IMG/VR virus record: IMGVR_UViG_3300006931_000029
Span: 62,001 to 126,000 of that record
Reading direction: 5' to 3' (one strand)
Length of the DNA stretch: 64,000 nt
The notes beneath the pieces were generated by a model. The model was given only the letters and a program-made list of their open reading frames with translations, had not been told where the DNA came from and made no database searches. Below, piece after piece: positions 1 to 64,000 of this stretch (positions within the stretch are counted from its first letter, which is position 1; every line of letters begins with the position of its first letter). The translations under genes were made by a program, and so were the position numbers.

Positions 1-23
1 TGAAGATTGGTTGGTTGAAAATT

Positions 24-49
24 TGGTGCGAGCTGATTTATCTACTCGC
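24..49 (-). ncRNA. possible 26-nt minihelix RNA ending in ACCA
   Basis: Minus strand reads GCGAG-TAGATAAATCAG-CTCGC-A-CCA: a 5-bp stem plus discriminator and CCA. The A/T-rich context after CCA resembles that of the four larger RNAs upstream. It is short enough to be chance. Confidence 0.3.
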
Positions 50-123
50 GTCGTGTGAAACTGGAAGAACTTAGACTCTTAGGACCAAGATTTGGTCCAG
101 GCTGACAAGGTTAATTTGGAAAT

Positions 124-209
124 TGGTGGCGAAAGAAGGGATCGAACCTCCGACCTGGTCGTCCATTTTTAAGGTGGCCGTCCATGCTCTACCGCTAAGC
201 TATTTCGCC
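124..209 (-). tRNA. atypical 86-nt tRNA with an anticodon stem extended by about 6 bp (apical loop CU-UAA-AA)
   Basis: Acceptor GGCGAAA/TTTCGCC-A-CCA, D arm GCTT-AGCGGTA-GAGC, T arm GGAGG-TTCGATC-CCTTC and a 4-nt variable region are normal. The anticodon arm is 29 nt rather than 17 nt. Confidence 0.75.
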
Positions 210-212
210 GAC

Positions 213-282
213 TTTCAAGAGAACACCGAGGAAACAGGAACAATCCAGATTACTACGGCCAAAACCTGGCGTTCTCTTGAAA
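213..282. repeat. perfect 12-bp inverted repeat closing a stem-loop that fills the spacer between two tRNA-like RNAs
   Basis: TTTCAAGAGAAC at 213-224 and GTTCTCTTGAAA at 271-282 enclose 46 nt. Confidence 0.65.
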
Positions 283-283
283 T

Positions 284-357
284 TGGAGCCGACCGGGGAT
301 TAAGAAACACCCCTCTTCCGTCCCATGGGACGGCGTGCGCGGTTACACTATGACGGC
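284..357 (-). tRNA. degenerate 74-nt tRNA-like RNA; CAT lies inside a self-complementary arm with no 7-nt loop
   Basis: Cloverleaf order and CCA end are kept: GCCGTCA/GGTCGGC (5 of 7 pairs), D stem GTGT/GCAC, anticodon arm CCGTCCCATGGGACGG (a perfect 16-nt palindrome), and T arm GGGG/CCCC with a non-canonical 11-nt loop. Confidence 0.55.
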
Positions 358-363
358 ATAAAG

Positions 364-469
364 TGGTGCCAAGGCCGACATCGCTGCCGGCGGCGAAACC
401 CTGCCCGCTGCATTAGTCGCGTCCGAAGACACGTCGAGAGCAGTGGCGTTTGATTCCACGGGGCTTGGC
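364..469 (-). ncRNA. 106-nt tRNA-like ncRNA with acceptor stem, ACCA end and four internal arms
   Basis: GCCAAG/CTTGGC-A-CCA closes the molecule. Arms: GTGG/CCAC; CGTGTC-TTCG-GACGCG (UUCG loop) inside TGC/GCA; GCGG/CCGC; CGGCA-GCGA-TGTCG (GNRA loop). There is no TTCG-type T loop at the canonical position. It lies 6 nt after the tmRNA 3' end. Confidence 0.6.
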
Positions 470-475
470 ATAAAT

Positions 476-830
476 TGGTGGAGATGGCGGGAGTTGAACC
501 CGCGTGCTAAAAGAGAACCGAATCTGAGTCTACGCGCGTGTCCTATTTTAATGTCCAGGCGGACCTATCTTTGGCTGAGTTTTTGAGTTCCGCCTCAGCC
601 GGCAGCGAAATCAGTAGCGTAGTTTTTACGCAGCACGATCTACCCCGCTCATCTTAATCGTGCCACGCGCAGCCTAATTAGGCCGCGAGACGGAGCTCGT
701 TGGAACGAGCGAACGCCTTGACAATGGTGTTGCCATTTGTGGTTTGCCAAGTCTTGTTATGGAGGTCGACCTAGCAGTCTCCAGCGCGCATCAGGTATCT
801 GTCTCCTAAAGTAGAATCCAGAACATCCCC
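476..830 (-). ncRNA. ssrA: tmRNA (355 nt); probable tag (A)GNTIVKAFARSNELRLAA encoded at 678..734
   Basis: 5' end GGGGATGTTCTGGATTC and 3' end CGCGGGTTCAACTCCCGCCATCTCCACCA give an acceptor stem with a G3-U70 pair. A pk1-like pairing GCTAGGTC/GACTTGGC is present, and the short ORF ends in LAA-stop. Confidence 0.95.
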
Positions 831-883
831 AGTGCTATGTCAAAAGAACTTATCGACGACCGAAGTCACCGACAACGTCGCAG

Positions 884-911
884 AGTTTACTGCTCAATGA
901 GTCAATGTAAA
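884..911 (-). promoter_or_regulatory. sigma70-like promoter for the ncRNA cluster
   Basis: Minus strand TTTACA-N16-TAAACT about 50 nt upstream of the tmRNA 5' end. Confidence 0.6.
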
Positions 912-927
912 CAAAAAAGATGCGTTC

Positions 928-1563
928 TCACGCATTTTGTTCAACTGGCCGAACGCCGTGAATTCCCTGCTTCAGGACATACCAGTAGAGTTTTCCTTCG
1001 AGTCGAATCTGGTTGGCGCGGCTCTTGTCGACGTAAATTTTGTCGCCGATCTTGATTTGGGCGAGCACCGGGTCTTCGCTCGATGGCAGAAGATTTCCGA
1101 TTTGCACGACCTCAAACTCTGGAGGTGGAATGGCCGAATCCGGCAGATAGAGACCGCCGATCATGTCGATCTTGATGTCACGAACGAGCACCCAGTCGCC
1201 GAGCACATGAAAATTTTCAAGCGTGATCTGCGGAGAATCCAGCTTCGCGAATGCGTCTCCTTGATGCATGATCATCACGGGCTGACGACGGTCACCTTCA
1301 CCGACAAAATGGGTCACGCCCATTTCGAACATCTTGTTGCATTGGTAGATGACGATGTCGCCGACCTTGACGGCAATTTCGACCGTGTCTCCGATGGACG
1401 CAACTCGGCCAAGCCGATGGACTTGGTTGGCATTGGAGGGCATCAGGATGATGCCAGTCGCTTCTTCCTGCACAGCGGTGAGAGCGACTCGGTGTTTGAC
1501 TGGACGCACGCAGCTTCTCAGGTCAATCTCTGCGGGTTTGAAAGGGACGACGTTGGAACTCAT
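928..1563 (-). CDS. groES: co-chaperonin with two tandem GroES/Cpn10 domains
   Basis: Two GroES-like repeats: RPVKHRVAL..TGIILMPSNA..GRVASIG..VKVGDIVIY and HVLGDWVLVR..IGGLYLPDSA..EVVQIG..IKIGDKIYV. Confidence 0.8.
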   Translation of the reverse strand: MSSNVVPFKPAEIDLRSCVRPVKHRVALTAVQEEATGIILMPSNANQVHRLGRVASIGDTVEIAVKVGDIVIYQCNKMFEMGVTHFVGEGDRRQPVMIMHQGDAFAKLDSPQITLENFHVLGDWVLVRDIKIDMIGGLYLPDSAIPPPEFEVVQIGNLLPSSEDPVLAQIKIGDKIYVDKSRANQIRLEGKLYWYVLKQGIHGVRPVEQNA

Positions 1564-1589
1564 TCTGAACCTGAGAACGTATTTACTAC

Positions 1590-1916
1590 ATGCCGCACAG
1601 TATCGTCAAGAAACTTCTTGGGGAAGCAAGTCAAGATGCGCGATTCGACGTCAACGCTCGAATCGAAATCTGGGTCACTATTTCGGACCTCGAGTACGAT
1701 CGGCGGATTCAGGCCCTTCAGCAAGACCCGCGTCCAGTGGAGGCTAAAATCGTTGACGCAAAGAAGATTGCCCTGCAGGTCGCTCACGACAAGGTCAATG
1801 AGAAATCTACGGGAGACTTTGACATCACAGCTGACATCAGCATGGAGTCGATGAATGTCAATCGGATCGATTGGGTCGCGCTGGTCAGTCCTCCTCCGCC
1901 TGAGGACGAGGGTTAA
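1590..1916 (+). CDS. hypothetical protein with IVKKLLGE leader (candidate head protein)
   Basis: 108-aa ORF preceded by TATTTAC 3 nt upstream. Its N-terminus matches other small ORFs in the window. Confidence 0.6.
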   Translation: MPHSIVKKLLGEASQDARFDVNARIEIWVTISDLEYDRRIQALQQDPRPVEAKIVDAKKIALQVAHDKVNEKSTGDFDITADISMESMNVNRIDWVALVSPPPPEDEG

Positions 1917-2950
1917 AGTCCGTCTAGCAATCGCTCCAGCGAGTTAATTGAGCTGAACGGCTTTCGCTGTTCGAACGTCTTTACGGCTGCTTTTGCGTCG
2001 TCGTTTGGATCGATACCTTTTGGCAAAGGAGGAGCGACGGTTACCTTGATGATGTTCGTCAGTTTCTTGCAGCTATCCCACGCCGAAGCGATAGCGTCTG
2101 GGTCGAACATCAAACAAAGCTCCTTGATTCCTCGAGCTGTGAGAATTTTGGCTTGTTGTTCCGGGCTAATTTTATGCTTGAAGATGGCGACCGGTACAAC
2201 CTCGTTCGTTCGCAGTTCGTTCTTCAGCGAATAGACGTTGAACATCGATTCGACTACGATTCCGACTTTCGCTTCCGGAGCCCTCAGTCGGTCGATGTCG
2301 TAGACCCAGTAGCGAGAACCTAGTGGGATTTCGTACTTCGTCGGAAACTGCTTCGTCGATGGTTTCTTGCCGGTTTCCGGGTCGGGTTTCGGGTCTCGAT
2401 ACGTCCGTCCTTGGTAGTAAACCACGCGGTCGTATTCCATCACTGGAAAGATGCAAAACGGTTCCCACCTTCCGTCTTCCATCGTGTATCCCGCGCCGGC
2501 ATCTTCGAACGTTTTGAGGTCGAGATTTTTCCGAATTGCCATCTTCTCGATCAGTCTAGCGTATCCGCTTCCTCGGCGTTCGGTTAGCGGTGTGAATCCC
2601 CGCGGAAGTTTGATGTCGTTCGTGACTGCGAGTACGCTTCGCCTAGTTGCGTAGACGGCGTCCAAATCCTTCATCGCGTCGTCAAGCGTGGTCGTATCGT
2701 AGAGAGCGATGTCGCTTAGGTCCGGATCGTGGCCGAGAGTTTTGATCCACGCCAGGAAATCTCCGCCAACGCCACACCGCCAGCAGTTAGTTTTGCCGGT
2801 TTTAAGGTTCACCGACCTGTTGCCGGACTGGTCACCGCATCTGGGTTGCTCGCAGAGCATCACCAGTTCGTCCTGGGACGAACGGGCTTTGACTACTTGA
2901 AACAGTCCCTCGGCGACTGTTTTGAGCTTGCTACCGACTAGTTTTGCCAC
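1913..2950 (-). CDS. DNA primase (Zn finger + TOPRIM; DnaG/gp61-like)
   Basis: N-terminal C..RC....CWRC zinc finger, plus IVVES and LMFDPDA TOPRIM-like motifs. Confidence 0.8.
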   Translation of the reverse strand: MAKLVGSKLKTVAEGLFQVVKARSSQDELVMLCEQPRCGDQSGNRSVNLKTGKTNCWRCGVGGDFLAWIKTLGHDPDLSDIALYDTTTLDDAMKDLDAVYATRRSVLAVTNDIKLPRGFTPLTERRGSGYARLIEKMAIRKNLDLKTFEDAGAGYTMEDGRWEPFCIFPVMEYDRVVYYQGRTYRDPKPDPETGKKPSTKQFPTKYEIPLGSRYWVYDIDRLRAPEAKVGIVVESMFNVYSLKNELRTNEVVPVAIFKHKISPEQQAKILTARGIKELCLMFDPDAIASAWDSCKKLTNIIKVTVAPPLPKGIDPNDDAKAAVKTFEQRKPFSSINSLERLLDGL

Positions 2951-2961
2951 AATGGCAAGAA

Positions 2962-3732
2962 CTATACGTTGGGAACCCCACGGATGAAAGCAGAATCTCT
3001 CATGGCGATGTTTCCACTGATTTCAGGGGTGGGATTGAACGGGAAAATCTCCTCGGGAATAATGACTGCAGAAATCGTTAGGGGCGTCGTGGTGGATTGG
3101 TCAACCCCATTGAACTGAATCGACGAAATCCAGCACTTCTTCATCACAAACGCCATTGAGACTTCCATGCCAGCCGACGCAGAAGCGTTAAGGGCATCCG
3201 CAACGATTCCAGAGGTGTCTTTCGTTGATCCCTGCAAGAAATAGAGCTTGATGTCTTTTTTGAACGTGTCGCCAAGCGGCACAGGAATCTCAGGCAATTG
3301 GACTGACATGTCCTCTGAATTGTACGGTAGCCGGCCGATCCTGCCGAGGATTCTCCAACCGTAGAGAAGCGAGTAAATCTTGGAGCGCTTAAGCTTCGAC
3401 GTCGTCGAAATGTTGTTCGAGTTCGAAAAACCGGTCGTCGCCGAGTCAACCAGAAAATCAATCCGGACTCCGCCAACAGATTCATCAAAACTAGGGTACA
3501 GTCTTGGCGTGTTCAGGGCCTTGACTTCGACCTCTGCAATCCTCGCTTCTGGAAATGTAACTTGCCGCGCAAACTGCACCGTGTCGCCTGGCTGAGGAAG
3601 CTCCAACTGGTTCGAAAATGGCGCGCGGCGGACAGCCGTCAACACGTTCTCCAAGTCAAGAACCCAAAGATCGCCGCGCTGGGCTTCGAACCCGCCGGCG
3701 TTTCCCCAGTTGTTTCGAGACTTGATGACCAT
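2962..3732 (-). CDS. tail tube-like paralog (baseplate tube initiator, gp48/gp54-like)
   Basis: N-terminus NNWGNAGGFEAQRGDLWVLDL parallels NQWGAAGSGLDQQRSDLFYVLL of the tube gene at 7794..8477, and FPEA/CWISSIQF motifs are tube-like. Confidence 0.55.
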   Translation of the reverse strand: MVIKSRNNWGNAGGFEAQRGDLWVLDLENVLTAVRRAPFSNQLELPQPGDTVQFARQVTFPEARIAEVEVKALNTPRLYPSFDESVGGVRIDFLVDSATTGFSNSNNISTTSKLKRSKIYSLLYGWRILGRIGRLPYNSEDMSVQLPEIPVPLGDTFKKDIKLYFLQGSTKDTSGIVADALNASASAGMEVSMAFVMKKCWISSIQFNGVDQSTTTPLTISAVIIPEEIFPFNPTPEISGNIAMRDSAFIRGVPNV

Positions 3733-3735
3733 GAT

Positions 3736-3743
3736 GTATCTAC
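3736..3743. promoter_or_regulatory. bidirectional TANWTAV element between divergent structural genes 15 bp apart
   Basis: TATCTAC lies 4 nt before GTG 3748 (+), and TAGATAC lies 3 nt before the ATG at 3732 (-). Confidence 0.55.
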
Positions 3744-3747
3744 TTTG

Positions 3748-4560
3748 GTGAAATCGTATCTAGGAACTTACGCCGGCATCGTCGAGTCCATCAAGGACCC
3801 GGAAAAACGTGGCCGAGTTAAAGTCAGAGTTCCAACAGTTTATGGACCCGCACAAGGTTCGATCCCGACGACGGACGTTCCATGGGCACTACCTGCTGGA
3901 TTACCTTCCGGCGGCACCAAAAACTCTGGCGGCATTGATTGGATGCCGGAAATTGGCGATCAGGTGTTGGTGCGTTTTCTTGATGGCGAACCAGAGAAAC
4001 CGGTGTGGGAATGGTTCATGCAGAATTCCGAGCAGGCGAAGCAATATCCGTTTCGCAACTACGAAGGAGACACGCCGAATCGCCATGCGCTGCTGACTCG
4101 CTACGGCCAATCGATCGAACTGGCCGAGTCCGGCATCACCGCTGTCACCAGCAAGGGTTACGTTATCCAAATTGTCGATGCTGGTGACGAGATGGACGGC
4201 TCGATTGAAGCTCGAACTGGCAAGGGCTACTTTGTGCAGATGATGGACGCGACTGACCAAATAGCCATCTTCGTGAAGTATGTCAATGCGAACTACGAGG
4301 ATTTGACCTTCATGGGGACAACGTCATTCTTCCAGATGGCTCAAAAATTCGAGATTCTAACACCTCGAACCAACGTCAAATCAGCTCGCATCGACCTTGG
4401 CGATGGGGCAGACGATCCGATCATCCGTAAGTCTGACCTGGAAAACGTTTGCAGTCAAATTGTTGCTTGGGCAAACTCGCACACCCACCCGAAAGTTCCG
4501 CCCACAAACACCCCGCTTAGAACCCGAGTGACGTTCAGCAGGGTGGTCTACGCCGTGTGA
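3748..4560 (+). CDS. baseplate spike / gp5-VgrG OB-fold protein (gpV-like)
   Basis: YAGIVESIKDPEKRGRVKVRVP, WALP, WMPEIGDQVLVRFLDGEPEKPVW and a C-terminal HTH (His-x-His) apex. GTG 3748 is preferred over the track start at 3562. Confidence 0.85.
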   Translation: MKSYLGTYAGIVESIKDPEKRGRVKVRVPTVYGPAQGSIPTTDVPWALPAGLPSGGTKNSGGIDWMPEIGDQVLVRFLDGEPEKPVWEWFMQNSEQAKQYPFRNYEGDTPNRHALLTRYGQSIELAESGITAVTSKGYVIQIVDAGDEMDGSIEARTGKGYFVQMMDATDQIAIFVKYVNANYEDLTFMGTTSFFQMAQKFEILTPRTNVKSARIDLGDGADDPIIRKSDLENVCSQIVAWANSHTHPKVPPTNTPLRTRVTFSRVVYAV

Positions 4561-4573
4561 GATACTTAGGCAG

Positions 4574-5101
4574 ATGAAGCCAAAGGGATATGTCGCACTC
4601 GCCGGAATCAGGGACGCCGAAGGTAAGTCGGTCTCCTTCGAGAAGGCAATCAAATACGGTTGGGTGAAACCCGGTCGTGTCCCTCGTGGTTTCGACCTTG
4701 AACCTGGCACGATGCCGGTCGGTCAAAATCTCTTCCTCGACAACGGTCGACAGCTTCTCGCCTACGTCTGGGGTGGCCGCTCTCCGATGTCCGACTACGC
4801 CTGCCAGAAGTTCGGCGTAGGAACCGGAACAACTCCAGCGGCTGTGATCGATGTAGCCCTCGAATCTCCAGCTCCTTTCTCGGTTGGTGTGACCACCAAG
4901 AACGTGGACGCCATCACCTTCCCAAGTCCGTTCGTCGCAAGAGTTGAGTTTACGATCGGAGCCAGTCAGTGCAACGGTTACCTGCTGACGGAGTTTGGTC
5001 TCTTCAGCGGCAACAATGTCCTTCTCGCCCGCATCGTCAACGCCGGCTTCAACAAGACGTCCGATTGGGCGCCTAGTCTGACGTGGTCGATCCGCTATTG
5101 A
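4574..5101 (+). CDS. baseplate/tail-fibre associated structural protein
   Basis: C-terminal NGYLLTEFGLF..LLARIV..FNKTS..LTWSIRY resembles tail collar/wedge-type proteins. TACTTAG lies 4 nt upstream. Confidence 0.45.
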   Translation: MKPKGYVALAGIRDAEGKSVSFEKAIKYGWVKPGRVPRGFDLEPGTMPVGQNLFLDNGRQLLAYVWGGRSPMSDYACQKFGVGTGTTPAAVIDVALESPAPFSVGVTTKNVDAITFPSPFVARVEFTIGASQCNGYLLTEFGLFSGNNVLLARIVNAGFNKTSDWAPSLTWSIRY

Positions 5102-5117
5102 GCCGTAGTTATCCAAC

Positions 5118-5471
5118 ATGAACATCACGTGCGTTGACACCCAAACGATCGGAGGCAGCTCCGCCCAGGTTTTTGAGATGATTCAGACTGGTGCGGTCAA
5201 AGCCTTGGTGACCCTTGCCAACAACGGCACAAACACCGCGAACTACAAGTTCCAGGAGAAGATTGCCAACACGTGGACGGACATGGCCGCGTTCGGCGAT
5301 CCGTTAAACGACACAATCTCGCCTGCAGAGATTCTCGCCATTTCGGTTGAATCCGCCTATCCTCAGGTGCGCCTGATGGCCAACGCTTCTGGCGGAACTG
5401 AATTTGAATTCGCGGTGCTTCGCTACTTCGTCCGTGGCGACGGTGGCGCGCTTCCGATTCTCTCGCTCTAA
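5118..5471 (+). CDS. hypothetical beta-rich structural protein
   Basis: 117-aa ORF with TAGTTAT upstream and weak likeness to 15068..15514. Confidence 0.5.
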   Translation: MNITCVDTQTIGGSSAQVFEMIQTGAVKALVTLANNGTNTANYKFQEKIANTWTDMAAFGDPLNDTISPAEILAISVESAYPQVRLMANASGGTEFEFAVLRYFVRGDGGALPILSL

Positions 5472-6367
5472 GGGTCCCAGTCGTCGACTGCCCGTCCTGC
5501 TGCTTCTGGGTCGAGCATCGTTATTCCTCTGGAATACTCGTCCAGCACTGGACCTTCATCCAAGTCGGGTTTTGGATTTGGTATGAAATTCGCAGGCTCA
5601 TAGTCTCCTTCCGCTTCCGTGTTCAGAAGCGTGTAGCCGAGCGCTTCGAAAAATTGGTCTTGCTGCGACGGAAACTTCTCGCCTGTTTTCTTGTCGAACT
5701 GCGGGGTAGAGCCAAGCTTCGAAGCGACCAAGTCCATCACTTCCTCCAGAGTAGAGTCGGGAGGAATTGCGTCGAAGATTTTCTTCACGGCAGACGGACC
5801 ACACTTGTTCACGCCGTTGATTCCGTCGCCAGGATCGCCGATGATCGCCAAAGCCACAGCGACTTGAATAGGTTTGTAAACATCCCACCGTTCACAAATC
5901 TCCCTGTCGGTCAGGAGGTGCTTCCGGTTGAGGCAATAATACTCAGACAAGGGACCTTTCAGTTGTTGAAGGTCTTTGTCGCCTGACATGACGACCGCCC
6001 TGATCCCCCGGGACGTTGACTGAGCTACGGCAGTCGCTACCAGGTCATCCGCTTCATAGTCCCCGTGGTGAGCATAGGCGCGGTCTCCAAACGCGTCACG
6101 GACAAACCTGGCAAAGTCCACCAGGTCGTCTTCGTACTCCTGAGGCTTGGGCTTCCTGGGCTTGTTGGTCTTGGGTTTGCCGTCGAAGCAGAAGAGGATT
6201 CGGCTCGGTACGCCGATCTCCGACCGCATTGCGTAAAATAAACTTTTGAACGCGGCAATGAGGTAGCCCCTGTCGACGTACTTCAAGTGGCTTGCTTGAG
6301 CTGCGTAGAAGGATTTTGCAAATAGTCCGTTTGCGTCTACGATAAGGTCCTTGCCATTGTGCTGCAC
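5468..6367 (-). CDS. 5'-3' exonuclease (FEN/T4 RNase H, PIN fold)
   Basis: LIVDANG, FCFDGK, YEADD, SGDKDLQQL and GDPGDGINGV motifs. Confidence 0.9.
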   Translation of the reverse strand: MQHNGKDLIVDANGLFAKSFYAAQASHLKYVDRGYLIAAFKSLFYAMRSEIGVPSRILFCFDGKPKTNKPRKPKPQEYEDDLVDFARFVRDAFGDRAYAHHGDYEADDLVATAVAQSTSRGIRAVVMSGDKDLQQLKGPLSEYYCLNRKHLLTDREICERWDVYKPIQVAVALAIIGDPGDGINGVNKCGPSAVKKIFDAIPPDSTLEEVMDLVASKLGSTPQFDKKTGEKFPSQQDQFFEALGYTLLNTEAEGDYEPANFIPNPKPDLDEGPVLDEYSRGITMLDPEAAGRAVDDWDP

Positions 6368-6380
6368 GGAGTGAAGAACC

Positions 6381-6587
6381 TCACTTACCTTTGAACTTGT
6401 TCAACTCCTCTTTCTCGGCCTTTGCGGCTTCTTCCGCCCATTCTAGTAACCACGTCAGAGCGTAGTCAGGGGTCCTCAATAAGTCAATCGTCATGCCCCG
6501 GTTGCTGGAGGCGAGAATGAATCGCTCTCTCCAGCGAGCCTTTTCGTGGGCGAAGACCCCGTCAACGAAAAAAGTCAGCGTCGAGAT
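6381..6587 (-). CDS. gp51-like hub assembly ORF overlapping the gp26-like gene in the +1 frame, without a nearby ATG
   Basis: The open frame reads ISTLTFFVDGVFAHEKARWRERFILASSNRGMTIDLLRTPDYALTWLLEWAEEAAKAEKEELNKFKGK*. It is not in the ORF track and fills the gap exactly. Confidence 0.55.
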   Translation of the reverse strand: MSTLTFFVDGVFAHEKARWRERFILASSNRGMTIDLLRTPDYALTWLLEWAEEAAKAEKEELNKFKGK

Positions 6588-7314
6588 TTAGGTCGTGAGA
6601 GTACTGATTGCCACACGAGACGCACTTGTGCTTGATCTCGGTTCCGAGATGCGGCGTAAGCTTTTCCATCATCTCCGTGTAGTAGGAGAAATCAGCGGGT
6701 GGCAGAGCGTTGAAGTACGTGATTGCTTCGTCCGGCGTGTCAGGTGACGTCTCGTTGACTGCGACCAGAGCCGAAACTGCCCGAGTCATCTTGCTAGAGA
6801 CTTTGTCAGTTTCAGGGCGTTCCAACACGCCTAGTTCATCTCGAACCAAGAGAGGTCGAAGACGAATCTTGTCTTTGCAAACAGGAAGCGTGATCTCGTC
6901 GTAGCCCACGTAGTTGTCCGGCTTTTCAGAGATTTTCTCGAGGTTGTCAGGAACCACGAGTTTCACCTGTTCGACGTGACCGCATGATGGACATTTGCTG
7001 TCGTAGTTCAGCGATGAATCTCTGGCGAGTGCTCGCGCAACCAGCAGAATCGTGATGACGTCGCCGACGGGCATCGAGTCAACTTTGTCGAGGTTGATTA
7101 GTTTTTTCACCACCTCGAACGAGATGCGATCAACCGGCACAGTGCGGAGAGCTTTGATAACCCACTCGTCGACGCTTTGATCCCACGGATAGACCGTCAC
7201 CTTGCCGCCAGGCAGCTTGTCCGGCATGGAGTAACCATGAGACAGTAAGGTGATTTCCTTCTTGAACTTCTCTCGTGCCGGGGCGAGAGATTGCAGATTG
7301 GATTTGATGGCCAT
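6562..7314 (-). CDS. baseplate hub assembly protein (T4 gp26-like)
   Basis: GDVITILLVARA, CPSCG, KIRLRPLLVRDE, CVSCG and the terminal LDADFF. Start MAIKS (7314) is preferred because GTTCTA lies 6 nt upstream. Confidence 0.7.
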   Translation of the reverse strand: MAIKSNLQSLAPAREKFKKEITLLSHGYSMPDKLPGGKVTVYPWDQSVDEWVIKALRTVPVDRISFEVVKKLINLDKVDSMPVGDVITILLVARALARDSSLNYDSKCPSCGHVEQVKLVVPDNLEKISEKPDNYVGYDEITLPVCKDKIRLRPLLVRDELGVLERPETDKVSSKMTRAVSALVAVNETSPDTPDEAITYFNALPPADFSYYTEMMEKLTPHLGTEIKHKCVSCGNQYSHDLNLDADFFR

Positions 7315-7344
7315 GTCAACTAGAACTACTCGACCAAATAGAAC

Positions 7345-7370
7345 GGCCGTCACCCAGGCAGGTGACGGCC
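7345..7370. promoter_or_regulatory. perfect 10-bp intergenic hairpin GGCCGTCACC/GGTGACGGCC
   Basis: Read directly from sequence. It has no U-tract, and its stem core matches the stem at 42147..42211. Confidence 0.5.
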
Positions 7371-7410
7371 GTCAACTAATGGCTAAATTGCGCCTTGAGG
7401 GCGCAAGACG

Positions 7411-7764
7411 TTACTCCTTTTTGTCGTCCGAATCGTCGTCATCATCGCCTTTGGACTTGTCGTCCTTCTTGGCGGGAGGAGCTTTCTTGTCGTCCTTCTT
7501 GTCGTCCTTCTTGGCGGGAGGAGCTTTCTTGTCGTCTTTCTTTCCGCCATCGACCTTCACGTCGGTGTCGGCCGTAACCGTTTCACCGCCGGACTTCAGC
7601 TTCACGCCGGCCGGCTTGTCCTTGGCGAGTTGCTTGAGCGCCTTCTGGATTTGCTTCGGGTTGCCGGTGATCTGAACGCTGACGGTGGCCTGTTCGCCAC
7701 CTTTCGGTGCGGCAGACTCGGCCTCGCCTTCGAAGATGGAGTCGATGAGTTCGCGTGATTTCAT
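7411..7764 (-). CDS. Lys/Asp-rich low-complexity protein with KKDDKKAPPA repeats
   Basis: 117 aa with a duplicated ~42-nt unit at about 7455-7540 and N-terminal LIDSIFEGE. It lies directly after the tube gene. Confidence 0.6.
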   Translation of the reverse strand: MKSRELIDSIFEGEAESAAPKGGEQATVSVQITGNPKQIQKALKQLAKDKPAGVKLKSGGETVTADTDVKVDGGKKDDKKAPPAKKDDKKDDKKAPPAKKDDKSKGDDDDDSDDKKE

Positions 7765-7793
7765 GGAAAGAAGAGACGAGTAGAAGAGAACGA

Positions 7794-8477
7794 TTAGGCG
7801 ACTGAGCCTGGGTTGCGGAGACCAGCAAGGATGTTGGAGAGACCCATGCTTGGAAGATTGGCGAAGTTGACTGGGTTCAAATCGACAACCTTCTCAGGGT
7901 AATAACGATCGATCTGCAACGACACGGTGAGAGTGACACCTTGGTTGGCCTGGGTCATGTCGGCGTTCGACGGTTTCAGGTTTTTGATCCACACGCCTTC
8001 GAGACGGTAGCGAGCACCGAGCGTCATCACGTTCGTCTCGGTCGTGTCGTCGATGTTGGCCAACTTCTGCATGTTCGGCGTGAGCCAGAAGAAATAGCCG
8101 TTCGACTTGACTGCAGACGAAAGACCCACGCCGCCGTTGGCGGGGTTCGAGATGAGCCAATGCCAGCGCTCGAGAAGTTCTGCGGTGCGACGATTGAACG
8201 CGTAGCGAACCGTCATGTCGACCGTGCCTGAAGCAGTATCGCCACCAATTTGGTGGTTGGTCTGCTGGAGGTACTTGATCGGCATCGACTCACGAGCGCG
8301 ATCAGGGAAAGGAAATTCCTGCACCGCGAACGCGCACTCCTGATCCCACAAGCTCGACCCCTGCGCCTCGCGAAGGAGAGTCGGGAACGAGAGGAGGACG
8401 TAGAACAGGTCAGAGCGCTGCTGGTCGAGACCGGAGCCAGCCGCACCCCACTGGTTTTTGAAGTTGATGAGTCCCAT
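7794..8477 (-). CDS. tail tube protein (gp19-like)
   Basis: Follows the sheath gene; carries FPFPDR..MPIKY, ELLERWH and LEGVWIKNL motifs. Confidence 0.8.
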   Translation of the reverse strand: MGLINFKNQWGAAGSGLDQQRSDLFYVLLSFPTLLREAQGSSLWDQECAFAVQEFPFPDRARESMPIKYLQQTNHQIGGDTASGTVDMTVRYAFNRRTAELLERWHWLISNPANGGVGLSSAVKSNGYFFWLTPNMQKLANIDDTTETNVMTLGARYRLEGVWIKNLKPSNADMTQANQGVTLTVSLQIDRYYPEKVVDLNPVNFANLPSMGLSNILAGLRNPGSVA

Positions 8478-8511
8478 GGTAGTATCAGGTAGATTTTACG
8501 CGGCTCGCCGA

Positions 8512-10599
8512 TTAGGCAGGAAGGTTGCTCGTGCCCACGTTCGAGAGGGTTGCACCCGACTTTTCCACCGTCGCCGTGATGATGAAGACTTCGGCGACGT
8601 CGATCGGGATGATCGCGAGGTCGACGATGACTTGACGAGCGTTGCGGGTGTCCGGGGTGTTGTTGGTGTCATCCAGCTGGATGGCGTAACCTTCAACACC
8701 ACGCTCGGACTTGACTGCCTCCATGAAGTTGGTGTAGTCCAGCTTCAGTTGTTGGAAGAGCACGTCGTCGATCGGGTCGAAGGTGTAGCGGCGAGCGATA
8801 TTCGCGAAGCCCTTGAGGATGTAGTTCACGAGCACCACGTTGTGGATAGCCGTGAGCTTGCTCTCGGTACGTTGCAGCGTGCGATCGCCGTAGATTTCGA
8901 TGGAGTTGCCAAGCAGCAACACCGGATTCACCGAGTTGCCATTGCCATACATGGCATTCTTGACGTCCAAAGAAACGTACTTGTAGCGAACTTTCTGCGC
9001 CTCGGGAATGACGCCGCGGATGTCACCTGCGACAGCCTTCCATGGCTTGTCGAGGTCGAAAGTGCGGGCAGCGCAACGGAGATAACCGAGCGACGGTGGC
9101 ACGTATTTCTGAACGCCAGTGAACGTGTCGCTGATTTGGAACCAGTTCCAGAAGAGACACATCCGGTAGTTGTCGATGCGGCCGTTGGCGGAGTAGAGAC
9201 CCGTGCCATTGTGCCAGTCGATAGCGTCGCGAGCGTTGAGATTGTCAGGGATATTGCCCACGCCAATCGCGTTGACCTTGCCGGCGATGCGGGCAATTTC
9301 CTGGTAGACCGCAATCGAGGTGGAATCCGGAACAGCAATGAAATCAACGTCAACCTCATCCGAGTCGGACCGCTCGAACAGCTTCAAGCCGGTCGGCGTA
9401 TCGTCGTTCGGGTCGATGGTGCCGATGTAGTCCTGGTCGGTCACGTTCTCGCCATTGAATCCGCCAGAGAATTCCGCCAAGTTCGACGGCGTGCCAATCG
9501 TGAGATTCCACGGGTTGTACGTGTTGCCTGGAGGCTCCGATCCGAAGACGTGGAAGATCGAGATGTAGCTCGACTTGCCGTTGATGCGAGTCGTGTAGAA
9601 GTTGTCGCTCGCTGGGTCGTTCGAGAGATTGTCGATGCTTTCCACCAACACCGATCCCTGATAGACCAGGAATTTCTTGGTGTCCGGCGCAGAGCCAGGA
9701 GCAACTTGGAGGGTGATGCCCGTCGACTGGCCTTGGGTGTTGGCCCAAGTTCCCGCTGAGTTTGCGAAAACCTGCATCGCATCGGCAGTGGACTGAGCGG
9801 TGACCTTGTAAACAGTCGCACCCGTGTAGCTATCCTGCAGAGGGAGGGCTTGGTAACCGACGTCCGTCTGGTTGGAGGTGTAGAAGAGGATGTCGCCGTT
9901 GGCGCGAACCTCGGACACCTTGATTTCGCGAGTCGTCGAACGATTCGTCTGGGAAACTTTCAGCGTGTCGCCCACCGAGATGTTGGCGTACGTGCCGCTG
10001 ACATTGATCTTGAAAGCGTTTTTGTCGCCGACAACCGTGCCCAAGCCGGTAACGGCAGAGCCGTAGGTCGGAGCGCTGAGGAACGCTTCGGCTTCATTGG
10101 CCGCGTTGGCAGACTCGGACCGACCAACCGTTGCACCGTTGTAGGTGTCAGCAAGAGCGACAGCTTCGCTGCCGACCGACACGAGGGTAATCGTGGTACC
10201 AGCAATTGAGTCGATCTTGGCATTCGGCGTGGTGATCTTGCTCGGTTGACGAACGCGAAGGTAATCACCGGGCGAGAAGAGACTCGCGTTTGGCGTGATG
10301 AGCGAGTAGGTTCCGGTCGAGCCAGAGGCGTTGTTGGACGCCGTCGTGGCGTATTGCTGACCGACGCGAACCACTCGGCAACCATCGCTCGAGTTGGAAA
10401 TCATCGCAACTGCATCGCCCACGAAGCTGCCTTCTAGGGGCGCACCGAATTTGCGGACGAACTCGAAGATGGATGGGCAATTGGTGACCGTGTCGAACTC
10501 GCCACGTTGGGCAATGCCCACGAGACCAGCGCGGAAACGGCTTGTCGGCGTGGTGACTTGGCTGTTGTCGACGACCCTGGTGATGACTTGAGGAAACAT
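8512..10599 (-). CDS. tail sheath protein (gp18-like)
   Basis: FPQVITRVVDNS, GLVGIAQRG, FVRKFG, YVPPS, WKAVAG..RG, VNPV, IYGDRTLQ and CVII-like C-terminus with IIPIDVAEVFII. Confidence 0.92.
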   Translation of the reverse strand: MFPQVITRVVDNSQVTTPTSRFRAGLVGIAQRGEFDTVTNCPSIFEFVRKFGAPLEGSFVGDAVAMISNSSDGCRVVRVGQQYATTASNNASGSTGTYSLITPNASLFSPGDYLRVRQPSKITTPNAKIDSIAGTTITLVSVGSEAVALADTYNGATVGRSESANAANEAEAFLSAPTYGSAVTGLGTVVGDKNAFKINVSGTYANISVGDTLKVSQTNRSTTREIKVSEVRANGDILFYTSNQTDVGYQALPLQDSYTGATVYKVTAQSTADAMQVFANSAGTWANTQGQSTGITLQVAPGSAPDTKKFLVYQGSVLVESIDNLSNDPASDNFYTTRINGKSSYISIFHVFGSEPPGNTYNPWNLTIGTPSNLAEFSGGFNGENVTDQDYIGTIDPNDDTPTGLKLFERSDSDEVDVDFIAVPDSTSIAVYQEIARIAGKVNAIGVGNIPDNLNARDAIDWHNGTGLYSANGRIDNYRMCLFWNWFQISDTFTGVQKYVPPSLGYLRCAARTFDLDKPWKAVAGDIRGVIPEAQKVRYKYVSLDVKNAMYGNGNSVNPVLLLGNSIEIYGDRTLQRTESKLTAIHNVVLVNYILKGFANIARRYTFDPIDDVLFQQLKLDYTNFMEAVKSERGVEGYAIQLDDTNNTPDTRNARQVIVDLAIIPIDVAEVFIITATVEKSGATLSNVGTSNLPA

Positions 10600-10624
10600 G
10601 TGAGTGGTGGTCTTGCTATTCTAA

Positions 10625-11530
10625 CTATGCGCTAGTCGCAGGAGGAAGCCCCTCGCGCGATTCTATCGCTGGGTTTTGCTGGCCTACCCTGACGTCGTCC
10701 AGTCCAGCATACGTGGCATTGAAGTCAAAATAACGATCTAGTTCGTCCGGTGGGATAGTTGCTTTCTCTTTCGCTAGTCCGATTTCCCACAGGACTGGAC
10801 TAAATACCGTTCGGTAATCCACAGAAAATCCTTCGACGCACAGGTTGAATGATACGCGCATCTCCTGGTTGTTCTCATTGTCACCTTCCTGAGTGATGGA
10901 TTGAATTCCACCTTCGAGGTACATGCGCAAATACTGAGGCCCGTGAGGAAAGGGATACCGAGCAACGATAAACGTTTGTGGTACTCCACCTGAAATCCAG
11001 AGGCGGCGTTGAAGTCGGTTTACAAACACCGACTGGGTCTGTGGAGTCTTGCAGAAATACTCCAGTTGGAACCTGAAGTCCCAGCCAGCCGGCATCTGCA
11101 TGCTCGCAGCAACGCCTAGATCGTTCAGCCTGACGTTGGCCGCTTCTTTGTCGGCCGTCGGGAAATACGCCCGACGGTTTCGGTGGTAACTCGAGCTTTG
11201 GGAGGCTCGATACTGCCAGTCCAGGCGTTTTACCGAAATGAGCGGGTAGAAGACGTTCGATGGCTGGGGATTGTAAACAGGTTGCCCCCTAGCGTCCTTA
11301 ACGTCAAGCAAATACTTGAAGGGGTTGTTTCCTGCCTTGAACAACCGCGCGAACTCCGCGTGAGCATCCCTTGGGGTCGCGAACACGACCGGAGTTGGAT
11401 AACCACCATCCTGGAGCGGGAACGACTTGTAAAGCCAACGTTGAAGCGCCAGCTCGTGAATCCGGACAGAAGTAAACTCGAGTTGGTCTACTTTGTCGTC
11501 CGCGTAATCTTTGGATGCGTCAACGGCCAT
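10625..11530 (-). CDS. tail terminator / sheath stabilizer (gp15-like)
   Basis: PTPVVFATP, YPLISVKRLDW and MPAGWDFRFQL motifs; position upstream of the sheath gene. Confidence 0.65.
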   Translation of the reverse strand: MAVDASKDYADDKVDQLEFTSVRIHELALQRWLYKSFPLQDGGYPTPVVFATPRDAHAEFARLFKAGNNPFKYLLDVKDARGQPVYNPQPSNVFYPLISVKRLDWQYRASQSSSYHRNRRAYFPTADKEAANVRLNDLGVAASMQMPAGWDFRFQLEYFCKTPQTQSVFVNRLQRRLWISGGVPQTFIVARYPFPHGPQYLRMYLEGGIQSITQEGDNENNQEMRVSFNLCVEGFSVDYRTVFSPVLWEIGLAKEKATIPPDELDRYFDFNATYAGLDDVRVGQQNPAIESREGLPPATSA

Positions 11531-11557
11531 CGGCCTAATTACGCACCCAAGTCAGAT

Positions 11558-11812
11558 TTAGACGGCAACGAGGAGGCTGATCTGCAGCGGTACTTCGGAA
11601 CCGTTGTCGAATTCGACGACGGCGTAGCCGTCCTCGCGAATCTTGCGCACGATGCCCTTCTGTCCGTCGAACGGATAGGTAGGGTCTTCGAGCACAGCGA
11701 CAGTTGTTCCGACCTTGATGCCAGCATCGCTGACGAGCTCGTTTACAGCTTCGTCAACGTTGATTTTGCCGGTGCAGAGGCGATCGATGGTTTCTTGAAT
11801 TGTTTTCTTCAC
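11558..11812 (-). CDS. small SH3/KOW-like protein
   Basis: KVGTTVAVL..PFDGQKGIVRKI..GYAVVEF beta-barrel pattern. Confidence 0.55.
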   Translation of the reverse strand: MKKTIQETIDRLCTGKINVDEAVNELVSDAGIKVGTTVAVLEDPTYPFDGQKGIVRKIREDGYAVVEFDNGSEVPLQISLLVAV

Positions 11813-12165
11813 GGCTCGGGATTAAGGTTGGATGTGCTAATTACACGGACAAGTTCAGATTCGATTCGGTCAATGCCATCGAACCACATCGTGCCCCTGG
11901 TCAGGGCGCTTAAAGTCTCGGTGTCGGCAGGTCCGCAAGTCACTTTGAACCGACCTCGGGATTCGTCAAGCTCAAGGTCAATGGTCTTCGCCAACGAAAC
12001 GAGTTTTGGCCTGAACTGCTCGGACCATGAACCCGGCTGTTCCACGGAAACCTTGACCAACCAGCCTTCAAGCCATCGTTGGATTTTTGGACGGTCTTCT
12101 TTTTTGACGGTCAATTCCGCTTGGAACGCCTTCAGACCGCTTTCAAATAGAGACCGGGGGACCAT
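11809..12165 (-). CDS. hypothetical protein
   Basis: 118-aa ORF tiled with overlaps in the structural operon. Confidence 0.5.
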   Translation of the reverse strand: MVPRSLFESGLKAFQAELTVKKEDRPKIQRWLEGWLVKVSVEQPGSWSEQFRPKLVSLAKTIDLELDESRGRFKVTCGPADTETLSALTRGTMWFDGIDRIESELVRVISTSNLNPEP

Positions 12166-12736
12166 CTGGTGGTGACTTGCCGCCTAGTTGGGTATCTTCC
12201 AGACTCGGCAAAGGGAGCTGGGTTTTGATTGGCTGCGGAAACGCAGGCATGCCATCGCCAGAGGCAGGAATCATGCACTTGACCTTAAGGCCAAGCCAGA
12301 TGTTCGTCTGGTGCCAATACGCGTCTCCTGGAATCTCCACGAATGTCAGCATGTACGTGTAGCCGTTCCAGAGAAGGTAGTCTCCGCGAACCGGAAAATA
12401 GTCGAACTCGATCAGCGACCTGTGGGCAATGATGAAGTCGTCCCTGCGCTGCGGGACCATTCCGTACTTCGTCATCGTCCACTCATTCTTGCCGTTAGGG
12501 AACAGGTTGATGGCAGGAATCGAGATTTGGCGAAGAATCGTTTCCTTACCATCAGCGGTCGTGTGCCATAGCGGGTCCAGGTCCTCGATTGCGCGATTGA
12601 CTTCTAAAAACTTGGGCGCAGGTCTTGCAGAATGTTTTGCCGTAGCCTCAGCGTAGATGCGCAACGCGGTCTGAGTATCCTTCTTCTTGAAGACCTCCGG
12701 GTCGTAGGGAAATTCGGGGCGTTCTGAGTAGCGCAT
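12143..12736 (-). CDS. head closure / neck protein (gp14-like)
   Basis: DPLW, TKYGM..DFI, PVRGDYLLWNG..VE..YWHQ..LKVKC pattern. Confidence 0.65.
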   Translation of the reverse strand: MRYSERPEFPYDPEVFKKKDTQTALRIYAEATAKHSARPAPKFLEVNRAIEDLDPLWHTTADGKETILRQISIPAINLFPNGKNEWTMTKYGMVPQRRDDFIIAHRSLIEFDYFPVRGDYLLWNGYTYMLTFVEIPGDAYWHQTNIWLGLKVKCMIPASGDGMPAFPQPIKTQLPLPSLEDTQLGGKSPPDGPPVSI

Positions 12737-12745
12737 CGACTAAGT

Positions 12746-13213
12746 ATGTCTCTTCCTGAATTATGCCACAAATGCCGTCAGCTAAGACCAAAGGACCTAG
12801 GACGTTTCTTCACGGTTCAAGGTCGCTGTCACGACCGGAAATTTGTGTGCAATCGCTGTCTTGCAAAACCAGCGCCGGAACGATGCGGCAACACGTCACC
12901 GTCTCCAATCGAACTTGAAGCACGAAGAGCCTTGTTGGAAACCGGTTGGAAATTTGTCGAAGAATTTGAGCTCAAGACATTCAGATTTGACTTCGCGATT
13001 CGTGCTTTGCGATTGCTAATCGAAATCGACTCAAAGCGGTGGCACAGTCATCCTTCGCGCCGCGCTCGGGATAAGAGGAAAACAGAAGCAGCGAAAGCAG
13101 AAGGGTGGGACGTAACCCGAGTGACGACAAAGAGTGCGGATTCTGTTTCATTTATGGTGAAGCAGGTTGTCATGCAGAGGGAGGCGGAATTAGCAACGAG
13201 TCCGGATTATTGA
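12746..13213 (+). CDS. DUF559/Vsr-like PD-(D/E)xK endonuclease with N-terminal Cys cluster
   Basis: SPIELEARRAL, FRFDFAI, LIEIDSKRWH and RDKRKT..GWDVTRV motifs. Confidence 0.8.
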   Translation: MSLPELCHKCRQLRPKDLGRFFTVQGRCHDRKFVCNRCLAKPAPERCGNTSPSPIELEARRALLETGWKFVEEFELKTFRFDFAIRALRLLIEIDSKRWHSHPSRRARDKRKTEAAKAEGWDVTRVTTKSADSVSFMVKQVVMQREAELATSPDY

Positions 13214-14459
13214 CGCCAACCACCGATCCGCCAGCCATAGACGGGAAGTTGCCAGAAGATTCCGACGTCAGCGACGAACTTGCTGTCTCAGCTTCACCGA
13301 GCTGCTTACCGGTGACATTCGGGCTATCAGACACGAACTCACCACGCGTCAGGATGTAGAACGAAGACACTCTGGCATTGTTCACCTCGTGCCTGACAAA
13401 TCGCACATAGTACAAACCTGACCAAGGATCGCCTTGACCGTTCACGAACTGAGCACGAACAACATCGCCAATACCGACGAACGGATAGTTGTCAATGACG
13501 AATGCAACCTCGTGGAGTTCGTCTTTTACATCGACGAAGTAAGATTGAGATTCGCTGTAAAGCGACGTGAGTTGGTTCTGTCCCACGTGCCGAGTGGAAT
13601 AGACGGTTCCTTCTATTTCAGGAGCGGTGTTGGCGAGGCTCAGCTCGAGGTCAGACCTTGTTTCCCACACCGTGGTTTTTCCGGTAAGAGGATCAAACGC
13701 CACTAGCTTGATTCCAGATGCTCGGGTTCGATCGTTGGAATTCGCCTTGTTGGTCAGTGTGACGTTGGTCAGCGTGTTGGATGGCGCTCCGTAGTCAAAC
13801 GAAAAAATGCCCGTCAACTGGTAGTTGATCGTATGAAAGTGAAGAAATGCTCCTCGCGCGAACATCAAGAACTGCGACGACCCGTCTTTGTTCGACGCTA
13901 ATTGAAGAAGGCGATCAACGGCAAAATCCAAATCCGACTCAAACGACTGAACGAGCGCATAGTCGCCAGTAGTTGGTTCAATCGCGAACTTTTCGAATCC
14001 GTTTTCAAGTCCGATTGAGTTGACGATGTCGTTGATTTTTCCCTTGCGAGACGACACCCGCTCCGTCTTTGCCATCCGATATAGCAAGTCAGAGGTGACG
14101 ATGATGACGTGGTGCCCGTGCGGCATGCTCGGTGTCGGAGACGGCTGCGTCTTAGCAGATACGAGAACCTGAGGTTCCCATTCCGAGAAAAAAGACGACG
14201 CACCATCAGACACGCCGAAGCGCATCCAGAGCTTCGGAGATTTCACCGTGTTGAGCAGCGTGTCAAGCGCGTCAAATTCCGTCCTGGAATAAGCTTGAAC
14301 AACGTGAGTCCACATCTTGGGAGCGTTGACGCCCCACTCACACTTGCCGTTGAGATAGATGGTGCTCGAGCTTAAGAGCAACTGACCAGGATCAGGAGCT
14401 TTCGCCATCTGCATGACGAACTTCCCGGTAAAAGATCGAATCTGGTTGACCTGCGGCAC
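13170..14459 (-). CDS. baseplate hub protein (gp27/GpD-like)
   Basis: VQSFESDLDFAVDRL, FLHFHT and WSGLYYVRFVRHEV patterns typical of late control D-type hubs. Confidence 0.55.
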   Translation of the reverse strand: MPQVNQIRSFTGKFVMQMAKAPDPGQLLLSSSTIYLNGKCEWGVNAPKMWTHVVQAYSRTEFDALDTLLNTVKSPKLWMRFGVSDGASSFFSEWEPQVLVSAKTQPSPTPSMPHGHHVIIVTSDLLYRMAKTERVSSRKGKINDIVNSIGLENGFEKFAIEPTTGDYALVQSFESDLDFAVDRLLQLASNKDGSSQFLMFARGAFLHFHTINYQLTGIFSFDYGAPSNTLTNVTLTNKANSNDRTRASGIKLVAFDPLTGKTTVWETRSDLELSLANTAPEIEGTVYSTRHVGQNQLTSLYSESQSYFVDVKDELHEVAFVIDNYPFVGIGDVVRAQFVNGQGDPWSGLYYVRFVRHEVNNARVSSFYILTRGEFVSDSPNVTGKQLGEAETASSSLTSESSGNFPSMAGGSVVGVNNPDSLLIPPPSA

Positions 14460-14466
14460 ACCCTAT

Positions 14467-14691
14467 TTACTTGGTGCCAGCGATCTTCTTGACTAGTTTG
14501 GAAGCTTGGCGGACTGGGCCGACCACGTCTCTGCTCGGGAAGCCTTTTTTGCGTCCACCGTTGGTTAGCGTGCTAACCATTTGCGAATACAGGTCAAATT
14601 TATTGCTGCCTTTCAGGATGTTGAGCCCCTTCATCCTGGCATATTTCTTGGCGCTTGCCGGTAACGGCAGTTTTCCGATGTCGTCTCTCAT
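14467..14691 (-). CDS. small basic hypothetical protein
   Basis: 74-aa ORF overlapping the upstream gene by ATGA. Confidence 0.45.
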   Translation of the reverse strand: MRDDIGKLPLPASAKKYARMKGLNILKGSNKFDLYSQMVSTLTNGGRKKGFPSRDVVGPVRQASKLVKKIAGTK

Positions 14692-15071
14692 GACGAACGG
14701 TCGCCAGTGATGTCGTTAACCCAGAAACTGCGCTTCGAGTAGAAGGCCTTGAACAAAGACACGAGCGAATTTCTGATCAGCGTCATGTCGTCCTTCTTGT
14801 CGTCCTTCTCGAACGCTTTGAGTTCCTTCTTGACAATCTTTGAAATTTCGTCCTTGTCCGCCTTGGACAGAGATTCGCTAATCGCTTTTTTCTCCGGCGG
14901 AAAGATTTTCGAGAGGGCGATAAGGTCCTCCGGGATGCCGAACTTGTTCAGCTTCCACGTCGAGTAGCGTGGCAAAAAGACACCTTCGACACCGGTAGGA
15001 ATTGATTCTCCGATGTCAATGGTGACGAACGACTCGTCCAGCAACGCTTCGACTAGCTGGGTTGGAATCAC
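14688..15071 (-). CDS. hypothetical protein with LVEALLDE leader
   Basis: 127-aa ORF coupled within the operon. Confidence 0.55.
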   Translation of the reverse strand: MIPTQLVEALLDESFVTIDIGESIPTGVEGVFLPRYSTWKLNKFGIPEDLIALSKIFPPEKKAISESLSKADKDEISKIVKKELKAFEKDDKKDDMTLIRNSLVSLFKAFYSKRSFWVNDITGDRSS

Positions 15072-15514
15072 AGCGACGACCAGCCTGGAACGTTGCTTGC
15101 AACGATTCCCTGCGGATACTGACCGTCGGTCTTCGAGAAACCAAGCTCACCGTACTGAATCTGAGAGATGACAGTCATCTTGACTTTGCCCGTGCCGGTT
15201 GTTCCGGCGAGCTCCAAGTACTGACGCTTCGGATAAACCGTTTGCGTCTTTTGGCCACCAGGGACGAGAGCTTGAGTCGTGCCGAGGTCAGAGAATGGTC
15301 CGTTAGTGTAATCGTCACACTCGCGTAGTTTTGCGCTGACGTTGGACGTGCCTTCATTCACGAGACGAACCTGTGTCGAGACAAGTTGGTCATTGCTGTC
15401 CTGCGGTAGCGTGCCGTTAGCCTTGAGGCGGACAGTCACAAGACCGTTGACAACCGGAGCGTGAACTTCGGTCGTGCGCGTCAGCGGTTGAGGATATTCG
15501 CCGGGCGTGTTCAT
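15068..15514 (-). CDS. hypothetical beta-rich structural protein
   Basis: 148-aa ORF coupled by ATGA overlap. Confidence 0.55.
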   Translation of the reverse strand: MNTPGEYPQPLTRTTEVHAPVVNGLVTVRLKANGTLPQDSNDQLVSTQVRLVNEGTSNVSAKLRECDDYTNGPFSDLGTTQALVPGGQKTQTVYPKRQYLELAGTTGTGKVKMTVISQIQYGELGFSKTDGQYPQGIVASNVPGWSSL

Positions 15515-16572
15515 GCTGCGACCTCCTCGGCAGGAGCGCCATCAGGAGGAGGTAGGTCGAGGTCCGGAGCAGCCGGACCAGCGGCACCACCTTCTTCCGG
15601 GTTCGCCTCGGCGTCCTCTTCTTCAGTAGAGAAGGTACGCAGAAGGTCACGGATTTCGCGAAGGATTTCGAGAGCTTCTGAAGCTTCTTCGTCGACTTCG
15701 ACGTCTTCGACCTCCGCGAGGATTTCTTTGAAGATTGTGCTGTTCACGTTGCTAACTACGCTCTCGACTCTGCCAAAACGCCTGTCCAGGAACGCGGTGC
15801 CAGACCCGCTGCCGGGTTTTGGCAACTTCTTCTCGTCTTCTCGTTTTGGCTGTTCCTTGGAGGGCTTGGTTTTCGAACCGACAGGTGGCGATGGAACGAC
15901 CATCTTGGGCAGCTTCTCAGGAGCAACAGGTGGCTTGTCGGCTACAGGTTTGCCCGTCTTCGGATCGACCTGAGGGACGTTGGACTTTTGGCCCTTGTCG
16001 TCCTTTTTGTCTCCTGGTTTGTTGATGACGACCGGCTTTCCGGTTGATGTCTGTTGGCGCTGAACATTCTGAACGATCCGCTCGATCTTCTTTGAAACGT
16101 CCACTTTCTCGCCCTCGAAGTGCTCGTACTGCCCGTACACGAAATCTCTCAAGGCGAGCACGTGTTTGCACAGGCCAGGACGATTCTTCGGATTCGTGAT
16201 TCTCGGCGCTCGATTCAGCGCCTGGTTCATGCTGTTGGCGCCAACGACAGAAGAGCCTCGCTGCTTATTCGCCCAGGCCCAGCGGTATCGAAAGTCTGGG
16301 CACGTGCAGTCGACCAGACATTCTACTTTTTCCAGCGGTTTCTGTTTACTCGGCTTGAAAAACTTGATGAATCCCTTGTGACGTTTACCAGTTGTCGAAG
16401 GGAAACTCTTGAAATTGAAGATGTAGTACACGGAATCCGTGTAAGCCTCTAAGTCAAGGGGAGGTCCACGGACCGTCTTCGCTCGCATAACTCGCTTCGG
16501 TTCGGATACCGAAACGAGCTGGTCGAATGTGAGTCGCTCGAGGAGGTTTTTTACTTCGCAGAGGCAAGCCAT
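15511..16572 (-). CDS. SWIM-type Zn-finger protein with Pro/Lys-rich linker and acidic tail
   Basis: DCTCPDFRYR...PGLCKH motif. Confidence 0.7.
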   Translation of the reverse strand: MACLCEVKNLLERLTFDQLVSVSEPKRVMRAKTVRGPPLDLEAYTDSVYYIFNFKSFPSTTGKRHKGFIKFFKPSKQKPLEKVECLVDCTCPDFRYRWAWANKQRGSSVVGANSMNQALNRAPRITNPKNRPGLCKHVLALRDFVYGQYEHFEGEKVDVSKKIERIVQNVQRQQTSTGKPVVINKPGDKKDDKGQKSNVPQVDPKTGKPVADKPPVAPEKLPKMVVPSPPVGSKTKPSKEQPKREDEKKLPKPGSGSGTAFLDRRFGRVESVVSNVNSTIFKEILAEVEDVEVDEEASEALEILREIRDLLRTFSTEEEDAEANPEEGGAAGPAAPDLDLPPPDGAPAEEVAA

Positions 16573-17105
16573 TTGAGCTGCGGGACTAGTTCTCCAATAC
16601 CAACAGGGTAGGGTGAAACAGTTCCTGGCGAAGTGATGTGATAGAGTTTGTCCTCGGCTGAATCGAAAGCGTCCTCGGCTGTGCTTCCACCGTCAGCAAG
16701 TTTAGCCTGACCCTTTGACATGACTTGTGTCAACCGGCCGTTCTCTCCAAACAAGACGACCATTCCGGCATCCAACGCCTTTCTGGCTAGCTGGTTGGCT
16801 GGAAGATTTTTGAACTCAGCAGCTTCGGGCATGATCGCCGGCAGGTTTTCTCTGAAAAACTGGCGAAGCATGTCTTGGACGGAAATCGGTCCGTAGACAA
16901 TGATTCCCTCGTCCAGCCCAGGATAGTAGAAAACACCTGTGTCCACGGGAAGGCCTCTTCCAGTCTGCTCTGGATTTACCTTGTTCATCGCGTCGTCGCC
17001 GGCGTCTTCGCCGATCATTTTGCTCACGAACTTCTCGATCCGACGGCGCCGCTGAGCACCAACAGAAGAGATTGCGGCAATGAGCGGTGTGTTATCCTCA
17101 GCCAT
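16551..17105 (-). CDS. hypothetical protein
   Basis: 184 aa with TAGATAG 3 nt upstream; contains FVSKMIGED near the N-terminus. Confidence 0.55.
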   Translation of the reverse strand: MAEDNTPLIAAISSVGAQRRRRIEKFVSKMIGEDAGDDAMNKVNPEQTGRGLPVDTGVFYYPGLDEGIIVYGPISVQDMLRQFFRENLPAIMPEAAEFKNLPANQLARKALDAGMVVLFGENGRLTQVMSKGQAKLADGGSTAEDAFDSAEDKLYHITSPGTVSPYPVGIGELVPQLKWLASAK

Positions 17106-17145
17106 GAGCTATCTATCTTCCTGAGCGAGGCGCGTTCTGCATCGT

Positions 17146-19107
17146 GTGCCTGTCAATCTGAAGAGAATCTACATCCGGAACTTCGAAACAATCAAGGAAG
17201 CCACGGTAGATTTTCCTAGTTCTGGCCTGTGTCTTGTTGTCGGGCAAAACAGGACGAAGTCCAGCGTAGAATCTATCGGGTCTGGAAAGACGGCTCTCGG
17301 TGAAGCGATCAGTCGGACGCTGCTCGGCGTCCGTGGCCGATACAAAGGAGCGAAACTGGGAGCTTATAGTTCCGACCATTGTGGTAACAAAAACACGCTA
17401 ATCGAACTTGACTGCGAAGTAAACGGAAAAGTTCTCAAAATCTGGTCGGCGTATCGGTGCAAAGATTTCTCGTCGACCGGTGAGGCGTTGCGTTTCTCGT
17501 TCGATGGTAATTCGGTGGAAAGAGGGACAATTGACGAAACGCGTGAGGAGCTTAGCAAGCTGATCGGCGCAAAATCCAGCGTCGCCGAGAACACTGTCTT
17601 TGTCGACGGAGCTAGACTAAACTTCAACGATATGTCGGAAACAGAGCTGGTCGATTTATTCCTGTCGTCTCTGTCGCAGACTGATTGGGAAGCAGCCCAG
17701 AACCGCACCAAAGTCACGATTGATGCCACCGAGGATGAGTATCAAAATCTTTCTGGTCAAACTGAGGCGTCAACCAGAATGCTCAAAGACGCCGAGGAAA
17801 CACTGGCGGACCTGGAGAAGTCTCTGCCAGCGATCAACGACCGAATCAAGCTCTTGAAGGAAGAGCAGCAGATGCGAATATCCATCGCTGCGAAAAAGGT
17901 CGAGACGACAAAGCAGAAAATAGAAAAGCTCAAGGCGCAGATGGCCGAAACAAAGGTCGAGATGAAGCGTCTAGAAGCTGAGAAGGCGGCTGAATTTGCC
18001 AAGAACGAATTGGAGATTTCAAGAGCCCGTAGCGGCGTGGCCGAGTTGAGCCGAAGCTTGGATTCTTTGAATCGAGACGTCGGAGCTGCCAAGCGCGCTG
18101 TGCAGACAGCAAAGTCCACACGAAGCAACCTTGACGAGCCTACCAACTGCCCGACATGCGGTAAACCATGGGACAAGAAGCACAGCGTCGCTGCCGTTAC
18201 CAAGGCAAATGCCGACGTCGCCGCCAAAGAAGCTGAACTAACATTTCTGCAGAATGATCTAACGAAGAAGACTGACGAACGAGATCGTCTTGACGAATCG
18301 TTCCGGCAACTTCAAACTAAGCTTCGCAACAACGGCGTCTCGAAGAAAATCTCTGAATTAAGCGAAGCGTACGAAGAAGACGAAAAAGCACTAGAGGACT
18401 TGACTGACGACCTTCAGCCCTTCGAGCGCCAGCTTAACAAGGAAAGCGCTCCCATCGACGAAACTCCGTTAAAGTTTGCCCAAGACAAAATCAAAGATGT
18501 CAAGGCGCGTATCGCTAAGCTGAGCAGAGAAATCGCTGAGCACTCTTCGAAAGCAACCGAACTGTCAACCACGCTCGCAGTTCTCAACTACTGGCATAGG
18601 GCTTTCGGTCCAACAGGATTACCGAACATGATCCTTGGAGACGCGATGGGTTACATCAATCACGTATCGGCTAACGTGTCATCGATCCTCACGGGAGGTT
18701 TGCTGGAAATCAACTATTCGAATACGAAGGTCCTTGCCAACAATGCCGAAAGACCTGAATTGATGATCAACGTGAAAAACGCCACAGGAGCGACGAAGTT
18801 TCTTGGGTCTTCAAAAGGCGAAGCCGGTATTTCGAATCTCATCATCGCAGAGACTCTCAACGAGATCGGACGCGTCTGGCACCGAGTCGGTTACAGATGG
18901 TTGGACGAAGCCGTGAATTCCCAAGACAAGATGATCCGCGGTTCTGTCTACACCTACATGAGAGAGCAGGCGAGACGCCGAAACATTCTCACGTTTGTAG
19001 TCGACCACAACCAGGACGTAGAATCTCACGCCGACCACGTGCTGATCGCTGAGAAATCCAAAGAAGGTTTTACCACGTACCGCTGGGCTAGCTCTACGGC
19101 TATTTGA
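17146..19107 (+). CDS. sbcC: SbcC/Rad50/gp46-like SMC ATPase
   Basis: Walker A G.N...GSGKT, coiled coils around a CPTCG zinc hook, SSKGE signature and WLDE Walker B. Confidence 0.88.
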   Translation: MPVNLKRIYIRNFETIKEATVDFPSSGLCLVVGQNRTKSSVESIGSGKTALGEAISRTLLGVRGRYKGAKLGAYSSDHCGNKNTLIELDCEVNGKVLKIWSAYRCKDFSSTGEALRFSFDGNSVERGTIDETREELSKLIGAKSSVAENTVFVDGARLNFNDMSETELVDLFLSSLSQTDWEAAQNRTKVTIDATEDEYQNLSGQTEASTRMLKDAEETLADLEKSLPAINDRIKLLKEEQQMRISIAAKKVETTKQKIEKLKAQMAETKVEMKRLEAEKAAEFAKNELEISRARSGVAELSRSLDSLNRDVGAAKRAVQTAKSTRSNLDEPTNCPTCGKPWDKKHSVAAVTKANADVAAKEAELTFLQNDLTKKTDERDRLDESFRQLQTKLRNNGVSKKISELSEAYEEDEKALEDLTDDLQPFERQLNKESAPIDETPLKFAQDKIKDVKARIAKLSREIAEHSSKATELSTTLAVLNYWHRAFGPTGLPNMILGDAMGYINHVSANVSSILTGGLLEINYSNTKVLANNAERPELMINVKNATGATKFLGSSKGEAGISNLIIAETLNEIGRVWHRVGYRWLDEAVNSQDKMIRGSVYTYMREQARRRNILTFVVDHNQDVESHADHVLIAEKSKEGFTTYRWASSTAI

Positions 19108-19957
19108 GACCTTTGTAGCCGACGTCCACGCCGGCTTCTGATAAGATGTCGATCGTGTTGTAGAATTGCTGCTTCATGCGGTAGGCGCCCACTTGAGCCG
19201 TCAGCAATTTGTTGTCGCCGTCGAAGTTCAGCGAATTGGTGTAGCTCGGGGCGTGGACGAACGTGAACGAAAATTCTCCCATAGACGGGAGATTTCGGTT
19301 GACGTCAGCTCGACCGGAATTCAGCCAAGGACCCTTTAGCTTAGTCGACACGTTTTTCACGTAACCGATGCAGCAGATTCCCAACGCAGAAGGTCCGCCT
19401 GAACCTACCATCAAGTTTAGCACGCACGCAGGAGGAAAGAAATAGTTCGTGCCGTAAGCATTGTTTTCCACTGCGAACGTTGAACCAAGCTCTTCTTGCG
19501 GTTTGTTCGGCGCCGTACCTTTTGCTTCCTTTGCAGAGTCAGTTGACGATTCGGGAACAGACCCGCTGTCGCGCGTGATCTTTCCGGTTTGTTTTGAGTT
19601 GATGATCGGCAGTTGAAGAGCGTGTAACTTGGCGGCGATCTGCAGAATCGTCTCAGCCCCATTAACAGAGTAGTCGTCGAAGGCGTGAATCTTGAACGTG
19701 AATGGCAATTCCAACGGCGACGTGTGGTCGTACATGTGGAATCCGTCTGGTAGCAATGGGCTCTGCGTGACGCGCCATTCGCTCGTGCGCATCAGGTCTA
19801 TTTCATCTGGAAGGTTCGGAAAGTTGACAACGATCTGGTCGTCTCGTTCCGTGTCCACGGTTCGACCCTGTTCTCCGATCGCAGCCGTCTGTTTCGAGAC
19901 GAGCGTGTAGAGTTGAGCCTTCGGTTGGTTGGGAAGATTGGGAAGAGCGAGGGCCAT
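19100..19957 (-). CDS. baseplate tube-initiator-like protein (CIS-tube family)
   Basis: FPNLPDEI, PLELPFTF, PPACVL, CIGYVKNV..KGPW..NLP pattern; follows the tape measure gene. Confidence 0.55.
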   Translation of the reverse strand: MALALPNLPNQPKAQLYTLVSKQTAAIGEQGRTVDTERDDQIVVNFPNLPDEIDLMRTSEWRVTQSPLLPDGFHMYDHTSPLELPFTFKIHAFDDYSVNGAETILQIAAKLHALQLPIINSKQTGKITRDSGSVPESSTDSAKEAKGTAPNKPQEELGSTFAVENNAYGTNYFFPPACVLNLMVGSGGPSALGICCIGYVKNVSTKLKGPWLNSGRADVNRNLPSMGEFSFTFVHAPSYTNSLNFDGDNKLLTAQVGAYRMKQQFYNTIDILSEAGVDVGYKGLK

Positions 19958-19958
19958 A

Positions 19959-22511
19959 TTACATCATCATCGGCTGAGACAGCGCGTTTGCCATGTCAGT
20001 TAGTTGTGCTCTGCGAGCTTCTTCGTCTCGTTCAGCTTGAGCTTTCTTCTTCGCTGTTTCTGCAGCCTTGTAATTCTTCGAGAACTCATCTAGACGAGTT
20101 GACACCTCTCCGAGAGTCTTGATTTGTTCGTAGATCGCCCTGGAGTTTTCGACGTCTTTTGACTTGTCGATGCCTTGCACCCGCTGGTGAGCACCACTCT
20201 GAACTTCAATCTTTCGATCGAGAGCGGAGACGATGCTCTTGTTCAGTTCGTCTAGTTCCTCCGGGGTCCTTCCTTGAGATTTAACCAGGTTTTCGTACGC
20301 CTTCTGTGTAAGAGCAAGGTTTTTCCCGTTTGCCAACATCTCTCGCGTAAATCCAATGATGGCACTTCTACGTGTTTCGTCTACGCTAATGCCAGCGCCG
20401 ACTGTTTTGCTCTTGTCACTACCGCCGAACAGCGACTTGATCTTTGGCCACAGAAGAGGAAGTACGATCAACGCAAGACTGATGATGATGCCCGGAATTC
20501 CTCCAACCAGGCCGAGCAAGACTCGCAAGAGCGCTCCGCCTACGGTGCGCAACAACGTTCCTCCAAAGAATGTAGCGAGACCGCCAAGCAAGCGAGTGAG
20601 GATGCCCTTGCTAGCCGTAGCAACAAGACCTTCAGAGATGGCCGTAGTAGCAGCAGCTCTGCCGAGAAACTTTTGGGCAACTCCTGTCGCTCCAGCCGTA
20701 GCAACTCCCGTGACAACGTCTTTGAGGACTCCAGCTTTGCCTCCGCGCCCGGCCACTCCAGCGAGGGTGCTTTCAAGCGCAGAGCGTTTCAGCTGGAAAG
20801 ACAATCGAACCAAACTTGCTGTGAACGCGAACAACGCCTTGGTCGTATCCCATAGGCGGGTCACCAGAAAACCCGTTGCTACGATTCCGAACCCTACTTT
20901 CAACCAGCCAGCGATCGGGCCTAACGGACCTTCTGGTCCGAGAAGTTTGAACACGCCCATCAACTTGATCGAGAGCCAATTCAACCCGTTGAGCAACGGC
21001 GTCAGAGCGCTTCCCGCAAGCACGACAATAACTCTGCCGAGACGAGAGAACGTTTCACCTTGAAGAGCTAGCTGCTTGTTGTAGCGTTCTTGAAGATCAG
21101 AATCTTTGGCGAACAGTTCCTGTCGCTTTGCATAAAACTGAGCGAACGATACTCCAGCCGCTTGAGCTTTCTTGAATTCCTCTCCAAGCGCTTGAAGAGT
21201 TTGAGGACTAAGGCCAGTCATGTCGGCGTATGCTTCGAGCATAGGACCGCTCATTCCTTGAACAGACCTGGCGATGTTTTCAATAACTTTTGAAGCTCTG
21301 TCGCCGCTCTTCTGTAAGAAATCAATTCCGCCGGTGCCGAAGGCCAAACCCATGCCGCCGCTCTTCTTGAAACTGGAGAATCTGACCAGCATGTCGGAGA
21401 TTTCTCCTTGAACTCCCATGCTGTCTTTGATCGCTCCTTCGATGCCTGCGAGAGCAATCAAATTCTGCTTGTAGACCTTATCGTCGAACCTTGCATTGTT
21501 TCCAACAGAAAGTTTGCTTGCGACAAGCAGCATTCTCGCGTATCGAGACGCCTCATCCGCGGCGAGACCCGTGGCAGCTGTGATTTTCGAGATTGTGTTA
21601 CCGAGTTCTCGATAGCCAGTGTTTGACGCACGAGCCGTAATCTGGAGTTGGACAGCCTCTTGAACAGAAGCGCCAAGACCCTCGACTAGCATGTTGGCTG
21701 TTTCGAGCGTCTCTCGATACGCAGCCTTCGTCATCATCGCTCCGCTGACCAGTTTCGACGTCTGTGTCGAAGAAGCGACTTGCTGGTCGTAAATTCGTGC
21801 TCCGATTCCAGCCATTTCCCGCTGGATGTCCAGTAGGGTTTTAGCCGACGCGCCGGTAGAAATTTGGGCATCGAGCGACGCTTCCAACAAACTCTGCCGA
21901 TGGGCGAGATTCGTGTTGGTTTGGATGACCGCACGATTTAGCTCGTGGCTGAAAGTGAGAACCTGCGCAAAACCGGTTAGGAACGCTCCAGCTCCGACGG
22001 CTTTCGTGGCCGCGCCGAGTTTACCAATTTCTGTGGCCGCAGGCGCGGCCACATTTTTAAGGAATTGGATTTGGCCGGATAACCTCGCCGTCTCGTGGTC
22101 CATCTCAGCGATTCTCGCCGTCGTTGCGGCGAGTTGTTTCTGGAGAGGAGCCAAAACTTCCGGCCTGTTCGTCTTCGGGTTGCCAGTCGCTTTGTCAATC
22201 TTTGTCTGGATGTTCAACGTCGCATCCATCATCTTCTCGCGACGGGCCATCACGTTGTTTTGCTGAATCAACGCCTTAGTGAGAAGCTGTTGAATTTCAG
22301 CCATCTCTCTCGACTTGTTAGACATTCCGCCAGTCAGTCGAGTGAAACCGAGGCCAACAATTGAGTTCTTTTGAGCCATCGCCCCGTACTGCGCAGCGAT
22401 GGACTTAGTGATGGTGTCGATCCGTGAGGAAGACGACTCAACCTTCAAAGTCCGCTCGGCAAACTGCTGCAGTTTGGTCGCGATGTCGTTGATGTTGGGT
22501 GTGTCTGCCAT
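19959..22511 (-). CDS. tape measure protein
   Basis: About 850 aa, Ala/Gly/Leu-rich and helical with hydrophobic G/L segments. Start MADTP (22511) has TAGTTAC 4 nt upstream; the track start is 22553. Confidence 0.75.
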   Translation of the reverse strand: MADTPNINDIATKLQQFAERTLKVESSSSRIDTITKSIAAQYGAMAQKNSIVGLGFTRLTGGMSNKSREMAEIQQLLTKALIQQNNVMARREKMMDATLNIQTKIDKATGNPKTNRPEVLAPLQKQLAATTARIAEMDHETARLSGQIQFLKNVAAPAATEIGKLGAATKAVGAGAFLTGFAQVLTFSHELNRAVIQTNTNLAHRQSLLEASLDAQISTGASAKTLLDIQREMAGIGARIYDQQVASSTQTSKLVSGAMMTKAAYRETLETANMLVEGLGASVQEAVQLQITARASNTGYRELGNTISKITAATGLAADEASRYARMLLVASKLSVGNNARFDDKVYKQNLIALAGIEGAIKDSMGVQGEISDMLVRFSSFKKSGGMGLAFGTGGIDFLQKSGDRASKVIENIARSVQGMSGPMLEAYADMTGLSPQTLQALGEEFKKAQAAGVSFAQFYAKRQELFAKDSDLQERYNKQLALQGETFSRLGRVIVVLAGSALTPLLNGLNWLSIKLMGVFKLLGPEGPLGPIAGWLKVGFGIVATGFLVTRLWDTTKALFAFTASLVRLSFQLKRSALESTLAGVAGRGGKAGVLKDVVTGVATAGATGVAQKFLGRAAATTAISEGLVATASKGILTRLLGGLATFFGGTLLRTVGGALLRVLLGLVGGIPGIIISLALIVLPLLWPKIKSLFGGSDKSKTVGAGISVDETRRSAIIGFTREMLANGKNLALTQKAYENLVKSQGRTPEELDELNKSIVSALDRKIEVQSGAHQRVQGIDKSKDVENSRAIYEQIKTLGEVSTRLDEFSKNYKAAETAKKKAQAERDEEARRAQLTDMANALSQPMMM

Positions 22512-22563
22512 CTTCGTAACTACCAGCGCCAGACGGCGTCTGGCCAAGGCCAAGAAAAAAGTG

Positions 22564-22591
22564 TTTACATTTCCGTTCTAAGTCTCATGAT
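22564..22591 (+). promoter_or_regulatory. possible sigma70-like promoter for ligase
   Basis: TTTACA-N16-CATGAT. Confidence 0.4.
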
Positions 22592-24590
22592 AGCAACCAA
22601 CATGGATGATCCAGCTATCCTTGCGCGACATGCTGCGCTCACAAAGGAAATTGAGCAAGCCAATTACGAATATCACGCTACCGGTGGGTCCACGTTGACC
22701 GACGACGAGTATGACGCAAAGATGCGGGAGTTGAAGGTAATCGAAGCGTCCCGTCCAGAACTGGCCAAGAGTTCGCCTGCCAAGCGAGTAGGTGTCAAAA
22801 CCGCAGGACCGAAAGTCAAACATCAGAGGAAGATGTTGAGCCTGGACAACGTTTTCACGCCTGATGAGGCAAACGACCATTTCAAGTCCGACGTTGACAA
22901 GGTCTGGGAGCCGAAGATTGATGGACTCTCGTTGAGCCTCGTCTATTCTGCCGGCCGGCTAGTTCGCGCCACAACCCGTGGCGATGGCGTGGAAGGTGAC
23001 GATGTTACGCACAACGCCATGGTCATTCCTTCGATTCCGAAGATGATCAAATTCGGTCCCTCGGACCTCGAGGTTCGTGGAGAGGTTGTCATCTTCAAGG
23101 ACGACTTCCAAGCACTGATTGATTCGATGAAGGCAGAAGGTGATGAACCGTTCGCCAACGCCAGAAACGCAGCGTCTGGTTCGCTGAAGCTCAAAGATTC
23201 TGCCGAAGCCGCAAAACGCAAACTCTCGTTCGTAGCTTATCAGGCATTTGGGTTGGCGGACGATGTTCCCACCCACTTAGCGATGGTCGGTCGTCTTGCC
23301 GCATTCGGATTCAATACCCCCAACCGGTGGTGGACGTTAAACGAACCTTTTCAGACGGTCACCCAGGAGATGGCCGACAAGGCCGACCAAGAGCGGCGAA
23401 CAATGCCGTTTGAAACTGACGGAGTCGTGATCAAGGTTAGCAGTTTGAGGCATCGACAAGAGATGGGAGACGGGACAAAATCTCCTAGATGGGCGGTTGC
23501 GTACAAGTTTGCGCCAGAAGAAGGAATTTCGGTCTTGGAAGCTGTGGAGCTTCCGATCGGTCGGACTGGCGTTATCACGCCAGTTGCCAATCTGCGTCCT
23601 GTCCTTCTGAATGGCGCCATTGTTCGGCGTGCATCTCTCTGCAACTGGGATGAGATTGCGCGCCTGGACATAGCCGTTGGTGACGAGGTTGTGGTCGTAC
23701 GAGCAGCCGAAGTGATCCCAAAGGTTATCCGAGTCCACAAGAAAAACCCGAACCGGAAAGAGATCGTGATGCCGGTGGTTTGCCCGTGCTGCGGAGGAGC
23801 GATCGTCAAGGACGACGAGGTCGTAGCCATTCGGTGCACTAACTTGGACTGCAACGAGCAGGTCTTCCAGCGACTTTCTCATGCCGTGAACAAGACGTCA
23901 CTCGATTGGGATGGCTGCGGAGACGCCCAAATTGCCGACCTCATGGCAACTGGAAAATGCCGCTTTCTATCAGATTTTCTAGCCATTCAGGACGTTGGGT
24001 TCATGGGGGCATCCGCGAAAGTTAAGTTTCTGTCTGAGCGTGAACGGGTCAAGGGAGTGCCGTTGTGGCGCAAACTTCACTCGCTTGGCTTGGAAGGAAT
24101 TGGCAAGACATTCTGCCAGGAATTAGCGTCGAAGTATGGCGACCTGCTCAAGATGCTCGATGATAGAGACGGCGTTGTTACGATCGTCGGACCGAACAGA
24201 GCTGAGAAAATGTTTGCGCAGTTCGACCTATTGGCCGATGAGATTGGTCGACTTGACGACCTCGGATTCAAGTTCGTGGAAATACAGACCGACAAACGCC
24301 AAACAAAAGCGTCTGGCAAACAATTCGTCATCACGGGAACGATGACGACTGGTTCTCGAGACAAGGTCTCGGAACGAATCGAACAAGCTGGAGGAATCGT
24401 GAAATCTGGCGTGTCAGCCAAGACTGACTATCTGGTTGTTGGCGAAAACCCAGGAGCGAACAAGACCGCTGGAGCAAAGAAACACGGCACGAAAATCATC
24501 ACGGAAGACGAACTCTACGTGGTTCTTGAATTAGACCCGAACAATCTCCCCTCCGACCCACTCGCAAACGTCAACATCGACGAACTCTAA
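22587..24590 (+). CDS. ligA: NAD-dependent DNA ligase (alternative start 22602)
   Basis: MLSLDN, EPKIDG, TRGDG, EVRGEV, DGVVIK, PRWAVAYKF, GRTG, CPCC zinc finger and C-terminal BRCT. Confidence 0.97.
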   Translation: MIATNMDDPAILARHAALTKEIEQANYEYHATGGSTLTDDEYDAKMRELKVIEASRPELAKSSPAKRVGVKTAGPKVKHQRKMLSLDNVFTPDEANDHFKSDVDKVWEPKIDGLSLSLVYSAGRLVRATTRGDGVEGDDVTHNAMVIPSIPKMIKFGPSDLEVRGEVVIFKDDFQALIDSMKAEGDEPFANARNAASGSLKLKDSAEAAKRKLSFVAYQAFGLADDVPTHLAMVGRLAAFGFNTPNRWWTLNEPFQTVTQEMADKADQERRTMPFETDGVVIKVSSLRHRQEMGDGTKSPRWAVAYKFAPEEGISVLEAVELPIGRTGVITPVANLRPVLLNGAIVRRASLCNWDEIARLDIAVGDEVVVVRAAEVIPKVIRVHKKNPNRKEIVMPVVCPCCGGAIVKDDEVVAIRCTNLDCNEQVFQRLSHAVNKTSLDWDGCGDAQIADLMATGKCRFLSDFLAIQDVGFMGASAKVKFLSERERVKGVPLWRKLHSLGLEGIGKTFCQELASKYGDLLKMLDDRDGVVTIVGPNRAEKMFAQFDLLADEIGRLDDLGFKFVEIQTDKRQTKASGKQFVITGTMTTGSRDKVSERIEQAGGIVKSGVSAKTDYLVVGENPGANKTAGAKKHGTKIITEDELYVVLELDPNNLPSDPLANVNIDEL

Positions 24591-24802
24591 TGTCAAAACC
24601 TATTTGCCCGAAGAAAGCACTAGCAGAATGGAAAAAGACCGCTATCGGTCAATCGTCGGTCAATTTCGGATCGCTCGACAATGGCGGCCGGTTGCGTGCT
24701 CGTATTCACTTAGCGTTTATGGCGGGCTTCGACGCTGGGGCGAAAGCTGAGCACAAGAGACAGCTTCGGGCAAAGTCCGTCAAACGAAAAACGAAGGTGT
24801 GA
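24590..24802 (+). CDS. small hypothetical protein
   Basis: 70-aa ORF coupled to ligA (TAATG). Confidence 0.5.
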   Translation: MSKPICPKKALAEWKKTAIGQSSVNFGSLDNGGRLRARIHLAFMAGFDAGAKAEHKRQLRAKSVKRKTKV

Positions 24803-24816
24803 TAGTATTTTATGGC

Positions 24817-26019
24817 ATGAGTGCAACTCGTGCCATTCTCATTTCTCTCGCTCTATCGCTAGCCGGATGCTCGACCGTCCGGAATTGGACAAAGAAGCCT
24901 GTCGCGACTCCTCAGCAAGGTACGCCTGTCGGACAGGCTCAGCAGGGTACCGACTCCGCCACCGCTAAAGCGGACGAAACCAACGCGAAGGTTAGCGAGA
25001 AGGTGAAGCAAATCGGTAGTGAAGTTCGGGCTAACGTTCAAAATGCTCGTGAAGAAAACAAGCTGCAACCGGCAGGTCCTCACACCGATTCGGTCGAAGG
25101 TGAACTATCGCTCGCAGACAAGAAGTTAGTTTCCGTCCCAGTCGACCCCGTTGAATTGGCGTTGGGTCAAGCTAGACGCGAAGCAAACTTGGCCGGAAAG
25201 AGCGAGACGTACCAGAAACTCTACGAACAGTCTTCCACGAAGTCAGACACGCTTGTCAAAGACCTTGGAGCTGCTCAACAGGCTAGAGACGAGGCAATTA
25301 AGGAACGAGACGCCGCTAGAGATCGAGAAAAAACCGTGGTCAAACAGTACCAAGAAACGGTCGAACGAAACGCTACGGAGTACAAGAAGCAATGGGACGA
25401 AGAGCAACTTCGTCGAAACAAAATCGAGACCGACTTGAAAGACGGAATAGCGGCTAAGACCCAGCTGTGGTTGACAATGGGATGCTACGGATTGGGCGTC
25501 GGATGTTTCCTCTTCGCGGCGATTCGAGGCTACATGGCGTTTCAGACCGGAGGCCTTGCGTTGATGGGCGTCGTAAAATCTGCAGGTCTAGCCGTCTTCT
25601 GTGGAGCATGTTTCTTTGCCCTCGGCAAGCTCACGTCCCAGTCGTGGTTCTGGTGGGCGTGCGGGTCGGTTCTCGCTCTTTCCATCGTTTCATTCGTCGT
25701 AGTGCTTGTGGTCGACGCTCACAAAACAAAGAAAGAGCTCGTCGCTAAAAAGGAAATTCAAGACTGCACGGACGACGTTATCGCCGGAGTTGAAGATGTC
25801 AGAGCGACTAGCAAGAATCCTCCTGCGTCTGTCGTCAAAGCGATGCAGGACGAGCTAGGTGCCGGAACAACCCCTGAACAGGCAACGGCCGCCATCAAGG
25901 CGACCCTTCGTACCGTGGTTGATCCCACCATGAAAGAGTGGGTCACGGAAACTGATGGTGTCGCAGAATACGTTGACGCGCGTCGACGGGCTCTTGAACT
26001 CGTGTCGACTAAGCCTTAA
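24817..26019 (+). CDS. lipoprotein with long coiled coil and 3-4 transmembrane helices
   Basis: MSATRAILISLALSLAG-C lipobox, about 170 helical charged residues, then hydrophobic segments. Confidence 0.7.
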   Translation: MSATRAILISLALSLAGCSTVRNWTKKPVATPQQGTPVGQAQQGTDSATAKADETNAKVSEKVKQIGSEVRANVQNAREENKLQPAGPHTDSVEGELSLADKKLVSVPVDPVELALGQARREANLAGKSETYQKLYEQSSTKSDTLVKDLGAAQQARDEAIKERDAARDREKTVVKQYQETVERNATEYKKQWDEEQLRRNKIETDLKDGIAAKTQLWLTMGCYGLGVGCFLFAAIRGYMAFQTGGLALMGVVKSAGLAVFCGACFFALGKLTSQSWFWWACGSVLALSIVSFVVVLVVDAHKTKKELVAKKEIQDCTDDVIAGVEDVRATSKNPPASVVKAMQDELGAGTTPEQATAAIKATLRTVVDPTMKEWVTETDGVAEYVDARRRALELVSTKP

Positions 26020-26674
26020 CGGCGTCGAAAAAGTAGAGGTGGAAGAGCCGACTGTTGCGGATGTCTTCTCCGAAGTAACCGGAAGCGGCGTGGATCATCT
26101 TGGCGTCCCAGATGACGAGTCGGTTGTAGACATTGCCGACCGTATCGACCAAATCCCAGGCGGTAGGATCGACAAGCTTGTCGACGTACGTCAACCGTTC
26201 AAGGTCTTGAACCGTGGAATTCGCAGCCCAAGCGTCGGCTTGGGTCGGCGGCTTCCGTAGCTTCGTTTCCTTCGAGCGATAAAACGACGTGCCGCAGTTC
26301 AGCGGAGCGTCTGGCGTGAGGTAAACCACTGCGGCAAACGACTGGTGGTCGGAATGAAAAACAACCTCGGTTCCGCCTTTGCACCATTGAAACACACCGT
26401 TGTACTTGTGGTCCAACCAGTGAGTGATATTGGCACCGAGTAGCTGTTCGAACCGCTCTTTCAGATACGGGAACAGGTACTTCTGAGCCGTGCGTTCACC
26501 GCGAAAATACTTGTTGTCCGGCTCGTACTGCTGAGCTAACGCGAACGCTCGGACTGCGTCCGGGTTCGTGTAGAAATCGTCGACCACCAGGATGTTCGGA
26601 AGCTTCGTCTCGAACTTTGCGACCTGCTCAGGAACCGTTGCGATGCCGAACTGTGTCAAAAAGTCGTCTTGCAT
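26009..26674 (-). CDS. 2OG-Fe(II) oxygenase-like protein (DUF6445-like)
   Basis: VVDDFYTNPD, HSD, AAVVYLTP..GTSFY, NVYNRLVIW..IHAA and SRLFHLYFF motifs. Confidence 0.75.
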   Translation of the reverse strand: MQDDFLTQFGIATVPEQVAKFETKLPNILVVDDFYTNPDAVRAFALAQQYEPDNKYFRGERTAQKYLFPYLKERFEQLLGANITHWLDHKYNGVFQWCKGGTEVVFHSDHQSFAAVVYLTPDAPLNCGTSFYRSKETKLRKPPTQADAWAANSTVQDLERLTYVDKLVDPTAWDLVDTVGNVYNRLVIWDAKMIHAASGYFGEDIRNSRLFHLYFFDAVKA

Positions 26675-26695
26675 GAGTGCAAGAACGCTTCCGAA

Positions 26696-27091
26696 TCACT
26701 TGAAGGTCGCAAACGACAGACTGTTCTTGCCGGACTTTGATTTGAGCTGCGCCAGGCCTTCCTTGGTATGCGGGAAAAGTCCTGAGATTGTCCACCCATC
26801 CCCGATGGGACGGCGCGACTGGTCATGGATGAAATCAATCCGGTCGCCGACCTTGTAACCTTCACCACCGCCTGAAGTGTGGACAACGCGCATCTGACCG
26901 GACTGCATCTCTCCGGGATAGTCAGCCGCCTGTACGAGAATGTTGGTTCCTTCTCCTTCTGGCCATCCGTCCCACAGAACGCCGAAAAGAGCATTAGCGC
27001 CAGTCGCAAGATTAACTTGGCCGATAGGAAGGATTGGAGAGCCACGCTCGTTGCGATAGCCCTCGCCGAGAATCTTGCGAACGATACTCAT
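26696..27091 (-). CDS. hypothetical protein with IVRKILGE leader
   Basis: 131 aa, coupled to the upstream gene. Confidence 0.6.
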   Translation of the reverse strand: MSIVRKILGEGYRNERGSPILPIGQVNLATGANALFGVLWDGWPEGEGTNILVQAADYPGEMQSGQMRVVHTSGGGEGYKVGDRIDFIHDQSRRPIGDGWTISGLFPHTKEGLAQLKSKSGKNSLSFATFK

Positions 27092-27345
27092 GCTGTTCCA
27101 GGAGGTGGAGACAACGGAATTTCGGCTGGCGGATGCCGAATGTCGTTTTCAATGCGTTCAAGCATCGTCGAAAGTTTGTTGGACATCTCGTTGATTTGAC
27201 GCGCTCGAGTTACGTCGAACGGTCCGGTTGGTCCTCCTACGAAGCCACCAAGGCGTTCGACGATCTGCTCTAAACGTCGAACTGCTTCGACGAGCGGATT
27301 TTCCTCGTCTTCTTTGAGACCTTTAAGTTTCTGGACGATGCTCAT
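27088..27345 (-). CDS. hypothetical protein with IVQKLKGLKE leader
   Basis: 85 aa with TATTTAG 6 nt upstream. Confidence 0.55.
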   Translation of the reverse strand: MSIVQKLKGLKEDEENPLVEAVRRLEQIVERLGGFVGGPTGPFDVTRARQINEMSNKLSTMLERIENDIRHPPAEIPLSPPPGTA

Positions 27346-27366
27346 GGATGACTAAATACACAGAGC

Positions 27367-27448
27367 ACCGGCGCGTGGGATTTCCGGGAGTGGCTCGCAA
27401 GCCACCATGTCCAGTTTCAGCTCCAGATTGTGTCACGCACGCGCCGGT
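27367..27448 (-). other. structured intergenic element closed by a perfect 11-bp stem
   Basis: ACCGGCGCGTG/CACGCGCCGGT encloses hairpin GTGGCT/AGCCAC and a further G-U-containing pairing that is better on the minus strand. Confidence 0.5.
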
Positions 27449-27453
27449 ACAAA

Positions 27454-27753
27454 TCAAAGATGAGCTTTCAGAAAACGCGTGAGTTGCGTGTCGACGACAC
27501 TTCGCGTCATGTTCAAGATCGGAGCGACGAACGGCGATTTTCCGTTACGGTAGTCCATTCGGCTGGTTTTATTTGCCTTCGTTAGGCCAGCGCGCTGTAG
27601 CCGGTACGTAACTTGACATGGTGAGAGTCCCGTCTTATCCACGATGAAGGCGGTTGAGAACCCCATCGATGCAAGCAGGACGCACTCGTGGTCGTCCTGG
27701 CGATTGAAAAAGTCGACCGCCCGGGGACGACGTTTGAGCATTGAAGCGACCAT
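27454..27753 (-). CDS. small HTH DNA-binding protein
   Basis: GFSTAFIVDKTGLSPCQVTYRL helix-turn-helix pattern. Confidence 0.6.
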   Translation of the reverse strand: MVASMLKRRPRAVDFFNRQDDHECVLLASMGFSTAFIVDKTGLSPCQVTYRLQRAGLTKANKTSRMDYRNGKSPFVAPILNMTRSVVDTQLTRFLKAHL

Positions 27754-27756
27754 AGA

Positions 27757-28137
27757 TTAAATCCTGGAAACAGCCTTCTTGGCCGGTTTGGCGTAGAGCA
27801 CGTAATTCACGGTGCTGAGCTTAAGACGCATTTCCTTCGCAATCTGCTTAGGAAAAAGCTTGTTCTTTCGGAGCTCGAAAATCTTCGCTTTTATTTCCGG
27901 ATTGAGATTGGTCCGCGTGCGTTTGATTGGAGCCGCAATCGTCAACCGGCTGGTTCTAGCGACTGGAGCTACGCCTGCTGTGACTGTTTTGCCGATGTTC
28001 GATGCAAACAGCAGCGCCAAACCGACGGCTTTGATATTGCAGCCACACCCAGGGCAGAAATTAACTCCTGAGTGGTCTGGTGCGGTCTGGTGGTGGTTGT
28101 GACCGTTCACGCCGTTGGTGGTTCCGTTGTGACTCAT
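27757..28137 (-). CDS. HTH protein with CPGC motif
   Basis: KIFELRKNKLFPKQIAKEMRLKLSTVNYVL pattern. Confidence 0.65.
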   Translation of the reverse strand: MSHNGTTNGVNGHNHHQTAPDHSGVNFCPGCGCNIKAVGLALLFASNIGKTVTAGVAPVARTSRLTIAAPIKRTRTNLNPEIKAKIFELRKNKLFPKQIAKEMRLKLSTVNYVLYAKPAKKAVSRI

Positions 28138-28143
28138 GCCACC

Positions 28144-28172
28144 AGAAGATCACGTCCAGACTAATATGTAAA
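28144..28172 (-). promoter_or_regulatory. possible promoter (TTTACA -35; weak -10) for the HTH pair
   Basis: TGTTTACA-N17-TCTTCT-N6-ATG, within the inverted repeat GTAAACA/TGTTTAC. Confidence 0.35.
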
Positions 28173-28214
28173 CAAAAATTGTTTACTTCTTCAAGCTAAA
28201 CAACTGGCTTAAAC

Positions 28215-28248
28215 AAAAAAAAAAAGGCCGCCCTTTCGGGCGGCCTTT
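28215..28248 (-). terminator. intrinsic terminator after the major capsid gene
   Basis: GGCCGCCC-GAAA-GGGCGGCC followed by 11 T on the minus strand. Confidence 0.9.
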
Positions 28249-28272
28249 GAAATCTGTCTGATGACGTCAGCC

Positions 28273-29742
28273 TTAGCTGTTCGTTGGGCCGAAGTTCGTC
28301 GGTCCGTTGAGCACCTTGCCGCGCACGTACATCTTCGAGTTGACAACCTTCTTGGCGAAGGAAGTCGCGAAGCCACGCTGGTGCAGGAAGTCCGGGAGGA
28401 CGATGTCCGGCGTGGTGTAGAGCTTCTGGTACTCGGCCAGCACGTAGCCGGTGACGAGGAACTGGTCGCCCTTGTGGCCGATCAGGAACTCGTTGTTCGG
28501 GTAGTGCGGGTCAGCGAAGACCTTCTTGCCGGCCAAGTCACCGATGTAGGTGATGCCCTGCATCTGCGTCGAGTTGCCCTTGCGGACGAACTGTGGCAGC
28601 GTCTCGATGACGGTCGCGAGTTGCAGACCGGCGAGAATCCAGTTACCGGCCGCCATGTTGGTGGCGCCGAAGATCAGGTTCGAACCGGTTGAGATCGCGT
28701 CGATGACCGAGAACTTGTGGGTCTGGTAGCTGACGCCGGTTGGCGCTTGAGCATCCCAGGTGACCACGCCAGCGTCCGCACGAGCGCGGAGATCGAAGAT
28801 CACCTGACGGTGCTTCTGGTACTGGAGGGCGTTCGTGAGCGCGTTCAGCAGGATCGGCTCGGCCTTGATGTTGTACATCGCCTGCAAGTTCTGGTCGGCT
28901 TCCTCGGACCAGACCGCCTTGAGCTTCAGCACCTTCGCCGTCACCGGGGTGGACGAGAGTTTCATCTCGTAACCCATGATGTTGGAGTTACCTTCGGAGT
29001 CGAAGGTGTAGGTGGCCGTCAGCGTTTGTCCGTTTTGGTTGGACGCCGTCGTGACCGTGATCGCGCCGGTCTGGTAGTTGATCGTGCCGCCAGTGATGTT
29101 GGTACCAGCAACGATGTTGCCGTTACCGTCATCCGACGTGGACTCTTGACCGGACGTCACCGTCACGGTGCCAGCGCGAACTGGGCTCCAAGCGAGCGTG
29201 CCAGAAACCGTGCCGCTGCCGATGGTGCCGACTGACTCACCTTCAACGAGCTCGTCAGAGTCCATGAAGCGGTCGGAGGCGCCCTGGAGGGAACGCCACA
29301 TCGGGGAACCGGCAGGAACCGCACCCTTGGCGCGGTCGGTCACGATGTCGACATAAACGATCTGCGAGACCGGACCAGCCATCGGCTGGAGGGCGACAAG
29401 CTGATCGATGACGTCGTTCTCGGACATGTTCGCGAGGACCGGGAAAATCCACTTGTCGAACGTTCCCAGGGCTTGCGTGCGGGTCGACTCGGACATCTGA
29501 CCGAACTTCGACCGGCAGTTTTCCAACATAATCGCGGCGTAGGCGCGCTTATGTTCCGGCATGTGTTCCACGAACTCTTTCCAGCCTTTGGCTTTCCAGA
29601 GTTCGGAATAGGACGCGCCTTCGGCGATTCCTGTTGGGGTTGAAGCGAGGTGGTAGCCCCACTCGAGAACTTCGGAAAACCGTGTGAGACTGCCGCCGTT
29701 TGTCGCCAGCATCGGCCTTCCATCTTGGGTTTTGATGACCAT
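28273..29742 (-). CDS. major capsid protein (T4 gp23-like) with a Gly/Thr-rich beta insertion
   Basis: AIMLEN, VALQPMAGPVSQIVY, VTAKVLKLKAVWSEEADQNL and GYVLAEY motifs; strong codon bias; terminator downstream. Confidence 0.9.
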   Translation of the reverse strand: MVIKTQDGRPMLATNGGSLTRFSEVLEWGYHLASTPTGIAEGASYSELWKAKGWKEFVEHMPEHKRAYAAIMLENCRSKFGQMSESTRTQALGTFDKWIFPVLANMSENDVIDQLVALQPMAGPVSQIVYVDIVTDRAKGAVPAGSPMWRSLQGASDRFMDSDELVEGESVGTIGSGTVSGTLAWSPVRAGTVTVTSGQESTSDDGNGNIVAGTNITGGTINYQTGAITVTTASNQNGQTLTATYTFDSEGNSNIMGYEMKLSSTPVTAKVLKLKAVWSEEADQNLQAMYNIKAEPILLNALTNALQYQKHRQVIFDLRARADAGVVTWDAQAPTGVSYQTHKFSVIDAISTGSNLIFGATNMAAGNWILAGLQLATVIETLPQFVRKGNSTQMQGITYIGDLAGKKVFADPHYPNNEFLIGHKGDQFLVTGYVLAEYQKLYTTPDIVLPDFLHQRGFATSFAKKVVNSKMYVRGKVLNGPTNFGPTNS

Positions 29743-29783
29743 GGTAGGAGGTATTTGACTATTTGTGGTGGTTGATGCTCAGC

Positions 29784-31427
29784 TCAGTTGCGGGAAGCAA
29801 CCTGGCCTTGCGACAGGCGACGAGCCATACCCATGCTTTCTTGCACTGAGTGAGTCACGTCGGTCCTGAGAATCTCGACGCCTTCCGACATAGGACGGGC
29901 AGGCATCTTTGGGTCAACGGCAGCAGGCGCCGGTTTCACGTCGTCAGCAGGCTTTTTGGCCTCTTCAACGACGGGTTTCTTCGGCTCATCAGCGGCCGGT
30001 TTCTTCGCCTCGTCAACCACGGCAGCGGATTTGGCGTCAGCGGCGGCCTTGGCGTCAGCGGCAGGCTTTTTGGCCTCGTCGACGACGGGTTTGCCGTCGG
30101 CACCGACTCCGACTGCGGGCTTTTTCGCCTCGATCGACTCGCGAACAGCGAGGACAGCTTTCGGCGTCTTGGCGTCGACGAGAGCTTTCTTTTGGTCTTC
30201 CGTCATCGACGGGAATTCCAATTCGAGGACGCGAGCACCGAGCTCAGCGACATCCGCTTTGTAGCGGTTGGCCATGATGTCGAGAGCTTCCGTGCAGAAG
30301 CCGTACTTCTGCTCGAACACCTTCGAACCATCGCGTTCGCGACGGGCGGTTTCCATCCAGGCGCGACCGCGCTTGGCGACTGCTTCCGCGATTTCGTTGG
30401 ACTTAACCAACTTGCCGCGGCATTCGGAAAGAACCTTGCGGCTTTCCGAGACGACAGACGTCAGCTTCTTCACAACCGTGAGGAGCTTTGTCTGGTTTTC
30501 ACCGAGCTGCTTGACTTCTTTCCTCGGCGCGTCGAACGCTGCGGTCCAGCCTTCCTCGAGAGTCGTGAGTTCCTTGTGCAGCTGGCCAACTTCCCAAGAC
30601 GCGGAGGCGTTCTCGGAGAGATGCTTGGCAGCAGCGTTGTGGAGCTCAGTCATCCGTTGGAGACCTTCCGCAAACGTGCGGGCGTCGATGGTGGCCGTGT
30701 TAACGGCCTTCAAGGAGCTGATGCTTTCCCTGATTTGTTTGATGTCCATGACGACGTAGTTTTTGGTTTCTGCGATTGGCTTGACGCTCGAAGGCGCTGG
30801 GGCCGAAAGTGGGGTGGCTGTGGCAGCAGCGACCGGAGCGGGTTTGCTCTCAACAGTCTTTTCAGCACGCTGTGGTTTCAGCGCAGCCTGAACAAACGAA
30901 GGGGTAGAGACCACGTCCCAACCTTCGCAAACAAAATCCTCTTGGACGTCATCGACGCCATCCGAGGCAGTAACCAAAGAGCCGTAACCACGGCTCGAAA
31001 CTAGTGGGTCGTATCCTGCCTCAATCAGAGAGCTAAGCTTGTGACCCTCAGGCGTGTCGAGAACCTCGATACACCCTTTGACGTAAACGATCGGGCTATT
31101 CTTCTCGTCCTTGCCCTCGACCAACTGGGCATCAACCGTAATGTGACTGATCGGGCTGCGCAGGTCGACCTTACCATCAGCGGGGTGTTCCAGAAGTCCG
31201 AACGACGCCCGACGCGTCATCAATTGCTTGAGGACGGAACCTTCCGAGAGGTTCTTTTCCCAAACTTTCTTGGAATATCGGCGGCGATTGCCATTGATAC
31301 AGTCGCAAACCGACAGAGTTCCTGGAATACGCTTTGAGGTAAGTCCAGTCTCGGGGTTTTTCGACTCCACGATCGCTGCGCGATCAGGTTTGAAGTCGAA
31401 CGTGTCTTCGAGGAGAATGCGCGGCAC
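29784..31427 (-). CDS. prohead protease (gp21-like) fused to a coiled-coil scaffold
   Basis: INGNRRRYS, GLLEHP, ISH, EVLDTPEG, VSSRGYGS and WDVVSTPS motifs, followed by a long helical region and VxEAKKPAAD repeats. Confidence 0.88.
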   Translation of the reverse strand: MPRILLEDTFDFKPDRAAIVESKNPETGLTSKRIPGTLSVCDCINGNRRRYSKKVWEKNLSEGSVLKQLMTRRASFGLLEHPADGKVDLRSPISHITVDAQLVEGKDEKNSPIVYVKGCIEVLDTPEGHKLSSLIEAGYDPLVSSRGYGSLVTASDGVDDVQEDFVCEGWDVVSTPSFVQAALKPQRAEKTVESKPAPVAAATATPLSAPAPSSVKPIAETKNYVVMDIKQIRESISSLKAVNTATIDARTFAEGLQRMTELHNAAAKHLSENASASWEVGQLHKELTTLEEGWTAAFDAPRKEVKQLGENQTKLLTVVKKLTSVVSESRKVLSECRGKLVKSNEIAEAVAKRGRAWMETARRERDGSKVFEQKYGFCTEALDIMANRYKADVAELGARVLELEFPSMTEDQKKALVDAKTPKAVLAVRESIEAKKPAVGVGADGKPVVDEAKKPAADAKAAADAKSAAVVDEAKKPAADEPKKPVVEEAKKPADDVKPAPAAVDPKMPARPMSEGVEILRTDVTHSVQESMGMARRLSQGQVASRN

Positions 31428-31502
31428 CCTCTAAGCATGAAAACATATACTCTCCCACGCTCAGGTCAGACTCTACGCTTCACTGGTTATTGAACGGCAA
31501 AG

Positions 31503-31784
31503 TCAGAGCTCTGGGGTAGTCGCGTGCTGCCGAACCTTAGGTTTGACAGGCTTCGCAATGGTAACATCTGCCGACCCAAAGTTCCACACATGATCTAACA
31601 TCTTCCCTACTTCGTACATATTCGCACCGCGTTCGTCGAACCATTTGTTGGTGTCTTCCGACGTAAGCTCTTCAACTTGACCGTCGTCGAGTGCGAGGAT
31701 GAAATAGTCCGAAAAAGGTTCGCGTGTAATTTTTACGTGAAGAGGAGGAAGAGGCTCCTGAGGAACTGTTGGTTTCTCACTCAT
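31503..31784 (-). CDS. hypothetical protein
   Basis: 93-aa ORF upstream of the protease gene. Confidence 0.55.
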   Translation of the reverse strand: MSEKPTVPQEPLPPLHVKITREPFSDYFILALDDGQVEELTSEDTNKWFDERGANMYEVGKMLDHVWNFGSADVTIAKPVKPKVRQHATTPEL

Positions 31785-32482
31785 TTCCCGAAGTGAAACC
31801 TCTTCAGCAGACTGGACGAACTGTTACTTTGCACGTGCTCAGGCATCGGTTTTCCCTGAGCCATTAGCGCGTCTCCGCTCACGGCACCAAGTGGCGTCGA
31901 GTCCTCCTGGATAACCGATGCGACCAGATTTTTAGCTTGGCTCTCAAGGCTTTGGTTCGAACCTCCAGTTCCAGGGCGGGCAAGCTTGAGCGCGTCGAGC
32001 GCAGAAGCGGGGCCGTTGGTTGAGGCCGGTTGAGAAGCAGCAGGGGCTTCCGGAGCGGGAGAAGAAACGGGCGGTTTTTCACTTTTCGGGAGAGCTGACG
32101 GTGACAGCATCCGATCCCAGTTCGGTGTGCAGTCCGGAGCGACCAGAGCGAGAGACGCAGATAGCAGGTTTGGATTCGTCTCCAAACCTCCCTCTTTCTC
32201 TCCTGAGACACCGGTTAAGCCGGTCTCGGCGGCGCCGATTTCCGTAGGAACTGGCGCTGATCCAGTCGACGCCACTTCTTCTGCGTCGTCTGGAATGATG
32301 CTGTCATCATCGCCTTCTTTGAGCTTCTTCTTGTCCCTGGGGTCTTTGGGACGCAACTGAGGTTTCGGTTTCACGTTGAGTGCAGGACCCGCGCCATCAG
32401 ACGTAGGGACGGCACCGGCACCGGTGAATTCCTGGACTGGCTTCCGGTTCTTTCCCAAAAGACTGCTGGTAAGTGAACTCAT
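31781..32482 (-). CDS. low-complexity Pro/Ser/Ala-rich protein (possible core/scaffold component)
   Basis: Start MSSLTSS (32482) preferred; the protein is largely predicted disordered. Confidence 0.5.
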   Translation of the reverse strand: MSSLTSSLLGKNRKPVQEFTGAGAVPTSDGAGPALNVKPKPQLRPKDPRDKKKLKEGDDDSIIPDDAEEVASTGSAPVPTEIGAAETGLTGVSGEKEGGLETNPNLLSASLALVAPDCTPNWDRMLSPSALPKSEKPPVSSPAPEAPAASQPASTNGPASALDALKLARPGTGGSNQSLESQAKNLVASVIQEDSTPLGAVSGDALMAQGKPMPEHVQSNSSSSLLKRFHFGK

Positions 32483-32495
32483 GTTCTTGTGTCTG

Positions 32496-33524
32496 ATGAA
32501 TAGCGCAATTGGCATCCTAACATATCGTCGATTCGAGTCGTTGAAGCTGTTCCTGAATCAGGTGACAGAATGGTGCAAGGGCGTACCGATTGCCGTGTTT
32601 GAGGATTGCGGCCAGATGGACGAGACTGAAGAATACCTCGTGCGAGGTGCCACGTTTGTCCGTCGAGACTTCACGCTAGAAGCCGATGTCTACACAAAGG
32701 AAATCAACGGTTGCAAGGTCGAAATTTTTCTATCCCACGAGAACGCTGGCGTGACTGGCAATTCAAACAAGGCGATCAAATGGTTCATGGACACGAAGTG
32801 CGACCATCTGTGCCTTTGCAATGACGATCTTGAAGTGAGTGGGCCGTTCCACAGAACGTATGCGGCGGCTCACGAGAAGCTTGGGATTGGTTTGCTGTGC
32901 CACTGCGACTTCGAAGGAGAGGCATACAAGTGGGTGGTTGTGAAAGCGCGTGGAATTCAAGTCAAACTGCTGACGAGAATGACTGGCATCATGATGTCGT
33001 TCACTCGAGCCGTTGTCGACCGGATCGGCTACTACGATGCCTACAACTTCACGTTCGGCCAGGAGCACTGCGACTATACTAACCGGGCGCGACTCACTGG
33101 ATTTATCAATCTGAACGGCGTAGCTCAGCACTGTCTAGACGTCGTGTGTCCGGAACTCAAGCACCAAGAGGTCGAATCCAGCTTGACCGATTCCGAGAAG
33201 TTGAAGTATAACGCGGACGCCGACGTAATGATCCAAGTTGTCGGCTCGCGTCGACCGACATCTGACACGTTCGTGGGGTACAGCACGGGGCGCTGCAGCC
33301 GAGTTGCTGGGGCCAGAGACGGCGTTGGCATTCCGGCTCACCTTCTCACCGGATATTCTCGCGTCAAAGAGAACCGTCTCGATGGTTCAAATCCCATCAT
33401 CTTCAGCGATGTTCCAGAGTCATTCGCCAACGGTATGCGTGAGATCGCAGCCGGAGACACTGTCGACCTCGGCGTCGACGTCGGTCCAACAATGGACCAA
33501 GACAACGTTAAGTTTTCAGGCTAA
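32496..33524 (+). CDS. GT2-family glycosyltransferase
   Basis: IGILTYRR, VFEDC, ENAGVTGNSN, LCNDD and FGQEHCDY motifs. Start 32496 has GTTCTT 7 nt upstream. Confidence 0.8.
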   Translation: MNSAIGILTYRRFESLKLFLNQVTEWCKGVPIAVFEDCGQMDETEEYLVRGATFVRRDFTLEADVYTKEINGCKVEIFLSHENAGVTGNSNKAIKWFMDTKCDHLCLCNDDLEVSGPFHRTYAAAHEKLGIGLLCHCDFEGEAYKWVVVKARGIQVKLLTRMTGIMMSFTRAVVDRIGYYDAYNFTFGQEHCDYTNRARLTGFINLNGVAQHCLDVVCPELKHQEVESSLTDSEKLKYNADADVMIQVVGSRRPTSDTFVGYSTGRCSRVAGARDGVGIPAHLLTGYSRVKENRLDGSNPIIFSDVPESFANGMREIAAGDTVDLGVDVGPTMDQDNVKFSG

Positions 33525-34212
33525 TCGCTTCGACACCGTAAACCACGCAGCTAACGTCTTGCGTGATCGGTTTTCCGAAGATGACCTGCAGCCGTTTATC
33601 AAGAATGAACGACGGCGGAATTTGGTAAGGACGCGCGAAGATATACCACTCCTCGTGCTGAGGAGCTGGATAGTAGAAACTGATCGTTGTACCAGCCGTG
33701 ATGAACTGGCTGTAGGGACGTAGATCGACTGGATTTGGGTTCTCTACTGTAGGGGCTAAGTCAAAGATCGCGATGTCGTCGGCGAAGTTTGGCGTGGTTC
33801 CTTTTATTTCGAACGGCGCAATCTTCAGGTACGATAGCTTGACTTTCTTGAATTTCCCTTCAGGTTCGGCCACGGATCGGCCTAGTTCAAAGCCAAACAG
33901 CGCGTTTGGCTTTGTATCTCTTGGGAGACCGATAGTGATTCGAGCCTGAGCTTCCGGCATAATCACCTGCTTGCCCATCTCTTCCCAGAACATGTCGACT
34001 AGAGAATCTTCCAAAGTCTCTTCGTCAACGTTGTTGATGTCGTAGATCGTACTTTGAGAGACGTCTTTGAACTCGCCGAACAGGCTGCGGAACCGGCGGG
34101 CACGCTCCATGTGCTTGAGAGCTTTCACGCCCTCGTAGCCTTTCGACATTTCGAGCAACTTCAACGTTGCGCGCTCAGCGAAGAGGCTCCGGTCTTTCGG
34201 CAGCGTGGTCAC
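33508..34212 (-). CDS. hypothetical protein
   Basis: 234-aa ORF coupled to the oxygenase gene. Confidence 0.55.
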   Translation of the reverse strand: MTTLPKDRSLFAERATLKLLEMSKGYEGVKALKHMERARRFRSLFGEFKDVSQSTIYDINNVDEETLEDSLVDMFWEEMGKQVIMPEAQARITIGLPRDTKPNALFGFELGRSVAEPEGKFKKVKLSYLKIAPFEIKGTTPNFADDIAIFDLAPTVENPNPVDLRPYSQFITAGTTISFYYPAPQHEEWYIFARPYQIPPSFILDKRLQVIFGKPITQDVSCVVYGVEAISLKT

Positions 34213-34892
34213 TTCGGGCGGTTTTGCCAGGATGCCCAGTGAAACGGAGCTTTCTCGTGTTCAGGCCGGTCCGAGGTGTAGTAGTAGAGAGCGAGGCTAA
34301 GCCGCTGTTCGGCTTTCAACGGAAGCGGATGGCCGTGGAACGCGTTGTCGGTGATCGTGAACACGACCATTCGATTGGCAATCGGAGCGATCTTGTGGAC
34401 GCAGGACGACATGTCACGCTTCCATAGCTCAAGATAGCCGTTCCAACTCTCTTCCCACGTCGGGTTGAGATACAGCAGCACGTTCAGTCGCCGGTGCAAG
34501 TTCAACTTCGGATGAACGTTGAAGTCGGCATGAACTTCGAGATGGCCGCCTCGAAGAGTCTTGTGGATACCGCCGCCGAGAAGAGTCGGGTCGATCAGCA
34601 ATTCCTGAATGCCCGTCAAATCCTCCAGGAACTTGACCATTTCCTTGCTGTAAAAGAAAGACACCGCTTCTAGCGTGTGCGGGGGCATCTGATTCGGATC
34701 GGCTATCCAGCGCTTGTGCATCTGGTGCCCATGGTCGTCACGAAGCCACTTCGCGTCTGGAATCGCCGTGATTTCGGTAGCGATCTTACTAATCGTCTCC
34801 GGCTCAAAGACGCCATCCAACACGATGTTGGGATACGGAGCAGCCGCAAGATACTTTTCCCTTAGTTCAAGTCCTTTGTCGATGTAGTTCAT
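34209..34892 (-). CDS. 2OG-Fe(II) oxygenase (prolyl-hydroxylase-like family)
   Basis: GGGIH, HLEVHADFN, RRLNVLLYLN, GYLELW, FHGHP and RLSLALYYY motifs (HxD...H, RxS). Confidence 0.9.
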   Translation of the reverse strand: MNYIDKGLELREKYLAAAPYPNIVLDGVFEPETISKIATEITAIPDAKWLRDDHGHQMHKRWIADPNQMPPHTLEAVSFFYSKEMVKFLEDLTGIQELLIDPTLLGGGIHKTLRGGHLEVHADFNVHPKLNLHRRLNVLLYLNPTWEESWNGYLELWKRDMSSCVHKIAPIANRMVVFTITDNAFHGHPLPLKAEQRLSLALYYYTSDRPEHEKAPFHWASWQNRPK

Positions 34893-35209
34893 GACGGCGG
34901 CGTCCTCACCCCAATTTGGTAACTCACGGCAAGCTTAGCAGCCGCTTCCGGCATCGTGTTGATTTCAGAGCGCGCCATGATAACGTGGTAGCAGCAACGA
35001 TAAACAAGAATGGCGATCCACACAGCAAGGACTAGCAAGACGCCAAGCATCACCATGACGAGATTCTGCCACGTTGGCGTGCCGAAAGCCCACCAGAAAA
35101 ACGTGGTGATAACCGTGGCGATGATCGAACCAGAGGCGAAGAAGTCAATCGGCCGAATGAAGCCGACTTGAAACAACGCTCTGGTCTGCTCGTCCAAGAG
35201 CGGTTTCAT
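34889..35209 (-). CDS. small membrane protein (2 TM)
   Basis: Two hydrophobic segments; holin-like size but no direct evidence of function. Confidence 0.55.
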   Translation of the reverse strand: MKPLLDEQTRALFQVGFIRPIDFFASGSIIATVITTFFWWAFGTPTWQNLVMVMLGVLLVLAVWIAILVYRCCYHVIMARSEINTMPEAAAKLAVSYQIGVRTPPS

Positions 35210-36696
35210 TCCTTGGTGAATGTCTCGTCGGCGTGCTGGTCGATAACCTTGACAGCTTCCTCGGCCACCATCTCAGGCGGCAAATAGAAGGAGCGCACCT
35301 TGCGAACGAGAATCTTCTTCAGCGCCTCACTCGGCTTGCAGAAACGAAGCTCGAATGGTTCGCCCTCTTTGCCGATATAGAAGACGCATTTCGCCTTGCC
35401 GTCTTTGTGGGAGTAGTAGACGTCGGAACCAAACTTGATTTGTTTGTAGTGGTCCCGAAGGTGGACAAGAAGAGCTTCGTCACGTTCTGTCGGCGTGAAT
35501 GGGCCGGATGAAGGGGCGGCGGGAGCTTTTTGCTGTTGTTCGGGAGTGGGCGGTGTGTCTGACGAGGAGGCTTTTGGCATGACAGGATCGGTTGAGGGTT
35601 GTTGATCTGTGAGAACAGGAGTCCTCACATTCCGAGAACCCAATAGCTTTGGGCTCAGGGTAATCTCGCCTAGGCCGTAGTTCATTGCCTCCGTCTGACA
35701 TGCGGTCTTGAGGCCGCAGGACATGCATGTGCGATGATTCCGCTGGAAAAGGACACCGAAGCAGGACAAGCGATCCCCTTCGATGACCGGCGGCTTGGCA
35801 CCGACAACAGTCAGAAGCTTCTCGACGTCGGTTGACACCTTCTCCAGCTGGTCACGAGAACAAATCGTAAAGAGCCGGGCAACGATGACCTTGTCGGTGG
35901 AGCGTGGAACCTGAACCCCGAAGATGTTTTCAAGCGTGGCGAGCGCCGAGTTGAAGCGCACATCCTCGGGTTTGTTGTTCATGATCTTCTCCATGTATTT
36001 CGTCTTGATTGATTGATGCACGGTAGCGAAGAGTTCCTGGTCGATACCAAGACCCTCTGCCATGTGCTGGTGGCTGAGTTTCACCGAAAGCGGCTCGTTC
36101 TTCTTTCTGCCACGCGTGGTGCCCAAGTACGAGAACATGTATGCTCCCGGGTTTGGGTCTGCGAGCTGAGCTAGGACGAGTAGTTCCAGCGGAGTGAGGA
36201 AGACTTTAAGATCGTCCAACAGCTCCTGATCAAAAGAACAAGACGTGGAATCCTCCTTGCCGGCAATCTGAAGGTGGATGTCTGGATCGTCGAGGCTGAC
36301 ATCCGGTTTGATATTGACGCTGGTCGGATCGTTACGATCTGGAGCCCTGTGGCCAGTCCGCTTGATCGTGAAACGATGACGTTGAACAATGCCACGAACG
36401 TGGTTGTTCATCGACGTCTTTGCGACCTTAAAAAATTCAACTCGATTTCTGGCTCTAGTGAGCCAACCTGCTTTTATTACGTCAACCACTTTCTTCAAGC
36501 ATTCGGCTCGAAGATCGCTGAAGTTGAGAGCGAAACAGCTGTTGTCCGTGTACATCGTAGCCACAGAGACAGCAACTTTCAGGAGGTCTTCCATCATATC
36601 CTCCAAGCGGAGGAGGGGTTGACCGATGGCCATAGCCAATCTTGAAGATTCGACTTCGGCCGTTCTTAGCAATAGCGTAGCATCATTGACGTCCAT
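35206..36696 (-). CDS. sigma70-like factor (region 2 + region 4) with extra Zn-finger and C-terminal domains
   Basis: DLRAECLKKVV..EFFKVAKTSMNNHVRGIVQRHR resembles region 2, and LLDDLKVFLTPLELLVL..SHQHMAEGLGIDQE resembles the region 4 HTH. Start MDVND preferred. Confidence 0.6.
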   Translation of the reverse strand: MDVNDATLLLRTAEVESSRLAMAIGQPLLRLEDMMEDLLKVAVSVATMYTDNSCFALNFSDLRAECLKKVVDVIKAGWLTRARNRVEFFKVAKTSMNNHVRGIVQRHRFTIKRTGHRAPDRNDPTSVNIKPDVSLDDPDIHLQIAGKEDSTSCSFDQELLDDLKVFLTPLELLVLAQLADPNPGAYMFSYLGTTRGRKKNEPLSVKLSHQHMAEGLGIDQELFATVHQSIKTKYMEKIMNNKPEDVRFNSALATLENIFGVQVPRSTDKVIVARLFTICSRDQLEKVSTDVEKLLTVVGAKPPVIEGDRLSCFGVLFQRNHRTCMSCGLKTACQTEAMNYGLGEITLSPKLLGSRNVRTPVLTDQQPSTDPVMPKASSSDTPPTPEQQQKAPAAPSSGPFTPTERDEALLVHLRDHYKQIKFGSDVYYSHKDGKAKCVFYIGKEGEPFELRFCKPSEALKKILVRKVRSFYLPPEMVAEEAVKVIDQHADETFTKE

Positions 36697-36775
36697 GTGT
36701 TCCAGAGGGGGTTGACAGAGTTGACAGAAGCAGGAGACAGAAAAACTAGACAGAGAGGTGCGACCGAAGGAGAAC

Positions 36776-37792
36776 TTACTCGTGCTCTCCGAAGACTTCA
36801 TGCTCTCCTGATCGCCGCGAGTCGACCGTGGTTCGCATTTCGTCCCAAACTTCTTGAGCGCTCTTCGTTGTGCGCCCGCGTCGCTTCGCTACTTGCTCGA
36901 CAGAGGAAGGGTCCTTGTCCGATGCTTCAAGTTCGCGATAAAGGTCGTAGCTGTCACGCAGCTTTGCGAGACTCACTGGCGTTGGGATTTTGATCCGCTG
37001 CCCACCGAGTGTCATCACAATACGCTTGAATTGATCCCACGTGATGATGTCCAGAAGGTCTGGAATGTGGTCGTACGAGTGAGCGTGGCGGACGAGGTCC
37101 TGCTCAGTGAATGGCACGTGGACCATCTCAAGCATTTCGTTGCGCATCGCAAACAACGACCAGTTGTAGAAAAACTTCGATAGATCGATGCTGATCCCGT
37201 AGCTGTACGACGCAGAAAGGATCGCCCTTTTCTTGTCATGGGACTCCATCAAGATTGATTCAAGAAGGAAGCGTATGGCGCCGATTTCTTGTTTTGAACC
37301 CCATCGAACAGTGATGTGGTCCAACTTACCTCGGAACGAAACAGCCGCTTCGTGTTCAAAGGCACTATGATCCTCGACACCGTGATATTTTTCCAACGAT
37401 TCTCCGGTGGAATGAATTCTAGTGCGATAAGTGCTAACCTTAACGACTTCACCTCGGAAAACGTTTTTCGCGCACTTGGAGAACCAAGAGAAAAGCTTGC
37501 CCTTCTCAGGACGCCAAGCGATGAGCCATTTGACGATCTTCTCCTGTGCGGCCAAGACGAGTGTGTCGAGGTCGACCGTTGAGTCAAAGCCTTCGTACTG
37601 AGCAAACCGCTCGAACATCGGCGTCGAGCCTTTGACGATTTCGTCCAGCAGGTCAATAGCTTTCTCGTGCTCACCTGCTTCAGTCAGACGTTTCCATTCG
37701 ATTGCCATCCCCGTGAGTCGAGTCGCATTGAAAATGTGCTCGCCCTCTTTTGCGGGTTCTTCGGCTGGAAGGTCTGTCTTTTTCGCGGACAT
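36776..37792 (-). CDS. sigma region-2 (gp55-like) protein with a C-terminal Mor-like domain
   Basis: DTLVLAAQEKIVKWLIAWRPEKGKLFSWFSKCAKN resembles sigma2, and IVMTLGGQRIKIP..SVEQVAKRRGRTTKSAQEV resembles the Mor/C family. Confidence 0.65.
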   Translation of the reverse strand: MSAKKTDLPAEEPAKEGEHIFNATRLTGMAIEWKRLTEAGEHEKAIDLLDEIVKGSTPMFERFAQYEGFDSTVDLDTLVLAAQEKIVKWLIAWRPEKGKLFSWFSKCAKNVFRGEVVKVSTYRTRIHSTGESLEKYHGVEDHSAFEHEAAVSFRGKLDHITVRWGSKQEIGAIRFLLESILMESHDKKRAILSASYSYGISIDLSKFFYNWSLFAMRNEMLEMVHVPFTEQDLVRHAHSYDHIPDLLDIITWDQFKRIVMTLGGQRIKIPTPVSLAKLRDSYDLYRELEASDKDPSSVEQVAKRRGRTTKSAQEVWDEMRTTVDSRRSGEHEVFGEHE

Positions 37793-37863
37793 TTAGCGTA
37801 GGTTAGATACTTGAGGCAAAGTGGGTTGGGCAGGGAAAAGAATACTCTTCAAGGTTCTCTGGT

Positions 37864-37935
37864 TTACTATCCGGAGACTGGTAGAAATTACTACGGGGGT
37901 GATAGTATTTTTGACTACCCTTCCTCAGTAGTCTT
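37864..37935. repeat. three degenerate dyads at a 24-bp period in the longest intergenic gap
   Basis: ACTA at 37866, 37890 and 37914, each followed 9-12 nt later by TAG(T/A). Confidence 0.45.
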
Positions 37936-37999
37936 TTCTAACCGAAAAGAAACACAAAAAGGCGAACAAGATGTTTGCTCCCTATTTGCTGTGAGGAAT

Positions 38000-38611
38000 T
38001 TATGTCTCGACAGTGACCTTCTGAAGCTTCTTCACGATCGCGTCGAATGCAGGTTGATGCTTGCCAAGCTCAGGATCGATGGCGATCAACTGACCTGCCG
38101 AAAGCATCAGCGTATAAGGAACGACCGGGGTCAACTCCACCGCGCCGTTGAGACCAAGTAAATCCTGAAGTTTGCGAATATCTTTGGAAATCTCCAGTCC
38201 GGAAACTGCCTTGGTGTCCATCTTGGCCGTCAAGTCATGGGCCAACGACAGCATGCCGTGGATGGTTTGCCGGACGACCTTGGCACCAGCTGCAGACGTG
38301 GTAACTGCCTTGGCAGGATTGTTGGTCGTGGCAGGTCCAAGGCCGAGGACTTCTCTCGCGGCCAACAAGATTTCTGACTTGCCGATTTCCAACGCGTCTT
38401 TGCCGTCCTTGTGAAGCTTCACGGCTACGTTGAAAACCTCCACGGGAAAGGTTACCACCTCACCTGAGCGTTTCTTCACGCCTACCGTCTTGGAACCCAG
38501 CTTTTCTTTGATCGCTGGCTCCTTGTCCATGTAATAAAGGACTGCGTTGATTCTGACCGGCGTCGGGACGTCTTTGTCCGTCGCTGGGTCGTAAGTTTTG
38601 GGATCGCTCAT
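38000..38611 (-). CDS. hypothetical (probable early) protein
   Basis: 203 aa downstream of a sigma70-like promoter. Confidence 0.6.
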   Translation of the reverse strand: MSDPKTYDPATDKDVPTPVRINAVLYYMDKEPAIKEKLGSKTVGVKKRSGEVVTFPVEVFNVAVKLHKDGKDALEIGKSEILLAAREVLGLGPATTNNPAKAVTTSAAGAKVVRQTIHGMLSLAHDLTAKMDTKAVSGLEISKDIRKLQDLLGLNGAVELTPVVPYTLMLSAGQLIAIDPELGKHQPAFDAIVKKLQKVTVET

Positions 38612-38622
38612 CGGACGTGGTG

Positions 38623-38651
38623 ATTTTAGGTTACGGATTGGAAATTGTAAA
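38623..38651 (-). promoter_or_regulatory. sigma70-like promoter
   Basis: TTTACA-N17-TAAAAT, 11 nt before the ATG. Confidence 0.65.
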
Positions 38652-38666
38652 CATTAAACGGTTTCG

Positions 38667-40010
38667 TTACTCGTCGTCGAGATCGATGTCGGCATCGTCA
38701 TCTTTCACGTCTTCGTCTCCTACGACGTTGTCGCTGAACATGATTTCTCGGGCCTTCAGCCAAAGCAAGTCGAGATCAGCTTGATGGTCTTTGTAGAAGT
38801 TAACCCATTCTTTCTTCGAAGGAAGTTCAGGATCGTTCGTTGCTTTGCCCCGATCGTCGTCTTCTTCCAAGCTGCGCCCAGCCGATTTCTTAGACGATGC
38901 TGGTTGAAACGTGCTGGTGGTGATGCCGAATTTGGCGAACTGCATCGTGAACCGCTTGGTCGACGGCGAGTATTTGGCGATGCCCAAGAAAATCATTGTC
39001 TCGAGCCGAGAGTAGAGATTGTTGAACCCACCCTCGAACAGGATAACGAGCCGACCCTCGCGAAGCGGCTTGATTTGCCGATTCTTCTGCGTGCGAAAGC
39101 CAATGAGATACCCTTGGGAGAACCTGGCGCCGCTCAGGCGATAGTTCTCGTTGAGCCTGAACATAAACACCCGCAGAGACGAATAGAACCGCAGAGCTTT
39201 GCCACCGAAGGTAGAATAGTCGTCGTTTTGCGGAGTGCTGTAGTGAACCTTCCGCTGGCCGGGAGCCGTCTGCTTGAACGCGTCACGGACCTGGTTAGTG
39301 CAAACCATCAGCACGTTGTGCCGGTTGATTTCACGCTGCATACGACGGAACCCTTCAGACAGCATCTTCGGTTGGCGCTGGAAGTCTTCCTTGTTCCACT
39401 CCTTGGTCATCTCCTGCTTTGAAGACGTGCCGGCGATAGTGTCGACCACCAGAACCACGAAGTACAGAATGGGCTCGCGTTTCTCGTCCTTTGCGGCCTT
39501 GTTTTCCTCCAACTGTTTTTCCTTGATCTTCTCGATGACAATGTCCGACATCTTGAAAATCTGGTCGACGGTATCGCAACGAGCAATGATGCAATCAAGC
39601 GTCACTCCTTCGATGATGATCTTTTCATCTTCGTCTACCGATTGCTCGTTGTCAATGAAGACTGTGGTCACGGCAATCTTGGCCGGATCAATTTTCGTCA
39701 GCGACATCACGCCGCCGACCACTGACCGTCGGTAGATTTCTCCGATTTGTGCCTTGATCAGAGAGCGGATGCAGAGAGCGCTTTTGCCGCACGCCTCAAG
39801 CCCGTAAAGCTCAACGATTCGTCCGAAAGGAAGACCGCCGCACGCCTCATCCATCGGATCAAGCCCAGTTTTGAGGACGTACTCAACCTTGGACAGGATG
39901 TCCTCAGTCGAAAGGGCAACGTCAAACGTACCCTCTTCGTTTGAATCCTTCGGGCGTTGGCGCTTTAGTTGGCGCGCGACGATCTGATTAAGGTTGGGAA
40001 TTTCGCTCAT
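38667..40010 (-). CDS. recA: RecA/UvsX recombinase
   Basis: TGLDPMD..GGLPFGRIVELYGLEACGKS, VVDTIAG, TNQVR and GGKALRFYSSLR motifs. Confidence 0.92.
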   Translation of the reverse strand: MSEIPNLNQIVARQLKRQRPKDSNEEGTFDVALSTEDILSKVEYVLKTGLDPMDEACGGLPFGRIVELYGLEACGKSALCIRSLIKAQIGEIYRRSVVGGVMSLTKIDPAKIAVTTVFIDNEQSVDEDEKIIIEGVTLDCIIARCDTVDQIFKMSDIVIEKIKEKQLEENKAAKDEKREPILYFVVLVVDTIAGTSSKQEMTKEWNKEDFQRQPKMLSEGFRRMQREINRHNVLMVCTNQVRDAFKQTAPGQRKVHYSTPQNDDYSTFGGKALRFYSSLRVFMFRLNENYRLSGARFSQGYLIGFRTQKNRQIKPLREGRLVILFEGGFNNLYSRLETMIFLGIAKYSPSTKRFTMQFAKFGITTSTFQPASSKKSAGRSLEEDDDRGKATNDPELPSKKEWVNFYKDHQADLDLLWLKAREIMFSDNVVGDEDVKDDDADIDLDDE

Positions 40011-41665
40011 TTGGCTGAATCGTGCTTCTTGACCCGGTCACGGATGCTGCTGGTAAGTGAGGATGCGCGAGTTGCTGGCTGATCATTCTTCGGTTGATCC
40101 GAAGCAGGAGCAACTTCGCCGGCGGTCGGTGCAGACGCTGGAGCTTTATCCTTGTCGTCATCCGGCAGATCGTCTTCCTCTTCCTTGTCCTCACGGCCCG
40201 CGGACGGACGTGGCGAACCAGTCACAGCGGCTGGAGGAGGGACAATCTGACGAGAACCAGAGACGTTACGAGACATCGCCGGTGGATCATCGGTGTCTTC
40301 ACGACGACCGCGTGGCTCATCTTCCTCATCAACGTCCCGAGCGCGACCACGTGGTTCTGCTTCTTCGAGATCAGGATGACGATCGGCGTCTGCAGGACGA
40401 GATGTAGCTGAGGAGCGTCTGTCGTCCGAACGGCGATCGTCTCCACCGCCAGTCGAGGTGCCACGGCGGTCGTCAGACCGACCACGGTCTTCATCTCGAG
40501 GAGCTGAGCGGCGGTCATCTGAGCGGGGTTCAGAACGACGCTCGTCGCGTACGTCACTCTTTGGAGAGTCAGAACGGGCTCGGTCGTCTGAACGACGATC
40601 ATCCGAGCGTCGGTCGTCTGAACGGCTGTCACCACGGTCGTCTCTGGATGAAGAGGATGAACGGCGATCGTCTCCATCATCGCGTGAGCGCGAACTTCCA
40701 CGATCGTCCGAGCGGCTGTCACCGCGGTCGTCTCGACCTCGGCTGCTGCTTTCTTCAGCGCGACCACCGCGATCATCGTCTCGTGACCGAGAAGACGAAC
40801 GATCGTCTCCATCATCGCGTGAACGTGAACTTCCGCCACCTCGGCGGTCATCCGAACGGCTGTCACCACGGTCGTCTCGGGAGCCACCGCCACCTCGGCG
40901 ATCGTCGTCCCGTCCGCCAGAAGGCCGACGGTCGAAACACAGGTCTTCGATCTTCAGGAGAATGTCGTCCAAGTCATCTCCTTCGACTGGGGCGTCCGCC
41001 TTCCAGGTAATGGACTTCAATACTTCTGCCAGGAATTCGTCCGGGTTGGCGCTCTTCGGTGCCAATGGGAGCGGGTCTTCGCGATCAAACCGAAGTCCAC
41101 GACGGCTCTTGCTCATCATCAAATCGCAACCCTTGATGGGGTCGACGATGCTGAGCTTTGACTCTGTGCGGCGAAGAAACGTCTTGAAGATCGTCATCAC
41201 GTCTTGAAACGCTTCCTTGTACAGCCAAAGCTCTTTGGCTTTCTTCAACTCGTTGCCGCGGTACTTCGTGACCTGACCGCTAGCCGACTGATATTCAATC
41301 GGCACGGCCATAACCAAATACTGCGGAACCGCAGTCATGCGGTACGCGGCAGACGACACCGCCTTGTTCCGGTCTCGATTCAGCTTGTCGATCGTATCGC
41401 ACATGGCACACTTGCCATCAGGATCGCCGCCGTGGGCAACGTCTGTGTCGCGCGTGCAAAGGTAAGGGCGTTGACCAACCCAGTGACGAGCAACGCGAGC
41501 AAACCACTTGCCGCGATCATCGAAGATGTAGGGGACGATGCGAAGCAACATCGACTCGCCGGGCTCTTTGAGAGCGATGCGATCGTTGCCACGACGGCCT
41601 TTTTGGTTGAGAAATTCCGTCTCTTTTTCGAGCTCGGCCAAGTAATCGGGATCAGTGTGCGACAT
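40007..41665 (-). CDS. gp32-like single-stranded DNA-binding protein with a long Arg/Asp/Ser-rich disordered tail
   Basis: LLRIVPY, RHWVG..YLC..CAMCD core; position between UvsY-like and RecA genes; repeated RDDRGDSRSDDRR. Confidence 0.75.
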   Translation of the reverse strand: MSHTDPDYLAELEKETEFLNQKGRRGNDRIALKEPGESMLLRIVPYIFDDRGKWFARVARHWVGQRPYLCTRDTDVAHGGDPDGKCAMCDTIDKLNRDRNKAVSSAAYRMTAVPQYLVMAVPIEYQSASGQVTKYRGNELKKAKELWLYKEAFQDVMTIFKTFLRRTESKLSIVDPIKGCDLMMSKSRRGLRFDREDPLPLAPKSANPDEFLAEVLKSITWKADAPVEGDDLDDILLKIEDLCFDRRPSGGRDDDRRGGGGSRDDRGDSRSDDRRGGGSSRSRDDGDDRSSSRSRDDDRGGRAEESSSRGRDDRGDSRSDDRGSSRSRDDGDDRRSSSSSRDDRGDSRSDDRRSDDRRSDDRARSDSPKSDVRDERRSEPRSDDRRSAPRDEDRGRSDDRRGTSTGGGDDRRSDDRRSSATSRPADADRHPDLEEAEPRGRARDVDEEDEPRGRREDTDDPPAMSRNVSGSRQIVPPPAAVTGSPRPSAGREDKEEEDDLPDDDKDKAPASAPTAGEVAPASDQPKNDQPATRASSLTSSIRDRVKKHDSAK

Positions 41666-41676
41666 GGTGAAATGGG

Positions 41677-42132
41677 TTAATCTGGAGTGATTGCGGGTTC
41701 GTCAGTGTAAACTTTTCTCCGTGTGGATTCAGTAGAACGGACTAGATCAAGTTTGCTTTGAAGCGAGATTTGCAGATTGATCAGCCTGCCACACCATCCT
41801 GAAAGCACGGCAAAACGACGGTGCGCTTTCTTCACGTCTTCTTGCAGAACGATCTGGCGGGAGAGATTCGTGTCAGTCTTTTTTCCGGTAAAATCTGGAT
41901 CGCCTTCTAGTCGATTGAACGCTTCAGCTTCGACCTCTTTGATTTCTTGCTTCGCGACCAGTTTTTTCTCGGTGTAAATTTGAACGAGCATGTTAACCCA
42001 CTCAATGAGTGCTGGCAACTCCTCGCTTGCGACAGAGATGTCGTTGTAGTCCTTCTTCAAGTAAAGGTCTACGTTGAGTTCGTAGCCTTGAAGCTTGATC
42101 GGTTCGAGTGTTGGTAGCTCGTCGTTTGGCAC
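41677..42132 (-). CDS. UvsY-like recombination mediator
   Basis: Helical 151-aa protein with UvsY-like pattern, adjacent to the SSB and helicase genes. Confidence 0.6.
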   Translation of the reverse strand: MPNDELPTLEPIKLQGYELNVDLYLKKDYNDISVASEELPALIEWVNMLVQIYTEKKLVAKQEIKEVEAEAFNRLEGDPDFTGKKTDTNLSRQIVLQEDVKKAHRRFAVLSGWCGRLINLQISLQSKLDLVRSTESTRRKVYTDEPAITPD

Positions 42133-42146
42133 GGTGAAGATAGAGA

Positions 42147-42211
42147 AGCCGTCACGCCATAAGGGTTCTGTCGGCCCCTCCTCTGGAACTGCAAGCGGCG
42201 GCGTGACGGCT
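42147..42211. promoter_or_regulatory. intergenic stem-loop with a perfect 12-bp stem
   Basis: AGCCGTCACGCC at 42147-42158 and GGCGTGACGGCT at 42200-42211 enclose 41 nt. Confidence 0.55.
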
Positions 42212-42233
42212 CTCGATGGAGAACGTTATTTGA

Positions 42234-43643
42234 TCAAGGCTCGTCGCGTGACAGCTTTTCGAAGTCCGCGTCGCTGATACCTCTGCCTTTCTTGCGTGGC
42301 TTCTCCTTGGAATCACTCTTACCGCCGTCCTCTGGTTCGTACGGGATTTCTTCCCCTAAGTCGACAGTCATAGTTTCAGGATCGACCTTGCCTCTGAAGT
42401 GCTGAAACGCGGCGCCATGACGATTGACAAACACAAAGGTTCTGAAGATGTTTTCAGCATATTCGTCGTCAGTCATACAAAGACCAATAGCGACGTCGAC
42501 GATACCACCTTTCGCGAACGCTCCTTGAAACGCCTTCATGTTCGGCACGCGGTCGTTCGTCGCCTCTTTTGTCATACGGTCCGGCATGATGACGGGCACT
42601 CTGAATTCTGCTCCCAAGGCTCTGGCTTCAGTGTAGACACCAGCCTGGCGGAGATACTCTTTTTCGTAGTTGCCGGACGGCAAGACGGTGTCCGCGTAAT
42701 CGATGATGATCGCTCGCAGTTTCTTGAGACCGAACTGTTGAATAGCCAGTCTGGCGTGGTTGCGAATCGTGGTGATTGTAGCAGTTCCGGCAGGATACCC
42801 CTTGATGACTAAGTTTCCAGCCACCGACGTGACAACAGCCGTTTTGGTTAGCTCCTTGAACTTCTCTGGATTTTCGTAAAGGTAACTCATCCCTTTCTGG
42901 GTGATGTTCGTCATTCCACGAGCAAACGCCAGCTCTTGCGTGATTTCGCACGGGTAGTAGAGCACGTCGCCGCCCTGCATAGGGCTAATGATGTTCAGCG
43001 CGAGATTCATGCACACGGCCGTTTTGTAGCGCTTCGGAGGAGCCACGAGTGTCACCAGCCATCCAGGACCCCATCCTCGCTTCCAAATGCGATCCCACTG
43101 CGGGTAGCCTGTGAGAGTGCCGTAGTCGGCTTTCGTGATCTTGTCGATGACATGGGCGTAGTCCATGTGGAATACGAGTCCGAGGTCGTCTAGATTTTGG
43201 CCGACTTGAAGCGCGTCTTGAAACAACTTTACGAACCCGTCCTCTGGAGATTTCTTCTCTTTGATCAACTCAACGCACTTTTTGATCGCGTTGATCGTTG
43301 CGCGTTCTCTCGCAAAAGTTATGACTCTTGAGACAACAAACTCAGCATCCGACGTGTCGTGCTCCCTCAACTGGGTGATGTATTTGATGACTTCAGCGTC
43401 ATCAGCCAGCGACAACTTCTTGTTTTGGTCTAGGGCGAGTTGCTTCAGCGTCGCCCACGACGGAGGCTTGCCGTACTTTCTGACGTAGTCTAACAGCGCA
43501 TAAGCGATAACGGTAGCCTGTGCACCTTGAAAATAGCTAGGCTGCAGAATTTCGCCGTACGCCAGAAACTTATCTGGATGGGCGATGAAGTGAGATATGA
43601 TCGAATCTTGAAATTCGTCATCTAACGCAAAGTGATCGGGCAT
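42234..43643 (-). CDS. dnaB: replicative DnaB/gp41-like helicase
   Basis: VAPPKRYKT (variant Walker A), YYPCE, IKGYP, IIIDYAD and VDVAIGL motifs. Confidence 0.85.
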   Translation of the reverse strand: MPDHFALDDEFQDSIISHFIAHPDKFLAYGEILQPSYFQGAQATVIAYALLDYVRKYGKPPSWATLKQLALDQNKKLSLADDAEVIKYITQLREHDTSDAEFVVSRVITFARERATINAIKKCVELIKEKKSPEDGFVKLFQDALQVGQNLDDLGLVFHMDYAHVIDKITKADYGTLTGYPQWDRIWKRGWGPGWLVTLVAPPKRYKTAVCMNLALNIISPMQGGDVLYYPCEITQELAFARGMTNITQKGMSYLYENPEKFKELTKTAVVTSVAGNLVIKGYPAGTATITTIRNHARLAIQQFGLKKLRAIIIDYADTVLPSGNYEKEYLRQAGVYTEARALGAEFRVPVIMPDRMTKEATNDRVPNMKAFQGAFAKGGIVDVAIGLCMTDDEYAENIFRTFVFVNRHGAAFQHFRGKVDPETMTVDLGEEIPYEPEDGGKSDSKEKPRKKGRGISDADFEKLSRDEP

Positions 43644-43649
43644 GCGTCT

Positions 43650-44621
43650 TCAAAGAACGCCAGCCGCGTGCAGACAGCTCACGTGCTGAACAGCCAACCC
43701 TATTCTGCTCCAAAAACGTACGGCATCGGTCACAATCTCAGGCGCTTCAAAATCATCTGGCCTGAAACCGTGTCTGTCCAGCACCTCGGTCAACGCCTGG
43801 TGAAACATCTTCGACCTTAGTTCGAAGTACGCCGTAGCAACGTCTTTGCGCTTGCGCAACCATCCGTTTGTCCGGTGAATTTCAGCTCGGTGTTTTATGA
43901 TGGCAGGCGATATTGGAGGATGCGAATCGTGCCACTCGTAGTAGGATGGTTCGAGACACAACCACGTAGAGTCAAGCTTGAGTTCATTTTCGGCGTAGAA
44001 TTTTTCAGTGGGCGACCCACTAAATCTCAGCTTGTGACCGACTATCCACATTCCGGCAAGGACTTCGCTGTTCAAAATTCTAGCTTTGGCTCTTGTCACT
44101 TCGTCTCCACCAGTCAGGGTAGCAAGACTCTCGCTGTCGAAGGTGCCGTATTTGTCTCGAGCAAGGCTTCTGAAATCGTTTACAAGCGTCGCAGCGCCTT
44201 TCGCGAAAAGATAACTGGCGTAGAACCTAGTTCCTGGCGCTAGCTGCTTTCTGGCCAGCATCACGCACATCATGAAAAGCTTGATCGAACAACGAGCCTG
44301 TTCTGCTGCTAAGATCAACTTGTGTTCCGCATCCTGAAATCTACGCAAAGAATCTGGTTGTTCATCTCCAAAGACCAGACGATAACACAGCTTGTAAAGC
44401 GAATCGACGTCATCGGACTCGTGGACAGAAAACTTCGACAGGTCTGCCGGAACAAAGTCGAACTCGATCTTGCTCAGTCGGACCTTTCCTCTCCTCACGA
44501 CGGAGACTCCTCTGCATTCTTTCGAGTGCGGACATTTTTGGCAAACTTGGTCAGCGCTGTCGTATTCTACCCCGTAACACTTGAGCGGGACATCGACCGC
44601 GATTCGAGAAACATTCGGCAT
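43650..44621 (-). CDS. hypothetical protein with an N-terminal 4-Cys Zn motif
   Basis: CYGVEY-x6-C-x2-C-x5-C. Start MPNVS preferred; it overlaps the polymerase ATG at CATG. Confidence 0.6.
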   Translation of the reverse strand: MPNVSRIAVDVPLKCYGVEYDSADQVCQKCPHSKECRGVSVVRRGKVRLSKIEFDFVPADLSKFSVHESDDVDSLYKLCYRLVFGDEQPDSLRRFQDAEHKLILAAEQARCSIKLFMMCVMLARKQLAPGTRFYASYLFAKGAATLVNDFRSLARDKYGTFDSESLATLTGGDEVTRAKARILNSEVLAGMWIVGHKLRFSGSPTEKFYAENELKLDSTWLCLEPSYYEWHDSHPPISPAIIKHRAEIHRTNGWLRKRKDVATAYFELRSKMFHQALTEVLDRHGFRPDDFEAPEIVTDAVRFWSRIGLAVQHVSCLHAAGVL

Positions 44622-47600
44622 GGCTATTAAGAAACTCAAAGAGAAGAAAAAGACGGTTCCTAAATTTGAACGTGACCTGGCAGAACAGACTGCCAACCAC
44701 GGGTTCAAACCCGGGCCTAATCATCCGCTGTGCTTGAAGTGTGGACTGCACCACAACGGTGCGAGAAATCCGTACCTACCGCCCTCTGGAGAAACTAAGC
44801 GGCCGCTCATCACAGTAATCGTGGATAGCGTTTCGCGTGGTGAAGACGAAGCCAACTATTTTGGTGCAACCGGAACCACCGGCCTGATGAAGAAGCTCAT
44901 CAGAGACATGGCACCGGACTTGAAGCTCGACATCGAACGAATTAGGTTTGTGCCATTGACCAGATGTTCAGCTAGAGAAGGCAAGGTCAATTTCAAAACC
45001 AAAGGTAACTGGTGCCGCTGGTTTACAGTCGACGACCTACGCAATAATCCGCCAGAGATGGTGATGGCAATTGGGACTACGGCTCTCGGAGCGCTGTGTC
45101 ATAAGTCTAGCGCGCAAGATTGGTCTGGTCGTCTGCTAACATGGAGGGGTTGGCCAGACGACTGGCTGATGAATCCGAAATATCTCGACGGCCACCACCA
45201 CTTTGGAGCTAGGCCAAAGACCGACGAACGCATCCCGCTGTTTGCCCTTCAAGCGCCGAAGCTGATTTACGGCACGCAGAATCCTCGAGTCATCAAGAAA
45301 TGGCGAGACCAAGTTCGTGCCGGATTAGAGATGGCGGTCAGAGGAGTGAAACCGCTCATCTACGATCGGCCATGGTGGAAACTTTCCACGAATCCAGACG
45401 AGATTGAGCAAATACTCAATTCCATCAGAGACGGCACGTTCGTCCAGTACGACACGGAAACGACAGGTCTCGAGCCATTCCGCAACGGGTCAAAGATCGT
45501 TTTCCACATGTTCCGGTGGATCGACGAAAATGGAAATCCACAATCGATTGGTTTTCCGTGGGACTATCCAGAGAGCCCACTGCTGCCGTTCATTAAGCGG
45601 CTAACGCCAGTCGTCCTCCGCACTCTGGCGCGCATCAAGATCGAGGGGCATAACATCACCTTCGACATTCTTTTCAACGTAGGGACAATGGAAGGAGCTG
45701 ACCTGAATGTCCTCTCGAGAGCAATGCACGGCGACACGCTGCACATGCTTTACACCATCCGGCAAGATACCGGATCAAGAGGATTGGACATAGTCGCGTA
45801 TGATTGGGCTCCGACTCTTGCCGGCTACGAAGAAGAGATGGTTCTTCTCATCGGTCAGTACCCCGAGCTTCTTGATCCGGGAGCAGGAGCAGGCGGTCAC
45901 TACGCTCGGTGTCCAACCGACAAATGGGATTCGCACCTGAAGCCGTACGTCATGGGCGACGTTGAAGTGGTTGCTGAGGCTGCTCCTTCCATGCGGAAGC
46001 GGTTGGAGACGGCGAGAATATACCAGATTCCTCTGGCGCACCCGACCATCAGCGGCAAATTCAGGTGGTACGAAACACCGAAACGTGACTGGGTGTACGA
46101 CAAGATCATGCTGCCAGCACAGCGCACGCTGACTGCGATGATGGCTAGAGGCATGCATGTCGACGTGGCAGAGGTTGCCATGCAGGAAGATTTGATGCCG
46201 AAGGCCATCTCGGCAGCGAAAAACAAGTTACGAGCATCGCATCCGAAGATTGTGGCATGGGCAGAGCAGATGGAATCAACCGATCCTGAGTGGAAGTTCG
46301 ACCTCGAGTCAAAAGATCAGCTCAAGAAAGTGCTCTACGATTTGATGGGTTTGCCGATCAAGCGGCTAACTAAAGCAGGGCGCCAGCAACTAGGCGATCT
46401 AGACGAGCGAGAAATGAAAGCTCTAGATCGCCCCACGCTGATGCAGTTTGCATCCGCAGACAAGTTTACGCTCAGCTCGTTGTCTGCGGCACACCCTGAA
46501 GTTCGTCCACTGGTCGATTACCGCAAACAACACAAGGCTTACACGACCTATGTCAGGTCCATGCGAAACCACTTTGACGCTCTTGTTGACAAAAAGAAGC
46601 GAGAAAAGCCTCCCTATTTGATGGACGACATGTGCGTCCACGCCCAGTTCAACCAAACCGGCACGCGCTCTGGACGCCTTAGTTCCAGCAATCCAAACCT
46701 TCAGCAGCTTCCTCGTGAATCTCTGGTGAAGCGGATGTACGACTCTCGATTCGGAGCGGACGGCGTCATCTACCAAGGCGACTTGTCTCAGATTGAATTG
46801 CGACTTATCGCCTGCGCCTGCGGCGACCCAACGATGGTTAAGGCGTACTGGGACAAGGTCGACCTTCACTCGCTCACTGCCAGCAAGATTTACAGGACCG
46901 AGTACGAGAAGTTCGAGAAGACCTACATGTCGTGGTTGCAGAAAAACGGCAAGGAAAAAGAGGCCAAGGACCTCGACAGTAAGCGTAAAGTTGCCAAGAC
47001 TGTTAACTTCCTCACCGGCTACGGCGGCGGTCCACTAGGTCTTCAAACTTCACTTGCTCAAAACGGAGTCTACGTTTCTCTTGAGGAGTGCGAGGACATC
47101 ATCGAGAATTTTTTCAACGTTTATCCGTCGCTCAGGCGTCACATCGGTCTCTACAAGGATTTCATCCTCAAGCACGGCGTAGCAGTGTCAATCTTTGGAC
47201 GAGTTCGAATCTTCGAGGAAGTTTTCTCTGACGACAACGAGTCGAAGTCAAAAGCTCTTCGGTCTGGTTACAACCATTTGATTCAATCGACCGCCTCTGA
47301 CATGATGCTCGTGTGCATCACGGTCATCGAACATTTGATGCGAGACATGAACCTGGAATCCATGCTTGTTTCCACCGTGCACGATTCGATGGTTATCGAC
47401 GCAAAACGAAACGAACTTCAGCAGGTTCACGAGATTTGCGATCAAGTCATCAACAACATTCCTGAGATTCTTTCGCTCTTCTTTGGCGAACCCTATGACA
47501 GGTCGTGGATCATCACACCGATCGAAGGCGATTTCGAAGTCGGCAAGAATTACCTCGATCAGAAGAAGGTCGTCGCAAACAAAGACGGTAGCGTTGATTG

Positions 47601-47640
47601 GGACTCTCTTTTGACCGATAAGGTCGAAGAGAAGAAATAA
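44620..47640 (+). CDS. polA: family A DNA polymerase with N-terminal UDG-like domain and 3'-5' exonuclease
   Basis: CLKCGL..IRFVPLTRC..MVMAIGTTA (UDG family 4-like), YDTETTG, GHNITFD, TRSGRLSSSNPNLQQLP, DLSQIELR, AKTVNF..YG, QSTASD and VHDS motifs. Confidence 0.93.
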   Translation: MAIKKLKEKKKTVPKFERDLAEQTANHGFKPGPNHPLCLKCGLHHNGARNPYLPPSGETKRPLITVIVDSVSRGEDEANYFGATGTTGLMKKLIRDMAPDLKLDIERIRFVPLTRCSAREGKVNFKTKGNWCRWFTVDDLRNNPPEMVMAIGTTALGALCHKSSAQDWSGRLLTWRGWPDDWLMNPKYLDGHHHFGARPKTDERIPLFALQAPKLIYGTQNPRVIKKWRDQVRAGLEMAVRGVKPLIYDRPWWKLSTNPDEIEQILNSIRDGTFVQYDTETTGLEPFRNGSKIVFHMFRWIDENGNPQSIGFPWDYPESPLLPFIKRLTPVVLRTLARIKIEGHNITFDILFNVGTMEGADLNVLSRAMHGDTLHMLYTIRQDTGSRGLDIVAYDWAPTLAGYEEEMVLLIGQYPELLDPGAGAGGHYARCPTDKWDSHLKPYVMGDVEVVAEAAPSMRKRLETARIYQIPLAHPTISGKFRWYETPKRDWVYDKIMLPAQRTLTAMMARGMHVDVAEVAMQEDLMPKAISAAKNKLRASHPKIVAWAEQMESTDPEWKFDLESKDQLKKVLYDLMGLPIKRLTKAGRQQLGDLDEREMKALDRPTLMQFASADKFTLSSLSAAHPEVRPLVDYRKQHKAYTTYVRSMRNHFDALVDKKKREKPPYLMDDMCVHAQFNQTGTRSGRLSSSNPNLQQLPRESLVKRMYDSRFGADGVIYQGDLSQIELRLIACACGDPTMVKAYWDKVDLHSLTASKIYRTEYEKFEKTYMSWLQKNGKEKEAKDLDSKRKVAKTVNFLTGYGGGPLGLQTSLAQNGVYVSLEECEDIIENFFNVYPSLRRHIGLYKDFILKHGVAVSIFGRVRIFEEVFSDDNESKSKALRSGYNHLIQSTASDMMLVCITVIEHLMRDMNLESMLVSTVHDSMVIDAKRNELQQVHEICDQVINNIPEILSLFFGEPYDRSWIITPIEGDFEVGKNYLDQKKVVANKDGSVDWDSLLTDKVEEKK

Positions 47641-47647
47641 ATTTTTG

Positions 47648-47675
47648 TTTACATTGCCGTTCCAACGTGTATGGT
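47648..47675 (+). promoter_or_regulatory. sigma70-like promoter
   Basis: TTTACA-N16-TATGGT, 7 nt before ATG 47683. Confidence 0.65.
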
Positions 47676-47682
47676 GGTGTGA

Positions 47683-48426
47683 ATGTTAGACCAGCCATTG
47701 CAAATTAGGGCGGTCGTAAAAGGCCAGAATCGCTACTGCGGACCGGCCGCTGTTTCGATCATAGCCGGTATTGATACGACGCGAGCGGCTCGGCTCCTCA
47801 GGCAGGTAAGTGGAAAGAGAATGATTTGCGGTGTTCACAATCATCACGTGATCGCAGCCCTGAAGAGGCTAGGTTACGAACTCCGCCCTACGCGTTTCCA
47901 CGGTGGAATAACGTTTGCGAATTGGTTCAGTGGCATCGACCATGACCCTTCCAGGTTGTATCTCATCTGTGCAGGCCACCATTACTCAGTCGTTCAAGGC
48001 GATCAGTATTGCTGTTCCCAAACTGTGAAGATCGTCGCGGTCTCTGAGGCTCCTCATCGCAGAGCTAGAATGCAGAATCTTTGGACTGTCCACAGGGTCG
48101 CAGAGATCGACTCTGAAACAGTGGTACAGTCGCCTCCAAAAGACAACTCGTGGTTGAAACGAATCACCGTGTCTCGCAGGGCAAAACAGTTTGGCGTTGA
48201 GATCGACGACCAGTCTCGACAAGGAGGTGTCATCTGGGTTTATCCTCCCGTCGGGTTATTCGACGACAATGGCAACGATCCTCAAGACCCATACAACGAC
48301 GAGCACTTCCACGATTCGTGGGAAGAAGCAGAGAAAGCCGTTGAAGCCTATATCGCTCTGAAGATTCGGCCAGCAGTCGTTCTTCCCGAAGCAGCATGCC
48401 CGAACTCGCAGAATCCTTCATCCTGA
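47683..48426 (+). CDS. probable early protein with a papain/C39-like peptidase motif
   Basis: YCGPAAVS...GHHYSVVQGD Cys/His pattern. Confidence 0.5.
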   Translation: MLDQPLQIRAVVKGQNRYCGPAAVSIIAGIDTTRAARLLRQVSGKRMICGVHNHHVIAALKRLGYELRPTRFHGGITFANWFSGIDHDPSRLYLICAGHHYSVVQGDQYCCSQTVKIVAVSEAPHRRARMQNLWTVHRVAEIDSETVVQSPPKDNSWLKRITVSRRAKQFGVEIDDQSRQGGVIWVYPPVGLFDDNGNDPQDPYNDEHFHDSWEEAEKAVEAYIALKIRPAVVLPEAACPNSQNPSS

Positions 48427-49268
48427 CGTCTCAGTTGGCCCAACTATTTGGGGTTCCGTTTGTCACAGACAGCCAACTGAAACTTCCGCGCAGGTTGGAA
48501 TTGCAGCAACACGGTTCAGGACCGTACAAGCTGGTGATTCACGACTTCGTTTCCATCTGCGGCGACCAGTCAATCGAAGAGGAACTGGCAGAAGCAATGC
48601 CGACGCGTGTTCAACACCAAGGGAAGAAAGGCTGGATTCTGTGGAAGACGAAGAACGGCGTAGTCGAAACAGAAATACGATACGGGATGACCGGCAGTTT
48701 TGCTCTCGAAAAGACTCAGCACACACGGTTGGAGTTTAAGAACGCAACAGGGTCGATCTACTTCAACGACATCAGGAAGTTCGGCGGAATTGTGACGAAC
48801 GGGCATCCTGTCGCTGCGTCGGCGACATCAAATCTTAACGTCGAACAGGTCTACTACAGCCTGGTGGAATATCGAGATTCCACGATAAAAGAGCTGTTGA
48901 CTGAACAAACGTTCCTACTCAGCGGAGTCGGAAACTACCTGGCGAACGAAGTTTGTTTTGCCACAAAAATCCATCCTGATTCTAGCGCCGGTCTTGTCAC
49001 GTTTCCAGAGTTTGAAAAAATACTGGTTGAATTGAAGGCGCTCGTAACCGAGAGCGTCGAGTTAGGAGGCTGTACTCTCAGGGACTTCAAGGATGTGATG
49101 GGTCGACCCGGGCAGTTTCAAACGCGTCTCAGAATCTATGGCAAGAAAACGTGCCCAGTTTGCAGCGGTCCTGTCTCCGTCGTCCGTCGGCCCAATGCGA
49201 CGACTAGCTGGGTTTGTCCAACGTGCCAAGACCTCAGGCGCTACCATCCACTGCTAAGTCCGAGTTGA
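48396..49268 (+). CDS. mutM: Fpg/Nei DNA glycosylase
   Basis: N-terminal MPEL, YGMTG, FNDIRKFG, H2TH GVGNYLANE and a CPVC..CPTCQ zinc finger. Confidence 0.9.
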   Translation: MPELAESFILTSQLAQLFGVPFVTDSQLKLPRRLELQQHGSGPYKLVIHDFVSICGDQSIEEELAEAMPTRVQHQGKKGWILWKTKNGVVETEIRYGMTGSFALEKTQHTRLEFKNATGSIYFNDIRKFGGIVTNGHPVAASATSNLNVEQVYYSLVEYRDSTIKELLTEQTFLLSGVGNYLANEVCFATKIHPDSSAGLVTFPEFEKILVELKALVTESVELGGCTLRDFKDVMGRPGQFQTRLRIYGKKTCPVCSGPVSVVRRPNATTSWVCPTCQDLRRYHPLLSPS

Positions 49269-49881
49269 ATATCTCAACGATCAAGTTGGAGAATTCTGCT
49301 CTGACATCTGAGTGTGTCACGCAAGCGAGATTGTTGCAGACTAAATCGGTCAAAGCTAGCGGAAAACTGGTTGCAATCAGCTGCGGGGCATAAGCGCCCA
49401 AGAGTGGCAGAAGACTGAACATCTTTTTGCCGAAGACTAAGTCGGAAGTCGATCCCCACTTCTCGAAATCAACTGTCTTGGCGTTGGCGAAGCTCATTCC
49501 GCCGGAAATCAGGGCGTTGAACAGATGGACAGCAATCAACCGCGTCACCGGCATGTCCATCTTGTCCAGGGCGTCCGTGAACGAAGAGGAGCTTGATAGA
49601 CTCTGCTGTACCGCTTTGATGCGCGTCAGAGAGGCAGGAACAAGTGCCAGACACCACCTGTTGGTCGTCTCTTCAGTGAACCGTTCGGCCTGGGCAAACC
49701 CGATTGCACGAGTGATGTGGACGAGCATCTCCTCCTTGGGAAACGTCTTGTCCGCCAGGATCAATTCGCCATCAGCTACGCGAGCGATGTCCGGCGTATT
49801 GCCAGACCGGACAACCTTCAGGTCGTTTAAGTCCGGCTTGAGGCCGATGGCGTTGAAGCGACTTTCGACGACATCAAGCAT
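49234..49881 (-). CDS. hypothetical protein
   Basis: 215-aa ORF coupled to the upstream gene. Confidence 0.55.
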   Translation of the reverse strand: MLDVVESRFNAIGLKPDLNDLKVVRSGNTPDIARVADGELILADKTFPKEEMLVHITRAIGFAQAERFTEETTNRWCLALVPASLTRIKAVQQSLSSSSSFTDALDKMDMPVTRLIAVHLFNALISGGMSFANAKTVDFEKWGSTSDLVFGKKMFSLLPLLGAYAPQLIATSFPLALTDLVCNNLACVTHSDVRAEFSNLIVEIFNSDLAVDGSA

Positions 49882-50444
49882 CAGGAGGCAGGAACGACGG
49901 CGGGGACAGCTGCGGCAGGCGCACCTGGGGTCGCCGGCTTCGGGCCAGCGTTGAGACGCTTGAGCTCTTCGGCCTTGTAGGAACGCTCAACCTTCGGACG
50001 AGAATTGTCAGCGAAGGAAAGTTCAAAGGTACCATCCGGTTTGCGGGACTTGACGACGGCGCGGATCGGTTGGCCGTTTTCAGCAACGGCGACTTCGTCA
50101 CCGATTTCAACCACACCACCAGCCGTAGGAGCTCCGAACGCCTCAACGACCTGACAGGCCGCGGTGTGGCTCGTGAACCGGCGATAGATGTTGTTGACTG
50201 GCGCCTGCTCAGGCTTCGGCGAATCCTTGTATCCGGCAGCGAGACGGCGAAGCTCTTCGAGAATTTCGTGCGACTCCGTGACCGAGAGTTCGCCTGAGTC
50301 GTAGTTCGGTTCGACCCAGCGACGTTCCATGGCAAGCTCATACCCGGCTTGGCCTAGGGTCTCCTGCAGCTCACCAAACATGATGATCGGCGACACGCTG
50401 TTTCGGCGATTCAAGACCTTGAAAGCGACTTCGGATTCGTTCAT
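49881..50444 (-). CDS. hypothetical protein with a C-terminal SH3-like segment
   Basis: VEIGDEVAV..AVVKSRKPDGTFELSF pattern, with TAATTAA 4 nt upstream. Confidence 0.6.
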   Translation of the reverse strand: MNESEVAFKVLNRRNSVSPIIMFGELQETLGQAGYELAMERRWVEPNYDSGELSVTESHEILEELRRLAAGYKDSPKPEQAPVNNIYRRFTSHTAACQVVEAFGAPTAGGVVEIGDEVAVAENGQPIRAVVKSRKPDGTFELSFADNSRPKVERSYKAEELKRLNAGPKPATPGAPAAAVPAVVPAS

Positions 50445-50470
50445 GTTCTTAATTACACAACCTTTTCCAC

Positions 50471-51019
50471 ATGCCTATCGTATTCGAAAAAGCTCCTCAG
50501 GACGTCCGGGAACTCCTTCAACTTGTCATCCAAGAACATCACCGGGACCTGGCGGACGCTAACGTCAATGTCGGAGTCTTGATGCAAACCAAGTTCGACA
50601 ACGATGATAACGAGATTCCTTCTTTGAAGTGTCACGGGGCCATGGCGAACGCCGTCATCAAGGTTGTTTCTCGGAAAGATCGCACTCACCGCAACGAAGA
50701 CTCCGAGATCGTGGTTGACGCCGTTATCTGGAAGACGTTGTCGGAGAAATGTAAACGAGCGCTGCTTGACCACGAGCTGACCCACCTCGTCGTGAAACGG
50801 GATCGCAAGACGCAGAAGTTTGCGTTGGACGATCTTAACCGTCCGCGCCTCGCTATGATCCCTGACGACTTCACGTTGACGGGATTCCTCGACGTCGTTC
50901 GCCGCAACGGTGACGCGGCTCTGGAGTACCAGTCGGTTTCCCGCGTTCACTTCGCAGTCATGGAAGCAGCAACGCAGGCCGGCAAGAAGGTTGCAGAAGA
51001 GATGGCCGCAGCGTCCTGA
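50471..51019 (+). CDS. putative phage metallopeptidase (HExxH)
   Basis: IWKTLSEKCKRALLDHELTHL motif. Confidence 0.75.
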   Translation: MPIVFEKAPQDVRELLQLVIQEHHRDLADANVNVGVLMQTKFDNDDNEIPSLKCHGAMANAVIKVVSRKDRTHRNEDSEIVVDAVIWKTLSEKCKRALLDHELTHLVVKRDRKTQKFALDDLNRPRLAMIPDDFTLTGFLDVVRRNGDAALEYQSVSRVHFAVMEAATQAGKKVAEEMAAAS

Positions 51020-51300
51020 TGACTGAAGTCGTCCATTGTCGACGCGAACTTTTCGACGTCTTCATTGGTCGCCCGTCGAAGTGGGGTAATCCGTACGTCG
51101 TGGGCCGTGACGGTTCACGAACCCAAGTCATTCAAAAATATCGAGCCTGGGTTGTGAACCAACCGCAACTGATGGCTGCGTTACCCGAACTGCGTGACAA
51201 GATTCTCGGCTGTTACTGCAGGCCATTGGCCTGCCACGGCGACGTGTTGGTTGATCTTATCGCCACCGAGGTGGTGAATCAGGACAAGACTCAGTCGTAA
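51019..51300 (+). CDS. DUF4326-family protein
   Basis: DVFIGRPSKWGNPY..LGCYCRPLACHGDVL motif. Confidence 0.88.
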   Translation: MTEVVHCRRELFDVFIGRPSKWGNPYVVGRDGSRTQVIQKYRAWVVNQPQLMAALPELRDKILGCYCRPLACHGDVLVDLIATEVVNQDKTQS

Positions 51301-51751
51301 GCTTCGTCTTCAGGTACGCGATGCACATGCACTTCTGGCACAGGAAGCCATGATAGAAGGGGCATCCACGACATTTTGCGTATCGCTCTTCGTGTTGGGT
51401 TGAAGACACTGTTTGAAACCCACTTCGTCTCCACTCAACCATGGATGACGCAAAGCGCCTCATCACTTCGCCACCAGATAGGTTCGCCTGCTGAGTGGCG
51501 GCGAGAGCAATCATCGGCGATGGCAAAACCTGTTTGCCGCAGCAGTCGGAGTTCGCAACCCCAGTTTTCAGCTCGATGTCAGGAGCGTAACCGGCGTTTC
51601 CAACCGGTGGAAACCGCTTCTCGGGGCACCCCATGAAGCTGTTCAGATTGAAATTCTTCAGGCACCTTCCATTCCACCGAGGACAACCGAGGCAGATTTT
51701 CTGGCGTCCTGGAACGTCAGGTTGCGTTCGGTTGTTGCAGCAGCTTGGCAC
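51257..51751 (-). CDS. Cys-rich protein (DUF6171-like C-terminus)
   Basis: RYAKCRGCP..CQKCMC..KTK..SCP..RW pattern. Confidence 0.55.
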   Translation of the reverse strand: MPSCCNNRTQPDVPGRQKICLGCPRWNGRCLKNFNLNSFMGCPEKRFPPVGNAGYAPDIELKTGVANSDCCGKQVLPSPMIALAATQQANLSGGEVMRRFASSMVEWRRSGFQTVSSTQHEERYAKCRGCPFYHGFLCQKCMCIAYLKTKLTTESCPDSPPRWR

Positions 51752-52091
51752 GACGAGGTTTCTTTTCTTTTTCTGGTGCGTTCAGTTTTCTGATGTCGTC
51801 GTCAGTGAGAAAGTCGTCTTGGTCGAAATCACTCCACTTGAGTCCCATCGCCGCCAGATTGTCCATCTCATCGATTACAGAATCGAGCTTGTCCTCTCTG
51901 ACTCTGGCGTTCAACCAAACCTGGAGCTTCTCTAGGTAGAAGGCCCGGTGTTTTTGCCAACTGTCAGCAAAGTAAAAGTGCCCGATTTCATTCTCGATAA
52001 AATCGTAGGCAAGGTCATGTGCCTCAATGTCGTATCGCGGATGATCGTCAAAGGCAAATTCAACTAAGCTCTTGGCTCTCGAGTGTGGCAT
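51717..52091 (-). CDS. hypothetical protein
   Basis: 124-aa acidic ORF in the operon. Confidence 0.5.
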   Translation of the reverse strand: MPHSRAKSLVEFAFDDHPRYDIEAHDLAYDFIENEIGHFYFADSWQKHRAFYLEKLQVWLNARVREDKLDSVIDEMDNLAAMGLKWSDFDQDDFLTDDDIRKLNAPEKEKKPRRAKLLQQPNAT

Positions 52092-52611
52092 CTCCCTTTA
52101 CGTACGTTCGAATGCTGCCGAGACAGAAAGTACTCTTGTTCGCCTCCAGCAGAATCCGAAGGTCCTGCCTGGTTATCGTCCCTCTATCAACCAAGGTGTC
52201 GATTGCATCCTTGTCTAATCCTGAAGATACACACGAAAATTCGGCGCTGTGACCGCAGCTAAATAGCCAAAGAGCAACGGCGTGACGAGAACGGTTGATG
52301 CCGCCGGAACAGTGGACAAACGTCGGAAGTCTTGCTCCAAAACAATAGTCAAGGGCTCGCTTGATTCCAAACAACGACGTGGTCGGCCACTTGGCGTATT
52401 CGTCAATTGGAAACCACAGCGCTTTGATCCACGGCGAAGCGTCAAACGTGAAGTACGGGCTGTCGGTGACATTGATGACGGCACGAAAATTCTCCAGCAA
52501 CCATGCTCGTTGCTGGTGGATTTCTAGATTTTCAACTGAACCAATCGTGATACCGAAATCCGGAACCACGACCTTCACCCACGTCGGTTTACTGGAGGTC
52601 GTTAACGCCAT
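52060..52611 (-). CDS. dual-specificity/tyrosine phosphatase-like protein
   Basis: FVHCSGGINRS (HCx5R) motif. Confidence 0.8.
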   Translation of the reverse strand: MALTTSSKPTWVKVVVPDFGITIGSVENLEIHQQRAWLLENFRAVINVTDSPYFTFDASPWIKALWFPIDEYAKWPTTSLFGIKRALDYCFGARLPTFVHCSGGINRSRHAVALWLFSCGHSAEFSCVSSGLDKDAIDTLVDRGTITRQDLRILLEANKSTFCLGSIRTYVKGDATLESQELS

Positions 52612-52999
52612 CTAAACGTCTTCCCGTGTTAGGTTCGATTTGGACAGCTCGGTCGTCCCACAATTCCGTCATCGCAAAATCCTTTTGACACGTGATCGGA
52701 AGGACAACGCCAAAGTGCTTCTCACACCATTTTCTAATGTGAATCGCTGCCTGCATCGCGTCGCTCTCTCGGTCGTTGGCGCCAACGAACTGCTCAACCC
52801 GATCTTCAGGGTGAATCATGTTTAGCGGCCAGACACGAGCTGTGAAGATTCGAACTTTCTTCCCTTGGACGAGCCAACGTCGAAGACGCAGAGCCATCGC
52901 TGGCACTGGTTCTCCGATGTGTTCAGCGTTTTTCCACCCCTGGTAATCGGCCAAAGTTCCGTCGAGGTCAACCCCGATCCATCCGCCAATGTGAGCCAT
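52589..52999 (-). CDS. HAD-superfamily phosphatase-like protein
   Basis: IGVDLDGTLA, IFTAR and ELWDDRA motifs. Confidence 0.8.
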   Translation of the reverse strand: MAHIGGWIGVDLDGTLADYQGWKNAEHIGEPVPAMALRLRRWLVQGKKVRIFTARVWPLNMIHPEDRVEQFVGANDRESDAMQAAIHIRKWCEKHFGVVLPITCQKDFAMTELWDDRAVQIEPNTGRRLDGVNDLQ

Positions 53000-54300
53000 T
53001 AGATTTCGTAGAGTCCGTGCAGTCGTGGACCATCCTTGATGGCTGCAAGATGCGCCTTCGTGTAGAGGATATTGTGGTCCTTGTGGAACTGCGACGGAAA
53101 GTAATTCTCAAGGTGCACAATCTGGAAACGGCACGTCGAGCCGAGATGTTTGATGTAGTGCTGCATGTGTTTCTTCGTGTAGTACCAGAAGCTGTTTGAG
53201 TTCCAGAACGACACGTGGCTCGGGTCTTGGTACGCTCCACGCCCATCAGTTGACGGCACTTCGATCAAGAACAAACCTCCGTGGTGCAGAACTCGGTACG
53301 CCTCATTCATAAACTGCACCACCTTGTTAGGATGAATGTGTTCAATCAAATCCTGAGCGCGTAGTGCTCCGACGCTGTTGTCTGGAAATGGCCACGTCTC
53401 TTCGAGATTGGCGATCACGGGCGCGTCGTGAACGTCGACTCCTTCCCAGCCAGGAGGAGGGTTGATTCCGCCGCCGAGATCGAGACAGCGAAGACCTTGC
53501 CGTTTCCAAAAAAAGACAGCAAAATCTTGGATGAACCTGGCGTGGACTTGCCACGTCAGCTGTTCGATCAATTTCTGGTGCTTCAACCACGTGTTGTCGC
53601 CGTGGATCAGATATTTGTAGAGCACCTTCTCGATGTGGTAAAAATTGCCCATGCTCATCTGATAGAGCTTGCACATCAGCTCAAGATCATCGCAAACCAG
53701 CATGTTTTCGTTGTGCCCTCCGACAGCGTTGTAAGCGTCCATTCTCCACGCTCGAACATGGTCAGGAGCATACCAGATTCTCGTGACGTTTTGAGGAATT
53801 GCCAGCGGGTGAACAGCCACTCGGTGAGTTTCCACTGTGGCACCATGAAATTCGCGCTCAGTGTATTCCCAGCCATAAGCCGGACCATAAATTTCAGGTT
53901 TGCCGTCGGCGTGAATTCGCACAGCGTCAGAGAAAACAAAGACGGCGTTAGTCTTCAGGAACGCGGCCAAAACTTCTTCCAGACAATCTACTGATAGCTC
54001 GTCATCGTGGTCGAACTCGACGGCGAAGGGACTCATGGCGTGTTGACACGCCTTCTTTTTCAAAGCGCCGACGTTGATCGAACCATCTTCGTTTTTCTTA
54101 CCCTCAAACGGGAAAAATTTGACGCGCTGATCGTTCTCGACTATTGCGTAGCATTCTTTAGACGAGTTCTTTTGCAGGATTTTGCCGTTGAGCACCACGA
54201 TCCATTCCCAGTCAGTAAGCGTCTGGCGCTTCAAACTTTGGTAGGCTTGCTCAAGCCACTTAATCGAGTTGGTTGGTGTGATAACTGAAATCTGAGCCAT
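52999..54300 (-). CDS. GT2 glycosyltransferase fused to a class I SAM methyltransferase
   Basis: ISVITPT, WIVVLN, EFDHDD and CDDLELM (GT2), followed by LDLGGG, WPFPDNSV and AYRVLHHGG..IEVP (MTase). Confidence 0.88.
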   Translation of the reverse strand: MAQISVITPTNSIKWLEQAYQSLKRQTLTDWEWIVVLNGKILQKNSSKECYAIVENDQRVKFFPFEGKKNEDGSINVGALKKKACQHAMSPFAVEFDHDDELSVDCLEEVLAAFLKTNAVFVFSDAVRIHADGKPEIYGPAYGWEYTEREFHGATVETHRVAVHPLAIPQNVTRIWYAPDHVRAWRMDAYNAVGGHNENMLVCDDLELMCKLYQMSMGNFYHIEKVLYKYLIHGDNTWLKHQKLIEQLTWQVHARFIQDFAVFFWKRQGLRCLDLGGGINPPPGWEGVDVHDAPVIANLEETWPFPDNSVGALRAQDLIEHIHPNKVVQFMNEAYRVLHHGGLFLIEVPSTDGRGAYQDPSHVSFWNSNSFWYYTKKHMQHYIKHLGSTCRFQIVHLENYFPSQFHKDHNILYTKAHLAAIKDGPRLHGLYEI

Positions 54301-54334
54301 GTTGCGTTAGTAGAACGCCCTTAGCTCATCGGAA

Positions 54335-56197
54335 TCACATCGGAATCACGGTCACCCTCATGTCCATCGATCCAGGAGTTAAATCGCCGGCAAGCCAATT
54401 CTGAAGGTTCACACCAACAGTTCCAGATGACACAACGTTTGCGGTCACGACGGCGCCAGTAGGCCAAGCGAAGCCGTCGATCCGGTTGACCATCGCTGCG
54501 TCGTTAATGTCTACACCGCCAAGCGGAACGTTCAGATCGGACGCCAGGCCGGAACCAACGGTTCCAAAATCGTGAGACACGGTTGCTGTGAGTAGCGAGA
54601 TTGAGCCTTGAAATCCTTGAGGACCTTGAAATCCCTGCGAACCTGTGCTTCCTTGAGCGCCGGTATCTCCTTGCGCTCCAGTGCCGCCGGCTGCACCTTG
54701 AAAACCTTGAAAGCCTTGTGTACCCGTTGAGCCTTGAAATCCCTGCGCGCCAGTATCTCCCTGCGCGCCCTGGAAACCTGCTCCTTGAAAACCTTGCGTT
54801 CCAGTCGTCCCTTGAAATCCTTGGCGGCCCTGAAAACCCTGAGCGCCCGTCACACCTTGCGATCCTTGCGCACCAGTAACGCCAGACGGCCCGGCAGGAA
54901 CGAAGTCAACGACGATGTCTTCAAGGTCGCCGAAAGTTCCTTCAGTCAAGAACGGAGACACCGTGAACTTCCTGTAGCCTGTTGCCGTCACGAACAGCGT
55001 GACGTTGAAAAATCCAAAGACGCTAGGATCAACTGGCGAGTAGAAGTGGAAAATACCCTTCAGAGTGCCTGATCCGACAGAGTTAATAGCACCAAGCCAT
55101 GCAGAGACGTCGACGTTGTTGTCGTTAGTCGTGCTGAAATACATTTCCGTCACGGAATCAGGATCGGCGTTGTTGAACGCAATCAAGCCGAGACCAGGGT
55201 CTTGGTCCACGGTGGACGTCGAAAAAGCGTACGGTTGGAAGTTTCCACCGAGATTGCCTTGCGGTCCTTGAAACCCTTGAGCGCCAAGTCCGCCTTGATT
55301 TCCAAGCGGGCCCGGAATTCCTTGTGGACCCGACGAACCCTGCGGACCGGCGATGACGCTGGGAGCGCCTTGCGGTCCTTGAAACCCTTGGAAACCCTGA
55401 AGTCCCTGGCTGCCGACGTTTCCTCTAGCTCCTTGAAACCCTTGCGTTCCCTCAGAGCCTTGAATGCCTTGATTTCCCTGTGATCCGCGCAAAAGAACTT
55501 GAGCCGACAGTTCGCTAGGAGTTTCCGTAGACGTCGTGTCTGCGCCTAGAGTTCCTTCAATGTTCTGCTGCGTAGCAACGTCCAACATTCCGATGATGTC
55601 TTGGCGGACCTGTGCAAGATTATCGACAGCGGCCTGCTGTTCAGCAGTCAAGACTTTCGCATTTTCGCCACCGAGACCAATCCCATTTCGATAATTCTCC
55701 TGTGTCCGTTGAATAACCGGTTGCGTGTACACGCCGACCTGATTCGTGGCGCCGCAAATTGCTCTGGCGCAGTTGACTGCTTGAATGCCAGGGCCAATTC
55801 TCTTTTCAAACTCCTTTGCCGCATCGCTGATCATGCCGTCAACTCGCGCCTGTAGTTGACCCAATTTTGCGAACGGATGCGTGTCGAGATTTCGCAGCAG
55901 CTTCAGGTAGGCTTCGTTTACGGCGTTCTGAAGATCGATCAACGCCTTGCCGTTGAACGGCGGCAAGAGTCCAGGACACAAAGCTTGAAGCTGATTGTAT
56001 TTGTCGATGTCAACCAGCACGATTGCGGTTAACTTAGACGGATCGACCAGAGGAATGTCTAGGCCTGCGTTGAAAAGCAAGTCGGCGACTCGACGCAGTG
56101 CTGCGAAGCGACCAATCAACTTGTTAAGCTGGTCAGTCGCGCCGACCGCGATCGCGTCCAGCATGGCGCAGAGTTCTTGTGGCGTGGACTGAGGCAT
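54335..56197 (-). CDS. collagen-like fibre protein (two Gly-X-Gln/Thr tracts)
   Basis: GXY runs at about 55244-55486 and 54604-54892. Start MPQST (56197) has TAATTAG 4 nt upstream. Confidence 0.8.
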   Translation of the reverse strand: MPQSTPQELCAMLDAIAVGATDQLNKLIGRFAALRRVADLLFNAGLDIPLVDPSKLTAIVLVDIDKYNQLQALCPGLLPPFNGKALIDLQNAVNEAYLKLLRNLDTHPFAKLGQLQARVDGMISDAAKEFEKRIGPGIQAVNCARAICGATNQVGVYTQPVIQRTQENYRNGIGLGGENAKVLTAEQQAAVDNLAQVRQDIIGMLDVATQQNIEGTLGADTTSTETPSELSAQVLLRGSQGNQGIQGSEGTQGFQGARGNVGSQGLQGFQGFQGPQGAPSVIAGPQGSSGPQGIPGPLGNQGGLGAQGFQGPQGNLGGNFQPYAFSTSTVDQDPGLGLIAFNNADPDSVTEMYFSTTNDNNVDVSAWLGAINSVGSGTLKGIFHFYSPVDPSVFGFFNVTLFVTATGYRKFTVSPFLTEGTFGDLEDIVVDFVPAGPSGVTGAQGSQGVTGAQGFQGRQGFQGTTGTQGFQGAGFQGAQGDTGAQGFQGSTGTQGFQGFQGAAGGTGAQGDTGAQGSTGSQGFQGPQGFQGSISLLTATVSHDFGTVGSGLASDLNVPLGGVDINDAAMVNRIDGFAWPTGAVVTANVVSSGTVGVNLQNWLAGDLTPGSMDMRVTVIPM

Positions 56198-56259
56198 TTT
56201 TCTAATTACAACGTTACTTAGGTCTAAGACCTCCACCCAAACCCATTCTTCAAAAGGTA

Positions 56260-56574
56260 ATGAATCACGTCACCAGAGACCAATTAGCAGACACCTTGGC
56301 CTCCAAGCAAGGGCTCACAACGATCGAAGCGCGCAAGACCGTCGACGTTTTTATCGAAGCGCTGGCCGAAGCGCTGGCCGGTGGAAAGGACGTTGAGCTA
56401 CGAGGACTTGGTTCCTTCACGGTGAAACGCACGCGCCCACGCCCTGGTCGCAATCCGATGAAGCCTGAACAGCAAGTCATCATACCTTCGAGACTCGTTG
56501 TCAAGTTCCGACCGGGCAAGATCATCAAAGGCGGTCTTACTAAGCTGAACGAGGCCGCCGCTCCTGTGACATAA
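56260..56574 (+). CDS. hup: HU/IHF histone-like DNA-binding protein
   Basis: VELRGLGSF..RPGRNP..IPSRLVVKFRPG motif. Confidence 0.92.
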   Translation: MNHVTRDQLADTLASKQGLTTIEARKTVDVFIEALAEALAGGKDVELRGLGSFTVKRTRPRPGRNPMKPEQQVIIPSRLVVKFRPGKIIKGGLTKLNEAAAPVT

Positions 56575-56602
56575 CTTCCTGTTTGGAAGTTCGGAATGGG
56601 GA

Positions 56603-57040
56603 GTGGACTTTTTCGTAATCATACCGGAGAAAAGGAATACCGGGTACTGTTGCGTCAAGTTCTGTCGTCACAAAACTCGAAAGAAGTATCACGACGGAAA
56701 CTTTTGCCGTCGCTGCCGAGATAGGCGATACGCGATCAAAAACCCAGTGTCCTACGCCTGGGACAAGTTGCGTTACAGCGCACGGCGCCGCAAGATTCCA
56801 TTTGAATTGACAATGGACCAGTTTCGTGTTTTCTGCATTGAAACAGGTTACATCGAGCAGAAGGGTAAGTCCAGCACATGTCTGACGATCGATCGAGTCG
56901 ACGCATCAAAAGGCTATGCCATCAGCAACATCCAGACGCTGACACAAACAGAAAATGGCCGCAAATCTTACGTCGACAGAAAGTTGGCCGAGTACAAGGC
57001 TCCTGAGATTGAACCGTACGACGAAGAGAATCCGTTTTAA
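56603..57040 (+). CDS. HNH-like endonuclease
   Basis: CRRC, RRRKIPFELT and TIDRVDASKGY..NIQ..EN motifs. Confidence 0.7.
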   Translation: MDFFVIIPEKRNTGYCCVKFCRHKTRKKYHDGNFCRRCRDRRYAIKNPVSYAWDKLRYSARRRKIPFELTMDQFRVFCIETGYIEQKGKSSTCLTIDRVDASKGYAISNIQTLTQTENGRKSYVDRKLAEYKAPEIEPYDEENPF

Positions 57041-59229
57041 GTGTCGGCTTGAGCCGTGAAGTCGGCTGTGAGGAAGTCGCAATCGTTCACCGCCCCGGCG
57101 AGCGACGTGGTTGGGTCGAAGTCGTCGATCCAGAATTCCTCGTGAAACACATAAATGCCGGCCGAGATCATCCACGGCTGGAACGTTTGCTTCGTTGGGA
57201 AAGAATCGGTCGGGTCGACTTGCCTAATTTCTCGATTGGCAATGTCATAGTAAATGCCGTTTGGCGTTAGGGCAGGTTGTCCAATGTCACCCGGGCGCCC
57301 AACTCGAAAAGCGTCTTTCAACCTGGATTCAACCACGAGAATGTAGTTCATCCACGACTCGGTAGATTCCTGTGTCCAAACAGTGGAGTTGGCGAATACC
57401 GGCTGAGTCTCTGCACTGAGCGTATACGCCCGACGGATCGACTCCAAAGCTTTCTGCATGTAGGTTCGCTTCCACAACCGATAGCCGGAAATCTGGGATG
57501 TCTCGCGTTGAGAACCGAATCGACGGATGTCGATCGTTCTCAGGTATAGGCCGCCGATGTTGACGTCATCCAGGAAGAGATTGACAGTCCCTGGATTCGC
57601 GTTGAAGAAGTCAAAGAAGAGCGTGTCAGGACGACCCGATTGACTGGAGAAGATTGCCGTAGACGCGACCGCTCCCATCGTGGCCGTCATTTTGCAACTG
57701 AGATTGCCTTCGCGAACGTTCACAAACTCAACCACGCCTACAGTCAACTTACCAGAGCCGCTATCGGTTCTTTCGATCGTGAATGAACCAACGTCGCCGT
57801 CAGCAGCCAAGACGTAGGAGTTCGAGTAGATGAACGTGCCAGCATCTTGACCATAAAGGATGAAGCCTTCGAAGAGAACCGTACCGTTCCAGATGACGCG
57901 TACTAGGAAATTGTCCGTGTCTGCCGAGTTATCAGCGAACCGGAACCGAACGGTGTAACGGCCTTCGATTAGTTTGATTTGCCAGTTGAGGAAACTCGGT
58001 CCGTTAAGCGTGGCGGTTTCAGAGCCGTCTGCTGGGATGCCATTGAGGTTCAAGCTACCGAATACTCGCGCAATGCGACTAGGTTCAAAATAGATCGCCA
58101 AACGATAGTGAGCAGTTGATGGGTCGGTAATTTGAGGAGTGAAAGAAACTCCAGAGCCAGGCGCGGGAAGATAAACTCCATCCGGCTGGTAGACTGCGCC
58201 AGATGCAAGGCTCACGTCTGCAACCGGATTCGGCTGGTAGTAAATGGGGACGGCGCGGTACGTGTTGATCTTCAGCCTATTCGACTTCTGCCGCCAAAAC
58301 TGGGCGTCTTCGTAGCTAGGACGAGCTCCTCGCACGGCGAGCGTGGTGGATGGATACGTCAACGCCAGCGACCCTCCGAATGGAGTTGAACCACTGCCAT
58401 CAAATGTTTCTCCGAACCATGTCACGGTCCGCAGGAACCGGTCGTAGACGATTCGATTACGATCAACCAAACCAGGTGAGGCGACAAACGTACGATAGCG
58501 TTCACCATCGTCTTTGAGGGTGTAAATCTCTGATTCGCGTGGGCCGTCGATGTCGGTCACTTGGACGTACAGTCGAGTTGCCCGGCTGTAGAGATCGTTG
58601 AGCTCGTACGCAACGTTGGCAATTGCCGTGGCAACCTTGTTATCGCGATCGGCGAGCAGTTGATCCGGTTCCTTGAACATCGGGACTGAAAGCGGAAGTG
58701 AACCGCTAACGGCCGAACGGCGCGTGCTTCCTTCTGCTAACGACCAAACGTCGGTTGGCGTGACGCCAGAAACGATCGATGCAATAGGCGAAACCTCGAA
58801 AACGCTGGCAACCTTAACGAGTGACTCGTACAGAAGCACGTCTCGAGCATAAAGCTGTCGGTCTGTAGTGATCGCTGCGATTGGGCGCGACGACGGTCTA
58901 ACGTGAGTCACAGCGCCTGGAAAAGCCGGCGTCGCCATGTCAGCCGTCGATGCTTGAAGATCGCCCGTTGGGACGCCCTGCACAGCTGGTCTCGTGGTGT
59001 CCAATCCGAAGACTTCAGCCGCTTCAACAGACACCTCAGAAAGCAACGCCATGAGTATGACGTCTCGGTAGGCAAGTTCGAAATCCCGCGCAGCGTATGC
59101 CGTGGCGTCGATCCCTACGTTTGCGTTGACAACGGTCAGTGCGCTACCTGGTACCCGAGATTGACCCCACGCCAGCGTGGTTGGAAGCGGGATGATTCGA
59201 ACAGACTGAAGAGGAGTCGCGAGGGCCAT
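57037..59229 (-). CDS. large structural protein with beta-sandwich segments
   Basis: 730 aa; GRYTVRFRFA..VRVIWNG is carbohydrate-binding-module-like; TACTTAA upstream. Confidence 0.5.
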   Translation of the reverse strand: MALATPLQSVRIIPLPTTLAWGQSRVPGSALTVVNANVGIDATAYAARDFELAYRDVILMALLSEVSVEAAEVFGLDTTRPAVQGVPTGDLQASTADMATPAFPGAVTHVRPSSRPIAAITTDRQLYARDVLLYESLVKVASVFEVSPIASIVSGVTPTDVWSLAEGSTRRSAVSGSLPLSVPMFKEPDQLLADRDNKVATAIANVAYELNDLYSRATRLYVQVTDIDGPRESEIYTLKDDGERYRTFVASPGLVDRNRIVYDRFLRTVTWFGETFDGSGSTPFGGSLALTYPSTTLAVRGARPSYEDAQFWRQKSNRLKINTYRAVPIYYQPNPVADVSLASGAVYQPDGVYLPAPGSGVSFTPQITDPSTAHYRLAIYFEPSRIARVFGSLNLNGIPADGSETATLNGPSFLNWQIKLIEGRYTVRFRFADNSADTDNFLVRVIWNGTVLFEGFILYGQDAGTFIYSNSYVLAADGDVGSFTIERTDSGSGKLTVGVVEFVNVREGNLSCKMTATMGAVASTAIFSSQSGRPDTLFFDFFNANPGTVNLFLDDVNIGGLYLRTIDIRRFGSQRETSQISGYRLWKRTYMQKALESIRRAYTLSAETQPVFANSTVWTQESTESWMNYILVVESRLKDAFRVGRPGDIGQPALTPNGIYYDIANREIRQVDPTDSFPTKQTFQPWMISAGIYVFHEEFWIDDFDPTTSLAGAVNDCDFLTADFTAQADT

Positions 59230-59277
59230 CGGTTTCGCTTAAGTATCCGTGTTGTTAGGACTGAAACATTCCATCCT

Positions 59278-59421
59278 ATGCTCGCATTCCTCGTAGGTCT
59301 CACCATCGGTGCCGTTGTCGGTGTAATCGCAACAATTCTCGTGTTCCGCAAGAACAAGGGAGTTCAGGCTCAGGCCGAATTGGCCGTTGATGCCGTCAAA
59401 CAGAAGATCGACAAGCACTAA
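59278..59421 (+). CDS. 47-aa single-pass membrane protein
   Basis: MLAFLVGLTIGAVVGVIATILVF followed by RKNK; this is the C-terminal part of track ORF 58903..59421. Confidence 0.6.
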   Translation: MLAFLVGLTIGAVVGVIATILVFRKNKGVQAQAELAVDAVKQKIDKH

Positions 59422-59771
59422 GTCTCGTCGTAGACGGGCATTCCGTTCGTCAGCCTCAGTTGGCGGTATTCCGAGCCAACATCGGCGGTCTGGTACTTCA
59501 CGGTCCAGTTGAAGCCGTTGTGGAAATCCGTCCGCCAAACGTCGCGCGCATCCTCAGGGTGGTGATGCCGAATGTGAAGACTTGGCTGCATGTGAAGCAA
59601 GTTGCCGTCGATCCGATATTCCCACGAGACGTTTGAAATCTTCGGCGTTCCGTTCTGGTGGACGTCAATGACACAAACACTCGGCTCTTTCCCTTCAGCC
59701 TTGTAGAGCAGATAGAGGCGTTGAGGAGTCGTCTGAGTCTGAAGAATGGCTGTGCCGACGACTTCGTCCAT
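59418..59771 (-). CDS. hypothetical protein
   Basis: 117 aa with TACGTAA 3 nt upstream. Confidence 0.55.
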   Translation of the reverse strand: MDEVVGTAILQTQTTPQRLYLLYKAEGKEPSVCVIDVHQNGTPKISNVSWEYRIDGNLLHMQPSLHIRHHHPEDARDVWRTDFHNGFNWTVKYQTADVGSEYRQLRLTNGMPVYDET

Positions 59772-59781
59772 GGTTTACGTA

Positions 59782-60228
59782 TCAGAGCTTCGTGACTCGG
59801 AAGTTTCCTGAAACGGAGACGCGCAACTGGGTTTCTTTCGTATTGTTCACTGCGAGAACCGCGTAGGTGTCAGGCGCTTCGAAGTCCCGCCAATAGTAAG
59901 GGTCCATTTGGTTGTAGGTCGGAACGTCACAAGGAACATAGACGAGAGGTTGTCCAGAGTGGAGGTTCAACTGTTCGAACTCCCCGGAGTAAAGACCGGC
60001 AAACGTGATCGCCATGTTCGTCGTCAACTTCTCGGCAACCTCGTTCTGAGTCACCACGTCGATGTAGTGGACGCTCAGCCACCGAAGACTCAACCGATAG
60101 TTCGGCGGAAGTTTCACTGAGCTGACCAGCACCGACGACATCGGATAAATGATTGACTGGGACATGCAAAACGGAATGTCCAGCCACCGACCGAGAGTGC
60201 CGGTTGGAATGTAAGTTGATGGAAGCAC
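59782..60228 (-). CDS. hypothetical beta-rich structural protein
   Basis: 148 aa with TATTTAA 4 nt upstream of GTG. Confidence 0.55.
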   Translation of the reverse strand: MLPSTYIPTGTLGRWLDIPFCMSQSIIYPMSSVLVSSVKLPPNYRLSLRWLSVHYIDVVTQNEVAEKLTTNMAITFAGLYSGEFEQLNLHSGQPLVYVPCDVPTYNQMDPYYWRDFEAPDTYAVLAVNNTKETQLRVSVSGNFRVTKL

Positions 60229-60255
60229 GGGCTTAAATAAGCCTAAATTTTATTG

Positions 60256-60283
60256 TTTACAAAATCCAGCAGAAGCGTATGGT
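60256..60283 (+). promoter_or_regulatory. sigma70-like promoter
   Basis: TTTACA-N16-TATGGT, 7 nt before ATG 60291; identical geometry to 47648. Confidence 0.65.
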
Positions 60284-60290
60284 GGTTGTC

Positions 60291-60689
60291 ATGGACGAGC
60301 GAGCGCTCACAAACAACCTACTGGGTCGTGGCCACTCCGACTCAACCCCAGTTGCCTTTAGACCCTGGGACACCCTTCACGCACGCGTCACTCAAGGAAT
60401 CGTGGCAGGTGCCGTCGGTGACCTATTGATTCTCAATGCAGTCAATGGCTTGACCGACCAACAAGCCGACATGTTTGCAGCCGCAGAGAAGCGCAGAGAA
60501 CTCGAGGAGTACGAAGAAGGTAAGCGAATCCTCGCCAGAAACCAAGAGCGAGCCCACGGCAAGTGGTTAGCCACCCAGAGGCAACTTAAAGCTCCGCCTC
60601 CATTGGAACGTCAACCTGGGGAAAGCGATGCCGTTTTCGCGCTGAAACAGCTAGCGCGTCACGAATTTCTAAGCAAGTTCAGTAGGTAA
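60291..60689 (+). CDS. hypothetical (probable early) protein
   Basis: The ATG at 60291 fits the promoter geometry. Confidence 0.55.
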   Translation: MDERALTNNLLGRGHSDSTPVAFRPWDTLHARVTQGIVAGAVGDLLILNAVNGLTDQQADMFAAAEKRRELEEYEEGKRILARNQERAHGKWLATQRQLKAPPPLERQPGESDAVFALKQLARHEFLSKFSR

Positions 60690-60692
60690 GAC

Positions 60693-61010
60693 GTGGACCC
60701 GAAAGACCTAGTCGAGCGCATGCTGGAGGACGATGACCGTGACCGGTACGATGACGAACCGAGAGACGGCTCTCTCGTCTATGCCACGATCTATCCAATC
60801 GGCGAAGAAGACGTTGACCTGGTGATTCGTTACCACGCGTCGAAAGCCCACCCTGACGATTCAGGCTACCGCCCAGGAGCTTACCACGTTGAAATCGAGG
60901 AGATTGTTCGAGACGACACAAAGGAAGACATCACGCGCAAGCTGACGCAGGATCAGTTCTACGAGCTGCAAGAAAAAGTCTCAGAACACTTCCACCACTA
61001 CGTCCGATGA
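60693..61010 (+). CDS. acidic hypothetical protein with LVERMLED leader
   Basis: 105 aa with TAGGTAA 3 nt upstream. Confidence 0.55.
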   Translation: MDPKDLVERMLEDDDRDRYDDEPRDGSLVYATIYPIGEEDVDLVIRYHASKAHPDDSGYRPGAYHVEIEEIVRDDTKEDITRKLTQDQFYELQEKVSEHFHHYVR

Positions 61011-61171
61011 GCGATAAATCTAAAACCTACGTCGTCACCAAGAACGGCGTCAAAGTCTCCAGCCCTCTTCCACTCGACGAGGCAAATGCGCAGGCAGACC
61101 AACTTCGGTCTCTGACCGAGAGCAAGGGTGAAACTGCAATCATCTCTGTTGTTCCCACGCTGATGGGATAA
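61007..61171 (+). CDS. 54-aa hypothetical protein (not in track)
   Basis: ATGA-coupled ORF MSDKSKTYVVTKNG...PTLMG* fills the gap. Confidence 0.5.
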   Translation: MSDKSKTYVVTKNGVKVSSPLPLDEANAQADQLRSLTESKGETAIISVVPTLMG

Positions 61172-61177
61172 TTAGTC

Positions 61178-61528
61178 ATGGACGACAAGAAGCCGGACGA
61201 ACTGGTCGAGAAGCTGCTTAACGAAGACCCGGGTGACGAGAAGCTCGATCCGGTTTACGTTCAGCGCAGAGATGACGTTCGTCGTCAAGCTGCTGAGCCG
61301 TCCAGAAAGCCGAATCCACGCGAAATGGAAATCGAGCAGGGTGACGACGATGTCGATCCGGAGGAGCAATTTGAGTTGGACCTTCGCGAAGCGATTGAAG
61401 GAACAATCGAAGGTGCAAGAGCCAGAACTTATGCCGAAAATGGCGTGCTGACCCGCAACAAGGGTTTGGTGGTGGATACGTCCTATGGGACGTTCCAAGT
61501 CACGATCGTTCTGAAGAATCGCGCTTAG
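61178..61528 (+). CDS. acidic hypothetical protein with LVEKLLNE leader
   Basis: 116 aa with TAATTAG 2 nt upstream. Confidence 0.6.
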   Translation: MDDKKPDELVEKLLNEDPGDEKLDPVYVQRRDDVRRQAAEPSRKPNPREMEIEQGDDDVDPEEQFELDLREAIEGTIEGARARTYAENGVLTRNKGLVVDTSYGTFQVTIVLKNRA

Positions 61529-61767
61529 TAGCGGATGTGGTGGGCTTCGAGAGACCTGAGCCTAGCTTCAACGTTGGCGTCATAAAGCAACGCTTCAATT
61601 CGGGCTAGCCGTTCTTCGACGGTCATTCCTTTCAGGCCCGAAAGAAATACGCGCTTAGCGAGACTCGCTTTCGCCGTCCGACACGAGGCACAAACTCGAG
61701 AGCCATCTACGACTTCGTGTTTGTCTTGGTCACATTCGATGCAGTGAAAATCAGCGACTAGAGCCAT
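61525..61767 (-). CDS. small CxxC protein
   Basis: CIEC..CASC followed by a leucine-zipper-like helix. Confidence 0.55.
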   Translation of the reverse strand: MALVADFHCIECDQDKHEVVDGSRVCASCRTAKASLAKRVFLSGLKGMTVEERLARIEALLYDANVEARLRSLEAHHIRY

Positions 61768-62129
61768 TAGGACGCCTGTTGTTCGGCGTCTCCAAGAACG
61801 GCAGTGGCCATCTTCTGAAGTTCGACCCAGCAGGTTGGGTCGAGGTTGATCGGTTTGATTTCGTACTTCGGAAACATGTCGGCTAGTTGCCGCGGAGTGA
61901 TGTCCTCGTTGATAGGAGCCAGAATTAGCATGACCGTGCGGAGCAATTCGTCTTGGAAGTCAAGGTCGGCTCCTGCGCAGTAGTCCAAGTCAACACAGCC
62001 GCATCCTACGAGTCCCATGCGGACACGGACACCAAACATCATCCGCGTGAACCCGATTTCCCAGCGACCACCGAGAGACACCCAGCGGTGGAAGAAATTT
62101 TCGTTGGGTTGTGCCGGTTTGAAAACCAT
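61767..62129 (-). CDS. hypothetical (probable early) protein
   Basis: 120 aa directly downstream of a sigma70-like promoter. Confidence 0.55.
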   Translation of the reverse strand: MVFKPAQPNENFFHRWVSLGGRWEIGFTRMMFGVRVRMGLVGCGCVDLDYCAGADLDFQDELLRTVMLILAPINEDITPRQLADMFPKYEIKPINLDPTCWVELQKMATAVLGDAEQQAS

Positions 62130-62135
62130 GACTCT

Positions 62136-62163
62136 ATCTTAAGAACGTATCAAAATGTGTAAA
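62136..62163 (-). promoter_or_regulatory. sigma70-like promoter overlapping the terminator U-tract
   Basis: TTTACA-N16-TAAGAT, 6 nt before the ATG. Confidence 0.65.
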
Positions 62164-62164
62164 C

Positions 62165-62195
62165 AAAAAAAAAGAGGGCAGCTTTCGCCGCCCTC
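62165..62195 (-). terminator. intrinsic terminator after the flotillin gene
   Basis: GAGGGCGGC-GAAA-GCTGCCCTC followed by 9 T on the minus strand. Confidence 0.85.
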
Positions 62196-62223
62196 CTTTT
62201 CGGGGGTTTGGTGTAGTCCGGCT

Positions 62224-63978
62224 TTAGGTCTTCTTTGCCGCGGGCACTGCAGGCGAAGGTGTCGTTTCAACGTCCGTCACCATTCCCGCCATCTGAGCGA
62301 GTTTGGACGGGTCCATCTTCAGAAGCTTCAGCAACGGCGTAACGTCAACGCCAGCCGCTTTTGCTTTGAGGAAGAATTCAGTAACCATGCCAGGGATTGC
62401 GCCAGCGAAACTGGCGACGCCGCCGCCTTTGCCGTCACCGGTGCCCATGTCAACGATGGAAACATTCTTGATCGCACCCAGCGACGTGCCGAGAGGACCG
62501 AACATTGCCGCCAACATTTTAGCGCCGGCATCGCCGCCCTTGTCGAAGAGCACAGGAAGACGATCGAGTACCATGATGAATTTGCCTTCTTCAGATAGTT
62601 GCTTCAACGCCTCGGCCAATTTCTCGGTACCTTCAGCTTCGGCGAGAAGAGCAGCGCGTTTACCGTTGGCAACAGCGAGCAATCCTTTCTCAGAACCATC
62701 GGCTTCGGCAAGAAGAGCAGCACGCCGACCGTCAGCAGCTGCGAGTTGGTTTGCACGAACACCTTCTGCGATGGCGAGTTGGGTTGCCTTATTGCCATCG
62801 GCCTCGGCTGTCAACTTGACGCGTGTCGCTTCACCTTCAGCCGCAGCGATCGTGCGAGTCTTGGACGCGATACCTTCACCTTCCTTGACAGCAGCGTTTG
62901 CTTTACCGGTTGCCGTGATTTCCAGTTGACGCGCCGTGCGTTCAGACACGGATTGCTGGTTATCGGCCTCAATGAGGGCAGCTTTGGCTTTCGCCTCAGC
63001 TTCGACGATGATTGTCGCCTGCAGTCTCTTTTGGTTGAGACTAGCCTGCTTTTCCTGCACGGCAATACCAGCGTCAGCGGCTGCGGCGTCTCTGGCCGCT
63101 TCTTTCACCCGGAGATTTTGCTCTTGGGCTGTTTTAGCAATGGCGTTGGCCATATCGGCCTCAGCTTTTTTGCCTTCAGTTTGAACCTTAAACTCGGCAA
63201 TCTGAATGTCGCGTTTCTTTTCGGCGTCAGCGACCATAGCGGCGTTCTGCGCCTTTACCTCGGCCGACTCGCGTTCAGCGTTAGACGTCTTGATGGCGGT
63301 TTCCTTCTTTGCTTCTGCCGTGGCGATTTCAGCATCACGGATGATGGCGGCGGTTTCTTTACGGCCGAGAGCCTTGATGTAGCCTTCCGCGTCTTGAACG
63401 TCTTGCACGACCAGCGTGATGATCTGAATCCCGAGACGGCGGAACTCGTCAGACGACTCTTCAAGAACCTGCTTGTTGAACTCAGAGCGATCCCGAAGAA
63501 TCTGCTCGACGCTCAACTTAGCAATGATGCTACGAACGTGACCGCGAAGGATTTCGCTAATCGTGCTCTTGATTTCTTCGGCGTCTTTGCCGAGGAATGC
63601 TTGCACCGCATTCGATTGTTCGTCGGGATTCGGCGAAACACGGCATGTGGCAACGGCAGTGATGTTAACCGGGACGTTCTTGGCCGTCGGCACCTGTTGC
63701 TCCTTAATTTCCACCTGGAAGGCAGCTGTGCTCATGACCTCGAACCGCTCCACGATCGGCATCAAAATCTTACCACCACCGGTGATGATTTTGAATCCGC
63801 GGATACCGGTCTTCTGAACGGACTCCTCGGTGTAGTTGTACTTGTACTTCCGGCCGTAGAAGACGCCGATGCCGTTCGGCGGAACCGTTTTGTAGCGCGA
63901 TGCGGCAATGAAGCCAACGATCGCGACGCAGATAACGACGGCGATGATTACACCTGGAACGAAAAAGCCACCAAGCAA
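62224..63978 (-). CDS. flotillin-like SPFH/band-7 protein (start may lie beyond the window edge)
   Basis: N-terminal TM, SPFH core (LRGHVRSII..LSVEQI..DR..F), AEA-rich coiled coil and C-terminal flotillin pattern. The frame stays open to 64000. Confidence 0.9.
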   Translation of the reverse strand: MLGGFFVPGVIIAVVICVAIVGFIAASRYKTVPPNGIGVFYGRKYKYNYTEESVQKTGIRGFKIITGGGKILMPIVERFEVMSTAAFQVEIKEQQVPTAKNVPVNITAVATCRVSPNPDEQSNAVQAFLGKDAEEIKSTISEILRGHVRSIIAKLSVEQILRDRSEFNKQVLEESSDEFRRLGIQIITLVVQDVQDAEGYIKALGRKETAAIIRDAEIATAEAKKETAIKTSNAERESAEVKAQNAAMVADAEKKRDIQIAEFKVQTEGKKAEADMANAIAKTAQEQNLRVKEAARDAAAADAGIAVQEKQASLNQKRLQATIIVEAEAKAKAALIEADNQQSVSERTARQLEITATGKANAAVKEGEGIASKTRTIAAAEGEATRVKLTAEADGNKATQLAIAEGVRANQLAAADGRRAALLAEADGSEKGLLAVANGKRAALLAEAEGTEKLAEALKQLSEEGKFIMVLDRLPVLFDKGGDAGAKMLAAMFGPLGTSLGAIKNVSIVDMGTGDGKGGGVASFAGAIPGMVTEFFLKAKAAGVDVTPLLKLLKMDPSKLAQMAGMVTDVETTPSPAVPAAKKT

Positions 63979-64000
63979 ACCGGGGCTTGCTTGAGCGAGG

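What the first reader, a model, noticed from the sequence alone, without database searches (positions are those of the whole stretch)
24..830. tmRNA-led cluster of CCA-ending tRNA-like RNAs, none with a normal anticodon arm
Seen: one minus-strand unit from a promoter at 884-911 carries tmRNA (830-476), a 106-nt five-helix RNA (469-364), a 74-nt degenerate tRNA (357-284), an 86-nt tRNA with an over-long anticodon arm (209-124) and possibly a 26-nt minihelix (49-24). Each keeps an acceptor stem and an encoded CCA, but each has an abnormal or missing decoding arm. Established: host defences such as PrrC, RloC and PARIS cleave tRNAs, and phage tRNAs can counter them; CCA-ended acceptor stems are the substrates of RNase P, aminoacyl-tRNA synthetases and EF-Tu. 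Inference: selection has kept the acceptor end but not decoding, which suggests decoys for tRNA-targeting defences, amino-acid donors or ribosome-rescue/stalling effectors. The cluster may continue beyond the left edge.
Basis: partly seen in the sequence, partly recalled or inferred. Interest (0 to 1): 0.85.

Follow-up and report, generated by a model that had tools for sequence, protein, structure and literature searches.

The report
Phage operon of non-decoding tRNA mimics
An uncultured soil jumbo phage transcribes, right behind its own tmRNA, three conserved tRNA-shaped RNAs that keep the amino-acid-accepting CCA end but cannot read codons; they open an 8.8-kb island of tRNAs, Y-RNA-like modules and a Ro60 gene, and are kept by selection although their job is still unknown.

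Summary
The window's left end (minus strand) holds a bona fide tmRNA, then a 106-nt RNA, a 74-nt cloverleaf and an 86-nt tRNA. The 106-nt RNA has a 6-bp acceptor stem, a 7-bp GNRA-capped hairpin where the T arm should be, and a long irregular arm. In the 74-nt cloverleaf the anticodon arm is a closed hairpin. The 86-nt tRNA has a 10-bp rod with purine-purine mismatches as its anticodon arm. All end in NCCA plus a U-rich spacer, like every tRNA of this phage.

Four diverged phage lineages keep the 106-nt and 86-nt RNAs through many compensatory changes. The rod's loop is 9, 7, 5 or 5 nt, so it is not an anticodon loop. The 74-nt RNA exists in two lineages. The "minihelix" CCA is not conserved.

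The cluster runs past the window edge. The operon ends at a terminator about 220 nt beyond it. About 34 normal tRNAs follow, then about a dozen further odd CCA-ending RNAs, eight Y-RNA-like modules and a Ro60/TROVE gene.

Best reading: matured, non-decoding tRNA mimics that act by binding proteins that read the acceptor/elbow half of tRNA, as decoys or adaptors. The function is inferred, not shown. They are new families of a known kind.

The parts
920..935 (-). Intrinsic terminator of the upstream GroES-like gene (928-1563, minus strand)
   Evidence: Terminator-like hairpin plus T-run at L140 1113-1128, which is window 935-920. The GroES-like assignment comes from PHROG and Pfam Cpn10.
884..911 (-). 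Sigma-70-like promoter of the tmRNA operon (TTTACA, 16 nt, TAAACT)
   Evidence: scores 9 of 12 matches, which is no better than chance on its own. The block TTTTTGTTTACA..TAAACT/TACACT recurs before the tmRNA in L123 and L124. It also recurs before the TROVE gene in L140, L123, L124 and L141.
850..875 (-). Hairpin in the tmRNA 5' leader (UUCG loop)
   Evidence: L140 1173-1198. Relatives carry a leader hairpin of different sequence at the same place.
476..830 (-). tmRNA with G3:U70, an 18-codon tag reading frame and an encoded CCA
   Evidence: ARAGORN. Rfam RF00023, 95 bits against a threshold of 47. Present in all relatives.
364..469 (-). 106-nt tRNA-like RNA: 6-bp acceptor stem with A73-CCA, a 7-bp hairpin capped by a GNRA tetraloop in the T-arm position, and a roughly 25-bp irregular arm with a conserved internal loop
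   Evidence: MFE fold. The same three-way architecture appears in four lineages; L124 adopts it within 0.4 kcal/mol of its MFE. Covariation is shown. GNRA loops are GCGA/GUAA/GAAA/GAAA. No Rfam family matches even at E<=10.
284..357 (-). 74-nt cloverleaf with U73-CCA, non-canonical D and T loops, and the anticodon arm replaced by a closed hairpin (6 bp + CAUG)
   Evidence: The ortholog in L123 (11234-11308) has identical D/T regions. Its acceptor stem differs but is fully paired, and its hairpin differs but still pairs (CUCCC-UUAGGU-GGGAG). Absent from L124 and L125.
210..283 (-). Long hairpin spacer: a conserved 12-bp basal stem with a hypervariable interior
   Evidence: MFE z-score -4.6. The stem is conserved in L123 and L124 while the interior is unrelated and 50-70 nt long. 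A role as a processing (RNase III-type) site is inference only.
124..209 (-). 86-nt tRNA-like RNA: canonical acceptor, D and T arms and encoded CCA, but a 10-bp rod with conserved A.A and G.A mismatches and a variable loop in place of the anticodon arm
   Evidence: Rfam tRNA, 48.2 bits. Explicit pair lists for four lineages are and covariation. ARAGORN gives inconsistent isotypes for the orthologs: Phe-AAA and Ala-UGC.
82..100 (-). Highly conserved hairpin (GGACCAA/UUGGUCC) followed by AGAGUCUAAGUU, in the leader downstream of the 86-nt RNA
   Evidence: Invariant in four lineages. A probe made from it found only this phage clade in three public collections.
24..49 (-).
   Evidence: The CCA is not conserved. 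The region continues into a conserved 47-51-codon ORF or structured RNA, then a terminator, both beyond window position 1.

Best explanation
The segment is the first operon of the RNA island of an uncultured T4-like jumbo myophage. A host-type promoter drives tmRNA, the 106-nt RNA, the 74-nt RNA in some lineages, a hairpin, the 86-nt RNA, a conserved leader with a short ORF-like block, and a terminator.

The three tRNA-shaped RNAs are functional, non-decoding tRNA mimics. Each keeps the 'top half' of a tRNA: the acceptor helix, NCCA, and either an elbow or an elbow substitute. Each is spaced like the phage's real tRNAs. They are therefore most likely cut out by RNase P and the 3'-trimming enzymes into stable RNAs (inferred).

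In each, the decoding arm is replaced by a closed hairpin, a mismatch-containing rod or a long irregular arm. They cannot pair with codons.

I propose that they work stoichiometrically. They would bind proteins that recognise the acceptor/CCA end or the elbow of tRNA, while the replacement arm either carries a second binding site (adaptor) or simply keeps the RNA out of translation (decoy or sponge). On this reading they form a translation-protection module together with the tmRNA, the tRNA supply and the Ro60/Y-RNA system of the same island.

Shown: existence, conservation, structure and loss of an anticodon loop. Inferred: processing, stability and the binding mode. No partner protein has been identified.
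For: - Structure is kept across four lineages that are only 59-83% identical in these RNAs. The 86-nt RNA has 89% paired cells and 10 pairs changed on both sides. The 106-nt RNA has 94.7% and 6.
- The long arm of the 106-nt RNA has different sequence but the same architecture in every lineage.
- The rod is always 10-11 bp with purine-purine mismatches at matching places. Its loop is 9/7/5/5 nt.
- GNRA caps are conserved in the 106-nt RNA.
- NCCA plus a U-rich spacer follows every one of these RNAs and all but one of the 36 ARAGORN-called genes of the island.
- Operon order is conserved in four lineages.
- The same island holds further anticodon-less tRNA bodies. One family has its anticodon loop replaced by a 6-nt loop, GUAA or UUCG in three lineages. 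Others carry a Y-RNA-like module at that position.
- A Ro60/TROVE+vWA gene closes the island.
- Precedent: bacterial and phage Y RNAs contain tRNA-like domains. One of them is cleaved by RNase P and receives CCA (PMC4201824).
Against: - No binding partner is identified.
- No RNA-specific enzyme turned up among the 29 window ORFs and 11 ORFs from beyond the window edge (10 past the far end of the island, one inside the operon) that were tested.
- Only four lineages are available, and effectively two for the 74-nt RNA, so covariation statistics are thin.
- Folding energy alone is unremarkable for the 74-nt and 86-nt RNAs (z-scores -0.8 and -0.6).
- There are no expression data, because the phage is uncultured. 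Mature ends and stability are inferred from spacing only.
- The window's 74-nt copy has a weakened acceptor stem.
Confidence: 0.45

Rival explanations
1. Cis-acting processing punctuation. The tRNA-like folds exist mainly as RNase P / 3'-end processing signals that free the tmRNA 3' end and the downstream leader/ORF from one transcript, and the excised pieces have no function of their own.
For: - The 106-nt RNA starts 6 nt after the tmRNA CCA, and all units are separated by 4-7 nt U-rich spacers.
- The same spacing is used throughout the tRNA array.
- A conserved hairpin spacer sits between units.
- From general knowledge: RNase P separates polycistronic tRNA transcripts, and mascRNA-type tRNA-like elements act in this way.
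Against: - One tRNA-like unit would be enough, yet two or three are kept in tandem.
- The parts that do not matter for RNase P are also kept by compensatory change and conserved mismatches: the 25-bp arm of the 106-nt RNA and the 10-bp rod with its mismatches.
Confidence: 0.2
2. They are the phage's Y RNAs proper, that is, direct partners of the Ro60/TROVE protein. The rod or the long arm would be the Ro60-binding stem and the tRNA-like part would correspond to the YrlA tRNA-like domain, in a permuted topology.
For: - The Ro60/TROVE+vWA gene is on the same strand at the far end of the same RNA island in every lineage where that end is visible.
- YrlA Y RNAs combine D/T arms with a long stem at the anticodon position (PMC4201824).
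- The 3' strand of the rod carries GACGA(C/G) in two lineages and GACG in all four. This resembles the GNCGAA motif and lies on the topologically equivalent strand.
Against: - The island already contains eight copies of a different module (CAGUGA / UUACUUC / UUUUCUC). That module matches the architecture of the RNAs directly upstream of the TROVE genes in Caulobacter phage CcrColossus and Rhizobium phage RHph_TM3_3_6.
- None of the window RNAs carries that module, and the window has no match to it.
- The resemblance in the rod is 4-5 nt and could be chance.
- The window RNAs lie about 8 kb from the TROVE gene.
Confidence: 0.12
3. They are aminoacylated carriers or ribosome-rescue helpers. Charged on their CCA ends by synthetases that ignore the anticodon, they would deliver amino acids to a non-ribosomal acceptor or assist the co-transcribed tmRNA.
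For: - The intact NCCA is conserved, as are the first three acceptor pairs and A73 of the 106-nt RNA (G1-C72, C2-G71, C3-G70, as in the phage's tRNA-Leu genes).
- They are co-transcribed with tmRNA in all lineages.
Against: - None has G3:U70.
- The discriminator of the 86-nt RNA varies (A/G/A/A).
- The 106-nt RNA lacks D and T loops.
- No transferase, synthetase or SmpB gene was found among the tested ORFs, although only about a third of the genome was seen.
Confidence: 0.1
4. They are decaying tRNA pseudogenes carried along in a large tRNA array.
For: - The window's 74-nt copy has U.U and A.G mismatches in its acceptor stem, and the RNA is missing from two lineages.
- Folding z-scores for the 74-nt and 86-nt RNAs are not significant.
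Against: - Compensatory changes, conserved CCA, conserved arm length, conserved mismatch positions and conserved GNRA caps persist across lineages with 17-41% sequence divergence.
- Intervening spacers diverge much faster, down to 40-67% identity.
Confidence: 0.05

Closest known systems
YrlA-type Y RNAs of bacteria and phages (partners of Ro60/Rsr)
   Same: Both are non-decoding RNAs with tRNA-like D/T arms and an acceptor-like stem. In both, a long protein-binding stem replaces the anticodon arm. M. smegmatis YrlA is cut by RNase P and receives CCA (PMC4201824). Both are encoded with a Ro60 gene, and phage examples are known (PMC12135203).
   Different: The window RNAs have their ends at the acceptor stem with an encoded CCA. 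They lack the T / acceptor-hairpin / D order. They also lack the conserved module (5' motif, YUAY) that this phage's own Y-like modules carry. They sit about 8 kb from the Ro60 gene, in the tmRNA operon.
tRNA (Rfam RF00005)
   Same: The 86-nt RNA has a 7-bp acceptor stem, a D arm with GG, a T arm with GGUUCGA, a 4-nt variable loop and an encoded CCA. It scores 48 bits.
   Different: Its anticodon arm is a 10-11-bp rod with purine-purine mismatches and a loop of 5-9 nt that is not conserved. The 74-nt and 106-nt RNAs do not score at all.
tRNA-like domain of tmRNA
   Same: Both have an acceptor stem with CCA joined to a long helix that replaces the anticodon arm, and neither has an anticodon. 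The 106-nt RNA is encoded next to a tmRNA.
   Different: The 106-nt RNA has no G3:U70, no T loop (a GNRA tetraloop instead), no pseudoknots and no reading frame.
Stable RNAs 'species 1 and 2' (rnaC, rnaD) of the phage T4 tRNA cluster
   Same: Both are small stable RNAs of unknown function, co-transcribed and processed with phage tRNAs.
Engineered tRNA scaffolds and natural tRNA-like 3'-end elements such as mascRNA (own knowledge)
   Same: A tRNA body is used for processing and stability while the anticodon region carries unrelated structure or is closed off.
   Different: Those are either eukaryotic cis-elements or laboratory constructs. The RNAs here are conserved phage genes.

Membership tests
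tmRNA (RF00023), for 830-476 | tRNA-like domain with G3:U70 and CCA, a tag reading frame ending in a stop codon, and pseudoknot-rich body | tested here: met
   ARAGORN finds the tag peptide. The Rfam alignment covers the full length at 95 bits against a threshold of 47.
tRNA (RF00005), for 209-124 | Cloverleaf with a 7-bp acceptor stem, D arm, T arm with the GTTCRA loop, and 3' CCA context | tested here: met
   48.2 bits against a threshold of 29.
tRNA (RF00005), for 209-124 | 5-bp anticodon stem with a 7-nt loop (U33, anticodon, purine 37) conserved among orthologs | tested here: not met
   The stem is a 10-11-bp rod with mismatches. The loop is CCUUAAAAA / CCAAAAA / GACGA / UUAAA in the four lineages. 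ARAGORN does not call the window copy.
tRNA (RF00005), for 469-364 and 357-284 | Detectable match to the tRNA covariance model | tested here: not met
   No tRNA hit at E<=10 on window 1-1000.
Y RNA / YrlA | Encoded near a Ro60/TROVE gene on the same strand | tested here: inconclusive
   The TROVE+vWA gene is on the same strand but about 8 kb away, across the RNA island. YrlA is usually within 4 kb (PMC4201824).
Y RNA / YrlA | 5' motif (GNCGAAN0-1G or its local variant) followed by YUAY, with the stem closed by the 5' and 3' ends | tested here: not met
   The window has no match to the phage's own module. The rod carries only GACG(A). The ends of these RNAs are at the acceptor stem.
Y RNA / YrlA | Binding to Ro60 | not testable with these tools
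   This needs EMSA or co-purification.
tRNA pseudogene | Unconstrained decay: loss of pairing and of CCA among orthologs | tested here: not met
   Only the window's 74-nt copy shows two acceptor-stem mismatches.
Known Rfam RNA families other than tRNA and tmRNA | Score above the gathering threshold, or any suggestive E-value | tested here: not met

The most novel reading that the evidence does not exclude
This phage clade uses the tRNA body as a natural chassis. A whole set of CCA-ended, anticodon-less RNAs is matured by the host tRNA machinery and serves as stoichiometric decoys or adaptors. The set comprises the three in the window plus about a dozen more in the island, including tRNA bodies that carry Y-RNA modules.

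One possible role is to soak up defence toxins that attack the tRNA acceptor/CCA end, such as CapRel/toxSAS-type pyrophosphokinases or MenT/AbiE-type nucleotidyltransferases (own knowledge). Another is to tether host nucleases to the phage Ro60 particle. Either way this would be an RNA-based counter-defence layer not yet described.
Probability: 0.2. Interest if true: 0.85.

Novelty: new variant of a known kind. Interest (0 to 1): 0.6.

Why it matters
Phage tRNA arrays are usually read as codon-supply or as replacements for cleaved host tRNAs. Here a conserved part of such an array cannot decode at all, yet selection keeps it. It sits in one operon with a tmRNA and in one island with Ro60 and multiple Y-RNA-like modules.

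That gives three (and with the rest of the island, about fifteen) compact, well-defined RNAs with which to ask what tRNA mimicry is for in phage infection. The candidate answers are sponging of tRNA-directed toxins, recruitment of host RNA enzymes, and RNA quality control. The RNAs are short enough for direct pull-down, charging and protection assays in surrogate hosts.

It also shows that standard tRNA finders miss or mislabel this class. ARAGORN called the orthologs Phe-AAA, Ala-UGC or nothing.

Tried and rejected
1. Rfam at a permissive threshold on the region gave only tmRNA and one tRNA. The weak 'permuted tmRNA' and plastid-UTR hits are tRNA-like noise.

2. Reading the extra 12 nt of the 86-nt RNA as an intron was rejected. 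No excision gives a 7-nt loop with U33 in all lineages, and there is no bulge-helix-bulge motif (sequence inspection).

3. Reading the repeated CAGUGA/UUACUUC element beyond the edge as a new tRNA intron, a permuted intron-exon or a ribozyme was rejected. Excision would leave 17-20-nt loops. The same architecture lies upstream of the TROVE genes in two cultured phages, one of which has published Y-like RNAs.

4. The first collection scan for that element, with 14 specified bases, returned only chance hits (by analogy). A 17-base scan for the leader hairpin gave seven chance loci without tRNAs.

5. Looking for more relatives gave little. IMG/VR holds only this contig plus one partial relative. 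The metagenome scan found near-identical copies only. The genome collection had nothing. GenBank phages had no DNA match and the capsid protein reaches at most 31% identity.

6. The best GenBank homolog of the TROVE protein, in the 635-kb phage LR745206, has no tRNAs or Rfam hits nearby, so TROVE-tRNA linkage is not universal.

7. No parent isoacceptor could be assigned to the 86-nt or 74-nt RNAs by body similarity.

8. The conserved block after the leader reads as a 47-51-codon ORF with in-frame indels, but it has no Shine-Dalgarno sequence, no third-position bias and no Pfam hit. It is left undecided.

9. The hairpin at 283-210 only superficially resembles the Y-like module. Relatives have unrelated interiors.
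Full report
**Where the window comes from.** The window is positions 62001-126000 of IMG/VR contig IMGVR_UViG_3300006931_000029 (224,954 bp). One search gives the mapping, and one search confirms that L140 1-2047 is the exact reverse complement of window 1-2047.

It is a T4-like jumbo myophage. Searches identify the following genes:
- tail sheath, DNA polymerase and primase;
- Gp23-type capsid protein and prohead protease;
- T4-type portal and gp25;
- NAD-dependent DNA ligase, a RecA-like protein and a DnaB-like protein.

There is no close cultured relative. GenBank phages give no DNA match, and the capsid protein reaches at most 31% identity.

**Check of the observation.**
- ARAGORN and Rfam agree on a complete tmRNA at 830-476(-).
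- Rfam finds a tRNA at 209-127(-) with 23 nt where the model expects 11. ARAGORN does not call it.
- Nothing else in window 1-1000 matches any Rfam family, even at E<=10.
- The 106-nt stretch (469-364) folds into a 6-bp acceptor stem, a long irregular arm and a 7-bp hairpin with a GCGA loop, followed by ACCA.
- The 74-nt stretch (357-284) folds into a cloverleaf whose anticodon-position arm is a 6-bp stem closed by CAUG.
- Each unit ends in NCCA followed by AUUU or CUUU. Thirty-five of the 36 ARAGORN-called genes of the island have the same ending, which links these RNAs to the same maturation route (inference).
- The promoter-like site at 911-884 is found. It is no better than chance by itself but is conserved in relatives.

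**Relatives.** The GroES-like protein just upstream (928-1563) has five relatives at 98-59% identity. Their contigs give three further lineages with the same layout:
- L123 (90% protein identity);
- L124 (88%);
- L125/L126 (65%).

L134 and L138 are near-identical to the window. At the DNA level the RNAs are 59-83% identical between the window and these lineages. The spacer between the 106-nt and 86-nt RNAs is only 40-67% identical.

**The 106-nt RNA is conserved and structured.**
- All four lineages keep the 6-bp acceptor stem (A-U to G-C at pair 4).
- All four keep A73-CCA.
- All four keep the 7-bp hairpin with GNRA loops GCGA, GUAA, GAAA and GAAA.
- On the three helices that align unambiguously, 94.7% of cells pair against 22-43% when partners are slid. 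Six pairs change on both sides.
- The long arm has largely different sequence in the window and in the others, yet it folds into the same series: basal helix, internal loop (CAAC/AAGY; AAAC/AG in the window), 5-bp helix, and a terminal variable hairpin. L124 reaches this fold within 0.4 kcal/mol of its MFE.

**The 86-nt RNA is a tRNA body with a rod.** Explicit pair lists show canonical acceptor, D and T arms in all four lineages. The anticodon arm is a 10-11-bp helix with non-canonical pairs at corresponding places:
- A.A and G.A in the window and L123;
- U.U plus tandem G.A/A.G in L124;
- A.A, A.A and A.C in L125.

Pairs 2-3 of the rod switch from GC GC to CG CG between the window and L123. 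The loop is 9, 7, 5 and 5 nt and is not conserved, and the discriminator is A/G/A/A. Overall 89% of cells pair against 43-49% in slid controls, with 10 pairs changed on both sides. ARAGORN labels the orthologs Phe-AAA and Ala-UGC, which illustrates that there is no conserved anticodon. An RNA with an arm twice the normal length and a variable loop cannot decode (inference from tRNA geometry).

**The 74-nt RNA is younger and possibly less constrained.** It exists in the window clade and in L123 only. The D and T regions are identical in both. The L123 acceptor stem is fully paired, whereas the window's has U.U and A.G mismatches. The closed hairpin differs in sequence but pairs in both, and its loop is CAUG in one and UUAGGU in the other. 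Similar U73, tetraloop-capped tRNA-like RNAs occur elsewhere in the island in all lineages.

**The 'minihelix' is not supported.** In L123 and L124 the hairpin is kept but the CCA is not. The region belongs to a conserved leader. That leader contains an invariant hairpin (window 100-82) and runs into a very conserved block of about 190 nt beyond the window edge. The block reads as a 47-51-codon ORF with in-frame indels. It has no ribosome-binding site, no third-position bias and no Pfam match. A conserved GC-rich hairpin with a U-run ends the unit about 220 nt beyond window position 1.

**The cluster continues, with normal tRNAs.** L140 and L001 extend the sequence past the window. After the terminator and a conserved, structured region of about 230 nt comes an array of about 34 canonical tRNAs, all with encoded CCA. 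About a dozen further CCA-ended RNAs are interspersed that no tool calls as tRNAs. One family has its anticodon loop replaced by a 6-nt loop, GUAA or UUCG in three lineages.

The island is about 8.8 kb. It ends at a TROVE+vWA (Ro60) gene on the same strand, followed by an HNH gene.

**The repeated module in the island.** A module occurs eight times in each of three lineages: P1, CAGUGA, P2b, UUACUUC ... P2a, GAC, UUUUCUC, P1'. It does not occur in the window. Its 7-bp helix P2 shows many pair types over 19 copies. It is found in four settings:
- alone between tRNAs;
- around a tRNA-like domain in T / acceptor-hairpin / D order, with CCA in the closing loop;
- around an un-permuted tRNA-like domain;
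- in place of the anticodon loop of CCA-ended tRNA bodies, where excision would leave 17-20-nt loops, so it is not an intron.

The same architecture lies directly upstream of the TROVE genes of Caulobacter phage CcrColossus and Rhizobium phage RHph_TM3_3_6. CcrColossus is one of the phages reported to carry Y RNA-like RNAs (PMC12135203, citing PMC4201824). YrlA Y RNAs are defined by a 5' motif, YUAY, and then T arm, acceptor-like hairpin and D arm. I therefore read the module as this clade's Y-RNA module. Rfam has no model that detects it.

**What the window RNAs most likely are.** They are not decaying pseudogenes, because structure, CCA, arm length and mismatch positions are all kept. They are not decoding tRNAs. 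They are not the phage's Y RNAs in the strict sense, since they lack the module.

They share with Y RNAs, and with the other odd RNAs of the island, the design 'tRNA top half plus something else where the anticodon should be'. The most economical mechanism is that they are matured like tRNAs and act by binding proteins that read the acceptor/CCA end or the elbow. The rod or long arm would then be either a second binding site or a way of keeping the RNA out of translation.

Three points make a translation-protection role plausible:
- co-transcription with tmRNA from a host-type promoter;
- the neighbouring tRNA supply;
- the Ro60/Y system, which in bacteria belongs to an RNA-repair operon induced by damaged tRNAs (PMC7790460, seen).

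This part is inference. Decoys for enzymes that attack the acceptor end would fit.

**Rivals.** The alternatives, and the experiments that separate them, are given in the rival and next-step fields:
- pure processing punctuation;
- true Ro60 partners;
- aminoacyl carriers;
- relics.

**Novelty and score.** Non-decoding tRNA mimics are known: Y RNAs, the tmRNA tRNA-like domain and the T4 stable RNAs. These three families are in no library. They are conserved in a new phage clade and form a tmRNA-led operon inside an unusually rich RNA island. I rate this as a new variant of a known kind, with interest about 0.6.

Noticed in passing
Beyond the window's left edge: L140 2735-4340 (also L123 12200-15100 and L124 10436-13600): Eight copies per genome of a structured module (CAGUGA / UUACUUC / UUUUCUC with helices P1 and P2). 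P2 covaries over 19 copies. The module appears stand-alone, around permuted or normal tRNA-like domains, and in place of the anticodon loop of CCA-ended tRNA bodies. Its architecture matches the RNAs upstream of the TROVE genes in Caulobacter phage CcrColossus and Rhizobium phage RHph_TM3_3_6, so it is probably this clade's Y-RNA (YrlA-like) module. Rfam does not detect it. Variants occur in unrelated IMG/VR contigs (L144-L146).
   Followed up: partly
L140 10001-11482 (contig 54047-52566), outside the window: A Ro60-like TROVE+vWA protein gene closes the 8.8-kb RNA island on the same strand, followed by an HNH endonuclease gene. The arrangement is the same in L123, L124 and L141.
   Followed up: yes
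L140 2054-2200, starting 6 nt beyond window position 1: A very conserved block of about 190 nt reads as a 47-51-codon ORF with in-frame indels in four lineages. It has no Shine-Dalgarno sequence, no third-position bias and no Pfam hit, and it also predicts conserved helices. Whether it is a small protein or a structured RNA is undecided.
   Followed up: partly
L140 2267-2498 (also L123 11832-12063 and L124 10037-10274): A conserved, highly structured region of about 230 nt lies between the operon terminator and the first tRNA of the main array. It has long-range helices, a few compensatory changes and no Rfam match. It could be a further ncRNA or a regulatory leader of the tRNA array.
   Followed up: partly
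L140 2499-2572; L123 12064-12130; L124 9605-9676: A tRNA-like family (ARAGORN 'tRNA-???') with G73-CCA. Its anticodon loop is a 6-nt loop, a GUAA tetraloop or a UUCG tetraloop in the three lineages, and the acceptor stem covaries. This is another anticodon-less tRNA body.
   Followed up: partly
L140 7886-8070 and 8619-8714 (with orthologs in L123, L124 and L141): Three conserved CCA-ended tRNA-like RNAs of about 90-95 nt. Two of them carry a Shine-Dalgarno-like AAGGAGGACA / GGAGUCCCAC segment in the D region and 9-nt loops such as CCUCGAAAA. Their function is unknown.
   Followed up: no
L123 17850-17927: A relative encodes a tRNA with anticodon CUA (an amber suppressor, which ARAGORN labels Pyl). 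No equivalent was seen in the window phage's array.
   Followed up: no
window 283-210: A hairpin whose 12-bp basal stem is conserved in three lineages while its 45-70-nt interior is completely different in each. It may be a processing site or a hot spot for insertions.
   Followed up: partly
window 911-884 and L140 about 9925-9960: The same promoter-like block (TTTTTGTTTACA, 16-17 nt, TAAACT-like) precedes both the tmRNA operon and the TROVE gene in all lineages. This suggests the two ends of the island are co-regulated.
   Followed up: no
L140 4414-4777, 5870-6117, 7042-7500 and 8072-8368: Several short ORF-like stretches are interspersed among the RNA genes of the island. None was analysed.
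   Followed up: no

What the first reader, a model, noticed from the sequence alone, without database searches (positions are those of the whole stretch)
124..209. Otherwise canonical tRNA with a symmetric 12-nt extension of the anticodon stem
Seen: the acceptor, D and T arms are standard. The anticodon arm TGGACGGCCAC-CTTAAAA-ATGGACGACCA forms an ~11-position irregular stem (A-A, G-A and C-A mismatches) topped by a canonical-looking 7-nt loop with anticodon UAA (Leu), but the long variable arm expected of tRNA-Leu is absent. TGGAC occurs twice. Inference: the arm is probably too long for normal A-site accommodation, so it may be an anticodon-loop decoy. A 12-nt excised insert is possible, but I see no bulge-helix-bulge.
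Basis: partly seen in the sequence, partly recalled or inferred. Interest (0 to 1): 0.6.

Follow-up and report, generated by a model that had tools for sequence, protein, structure and literature searches.

The report
Long-armed non-decoding phage tRNA mimic
A soil jumbo phage and its relatives all keep one tRNA-shaped RNA gene whose anticodon arm is twice the normal length, so it is probably a tRNA look-alike that binds something rather than a tRNA that reads codons; what it binds is unknown.

Summary
It lies on the minus strand (5' end at 209, encoded CCA at 126-124).

- **Gene:** an 86-nt tRNA gene with canonical acceptor, D and T arms. Its anticodon arm is 29 nt: 11 stacked layers plus the loop CUUAAAA.
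- **Not an artefact:** an independent soil assembly gives the same sequence.
- **Setting:** the genome is a complete 225-kb jumbo myovirus. The gene is single-copy. It lies downstream of the phage tmRNA, at the head of an array of about 37 tRNAs that ends at a Ro60/Rsr-like gene.
- **Relatives:** four diverged phages carry it at the same place. The long arm (10-11 layers) covaries. It has an invariant C-G/G-C core and a purine·A mismatch that is never repaired.
- **Loop not conserved:** CUUAAAA, UUUAAAA, a copy that has lost UU, and GACGA.
- **Not an intron:** no contiguous deletion restores a normal arm.
- **UUA already covered:** each genome with enough sequence (three) also has an ordinary class-II tRNA-Leu(UAA).

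Best reading: a conserved, non-decoding, CCA-ended tRNA mimic whose long irregular helix is a docking module. The partner is unknown; a host tRNA-directed factor or the phage Ro60 system are candidates. Its neighbours include other anticodon-less tRNA mimics, YrlA-like elements and a miniature RNase P-like RNA.

The parts
124..209 (-). Whole tRNA-like gene, 86 nt including the encoded CCA. RNA position p corresponds to window 210-p.
   Evidence: Rfam tRNA 48.2 bits. Family model R1 scores 96 bits here against 48.5 or less for ordinary tRNAs. Single copy in the complete genome.
203..209 (-). Acceptor stem, 5' strand (GGCGAAA).
   Evidence: Seven pairs, 100% paired in 5 homologues, 3 with changes on both sides.
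186..200 (-). D arm: 4-bp stem and loop AGCGGUA with G18 G19.
   Evidence: Two pairs covary.
156..184 (-). Extended anticodon-side arm: 11 layers plus a 7-nt loop.
   Evidence: Five of its 11 pairs show changes on both sides. The outer GG/CC becomes CC/GG in L026. Relatives have 10-11 layers.
167..173 (-). Loop CUUAAAA (U33, UAA, A37 in form).
   Evidence: Not conserved: UUUAAAA in L028 and L039, CAAAA (UU lost) in L026, GACGA in L027.
178..180 (-). 5' half of the invariant core (C30 G31 G32).
   Evidence: C30-G50 and G31-C49 are invariant. Position 32·48 is G·A or A·A in all five and never a standard pair.
160..163 (-). 3' half of the invariant core (G47 A48 C49 G50, 'GACG').
   Evidence: Invariant columns in alignment A1.
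135..151 (-). T arm: GGAGG / UUCGAUC / CCUUC.
   Evidence: Canonical T loop; 100% paired in the family.
124..134 (-). Acceptor 3' strand (128-134), discriminator A (127) and encoded CCA (124-126).
   Evidence: CCA is encoded in all five homologues; the discriminator is A in four and G in L026.

Best explanation
This is a real, conserved, single-copy gene for a tRNA mimic that does not decode.

**Shown.**
- It has a complete tRNA core and an encoded CCA.
- It sits in a co-oriented phage RNA island, in the order: tmRNA; two other CCA-ended structured RNAs; this gene; a tetraloop-capped tRNA mimic; about 37 tRNAs with YrlA-like elements and a mini RNase P-like RNA; then a Ro60/Rsr-like gene.
- In place of a 5-bp anticodon stem it has a covarying helix of 10-11 layers. 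The helix has an invariant C-G/G-C core and obligatory purine·A mismatches.
- The loop on top of the helix drifts among relatives.

**Inferred.**
- The RNA is probably cut out and matured like a tRNA and folds into an L shape.
- The extra 5-6 layers (roughly 15 Å) put the loop out of register with the CCA end, which should keep it out of productive A-site decoding.
- The irregular mid-helix is probably a sequence- and shape-specific docking site for a protein.
- So it most likely acts by binding. It could hold or titrate a tRNA-binding factor, either a host tRNA-directed enzyme or toxin or a component of the phage's own Ro60/Y-RNA module. It does not act by carrying an amino acid to a codon.

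The identity of the partner is not shown.
For: - **Real and independent:** a contig from another soil study covers 121-315 with no differences; identical copies lie on three further metagenome contigs, one being the source contig.
- **Conserved:** homologues lie at the same place, downstream of the tmRNA at the head of the tRNA array, in phages whose neighbouring GroES-like protein is 90%, 88% and 65% identical.
- **Structure:** 11 pairs with changes on both sides, 0 of 500 shuffles reach this, slid controls 40-47% paired. RNAalifold finds the long arm unaided.
- **Family is distinct:** model R1 gives 90-99 bits to family members and 48.5 or less to every ordinary tRNA. There is one copy per genome.
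- **Not decoding:** the loop differs among relatives, including loss of U33 and of UAA, and a 5-nt loop.
- **UUA already served:** a normal class-II tRNA-Leu(UAA) is present in each of the three genomes with enough sequence, and TTA is rare at 2.6 per 1000 codons.
- **Arm length out of range:** known active tRNAs have 5 or at most 6 bp (PMC7609411).
- **Not an intron:**
- **Neighbours show the lineage keeps anticodon-less mimics:** family Z has UUCG, GUAA or a 6-nt loop; X2 has a 4-nt loop.
- **A protein-binding long anticodon-side helix on a tRNA core has precedent:** YrlA.
Against: - No RNA evidence exists for this gene. The two metatranscriptome runs give contigs only over the tmRNA, so transcription, processing and mature size are unproven.
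- A YUUAAAA loop with UAA is shared by the two most distant branches (Q and L028/L039). The loop is therefore not free of constraint, and a loop-dependent role in those lineages cannot be excluded.
- Only five distinct sequences from one phage lineage were found, so covariation counts partly reflect shared ancestry.
- No partner protein was identified. None of the 36 ORFs scanned (mostly large) is an aminoacyl-tRNA synthetase or RNA ligase.
- The 'too long for the A site' argument is geometric inference, not a measurement.
Confidence: 0.6

Rival explanations
1. It is an RNA partner of the phage Ro60/Rsr protein: in effect an un-permuted Y RNA. The tRNA-like core would be the effector module and the long anticodon-side helix the Ro60-binding or spacer stem.
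For: - A 520-aa Rsr/TROVE-like gene closes the same co-oriented RNA island.
- Salmonella YrlA is a tRNA-shaped core with an 11-13-nt anticodon-side helix leading to the Ro60 site. Its 5' strand corresponds topologically to the tRNA's 3' anticodon-stem strand, which is the strand carrying the invariant GACG here.
- GGACGA loosely resembles the GGUCCGA and GNCGAA motifs.
- Jumbo-phage TROVE proteins are thought to work with a tRNA-like partner (PMC7824862).
Against: - The motif GYWGYGA...GGUUACUUC marks the YrlA-like elements of this lineage and of Rhizobium phage RHph_Y65. It is absent from this gene.
- No family member was found in three other Ro60-encoding phage genomes searched whole or around their Ro60 genes.
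- The Ro60 gene is 8 kb away.
- The acceptor stem is open with CCA, unlike YrlA.
- The GACG resemblance is only 4-5 nt.
Confidence: 0.2
2. It is an uncleavable decoy or sponge for a host defence enzyme or toxin that grips the tRNA body and acts on the anticodon loop or the CCA end. The stilt-like arm would move the loop out of the enzyme's reach.
For: - The core and CCA end are fully canonical.
- The gene belongs to a run of four CCA-ended RNAs without a usable anticodon loop: X1, X2, this gene and Z.
- tRNA-targeting host defences and phage counter-measures are well documented in jumbo phages (PMC7824862).
Against: - No defence system or target is identified.
- The hypothesis does not explain why the mid-helix core and purine·A mismatches are the conserved part.
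- The host is unknown.
- There are no expression data.
Confidence: 0.2
3. It is a working tRNA that reads UUA (or UUA/UUG) despite the long arm, as the loop CUUAAAA suggests.
For: - The 7-nt loop has U33, UAA and A37.
- The same loop type is found in L028 and L039, the most distant relatives.
- The discriminator is A73, as in tRNA-Leu.
Against: - L026 has lost UU and L027 has GACGA.
- Each of the three genomes with enough sequence already has a class-II tRNA-Leu(UAA).
- There is no long variable arm.
- Position 31·39 is a C·A or A·C mismatch.
- The stem is 10-11 layers against 5-6 in every known decoder.
Confidence: 0.06
4. It is an intron-bearing or otherwise processed pre-tRNA: 12 nt are removed to give a 74-nt tRNA.
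For: Other tRNA-like genes in the same array carry inserts of 55-70 nt in the anticodon region. 'Enigmatic' tRNA introns have been reported in Lak megaphages (PMC6784885).
Against: - The extra 12 nt are split 6 + 6 across the helix.
- No contiguous deletion in any of the five sequences leaves a 5-bp stem with a U33 loop.
- There is no bulge-helix-bulge.
- The insert shared by the neighbours is not present here.
Confidence: 0.04
5. It is a decaying tRNA pseudogene or an assembly error.
For: ARAGORN does not call it by default. Single-sequence folding is unremarkable.
Against: - The sequence is identical in independent assemblies.
- All four helices are kept with compensatory changes across phages down to 65% identity of the neighbouring GroES-like protein.
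- The position is fixed and the gene is single-copy.
Confidence: 0.03

Closest known systems
YrlA (bacterial and phage Y RNA-like A, partner of Ro60/Rsr)
   Same: - A tRNA-shaped core with D and T arms and an acceptor-like stem.
- A long, irregular helix (about 11-13 nt per strand) where the anticodon stem would be.
- Non-decoding.
- Encoded with tRNA genes and a Ro60 gene in phages.
   Different: - YrlA is circularly permuted: its ends lie at the anticodon side and its acceptor stem is closed by a loop. It has no anticodon-side loop and usually no CCA.
- This RNA has an open 7-bp acceptor stem with encoded CCA and a capped arm.
- It lacks the GNCGAA and GYWGYGA...GGUUACUUC signatures.
Canonical class-I elongator tRNA
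   Same: Acceptor, D, variable and T regions with the usual tertiary-contact nucleotides; CCA end; a 7-nt loop with U33 in this copy.
   Different: The anticodon stem has 10-11 layers with fixed non-standard pairs instead of 5 bp, and the anticodon is not conserved among orthologues.
tRNAs with 6-bp anticodon stems (tRNA-Pyl, tRNA-Sec-like and allo-tRNAs, mt-tRNA-Ser UCN)
   Same: Natural tRNAs with a lengthened, sometimes interrupted, anticodon stem (PMC7609411).
   Different: Those gain one pair and compensate elsewhere in the core. Here the gain is 5-6 layers with a standard core.
tRNA genes with inserts in huge phages (Lak megaphage 'enigmatic introns')
   Same: Phage tRNA-array genes that are longer than normal in the anticodon region (PMC6784885). 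Such genes also sit in this same array.
   Different: The extra nucleotides here are two 6-nt halves of a helix, not one block. No excision restores a tRNA.
tmRNA tRNA-like domain and viral 3' tRNA-like structures
   Same: CCA-ended tRNA mimics that use the tRNA-processing and tRNA-binding machinery without ordinary decoding.
   Different: Those lack a D-arm/anticodon-arm cloverleaf of this kind. This RNA is a free-standing cloverleaf.

Membership tests
Canonical decoding tRNA | 7-bp acceptor stem, discriminator and CCA end | tested here: met
   All 7 pairs are kept in 5 homologues.
Canonical decoding tRNA | D and T arms with U8, A14, G18 G19 and UUCRA in the T loop | tested here: met
Canonical decoding tRNA | Anticodon stem of 5 bp (6 at most) | tested here: not met
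   11 layers here and 10-11 in relatives. The norm comes from PMC7609411.
Canonical decoding tRNA | 7-nt loop with U33 and an anticodon conserved among orthologues | tested here: not met
   CUUAAAA, UUUAAAA, CAAAA (UU lost) and GACGA.
Canonical decoding tRNA | Aminoacylation and codon-dependent ribosome binding | not testable with these tools
   Needs biochemistry.
Bacterial tRNA-Leu | Class-II long variable arm | tested here: not met
   The variable region is 4 nt (GGUC). True class-II tRNA-Leu(UAA) genes are present in the same genomes.
Intron-containing tRNA | A contiguous insert whose removal restores a 17-nt anticodon arm; bulge-helix-bulge or group I features | tested here: not met
   An exhaustive deletion scan on 5 sequences found none. 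No Rfam intron hit.
YrlA / Y RNA | tRNA-like core plus a long anticodon-side helix | tested here: met
   compared.
YrlA / Y RNA | Ends at the anticodon side and acceptor stem closed by a loop | tested here: not met
   Open acceptor stem with encoded CCA, and a capped arm.
YrlA / Y RNA | Ro60-binding sequence (GNCGAA, or the motif shared by this lineage and RHph_Y65) | tested here: not met
   Only GACG(A) is present. The motif scan hits 8 neighbouring sites but not this gene.
YrlA / Y RNA | Encoded beside a Ro60/TROVE gene | tested here: inconclusive
   Same strand and same RNA island, but 8 kb apart. Absent from three other Ro60-encoding phages.
YrlA / Y RNA | Binds Ro60/Rsr | not testable with these tools
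   Needs a gel-shift or pull-down experiment.
Pseudogene | No purifying selection on structure | tested here: not met
   Compensatory changes in all four helices.

The most novel reading that the evidence does not exclude
The gene is one of a battery of four adjacent, CCA-ended, anticodon-less tRNA mimics (X1, X2, this RNA, Z) carried by a soil jumbo-phage lineage next to its own tmRNA, YrlA-like RNAs, a catalytic-domain-only RNase P-like RNA and Ro60. In this reading, this member uses a rigid, doubled-length anticodon helix with a fixed C-G/G-C and purine·A core as a dedicated trap or adaptor. It would act on a tRNA-binding protein, either a host tRNA-directed immune enzyme or the phage Ro60 complex. 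That would be a new mechanistic class of phage tRNA mimic.
Probability: 0.3. Interest if true: 0.8.

Novelty: new variant of a known kind. Interest (0 to 1): 0.6.

Why it matters
Phage tRNA arrays are usually read as codon-usage supplements or as replacements for host tRNAs lost to defence. Here one conserved array member keeps everything a tRNA needs except a usable anticodon arm, and its neighbours have lost the anticodon loop in other ways.

This suggests that part of such arrays encodes tRNA-shaped binding RNAs rather than decoders. If the partner is found, it would show how phages use tRNA mimicry outside translation. The partner could be a host tRNA-directed nuclease or toxin, a processing or charging enzyme, or Ro60.

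It would also supply a natural, compact scaffold: a tRNA core with an 11-layer arm.

Finally, it is a caution for annotation. ARAGORN either misses the gene or labels it Phe, and an anticodon-based label would say Leu.

Tried and rejected
- **Assembly artefact:** rejected by independent contigs.
- **Near-identical copies in public phage genomes and IMG/VR:** none found. Patterns built on the D and T arms found only ordinary Val, Met and Asn tRNAs of unrelated phages.
- **Relatives by tail sheath:** the contigs were too short to reach the gene. The GroES-like neighbour in IMG/VR gave nothing. The word-index protein search plus contig look-up did work.
- **Intron or excised insert:** rejected.
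- **Homology of the 12 extra nt to the 55-nt insert of neighbouring tRNA-like genes:** none beyond a 7-mer.
- **Known RNA families:** only the tRNA model hits this gene. No YrlA, Y RNA, ribozyme or intron model hits it or the flanking 205-480 region.
- **Family members in other Ro60-encoding phages** (634-kb uncultured phage LR745206, Vibrio phage TDDLMA, Rhizobium phage RHph_Y65): none.
- **A phage aminoacyl-tRNA synthetase, RNA ligase or other tRNA enzyme that could point to a partner:** none among the 36 ORFs scanned; the rest of the proteome was not scanned.
- **RNA evidence:** the two metatranscriptome runs cover only the tmRNA, and Logan contigs cannot show a small RNA's ends.
- **Literature:** searches for long, elongated or extended anticodon stems found nothing beyond 6-bp cases. 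Supplements of the YrlA paper are not held.

Full report
**1. What is there**

The feature is a gene on the minus strand of window 124-209. Read 5' to 3', it has these parts:
- a 7-bp acceptor stem, then U8 A9;
- a 4-bp D stem with loop AGCGGUA, then A26;
- a 29-nt arm;
- a 4-nt variable loop;
- a T arm with loop UUCGAUC;
- discriminator A and an encoded CCA.

The arm is UGGACGGCCAC / CUUAAAA / AUGGACGACCA. That gives eleven stacked layers, of which three are non-standard (A·A, G·A and C·A). AUGGACG occurs twice.

Rfam's tRNA model accepts the gene at 48.2 bits, placing 23 nt where it expects 11. ARAGORN misses it unless introns are allowed, and then offers Phe(aaa) with a 6-nt intron, which makes no structural sense.

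**2. Is it real?**

On one sequence the arm is not statistically remarkable. It folds at -5.1 kcal/mol, matched by 33 of 200 shuffles. The unconstrained MFE of the whole RNA is not a cloverleaf.

It is not an assembly error, however. A contig from a different soil study, sequenced years later, covers 121-315 without a single difference. Three other metagenome contigs carry the identical gene; one of them is the window's own source contig.

**3. Where it lies**

The window belongs to a 224,954-bp virus record with direct terminal repeats, rated complete. It is a myovirus only distantly related to cultured phages: sheath, tube, baseplate, major head protein, DNA polymerase and related genes are recognisable. 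It comes from rhizosphere or soil.

The gene is part of a co-oriented RNA island on the minus strand. In order, the island holds:
- a tmRNA (window 476-830);
- two CCA-ended structured RNAs, which I call X1 (364-470) and X2 (284-357);
- a 64-nt hairpin (216-279);
- this gene;
- another odd tRNA-like gene (Z);
- about 37 tRNA genes interspersed with other elements;
- a 520-aa Ro60/Rsr-like gene and an HNH endonuclease gene.

**4. Relatives**

DNA and pattern searches of phage and IMG/VR collections found no copy. The GroES-like protein next to the tmRNA has relatives at 98, 90, 88, 65 and 59% identity. The contigs carrying three of them include the homologous site. One metagenome scan added another variant.

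In every case one homologue lies downstream of the tmRNA, at the head of the tRNA array. That gives five distinct sequences, aligned as A1.

- **Cloverleaf with the long arm:** 88.6% of cells paired, and 11 pairs with changes on both sides. No shuffle of 500 reaches either value. Sliding the partners by 1-3 columns drops pairing to 40-47%.
- **Unbiased check:** RNAalifold, which was not given the structure, predicts the same long arm.
- **Covariation within the arm:** five pairs covary, for example GG/CC in the window against CC/GG in L026.
- **Fixed core within the arm:** C30-G50 and G31-C49 never change. Position 32·48 is G·A or A·A in all five and is never converted to a standard pair.
- **Arm length:** 10-11 layers throughout.
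- **Family is distinct:** a covariance model built from A1 scores family members at 90-99 bits and every ordinary tRNA at 48.5 or less. There is exactly one copy in the complete genome.

**5. What the comparison says about function**

The loop is the least conserved part:
- CUUAAAA in the window;
- UUUAAAA in L028 and L039;
- a copy that has lost UU in L026, a 90% relative, leaving no U33 and no UAA;
- GACGA in L027.

Each of the three genomes with enough sequence also carries an ordinary class-II tRNA-Leu(UAA). TTA is a rare codon, at 2.6 per 1000.

No contiguous deletion from any of the five arms leaves a 5-bp stem with a U33 loop, so this is not an intron of any simple kind.

Known active tRNAs have 5-bp anticodon stems, or 6 bp in tRNA-Pyl, tRNA-Sec-like tRNAs and one mitochondrial type (PMC7609411). 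Five or six extra layers add roughly 15 Å between the loop and the CCA end. I infer, without measurement, that this is incompatible with spanning the decoding and peptidyl-transferase centres.

Together this supports a conserved, structured RNA that looks like a tRNA to processing and binding proteins but does not decode. The middle of its long helix is the selected surface.

**6. Neighbours point the same way**

- The next gene, Z (ARAGORN's '???'), is a tRNA cloverleaf whose anticodon loop is a UUCG tetraloop in L027, GUAA in L026 and 6 nt in this genome.
- X2 is a 74-nt cloverleaf with a 6-bp stem capped by CAUG.
- X1 ends in ACCA. Its terminal stem covaries between relatives (GCCAAG/CUUGGC against GCCGAG/CUCGGC).

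This lineage therefore maintains several CCA-ended tRNA look-alikes without a usable anticodon.

**7. The Ro60 lead and why I hold it loosely**

*For the link.* YrlA, the Y RNA of many bacteria and phages, is a tRNA-shaped core whose anticodon-side helix (about 11-13 nt per strand) runs into the Ro60-binding site. Its 5' strand corresponds to the tRNA's 3' anticodon-stem strand. That is the strand carrying the invariant GACG here. A Ro60/Rsr-like gene closes the island.

*Against the link.*
- The array also contains eight copies of a motif, GYWGYGA-N-GGUUACUUC. It occurs nowhere else in the genome.
- The motif recurs in the relatives, and also five times just upstream of the TROVE gene of the unrelated Rhizobium phage RHph_Y65. 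There it is followed by a T arm, a closed acceptor stem and a D arm, which is the YrlA layout.
- Its UAC matches the conserved UA of Salmonella YrlA.
- These elements are the obvious Ro60 partners, and the gene under study lacks the motif.
- The family was not found in three other Ro60-encoding phages searched whole.

I therefore rate a direct Ro60 role at about 0.2. That is similar to the idea of an uncleavable decoy for a host tRNA-directed enzyme, which fits the run of anticodon-less mimics but does not explain the conserved core.

**8. Verdict**

- **Observation:** confirmed.
partly supported. The RNA is probably a non-decoder, but not an 'anticodon-loop' decoy, because the loop drifts while the helix is fixed.
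- **Best explanation (0.6):** a conserved, non-decoding tRNA mimic whose doubled, irregular anticodon-side helix is a docking module. The partner is unknown.
- **Novelty:** a new variant of a known kind (tRNA mimics). My searches of the literature and Rfam found no described equivalent.
- **Main gaps:** there is no RNA-level evidence, only five sequences from one lineage, and no identified partner.

Noticed in passing
L001 2336-2549 (-), i.e. genome C1 56335-56548; also L026 15711-15932 and L027 13996-14231: A 214-nt match to bacterial RNase P RNA class A (46.9 bits, E 3e-13, below the gathering score of 100). It keeps catalytic-core blocks (GAGGAA, GGUGCAA, UUAGAGAAAUG, ACAGAAUCC..GGCUACA) but lacks about 150 nt of the specificity domain. 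It lies inside the tRNA array and is about 84% conserved in two relatives. It may be a phage-encoded mini RNase P RNA.
   Followed up: partly
L001 6090-6219 (-), L001 6658-6793 (-), L001 about 5716-5851 (-); motif sites at genome 59795, 60157, 60354, 60723, 60925, 60998, 61077, 61308: Three tRNA-like genes carry a shared structured insert of about 55 nt in the anticodon region, with a covarying helix CUCAGUC/GAUUGGG. Its motif GYWGYGA-N-GGUUACUUC occurs 8 times in the array and nowhere else in the genome. It occurs 7 times in L026, 6 times in L027 and 5 times upstream of the TROVE gene of Rhizobium phage RHph_Y65 (L045 10842-11830). There it heads YrlA-like units. These are likely Y-RNA-like Ro60 partners.
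   Followed up: partly
L001 7477-7550 (-), i.e. genome 61476-61549; L027 9605-9676; L026 12064-12133: Family 'Z' is a tRNA cloverleaf with discriminator G and CCA. Its anticodon loop is replaced by a UUCG tetraloop (L027), GUAA (L026) or a 6-nt loop (this genome), and its D loop has no GG. It is another non-decoding tRNA mimic, adjacent to the finding.
   Followed up: partly
window 364-470 (-) and window 284-357 (-): Two further CCA-ended structured RNAs lie between the tmRNA and the finding. X1 is 107 nt: its terminal stem covaries among four relatives, and a GNRA-capped 7-bp hairpin sits where a T arm would be. X2 is a 74-nt cloverleaf with a 6-bp stem capped by CAUG and an odd T loop; it is present in L026 and absent in L027 and L028. 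Neither has an Rfam match.
   Followed up: partly
window 216-279 (-): A 64-nt hairpin lies immediately 5' of the gene (stem CAAGAGAACGCC / GGUGUUCUCUUG). The stem is conserved in L026 and L027 with a variable interior. It may be a processing or spacer element.
   Followed up: no
window 476-830 (-): The phage tmRNA (tag GNTIVKAFARSNELRLAA) appears in two rhizosphere metatranscriptome runs. One run has a single contig covering 478-822; the other covers 479-822 with two overlapping contigs. All have no differences. This suggests it is present as RNA.
   Followed up: partly
L042 12566-14128 (-), i.e. genome 52566-54128: A 520-aa Ro60/Rsr-like protein gene lies directly after the last tRNA of the array, followed by an HNH endonuclease gene. 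It gives a full-length match to phrog_850 'RNA-binding protein', and its orthologues carry TROVE and VWA domains. The best public relative, at 46% identity, is in a 634-kb uncultured phage.
   Followed up: partly
L052 6581-6656 (+), i.e. genome 132581-132656; L026 17850-17927: A tRNA with anticodon CUA (amber suppressor type) is present. TAG is the least used stop among 111 long ORFs (15, against 50 TGA and 46 TAA). The structural and replication genes examined are intact under code 11, so no recoding is shown.
   Followed up: no
L001 about 7087-7163 (-) and L001 about 6411-6495 (-): Two candidate tRNA-like genes are missed by ARAGORN and Rfam. One has G3·U70, loop UUUGCAA (Ala UGC) and an aberrant D arm. 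The other is a longer (about 125 nt) CCA-ended element, also with G3·U70.
   Followed up: no
L044 15147-15221 (+) (Vibrio phage VB_VaC_TDDLMA): The tRNA annotated nearest this phage's Ro60 gene, 1.6 kb downstream, is a 75-nt 'tRNA-Leu' with loop UUUAAAA. It has no long variable arm but a Leu-like D loop. This is a class-I-shaped UAA tRNA in another Ro60-encoding phage.
   Followed up: no

What the first reader, a model, noticed from the sequence alone, without database searches (positions are those of the whole stretch)
364..469. 106-nt tRNA-like RNA with four internal arms, UUCG and GNRA loops
Seen: acceptor GCCAAG/CTTGGC-A-CCA (extendable to about 9 bp through a C-C mismatch), a D-like hairpin, a long UUCG-capped arm, a GCGG/CCGC arm and a GCGA-capped arm where the T arm should be. 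Two of the most stable tetraloop classes in one small RNA argue for a selected fold. I do not recognise it as any tRNA class, including tRNA-Sec. Inference: it may be a new ncRNA family.
Basis: partly seen in the sequence, partly recalled or inferred. Interest (0 to 1): 0.75.

Follow-up and report, generated by a model that had tools for sequence, protein, structure and literature searches.

The report
New tRNA-like RNA in jumbo phage
A 106-nucleotide RNA gene right after the tmRNA gene in a soil jumbo phage's tRNA cluster folds into a conserved Y shape with a tRNA-style acceptor stem and CCA end but no anticodon or T-loop; it looks like a real, undescribed small RNA, and its function is still unknown.

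Summary
The feature is real and lies on the minus strand (window 469..364). It is the second gene of a tmRNA + ~37-tRNA operon in a complete 225-kb uncultured soil/rhizosphere jumbo phage. No Rfam family matches it even at permissive thresholds, and ARAGORN does not call it. Five further sequence variants were found in related phage contigs, always 5-7 nt after the tmRNA CCA.

- a 6-bp acceptor (GCCRAG/CUYGGC) with A-CCA;
- a 7-bp GNRA-capped hairpin stacked on the acceptor, giving a 13-bp tRNA-like minihelix;
- a long arm (8-bp P2, conserved internal loop, P3/P3b, and a terminal hairpin capped by UUCG, CUCG, GCAA or a longer loop).

This fold is the MFE in 5 of 6 members. The RNA has no anticodon loop, T-loop or D-loop. 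It is single-copy and confined to a narrow phage sub-clade. It is not related to T4 RNA C/D, YrlA Y RNA or tmRNA.

Expression could not be shown: metatranscriptome contigs cover only the adjacent tmRNA.

Most likely it is a tRNA-operon-processed, non-decoding mimic of the tRNA acceptor end. The actual function (decoy or adaptor) is inferred, not shown. It is a new ncRNA family of moderate interest.

The parts
364..469 (-). The whole 106-nt RNA gene (RNA position i = window 470 - i)
   Evidence: Covariance model R1 scores it 80.5 bits, E 1e-15, and finds it as the only copy in the 225-kb genome.
464..469 (-). Acceptor 5' strand GCCAAG (RNA 1-6)
   Evidence: Pairs with 368-373. Position 4 is A-U in the window and L015, and G-C in the other four members.
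368..373 (-). Acceptor 3' strand CUUGGC (RNA 97-102)
   Evidence: 100% of cells paired, with one compensatory position.
364..367 (-). Discriminator A plus genome-encoded CCA (RNA 103-106)
   Evidence: Invariant in all six members. Nearly every tRNA ARAGORN calls in the array likewise encodes its CCA, followed by a U-rich spacer.
452..459 (-). P2 5' strand (RNA 11-18), base of the long arm
   Evidence: 8 bp with 393-400. Compensatory change at 6 of 8 positions in the structural alignment and 4 double-sided pairs on the unfitted MAFFT alignment. Blocking P2 costs 0.5-6.8 kcal/mol.
393..400 (-). P2 3' strand (RNA 70-77)
440..451 (-). Conserved core, 5' side: internal loop MAAC, P3 5' strand and the invariant CUGC (RNA 19-30)
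   Evidence: CUGC and AAC are invariant columns. In P3, C-G changes to U-A in L012 and L077.
401..411 (-). Conserved core, 3' side: GCAG/GCUA, P3 3' strand G(R)GC and internal loop A(A)G (RNA 59-69)
418..433 (-). P4 terminal hairpin: 6 bp capped by UUCG (RNA 37-52)
   Evidence: Compensatory change at 5 of 6 positions. L015 differs from the window at only 3 nucleotides, and 2 of them convert C37-G52 to U-A. The cap varies: UUCG, CUCG, GCAA or a longer loop.
374..391 (-). P5: 7-bp hairpin with a GNRA loop (GCGA here), directly abutting the acceptor 3' strand (RNA 79-96)
   Evidence: Always 7 bp and always GNRA (GCGA, GUAA, GAAA). 100% of cells paired, with 3 compensatory positions.
470..475 (-). 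6-nt U-rich spacer (AUUUAU) between the tmRNA CCA and G1 of the RNA
   Evidence: The spacer is 5-7 nt in all six lineages.
476..830 (-). Phage tmRNA, the upstream neighbour and first gene of the RNA operon
   Evidence: Rfam 95 bits and ARAGORN. Assembled with 0 mismatches from metatranscriptomes, and the contig stops at the tmRNA 3' end.
884..911 (-). Promoter-like site TTTACA-16-TAAACT upstream of the tmRNA, preceded by a terminator-like hairpin at 920-935
   Evidence: These are consensus matches only. No such site lies between the tmRNA and the candidate.

Best explanation
This is a genuine, independently folding small RNA gene of a previously undescribed family. It is carried by a narrow clade of uncultured soil/rhizosphere jumbo myophages, as the second gene of their tmRNA-tRNA operon.

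Shown:
- It folds as a three-way junction. A 6-bp acceptor helix with an unpaired A-CCA 3' end abuts a 7-bp GNRA hairpin with no nucleotide between them. If the two stack coaxially, as is usual for abutting helices, they form a 13-bp helix resembling the acceptor/T-arm minihelix of tRNA.
- The third branch is a long arm: 8-bp P2, conserved internal loop, P3/P3b, and a stable terminal hairpin.
- It has no anticodon loop, no T-loop and no D-loop, so it cannot decode.

Inferred maturation:
- It is co-transcribed with the tmRNA.
- Its 5' end is cut by RNase P at G1. A minihelix with NCCA is a known minimal RNase P substrate. The cut would also leave the tmRNA with a 5-7-nt trailer to be trimmed.
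- Its 3' end is trimmed back to the encoded CCA, as for the neighbouring tRNAs.
- The invariant helix lengths (P5 7 bp, P2 8 bp) and the invariant GNRA loop class suggest that the P5 loop docks on the conserved internal loop/P3 of the long arm.

Inferred function, with low confidence in the specific role: a stable, non-decoding mimic of the tRNA acceptor end. It would occupy or titrate a factor that reads acceptor-CCA ends, for example a host tRNA-end-targeting defence enzyme or part of the aminoacylation/CCA machinery, rather than take part in translation.
For: - Context: it lies in a minus-strand array of a tmRNA plus 36 ARAGORN-called tRNAs (more by Rfam) in a complete 224,954-bp virus record. 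It follows the array's layout of encoded CCA, short U-rich spacer, next RNA. There is a promoter-like site only upstream of the tmRNA.
- No known family.
- Homologs: six distinct sequences, all 5-7 nt after a tmRNA.
- Covariation: compensatory changes in every helix. On the unfitted alignment 87% of cells pair, against 79% in shuffles and 28-46% with slid partners, and 11 pairs show double-sided change (0 of 500 shuffles reach this).
- Near-identical L015 differs at 3 positions, and 2 of them form a compensatory pair.
- Thermodynamics: the Y fold is the MFE in 5 of 6 members and within 0.4 kcal/mol in the sixth.
- Sequence diverges as fast as or faster than its neighbours (64% identity against 87% for the tmRNA, window vs L010) while the helices persist.
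- A metatranscriptome contig of the tmRNA ends at the mature tmRNA 3' end and does not run into the candidate, consistent with cleavage between them.
Against: - No RNA-seq contig covers the element itself, so stable accumulation and the exact ends are unproven.
- Only six variants from about four lineages are known, so the covariation statistics rest on few independent events.
- A rival central fold (a D-like hairpin plus a CUGCU/AGYAG helix) also pairs well, at 94% of cells. An alternative or switching conformation cannot be excluded.
- The element is absent from the next-closest relative, which does have a tmRNA (L363), so it is dispensable for the phage type.
- Nothing here identifies a binding partner. 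The phage encodes no SmpB, CCA-adding enzyme or RtcB.
Confidence: 0.6

Rival explanations
1. It is a cis-acting processing module rather than a trans-acting RNA. It would be a minimal RNase P substrate placed after the tmRNA so that cleavage at its 5' end releases the tmRNA 3' end and punctuates the operon. The excised piece would have no further role.
For: - Strict 5-7-nt adjacency to the tmRNA CCA in all six lineages, while the sequence further downstream has indels.
- The tmRNA contig stops exactly at the junction.
- The acceptor plus 7-bp hairpin plus ACCA is what a minimal RNase P substrate needs (established knowledge).
Against: - Any ordinary tRNA would do this job.
- It does not explain the conserved, covarying long arm with invariant loop nucleotides, or the fixed helix lengths.
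- In L363 the tmRNA is followed directly by an ORF without such an element.
Confidence: 0.17
2. It is a decaying tRNA pseudogene (for example a former class II tRNA-Leu-like gene with a GCC... acceptor and A73) with no function.
For: - The array contains other aberrant tRNA-shaped sequences. One is the 74-nt element at window 284-357, which is present in only two lineages.
- The acceptor GCC.../A73 resembles several of the phage's tRNA-Leu genes.
Against: - Compensatory substitutions in all helices, invariant helix lengths and an invariant GNRA loop class across lineages whose flanking protein is only 65-90% identical.
- No tRNA-model signal at all.
Confidence: 0.06
3. It is a Y-RNA-like partner of the phage's Ro60 (TROVE) protein, which is encoded at the far end of the same array.
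For: - The phage encodes a TROVE+VWA protein just downstream of the array.
- Bacterial and phage Y RNAs mimic tRNA, and M. smegmatis YrlA is cut by RNase P and gains CCA (PMC4201824).
Against: - The Ro60-binding motif GNCGAAN0-1G is absent from all six members.
- It has no T or D arm.
- It lies ~8 kb from the TROVE gene, whereas Y RNAs are normally adjacent to it.
- Its free ends are at the acceptor, not at a Ro-binding stem.
- No Rfam family of any kind, Y RNA included, reaches E<=10 on the element alone.
Confidence: 0.08
4. It is a miniature derivative of the tmRNA tRNA-like domain (acceptor, P2 stalk, 3' hairpin) that works with SmpB or the tmRNA in ribosome rescue.
For: - Same topology as a tmRNA TLD, and immediate adjacency to the tmRNA.
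- The 5' joint region loosely resembles the cuGGaUUCGAC motif.
Against: - Similarity to each phage's own tmRNA is not significant (shuffle p 0.1-0.95).
- No G3:U70 pair, no T-loop and no tmRNA-model hit.
- Absent beside the tmRNA of L363 and beside 95 other viral tmRNA 3' ends.
Confidence: 0.04
5. It is an unusual decoding tRNA (tRNA-Sec, a suppressor, or an intron-containing tRNA).
For: - A 13-bp acceptor-plus-hairpin stack equals the 13-bp acceptor/T domain of tRNA-Sec.
- It sits in a tRNA array.
Against: - There is no 7-nt anticodon loop anywhere. The terminal loops are tetraloops of variable sequence.
- No T-loop.
- The tRNA and tRNA-Sec models and ARAGORN (with and without introns) all fail to find it.
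Confidence: 0.02

Closest known systems
Phage T4 RNA C and RNA D (species 1 and 2 stable RNAs in the T4 tRNA gene cluster)
   Same: These are small stable non-tRNA RNAs encoded within a phage tRNA gene cluster on the same strand as the tRNAs. Their function is still unknown (PMC9697503; T4 annotation).
   Different: No homology: model R1 gives at most 9.8 bits on the T4 cluster. T4 RNA C carries a genuine T arm (GGGUUCGAAUCCC) and is 139 nt long. The candidate has a GNRA hairpin instead and an encoded ACCA.
tmRNA tRNA-like domain (RF00023)
   Same: Three-way topology of acceptor, long P2 stalk and 3' hairpin, with discriminator A and CCA. The two are physical neighbours in one operon.
   Different: No G3:U70, T-loop, coding region or pseudoknots. 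Sequence similarity is not significant. There is no model hit.
YrlA-type bacterial/phage Y RNAs
   Same: They are tRNA-mimicking ncRNAs found in genomes that encode Ro60. Some are RNase P substrates and carry CCA (PMC4201824).
   Different: YrlA has true D and T arms and a Ro60-binding stem bearing GNCGAAN0-1G, and it lies next to rsr. The candidate has none of these features.
tRNA acceptor/T-arm minihelices (classical minimal substrates of RNase P, the CCA-adding enzyme and some aminoacyl-tRNA synthetases)
   Same: A 13-bp continuous helix ending in a single-stranded NCCA. This comparison rests on established knowledge and was not tested here.
   Different: The candidate is a natural gene with an additional conserved long arm. 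Its hairpin loop is GNRA rather than a T-loop.

Membership tests
tRNA (RF00005) | Cloverleaf with D arm, anticodon arm with a 7-nt loop, and T arm with a T-loop, as detected by the tRNA covariance model or ARAGORN | tested here: not met
   No tRNA hit at gathering or at E<=10. ARAGORN finds nothing with or without introns. The terminal loops are tetraloops.
tRNA (RF00005) | Acceptor helix formed by the 5' and 3' ends, followed by a discriminator base and CCA | tested here: met
   A 6-bp helix plus A-CCA, invariant or covarying in six members.
tRNA-Sec (RF01852) | UCA anticodon loop, long variable arm, 13-bp acceptor/T domain with a T-loop | tested here: not met
   No model hit, no anticodon loop and no T-loop. 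Only the 13-bp stack length coincides.
tmRNA (RF00023 and permuted forms) | TLD with G3:U70 and a T-loop, plus a tag reading frame and pseudoknots | tested here: not met
   Position 3 is C-G. There is no T-loop, no ORF and no model hit. Similarity to the phages' own tmRNAs is not significant.
YrlA / bacterial Y RNA | Ro60-binding 5'-strand motif GNCGAAN0-1G in a stem formed by the RNA ends | tested here: not met
   The regular expression finds no match in any of the six members. The motif definition is from PMC4201824.
YrlA / bacterial Y RNA | tRNA-like D and T arms, with the gene adjacent to rsr (Ro60) | tested here: not met
   No T or D arm. The TROVE gene is ~8 kb away at the other end of the array.
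YrlA / bacterial Y RNA | Physical binding to Ro60 | not testable with these tools
   Needs co-immunoprecipitation or a gel-shift assay.
T4 RNA C/D | Sequence and structure homology to T4 rnaC or rnaD | tested here: not met
   Model R1 with filters off gives at most 9.8 bits, E 0.46, on the T4 tRNA cluster, and none of the hits lies on rnaC or rnaD. The folds differ.
RNase P substrate class (works-like test, not a family) | Cleavage at G1 by bacterial RNase P | not testable with these tools
   Inferred only from the minihelix+NCCA anatomy, the array layout and the tmRNA contig ending at the junction.

The most novel reading that the evidence does not exclude
The RNA is a dedicated phage counter-defence or translation-control molecule. 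It would be a CCA-ended, possibly aminoacylatable minihelix whose elbow is replaced by a GNRA-receptor clamp. It would act as a decoy for host enzymes that attack or modify tRNA 3' ends, or as a cofactor of the adjacent phage tmRNA. That would make it a new functional class of tRNA mimic.
Probability: 0.15. Interest if true: 0.8.

Novelty: new variant of a known kind. Interest (0 to 1): 0.55.

Why it matters
Phage tRNA arrays are increasingly seen as tools for countering host tRNA-targeting defences. Non-tRNA RNAs inside such arrays, such as T4 RNA C and D, have stayed unexplained for decades. This element is a cleanly defined case supported by covariation. It keeps only the acceptor/CCA end of a tRNA and replaces the rest with a different, conserved architecture. 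That isolates the acceptor end as the likely functional surface and gives a small, testable object for RNase P cleavage, aminoacylation, probing and pull-down experiments. Its array also holds a mini RNase P-like RNA, a Ro60 gene and module-bearing tRNAs, so this phage clade is a rich source of unusual RNA biology.

Tried and rejected
1. Known families: Rfam at gathering, at E<=10 on 1 kb, and at E<=10 on the element alone found nothing.
2. Exact-word search of IMG/VR and blastn against GenBank phages matched only generic tmRNA and tRNA ends.
3. The pattern scan 'tmRNA end + acceptor strands' gave 6 viral hits and more than 120 each in the metagenome and genome collections. Nearly all are chance matches in GC-rich coding DNA, and only the six family variants are real. 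My prior estimate of chance hits was too low.
4. Paralogs: none in the whole genome, the related arrays, a 635-kb megaphage with the closest Ro60, or 95 viral contigs sharing the tmRNA 3' end.
5. I kept this only as a possible alternative conformer.
6. The tmRNA-derived hypothesis: similarity is not significant.
7. Y RNA: the motif is absent.
8. T4 RNA C/D: unrelated.
9. RNAduplex of the candidate against the tmRNA gave meaningless full-length hybrids and was discarded.
10. Expression: four metatranscriptomes hold the tmRNA but give no contig for the candidate or the tRNAs. This is inconclusive, because ~100-nt RNAs are usually lost from such libraries and contigs show presence, not absence.
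11. More distant relatives (66% identity or less in the 345-aa neighbour) have no RNA array at this site.

Full report
**Where and what.** The window is bases 62,001-126,000 of a complete 224,954-bp IMG/VR virus record with direct terminal repeats. It encodes a tail sheath, baseplate proteins and a T4-type baseplate protein. Its sheath is only ~22% identical to those of T4-like phages, so it has no close cultured relative.

The finding lies on the minus strand (window 469 down to 364). It sits 6 nt downstream of a tmRNA (830..476; Rfam 95 bits; ARAGORN tag GNTIVKAFARSNELRLAA). It is at the upstream end of an ~8.5-kb minus-strand array. ARAGORN tRNAs there and the Rfam tRNA model matches a few more. 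Nearly every ARAGORN-called tRNA in the array encodes its own CCA, followed by a short U-rich spacer and then the next RNA, and the candidate follows this layout exactly.

A terminator-like hairpin and a promoter-like site (TTTACA-16-TAAACT) lie upstream of the tmRNA, and none lies between the tmRNA and the candidate. The candidate is therefore most likely the second gene of a polycistronic RNA operon. This rests on consensus matches only.

**Is it a known RNA?** No.
- Rfam finds nothing over 364-469 at gathering thresholds, at E<=10 on the first kilobase, or at E<=10 on the element alone.
- ARAGORN finds nothing with or without intron search.
- The MFE is -47 kcal/mol, z = -2.5 against dinucleotide shuffles.

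**Homologs.** Exact-word and blastn searches found no copies. Relatives were reached through the 211-aa Cpn10-like protein encoded just upstream of the tmRNA. It has five clusters at 59-98% identity, one on a 229-kb contig, and their contigs were fetched. All syntenic contigs that extend far enough carry an ortholog 5-7 nt after the tmRNA CCA.

A pattern scan anchored on the tmRNA end and the acceptor strands added one more variant, L077. It otherwise returned chance matches in GC-rich coding DNA, and the same was true for bacterial genomes.

The family currently has six distinct sequences of 102-116 nt:
- the window sequence, also found in an independent metagenome contig (L029);
- L015 (= L016, L052);
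- L010;
- L011;
- L012 (= L013, L133);
- L077.

**Structure.** Five of the six sequences fold independently into the same Y shape, with these elements:
- a 6-bp acceptor (GCCRAG/CUYGGC) plus ACCA;
- a 2-4-nt joiner;
- an 8-bp P2;
- an internal loop (MAAC opposite A(A)G(Y));
- a 3-5-bp P3;
- a 2-4-bp P3b built on the invariant CUGC;
- a terminal hairpin P4;
- a 1-3-nt joiner;
- a 7-bp GNRA hairpin P5 that directly abuts the acceptor 3' strand.

In a hand-curated structural alignment, compensatory (double-sided) changes occur in the acceptor (1 position), P2 (6 of 8), P3 (2), P4 (5 of 6) and P5 (3 of 7). L015 differs from the window at only three nucleotides, and two of them convert C37-G52 to U-A in P4.

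On the plain MAFFT alignment, which is not fitted to any structure, the same fold gives:
- 87% of cells paired, against 79% in shuffles and 28-46% with slid partners;
- 11 pairs with double-sided change and a covariation score of 0.33, with 0 of 500 shuffles reaching either value.

The Y fold is the MFE in 5 of 6 members and lies within 0.4 kcal/mol of it in L011. Blocking P2 costs 0.5-6.8 kcal/mol.

**Rival folds.** RNAalifold proposes a different centre: a D-like hairpin, a CUGCU/AGYAG helix and a small hairpin. I therefore prefer the Y fold, and I cannot exclude an alternative conformer.

**What is conserved.**
- The helix lengths are fixed: acceptor 6 bp, P2 8 bp, P5 7 bp.
- The GNRA class of the P5 loop is fixed (GCGA, GUAA, GAAA).
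- ACCA, CUGC and the loop nucleotides around P3 are invariant.
- The P4 cap is interchangeable: UUCG, CUCG, GCAA or a 9-nt loop.
- Overall sequence identity drops as fast as or faster than in the neighbours. Between the window and L010 it is 64%, against 87% for the tmRNA and 81% for the Cpn10-like gene. This is the pattern of constraint on structure.

My inference, which I did not test, is that the P5 GNRA loop reaches the conserved internal loop/P3 of the long arm lying alongside it. That would explain the fixed 7-bp and 8-bp lengths.

**What it is not.**
- It has no 7-nt anticodon-type loop, T-loop or D-loop, so it is not a decoding tRNA or tRNA-Sec.
- It lacks G3:U70. Its similarity to the phages' own tmRNAs is not significant.
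- The phage does encode a TROVE/Ro60+VWA protein at the far end of the array. But the Y-RNA hallmark motif GNCGAAN0-1G (PMC4201824) is absent from all six members, and the gene is ~8 kb away.
- T4 RNA C and D, the classical unexplained stable RNAs of a phage tRNA cluster (PMC9697503), are unrelated. The covariance model gives no meaningful score on the T4 cluster, and RNA C has a true T arm.

**Distribution.**
- The RNA is single-copy in the 225-kb genome.
- It has no paralogs in the related arrays.
- It is absent from a 635-kb megaphage carrying the closest Ro60.
- It is absent from 95 viral contigs sharing the tmRNA 3' end. That result (0 hits in 811 kb) also serves as a specificity control for the model.
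- The 345-aa neighbour protein has a large family. In a 70% relative the tmRNA is present but is followed directly by an ORF, with no candidate. In relatives at 66% identity or below, there is no RNA array at this site.

The element is thus confined to a narrow sub-clade and is not an obligatory tmRNA appendage.

**Expression.** Public runs from rhizosphere and soil hold the locus. In four RNA libraries the tmRNA is assembled with zero mismatches. One contig spans 478-822, stopping at the mature tmRNA 3' end without running into the candidate. No contig covers the candidate or the nearby tRNA. Because ~100-nt RNAs are normally lost from such libraries, this says nothing against expression. The sharp contig end is weak support for cleavage at the junction.

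The phage encodes no SmpB, CCA-adding enzyme or RtcB, and has only a sub-threshold, stop-containing RnpA-like fragment. Maturation must therefore rely on host proteins.

**Interpretation.** The anatomy and the evolutionary constraint are shown. The following are inferred:
- co-transcription with the tmRNA;
- RNase P cleavage at G1;
- trimming to the encoded CCA;
- a compact fold clamped by the GNRA loop;
- a role as a non-decoding mimic of the tRNA acceptor end that engages some acceptor/CCA-reading factor.

I put about 0.8 on 'real, selected, independently folding RNA of a new family', 0.6 on the whole maturation-and-mimic package, and no more than 0.2-0.3 on any specific function. The main rival is a purely cis-acting processing module for the tmRNA and the operon.

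**Novelty and score.** This is a new RNA family. As a kind it belongs with the tRNA-like RNAs of phage tRNA clusters, but it has a distinct architecture: acceptor end only, with the elbow replaced by a GNRA hairpin and a long arm. Interest is moderate (0.55). The structure is well supported and unusual, but the family is small, its function is unknown and its expression is unproven.

Noticed in passing
outside the window: genome 56,335-56,548 (-) = L004:6335-6548; also L011:13997-14234: A 214-238-nt RNA inside the tRNA array matches the bacterial RNase P class A model end to end but far below gathering (46.9 and 43.3 bits, E 5e-12 and 2e-10). It occurs in two phages of the clade. It may be a miniaturised phage-encoded RNase P RNA, and the genome has no convincing RnpA protein.
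   Followed up: partly
window 127-209 (-): An odd tRNA: Rfam tRNA scores it 48 bits, and ARAGORN misses it without intron mode. It has ~12 extra nucleotides in the anticodon arm, drawable by hand as an extended stem with a loop CCUUAAAAA. It is conserved in L010, L011 and L015. With intron mode ARAGORN calls it tRNA-Phe(aaa).
   Followed up: partly
window 284-357 (-): A 74-nt tRNA-shaped, CCA-ended sequence directly downstream of the candidate. Its 'anticodon arm' ends in a 4-nt loop and its T stem closes an 11-nt loop. It is present only in the window phage and L010, and is deleted in L015, L011 and L012. It is probably a decaying or second non-decoding tRNA-like gene.
   Followed up: partly
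window 210-283 (-): A very stable long hairpin (stem UUCAAGAGAAC.../...GUUCUCUUGAA; MFE -27 kcal/mol, z = -4.6) precedes the odd tRNA. The inverted repeat is conserved in L015, L010 and L011, while the interior varies.
   Followed up: partly
window 476-830 (-): The phage-encoded tmRNA (tag GNTIVKAFARSNELRLAA) is recovered with 0 mismatches from three rhizosphere/soil metatranscriptomes. It is present in RNA libraries, although DNA carry-over cannot be excluded. The phage has no SmpB gene.
   Followed up: yes
outside the window: genome 59,711-61,315 (-): A recurring ~60-nt module (GACUUUUCUC, a GNRA hairpin, GCAGUGA, a covarying stem, GGUUACUUC) is inserted in anticodon loops of otherwise normal tRNAs and in tRNA-like RNAs, and also stands alone. 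It has no Rfam match. It could be a small intron, a ribozyme or a protein-binding module.
   Followed up: no
outside the window: genome ~55,180-61,000 (-), gaps of the array: Several further CCA-ended tRNA-like RNAs that ARAGORN does not call. Some have an unusual T-loop, GGGUGCAA(G/C)UCCC. Two are ~95-nt paralogs ending GCGCAGUGCGAACCUGC...CCUCCGCCA.
   Followed up: no
outside the window: L004:2566-4128 (-) = genome 52,566-54,128: A TROVE (Ro60) + VWA protein is encoded immediately downstream of the tRNA array, with a weak tRNA-model hit (35 bits) just upstream of it that may be the real Y-RNA candidate. The arrangement is conserved in L010 and L011.
   Followed up: partly
outside the window: genome 132,581-132,656 (+): A tRNA with anticodon CUA (amber-suppressor type; ARAGORN labels it Pyl), which raises the question of TAG recoding in part of the genome.
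   Followed up: no
window 928-1563 (-): A double-length (211-aa) Cpn10/GroES-like protein with the Cpn10 domain in its C-terminal half. It is conserved next to a phage-specific 345-aa protein across a large clade of jumbo phages.
   Followed up: partly
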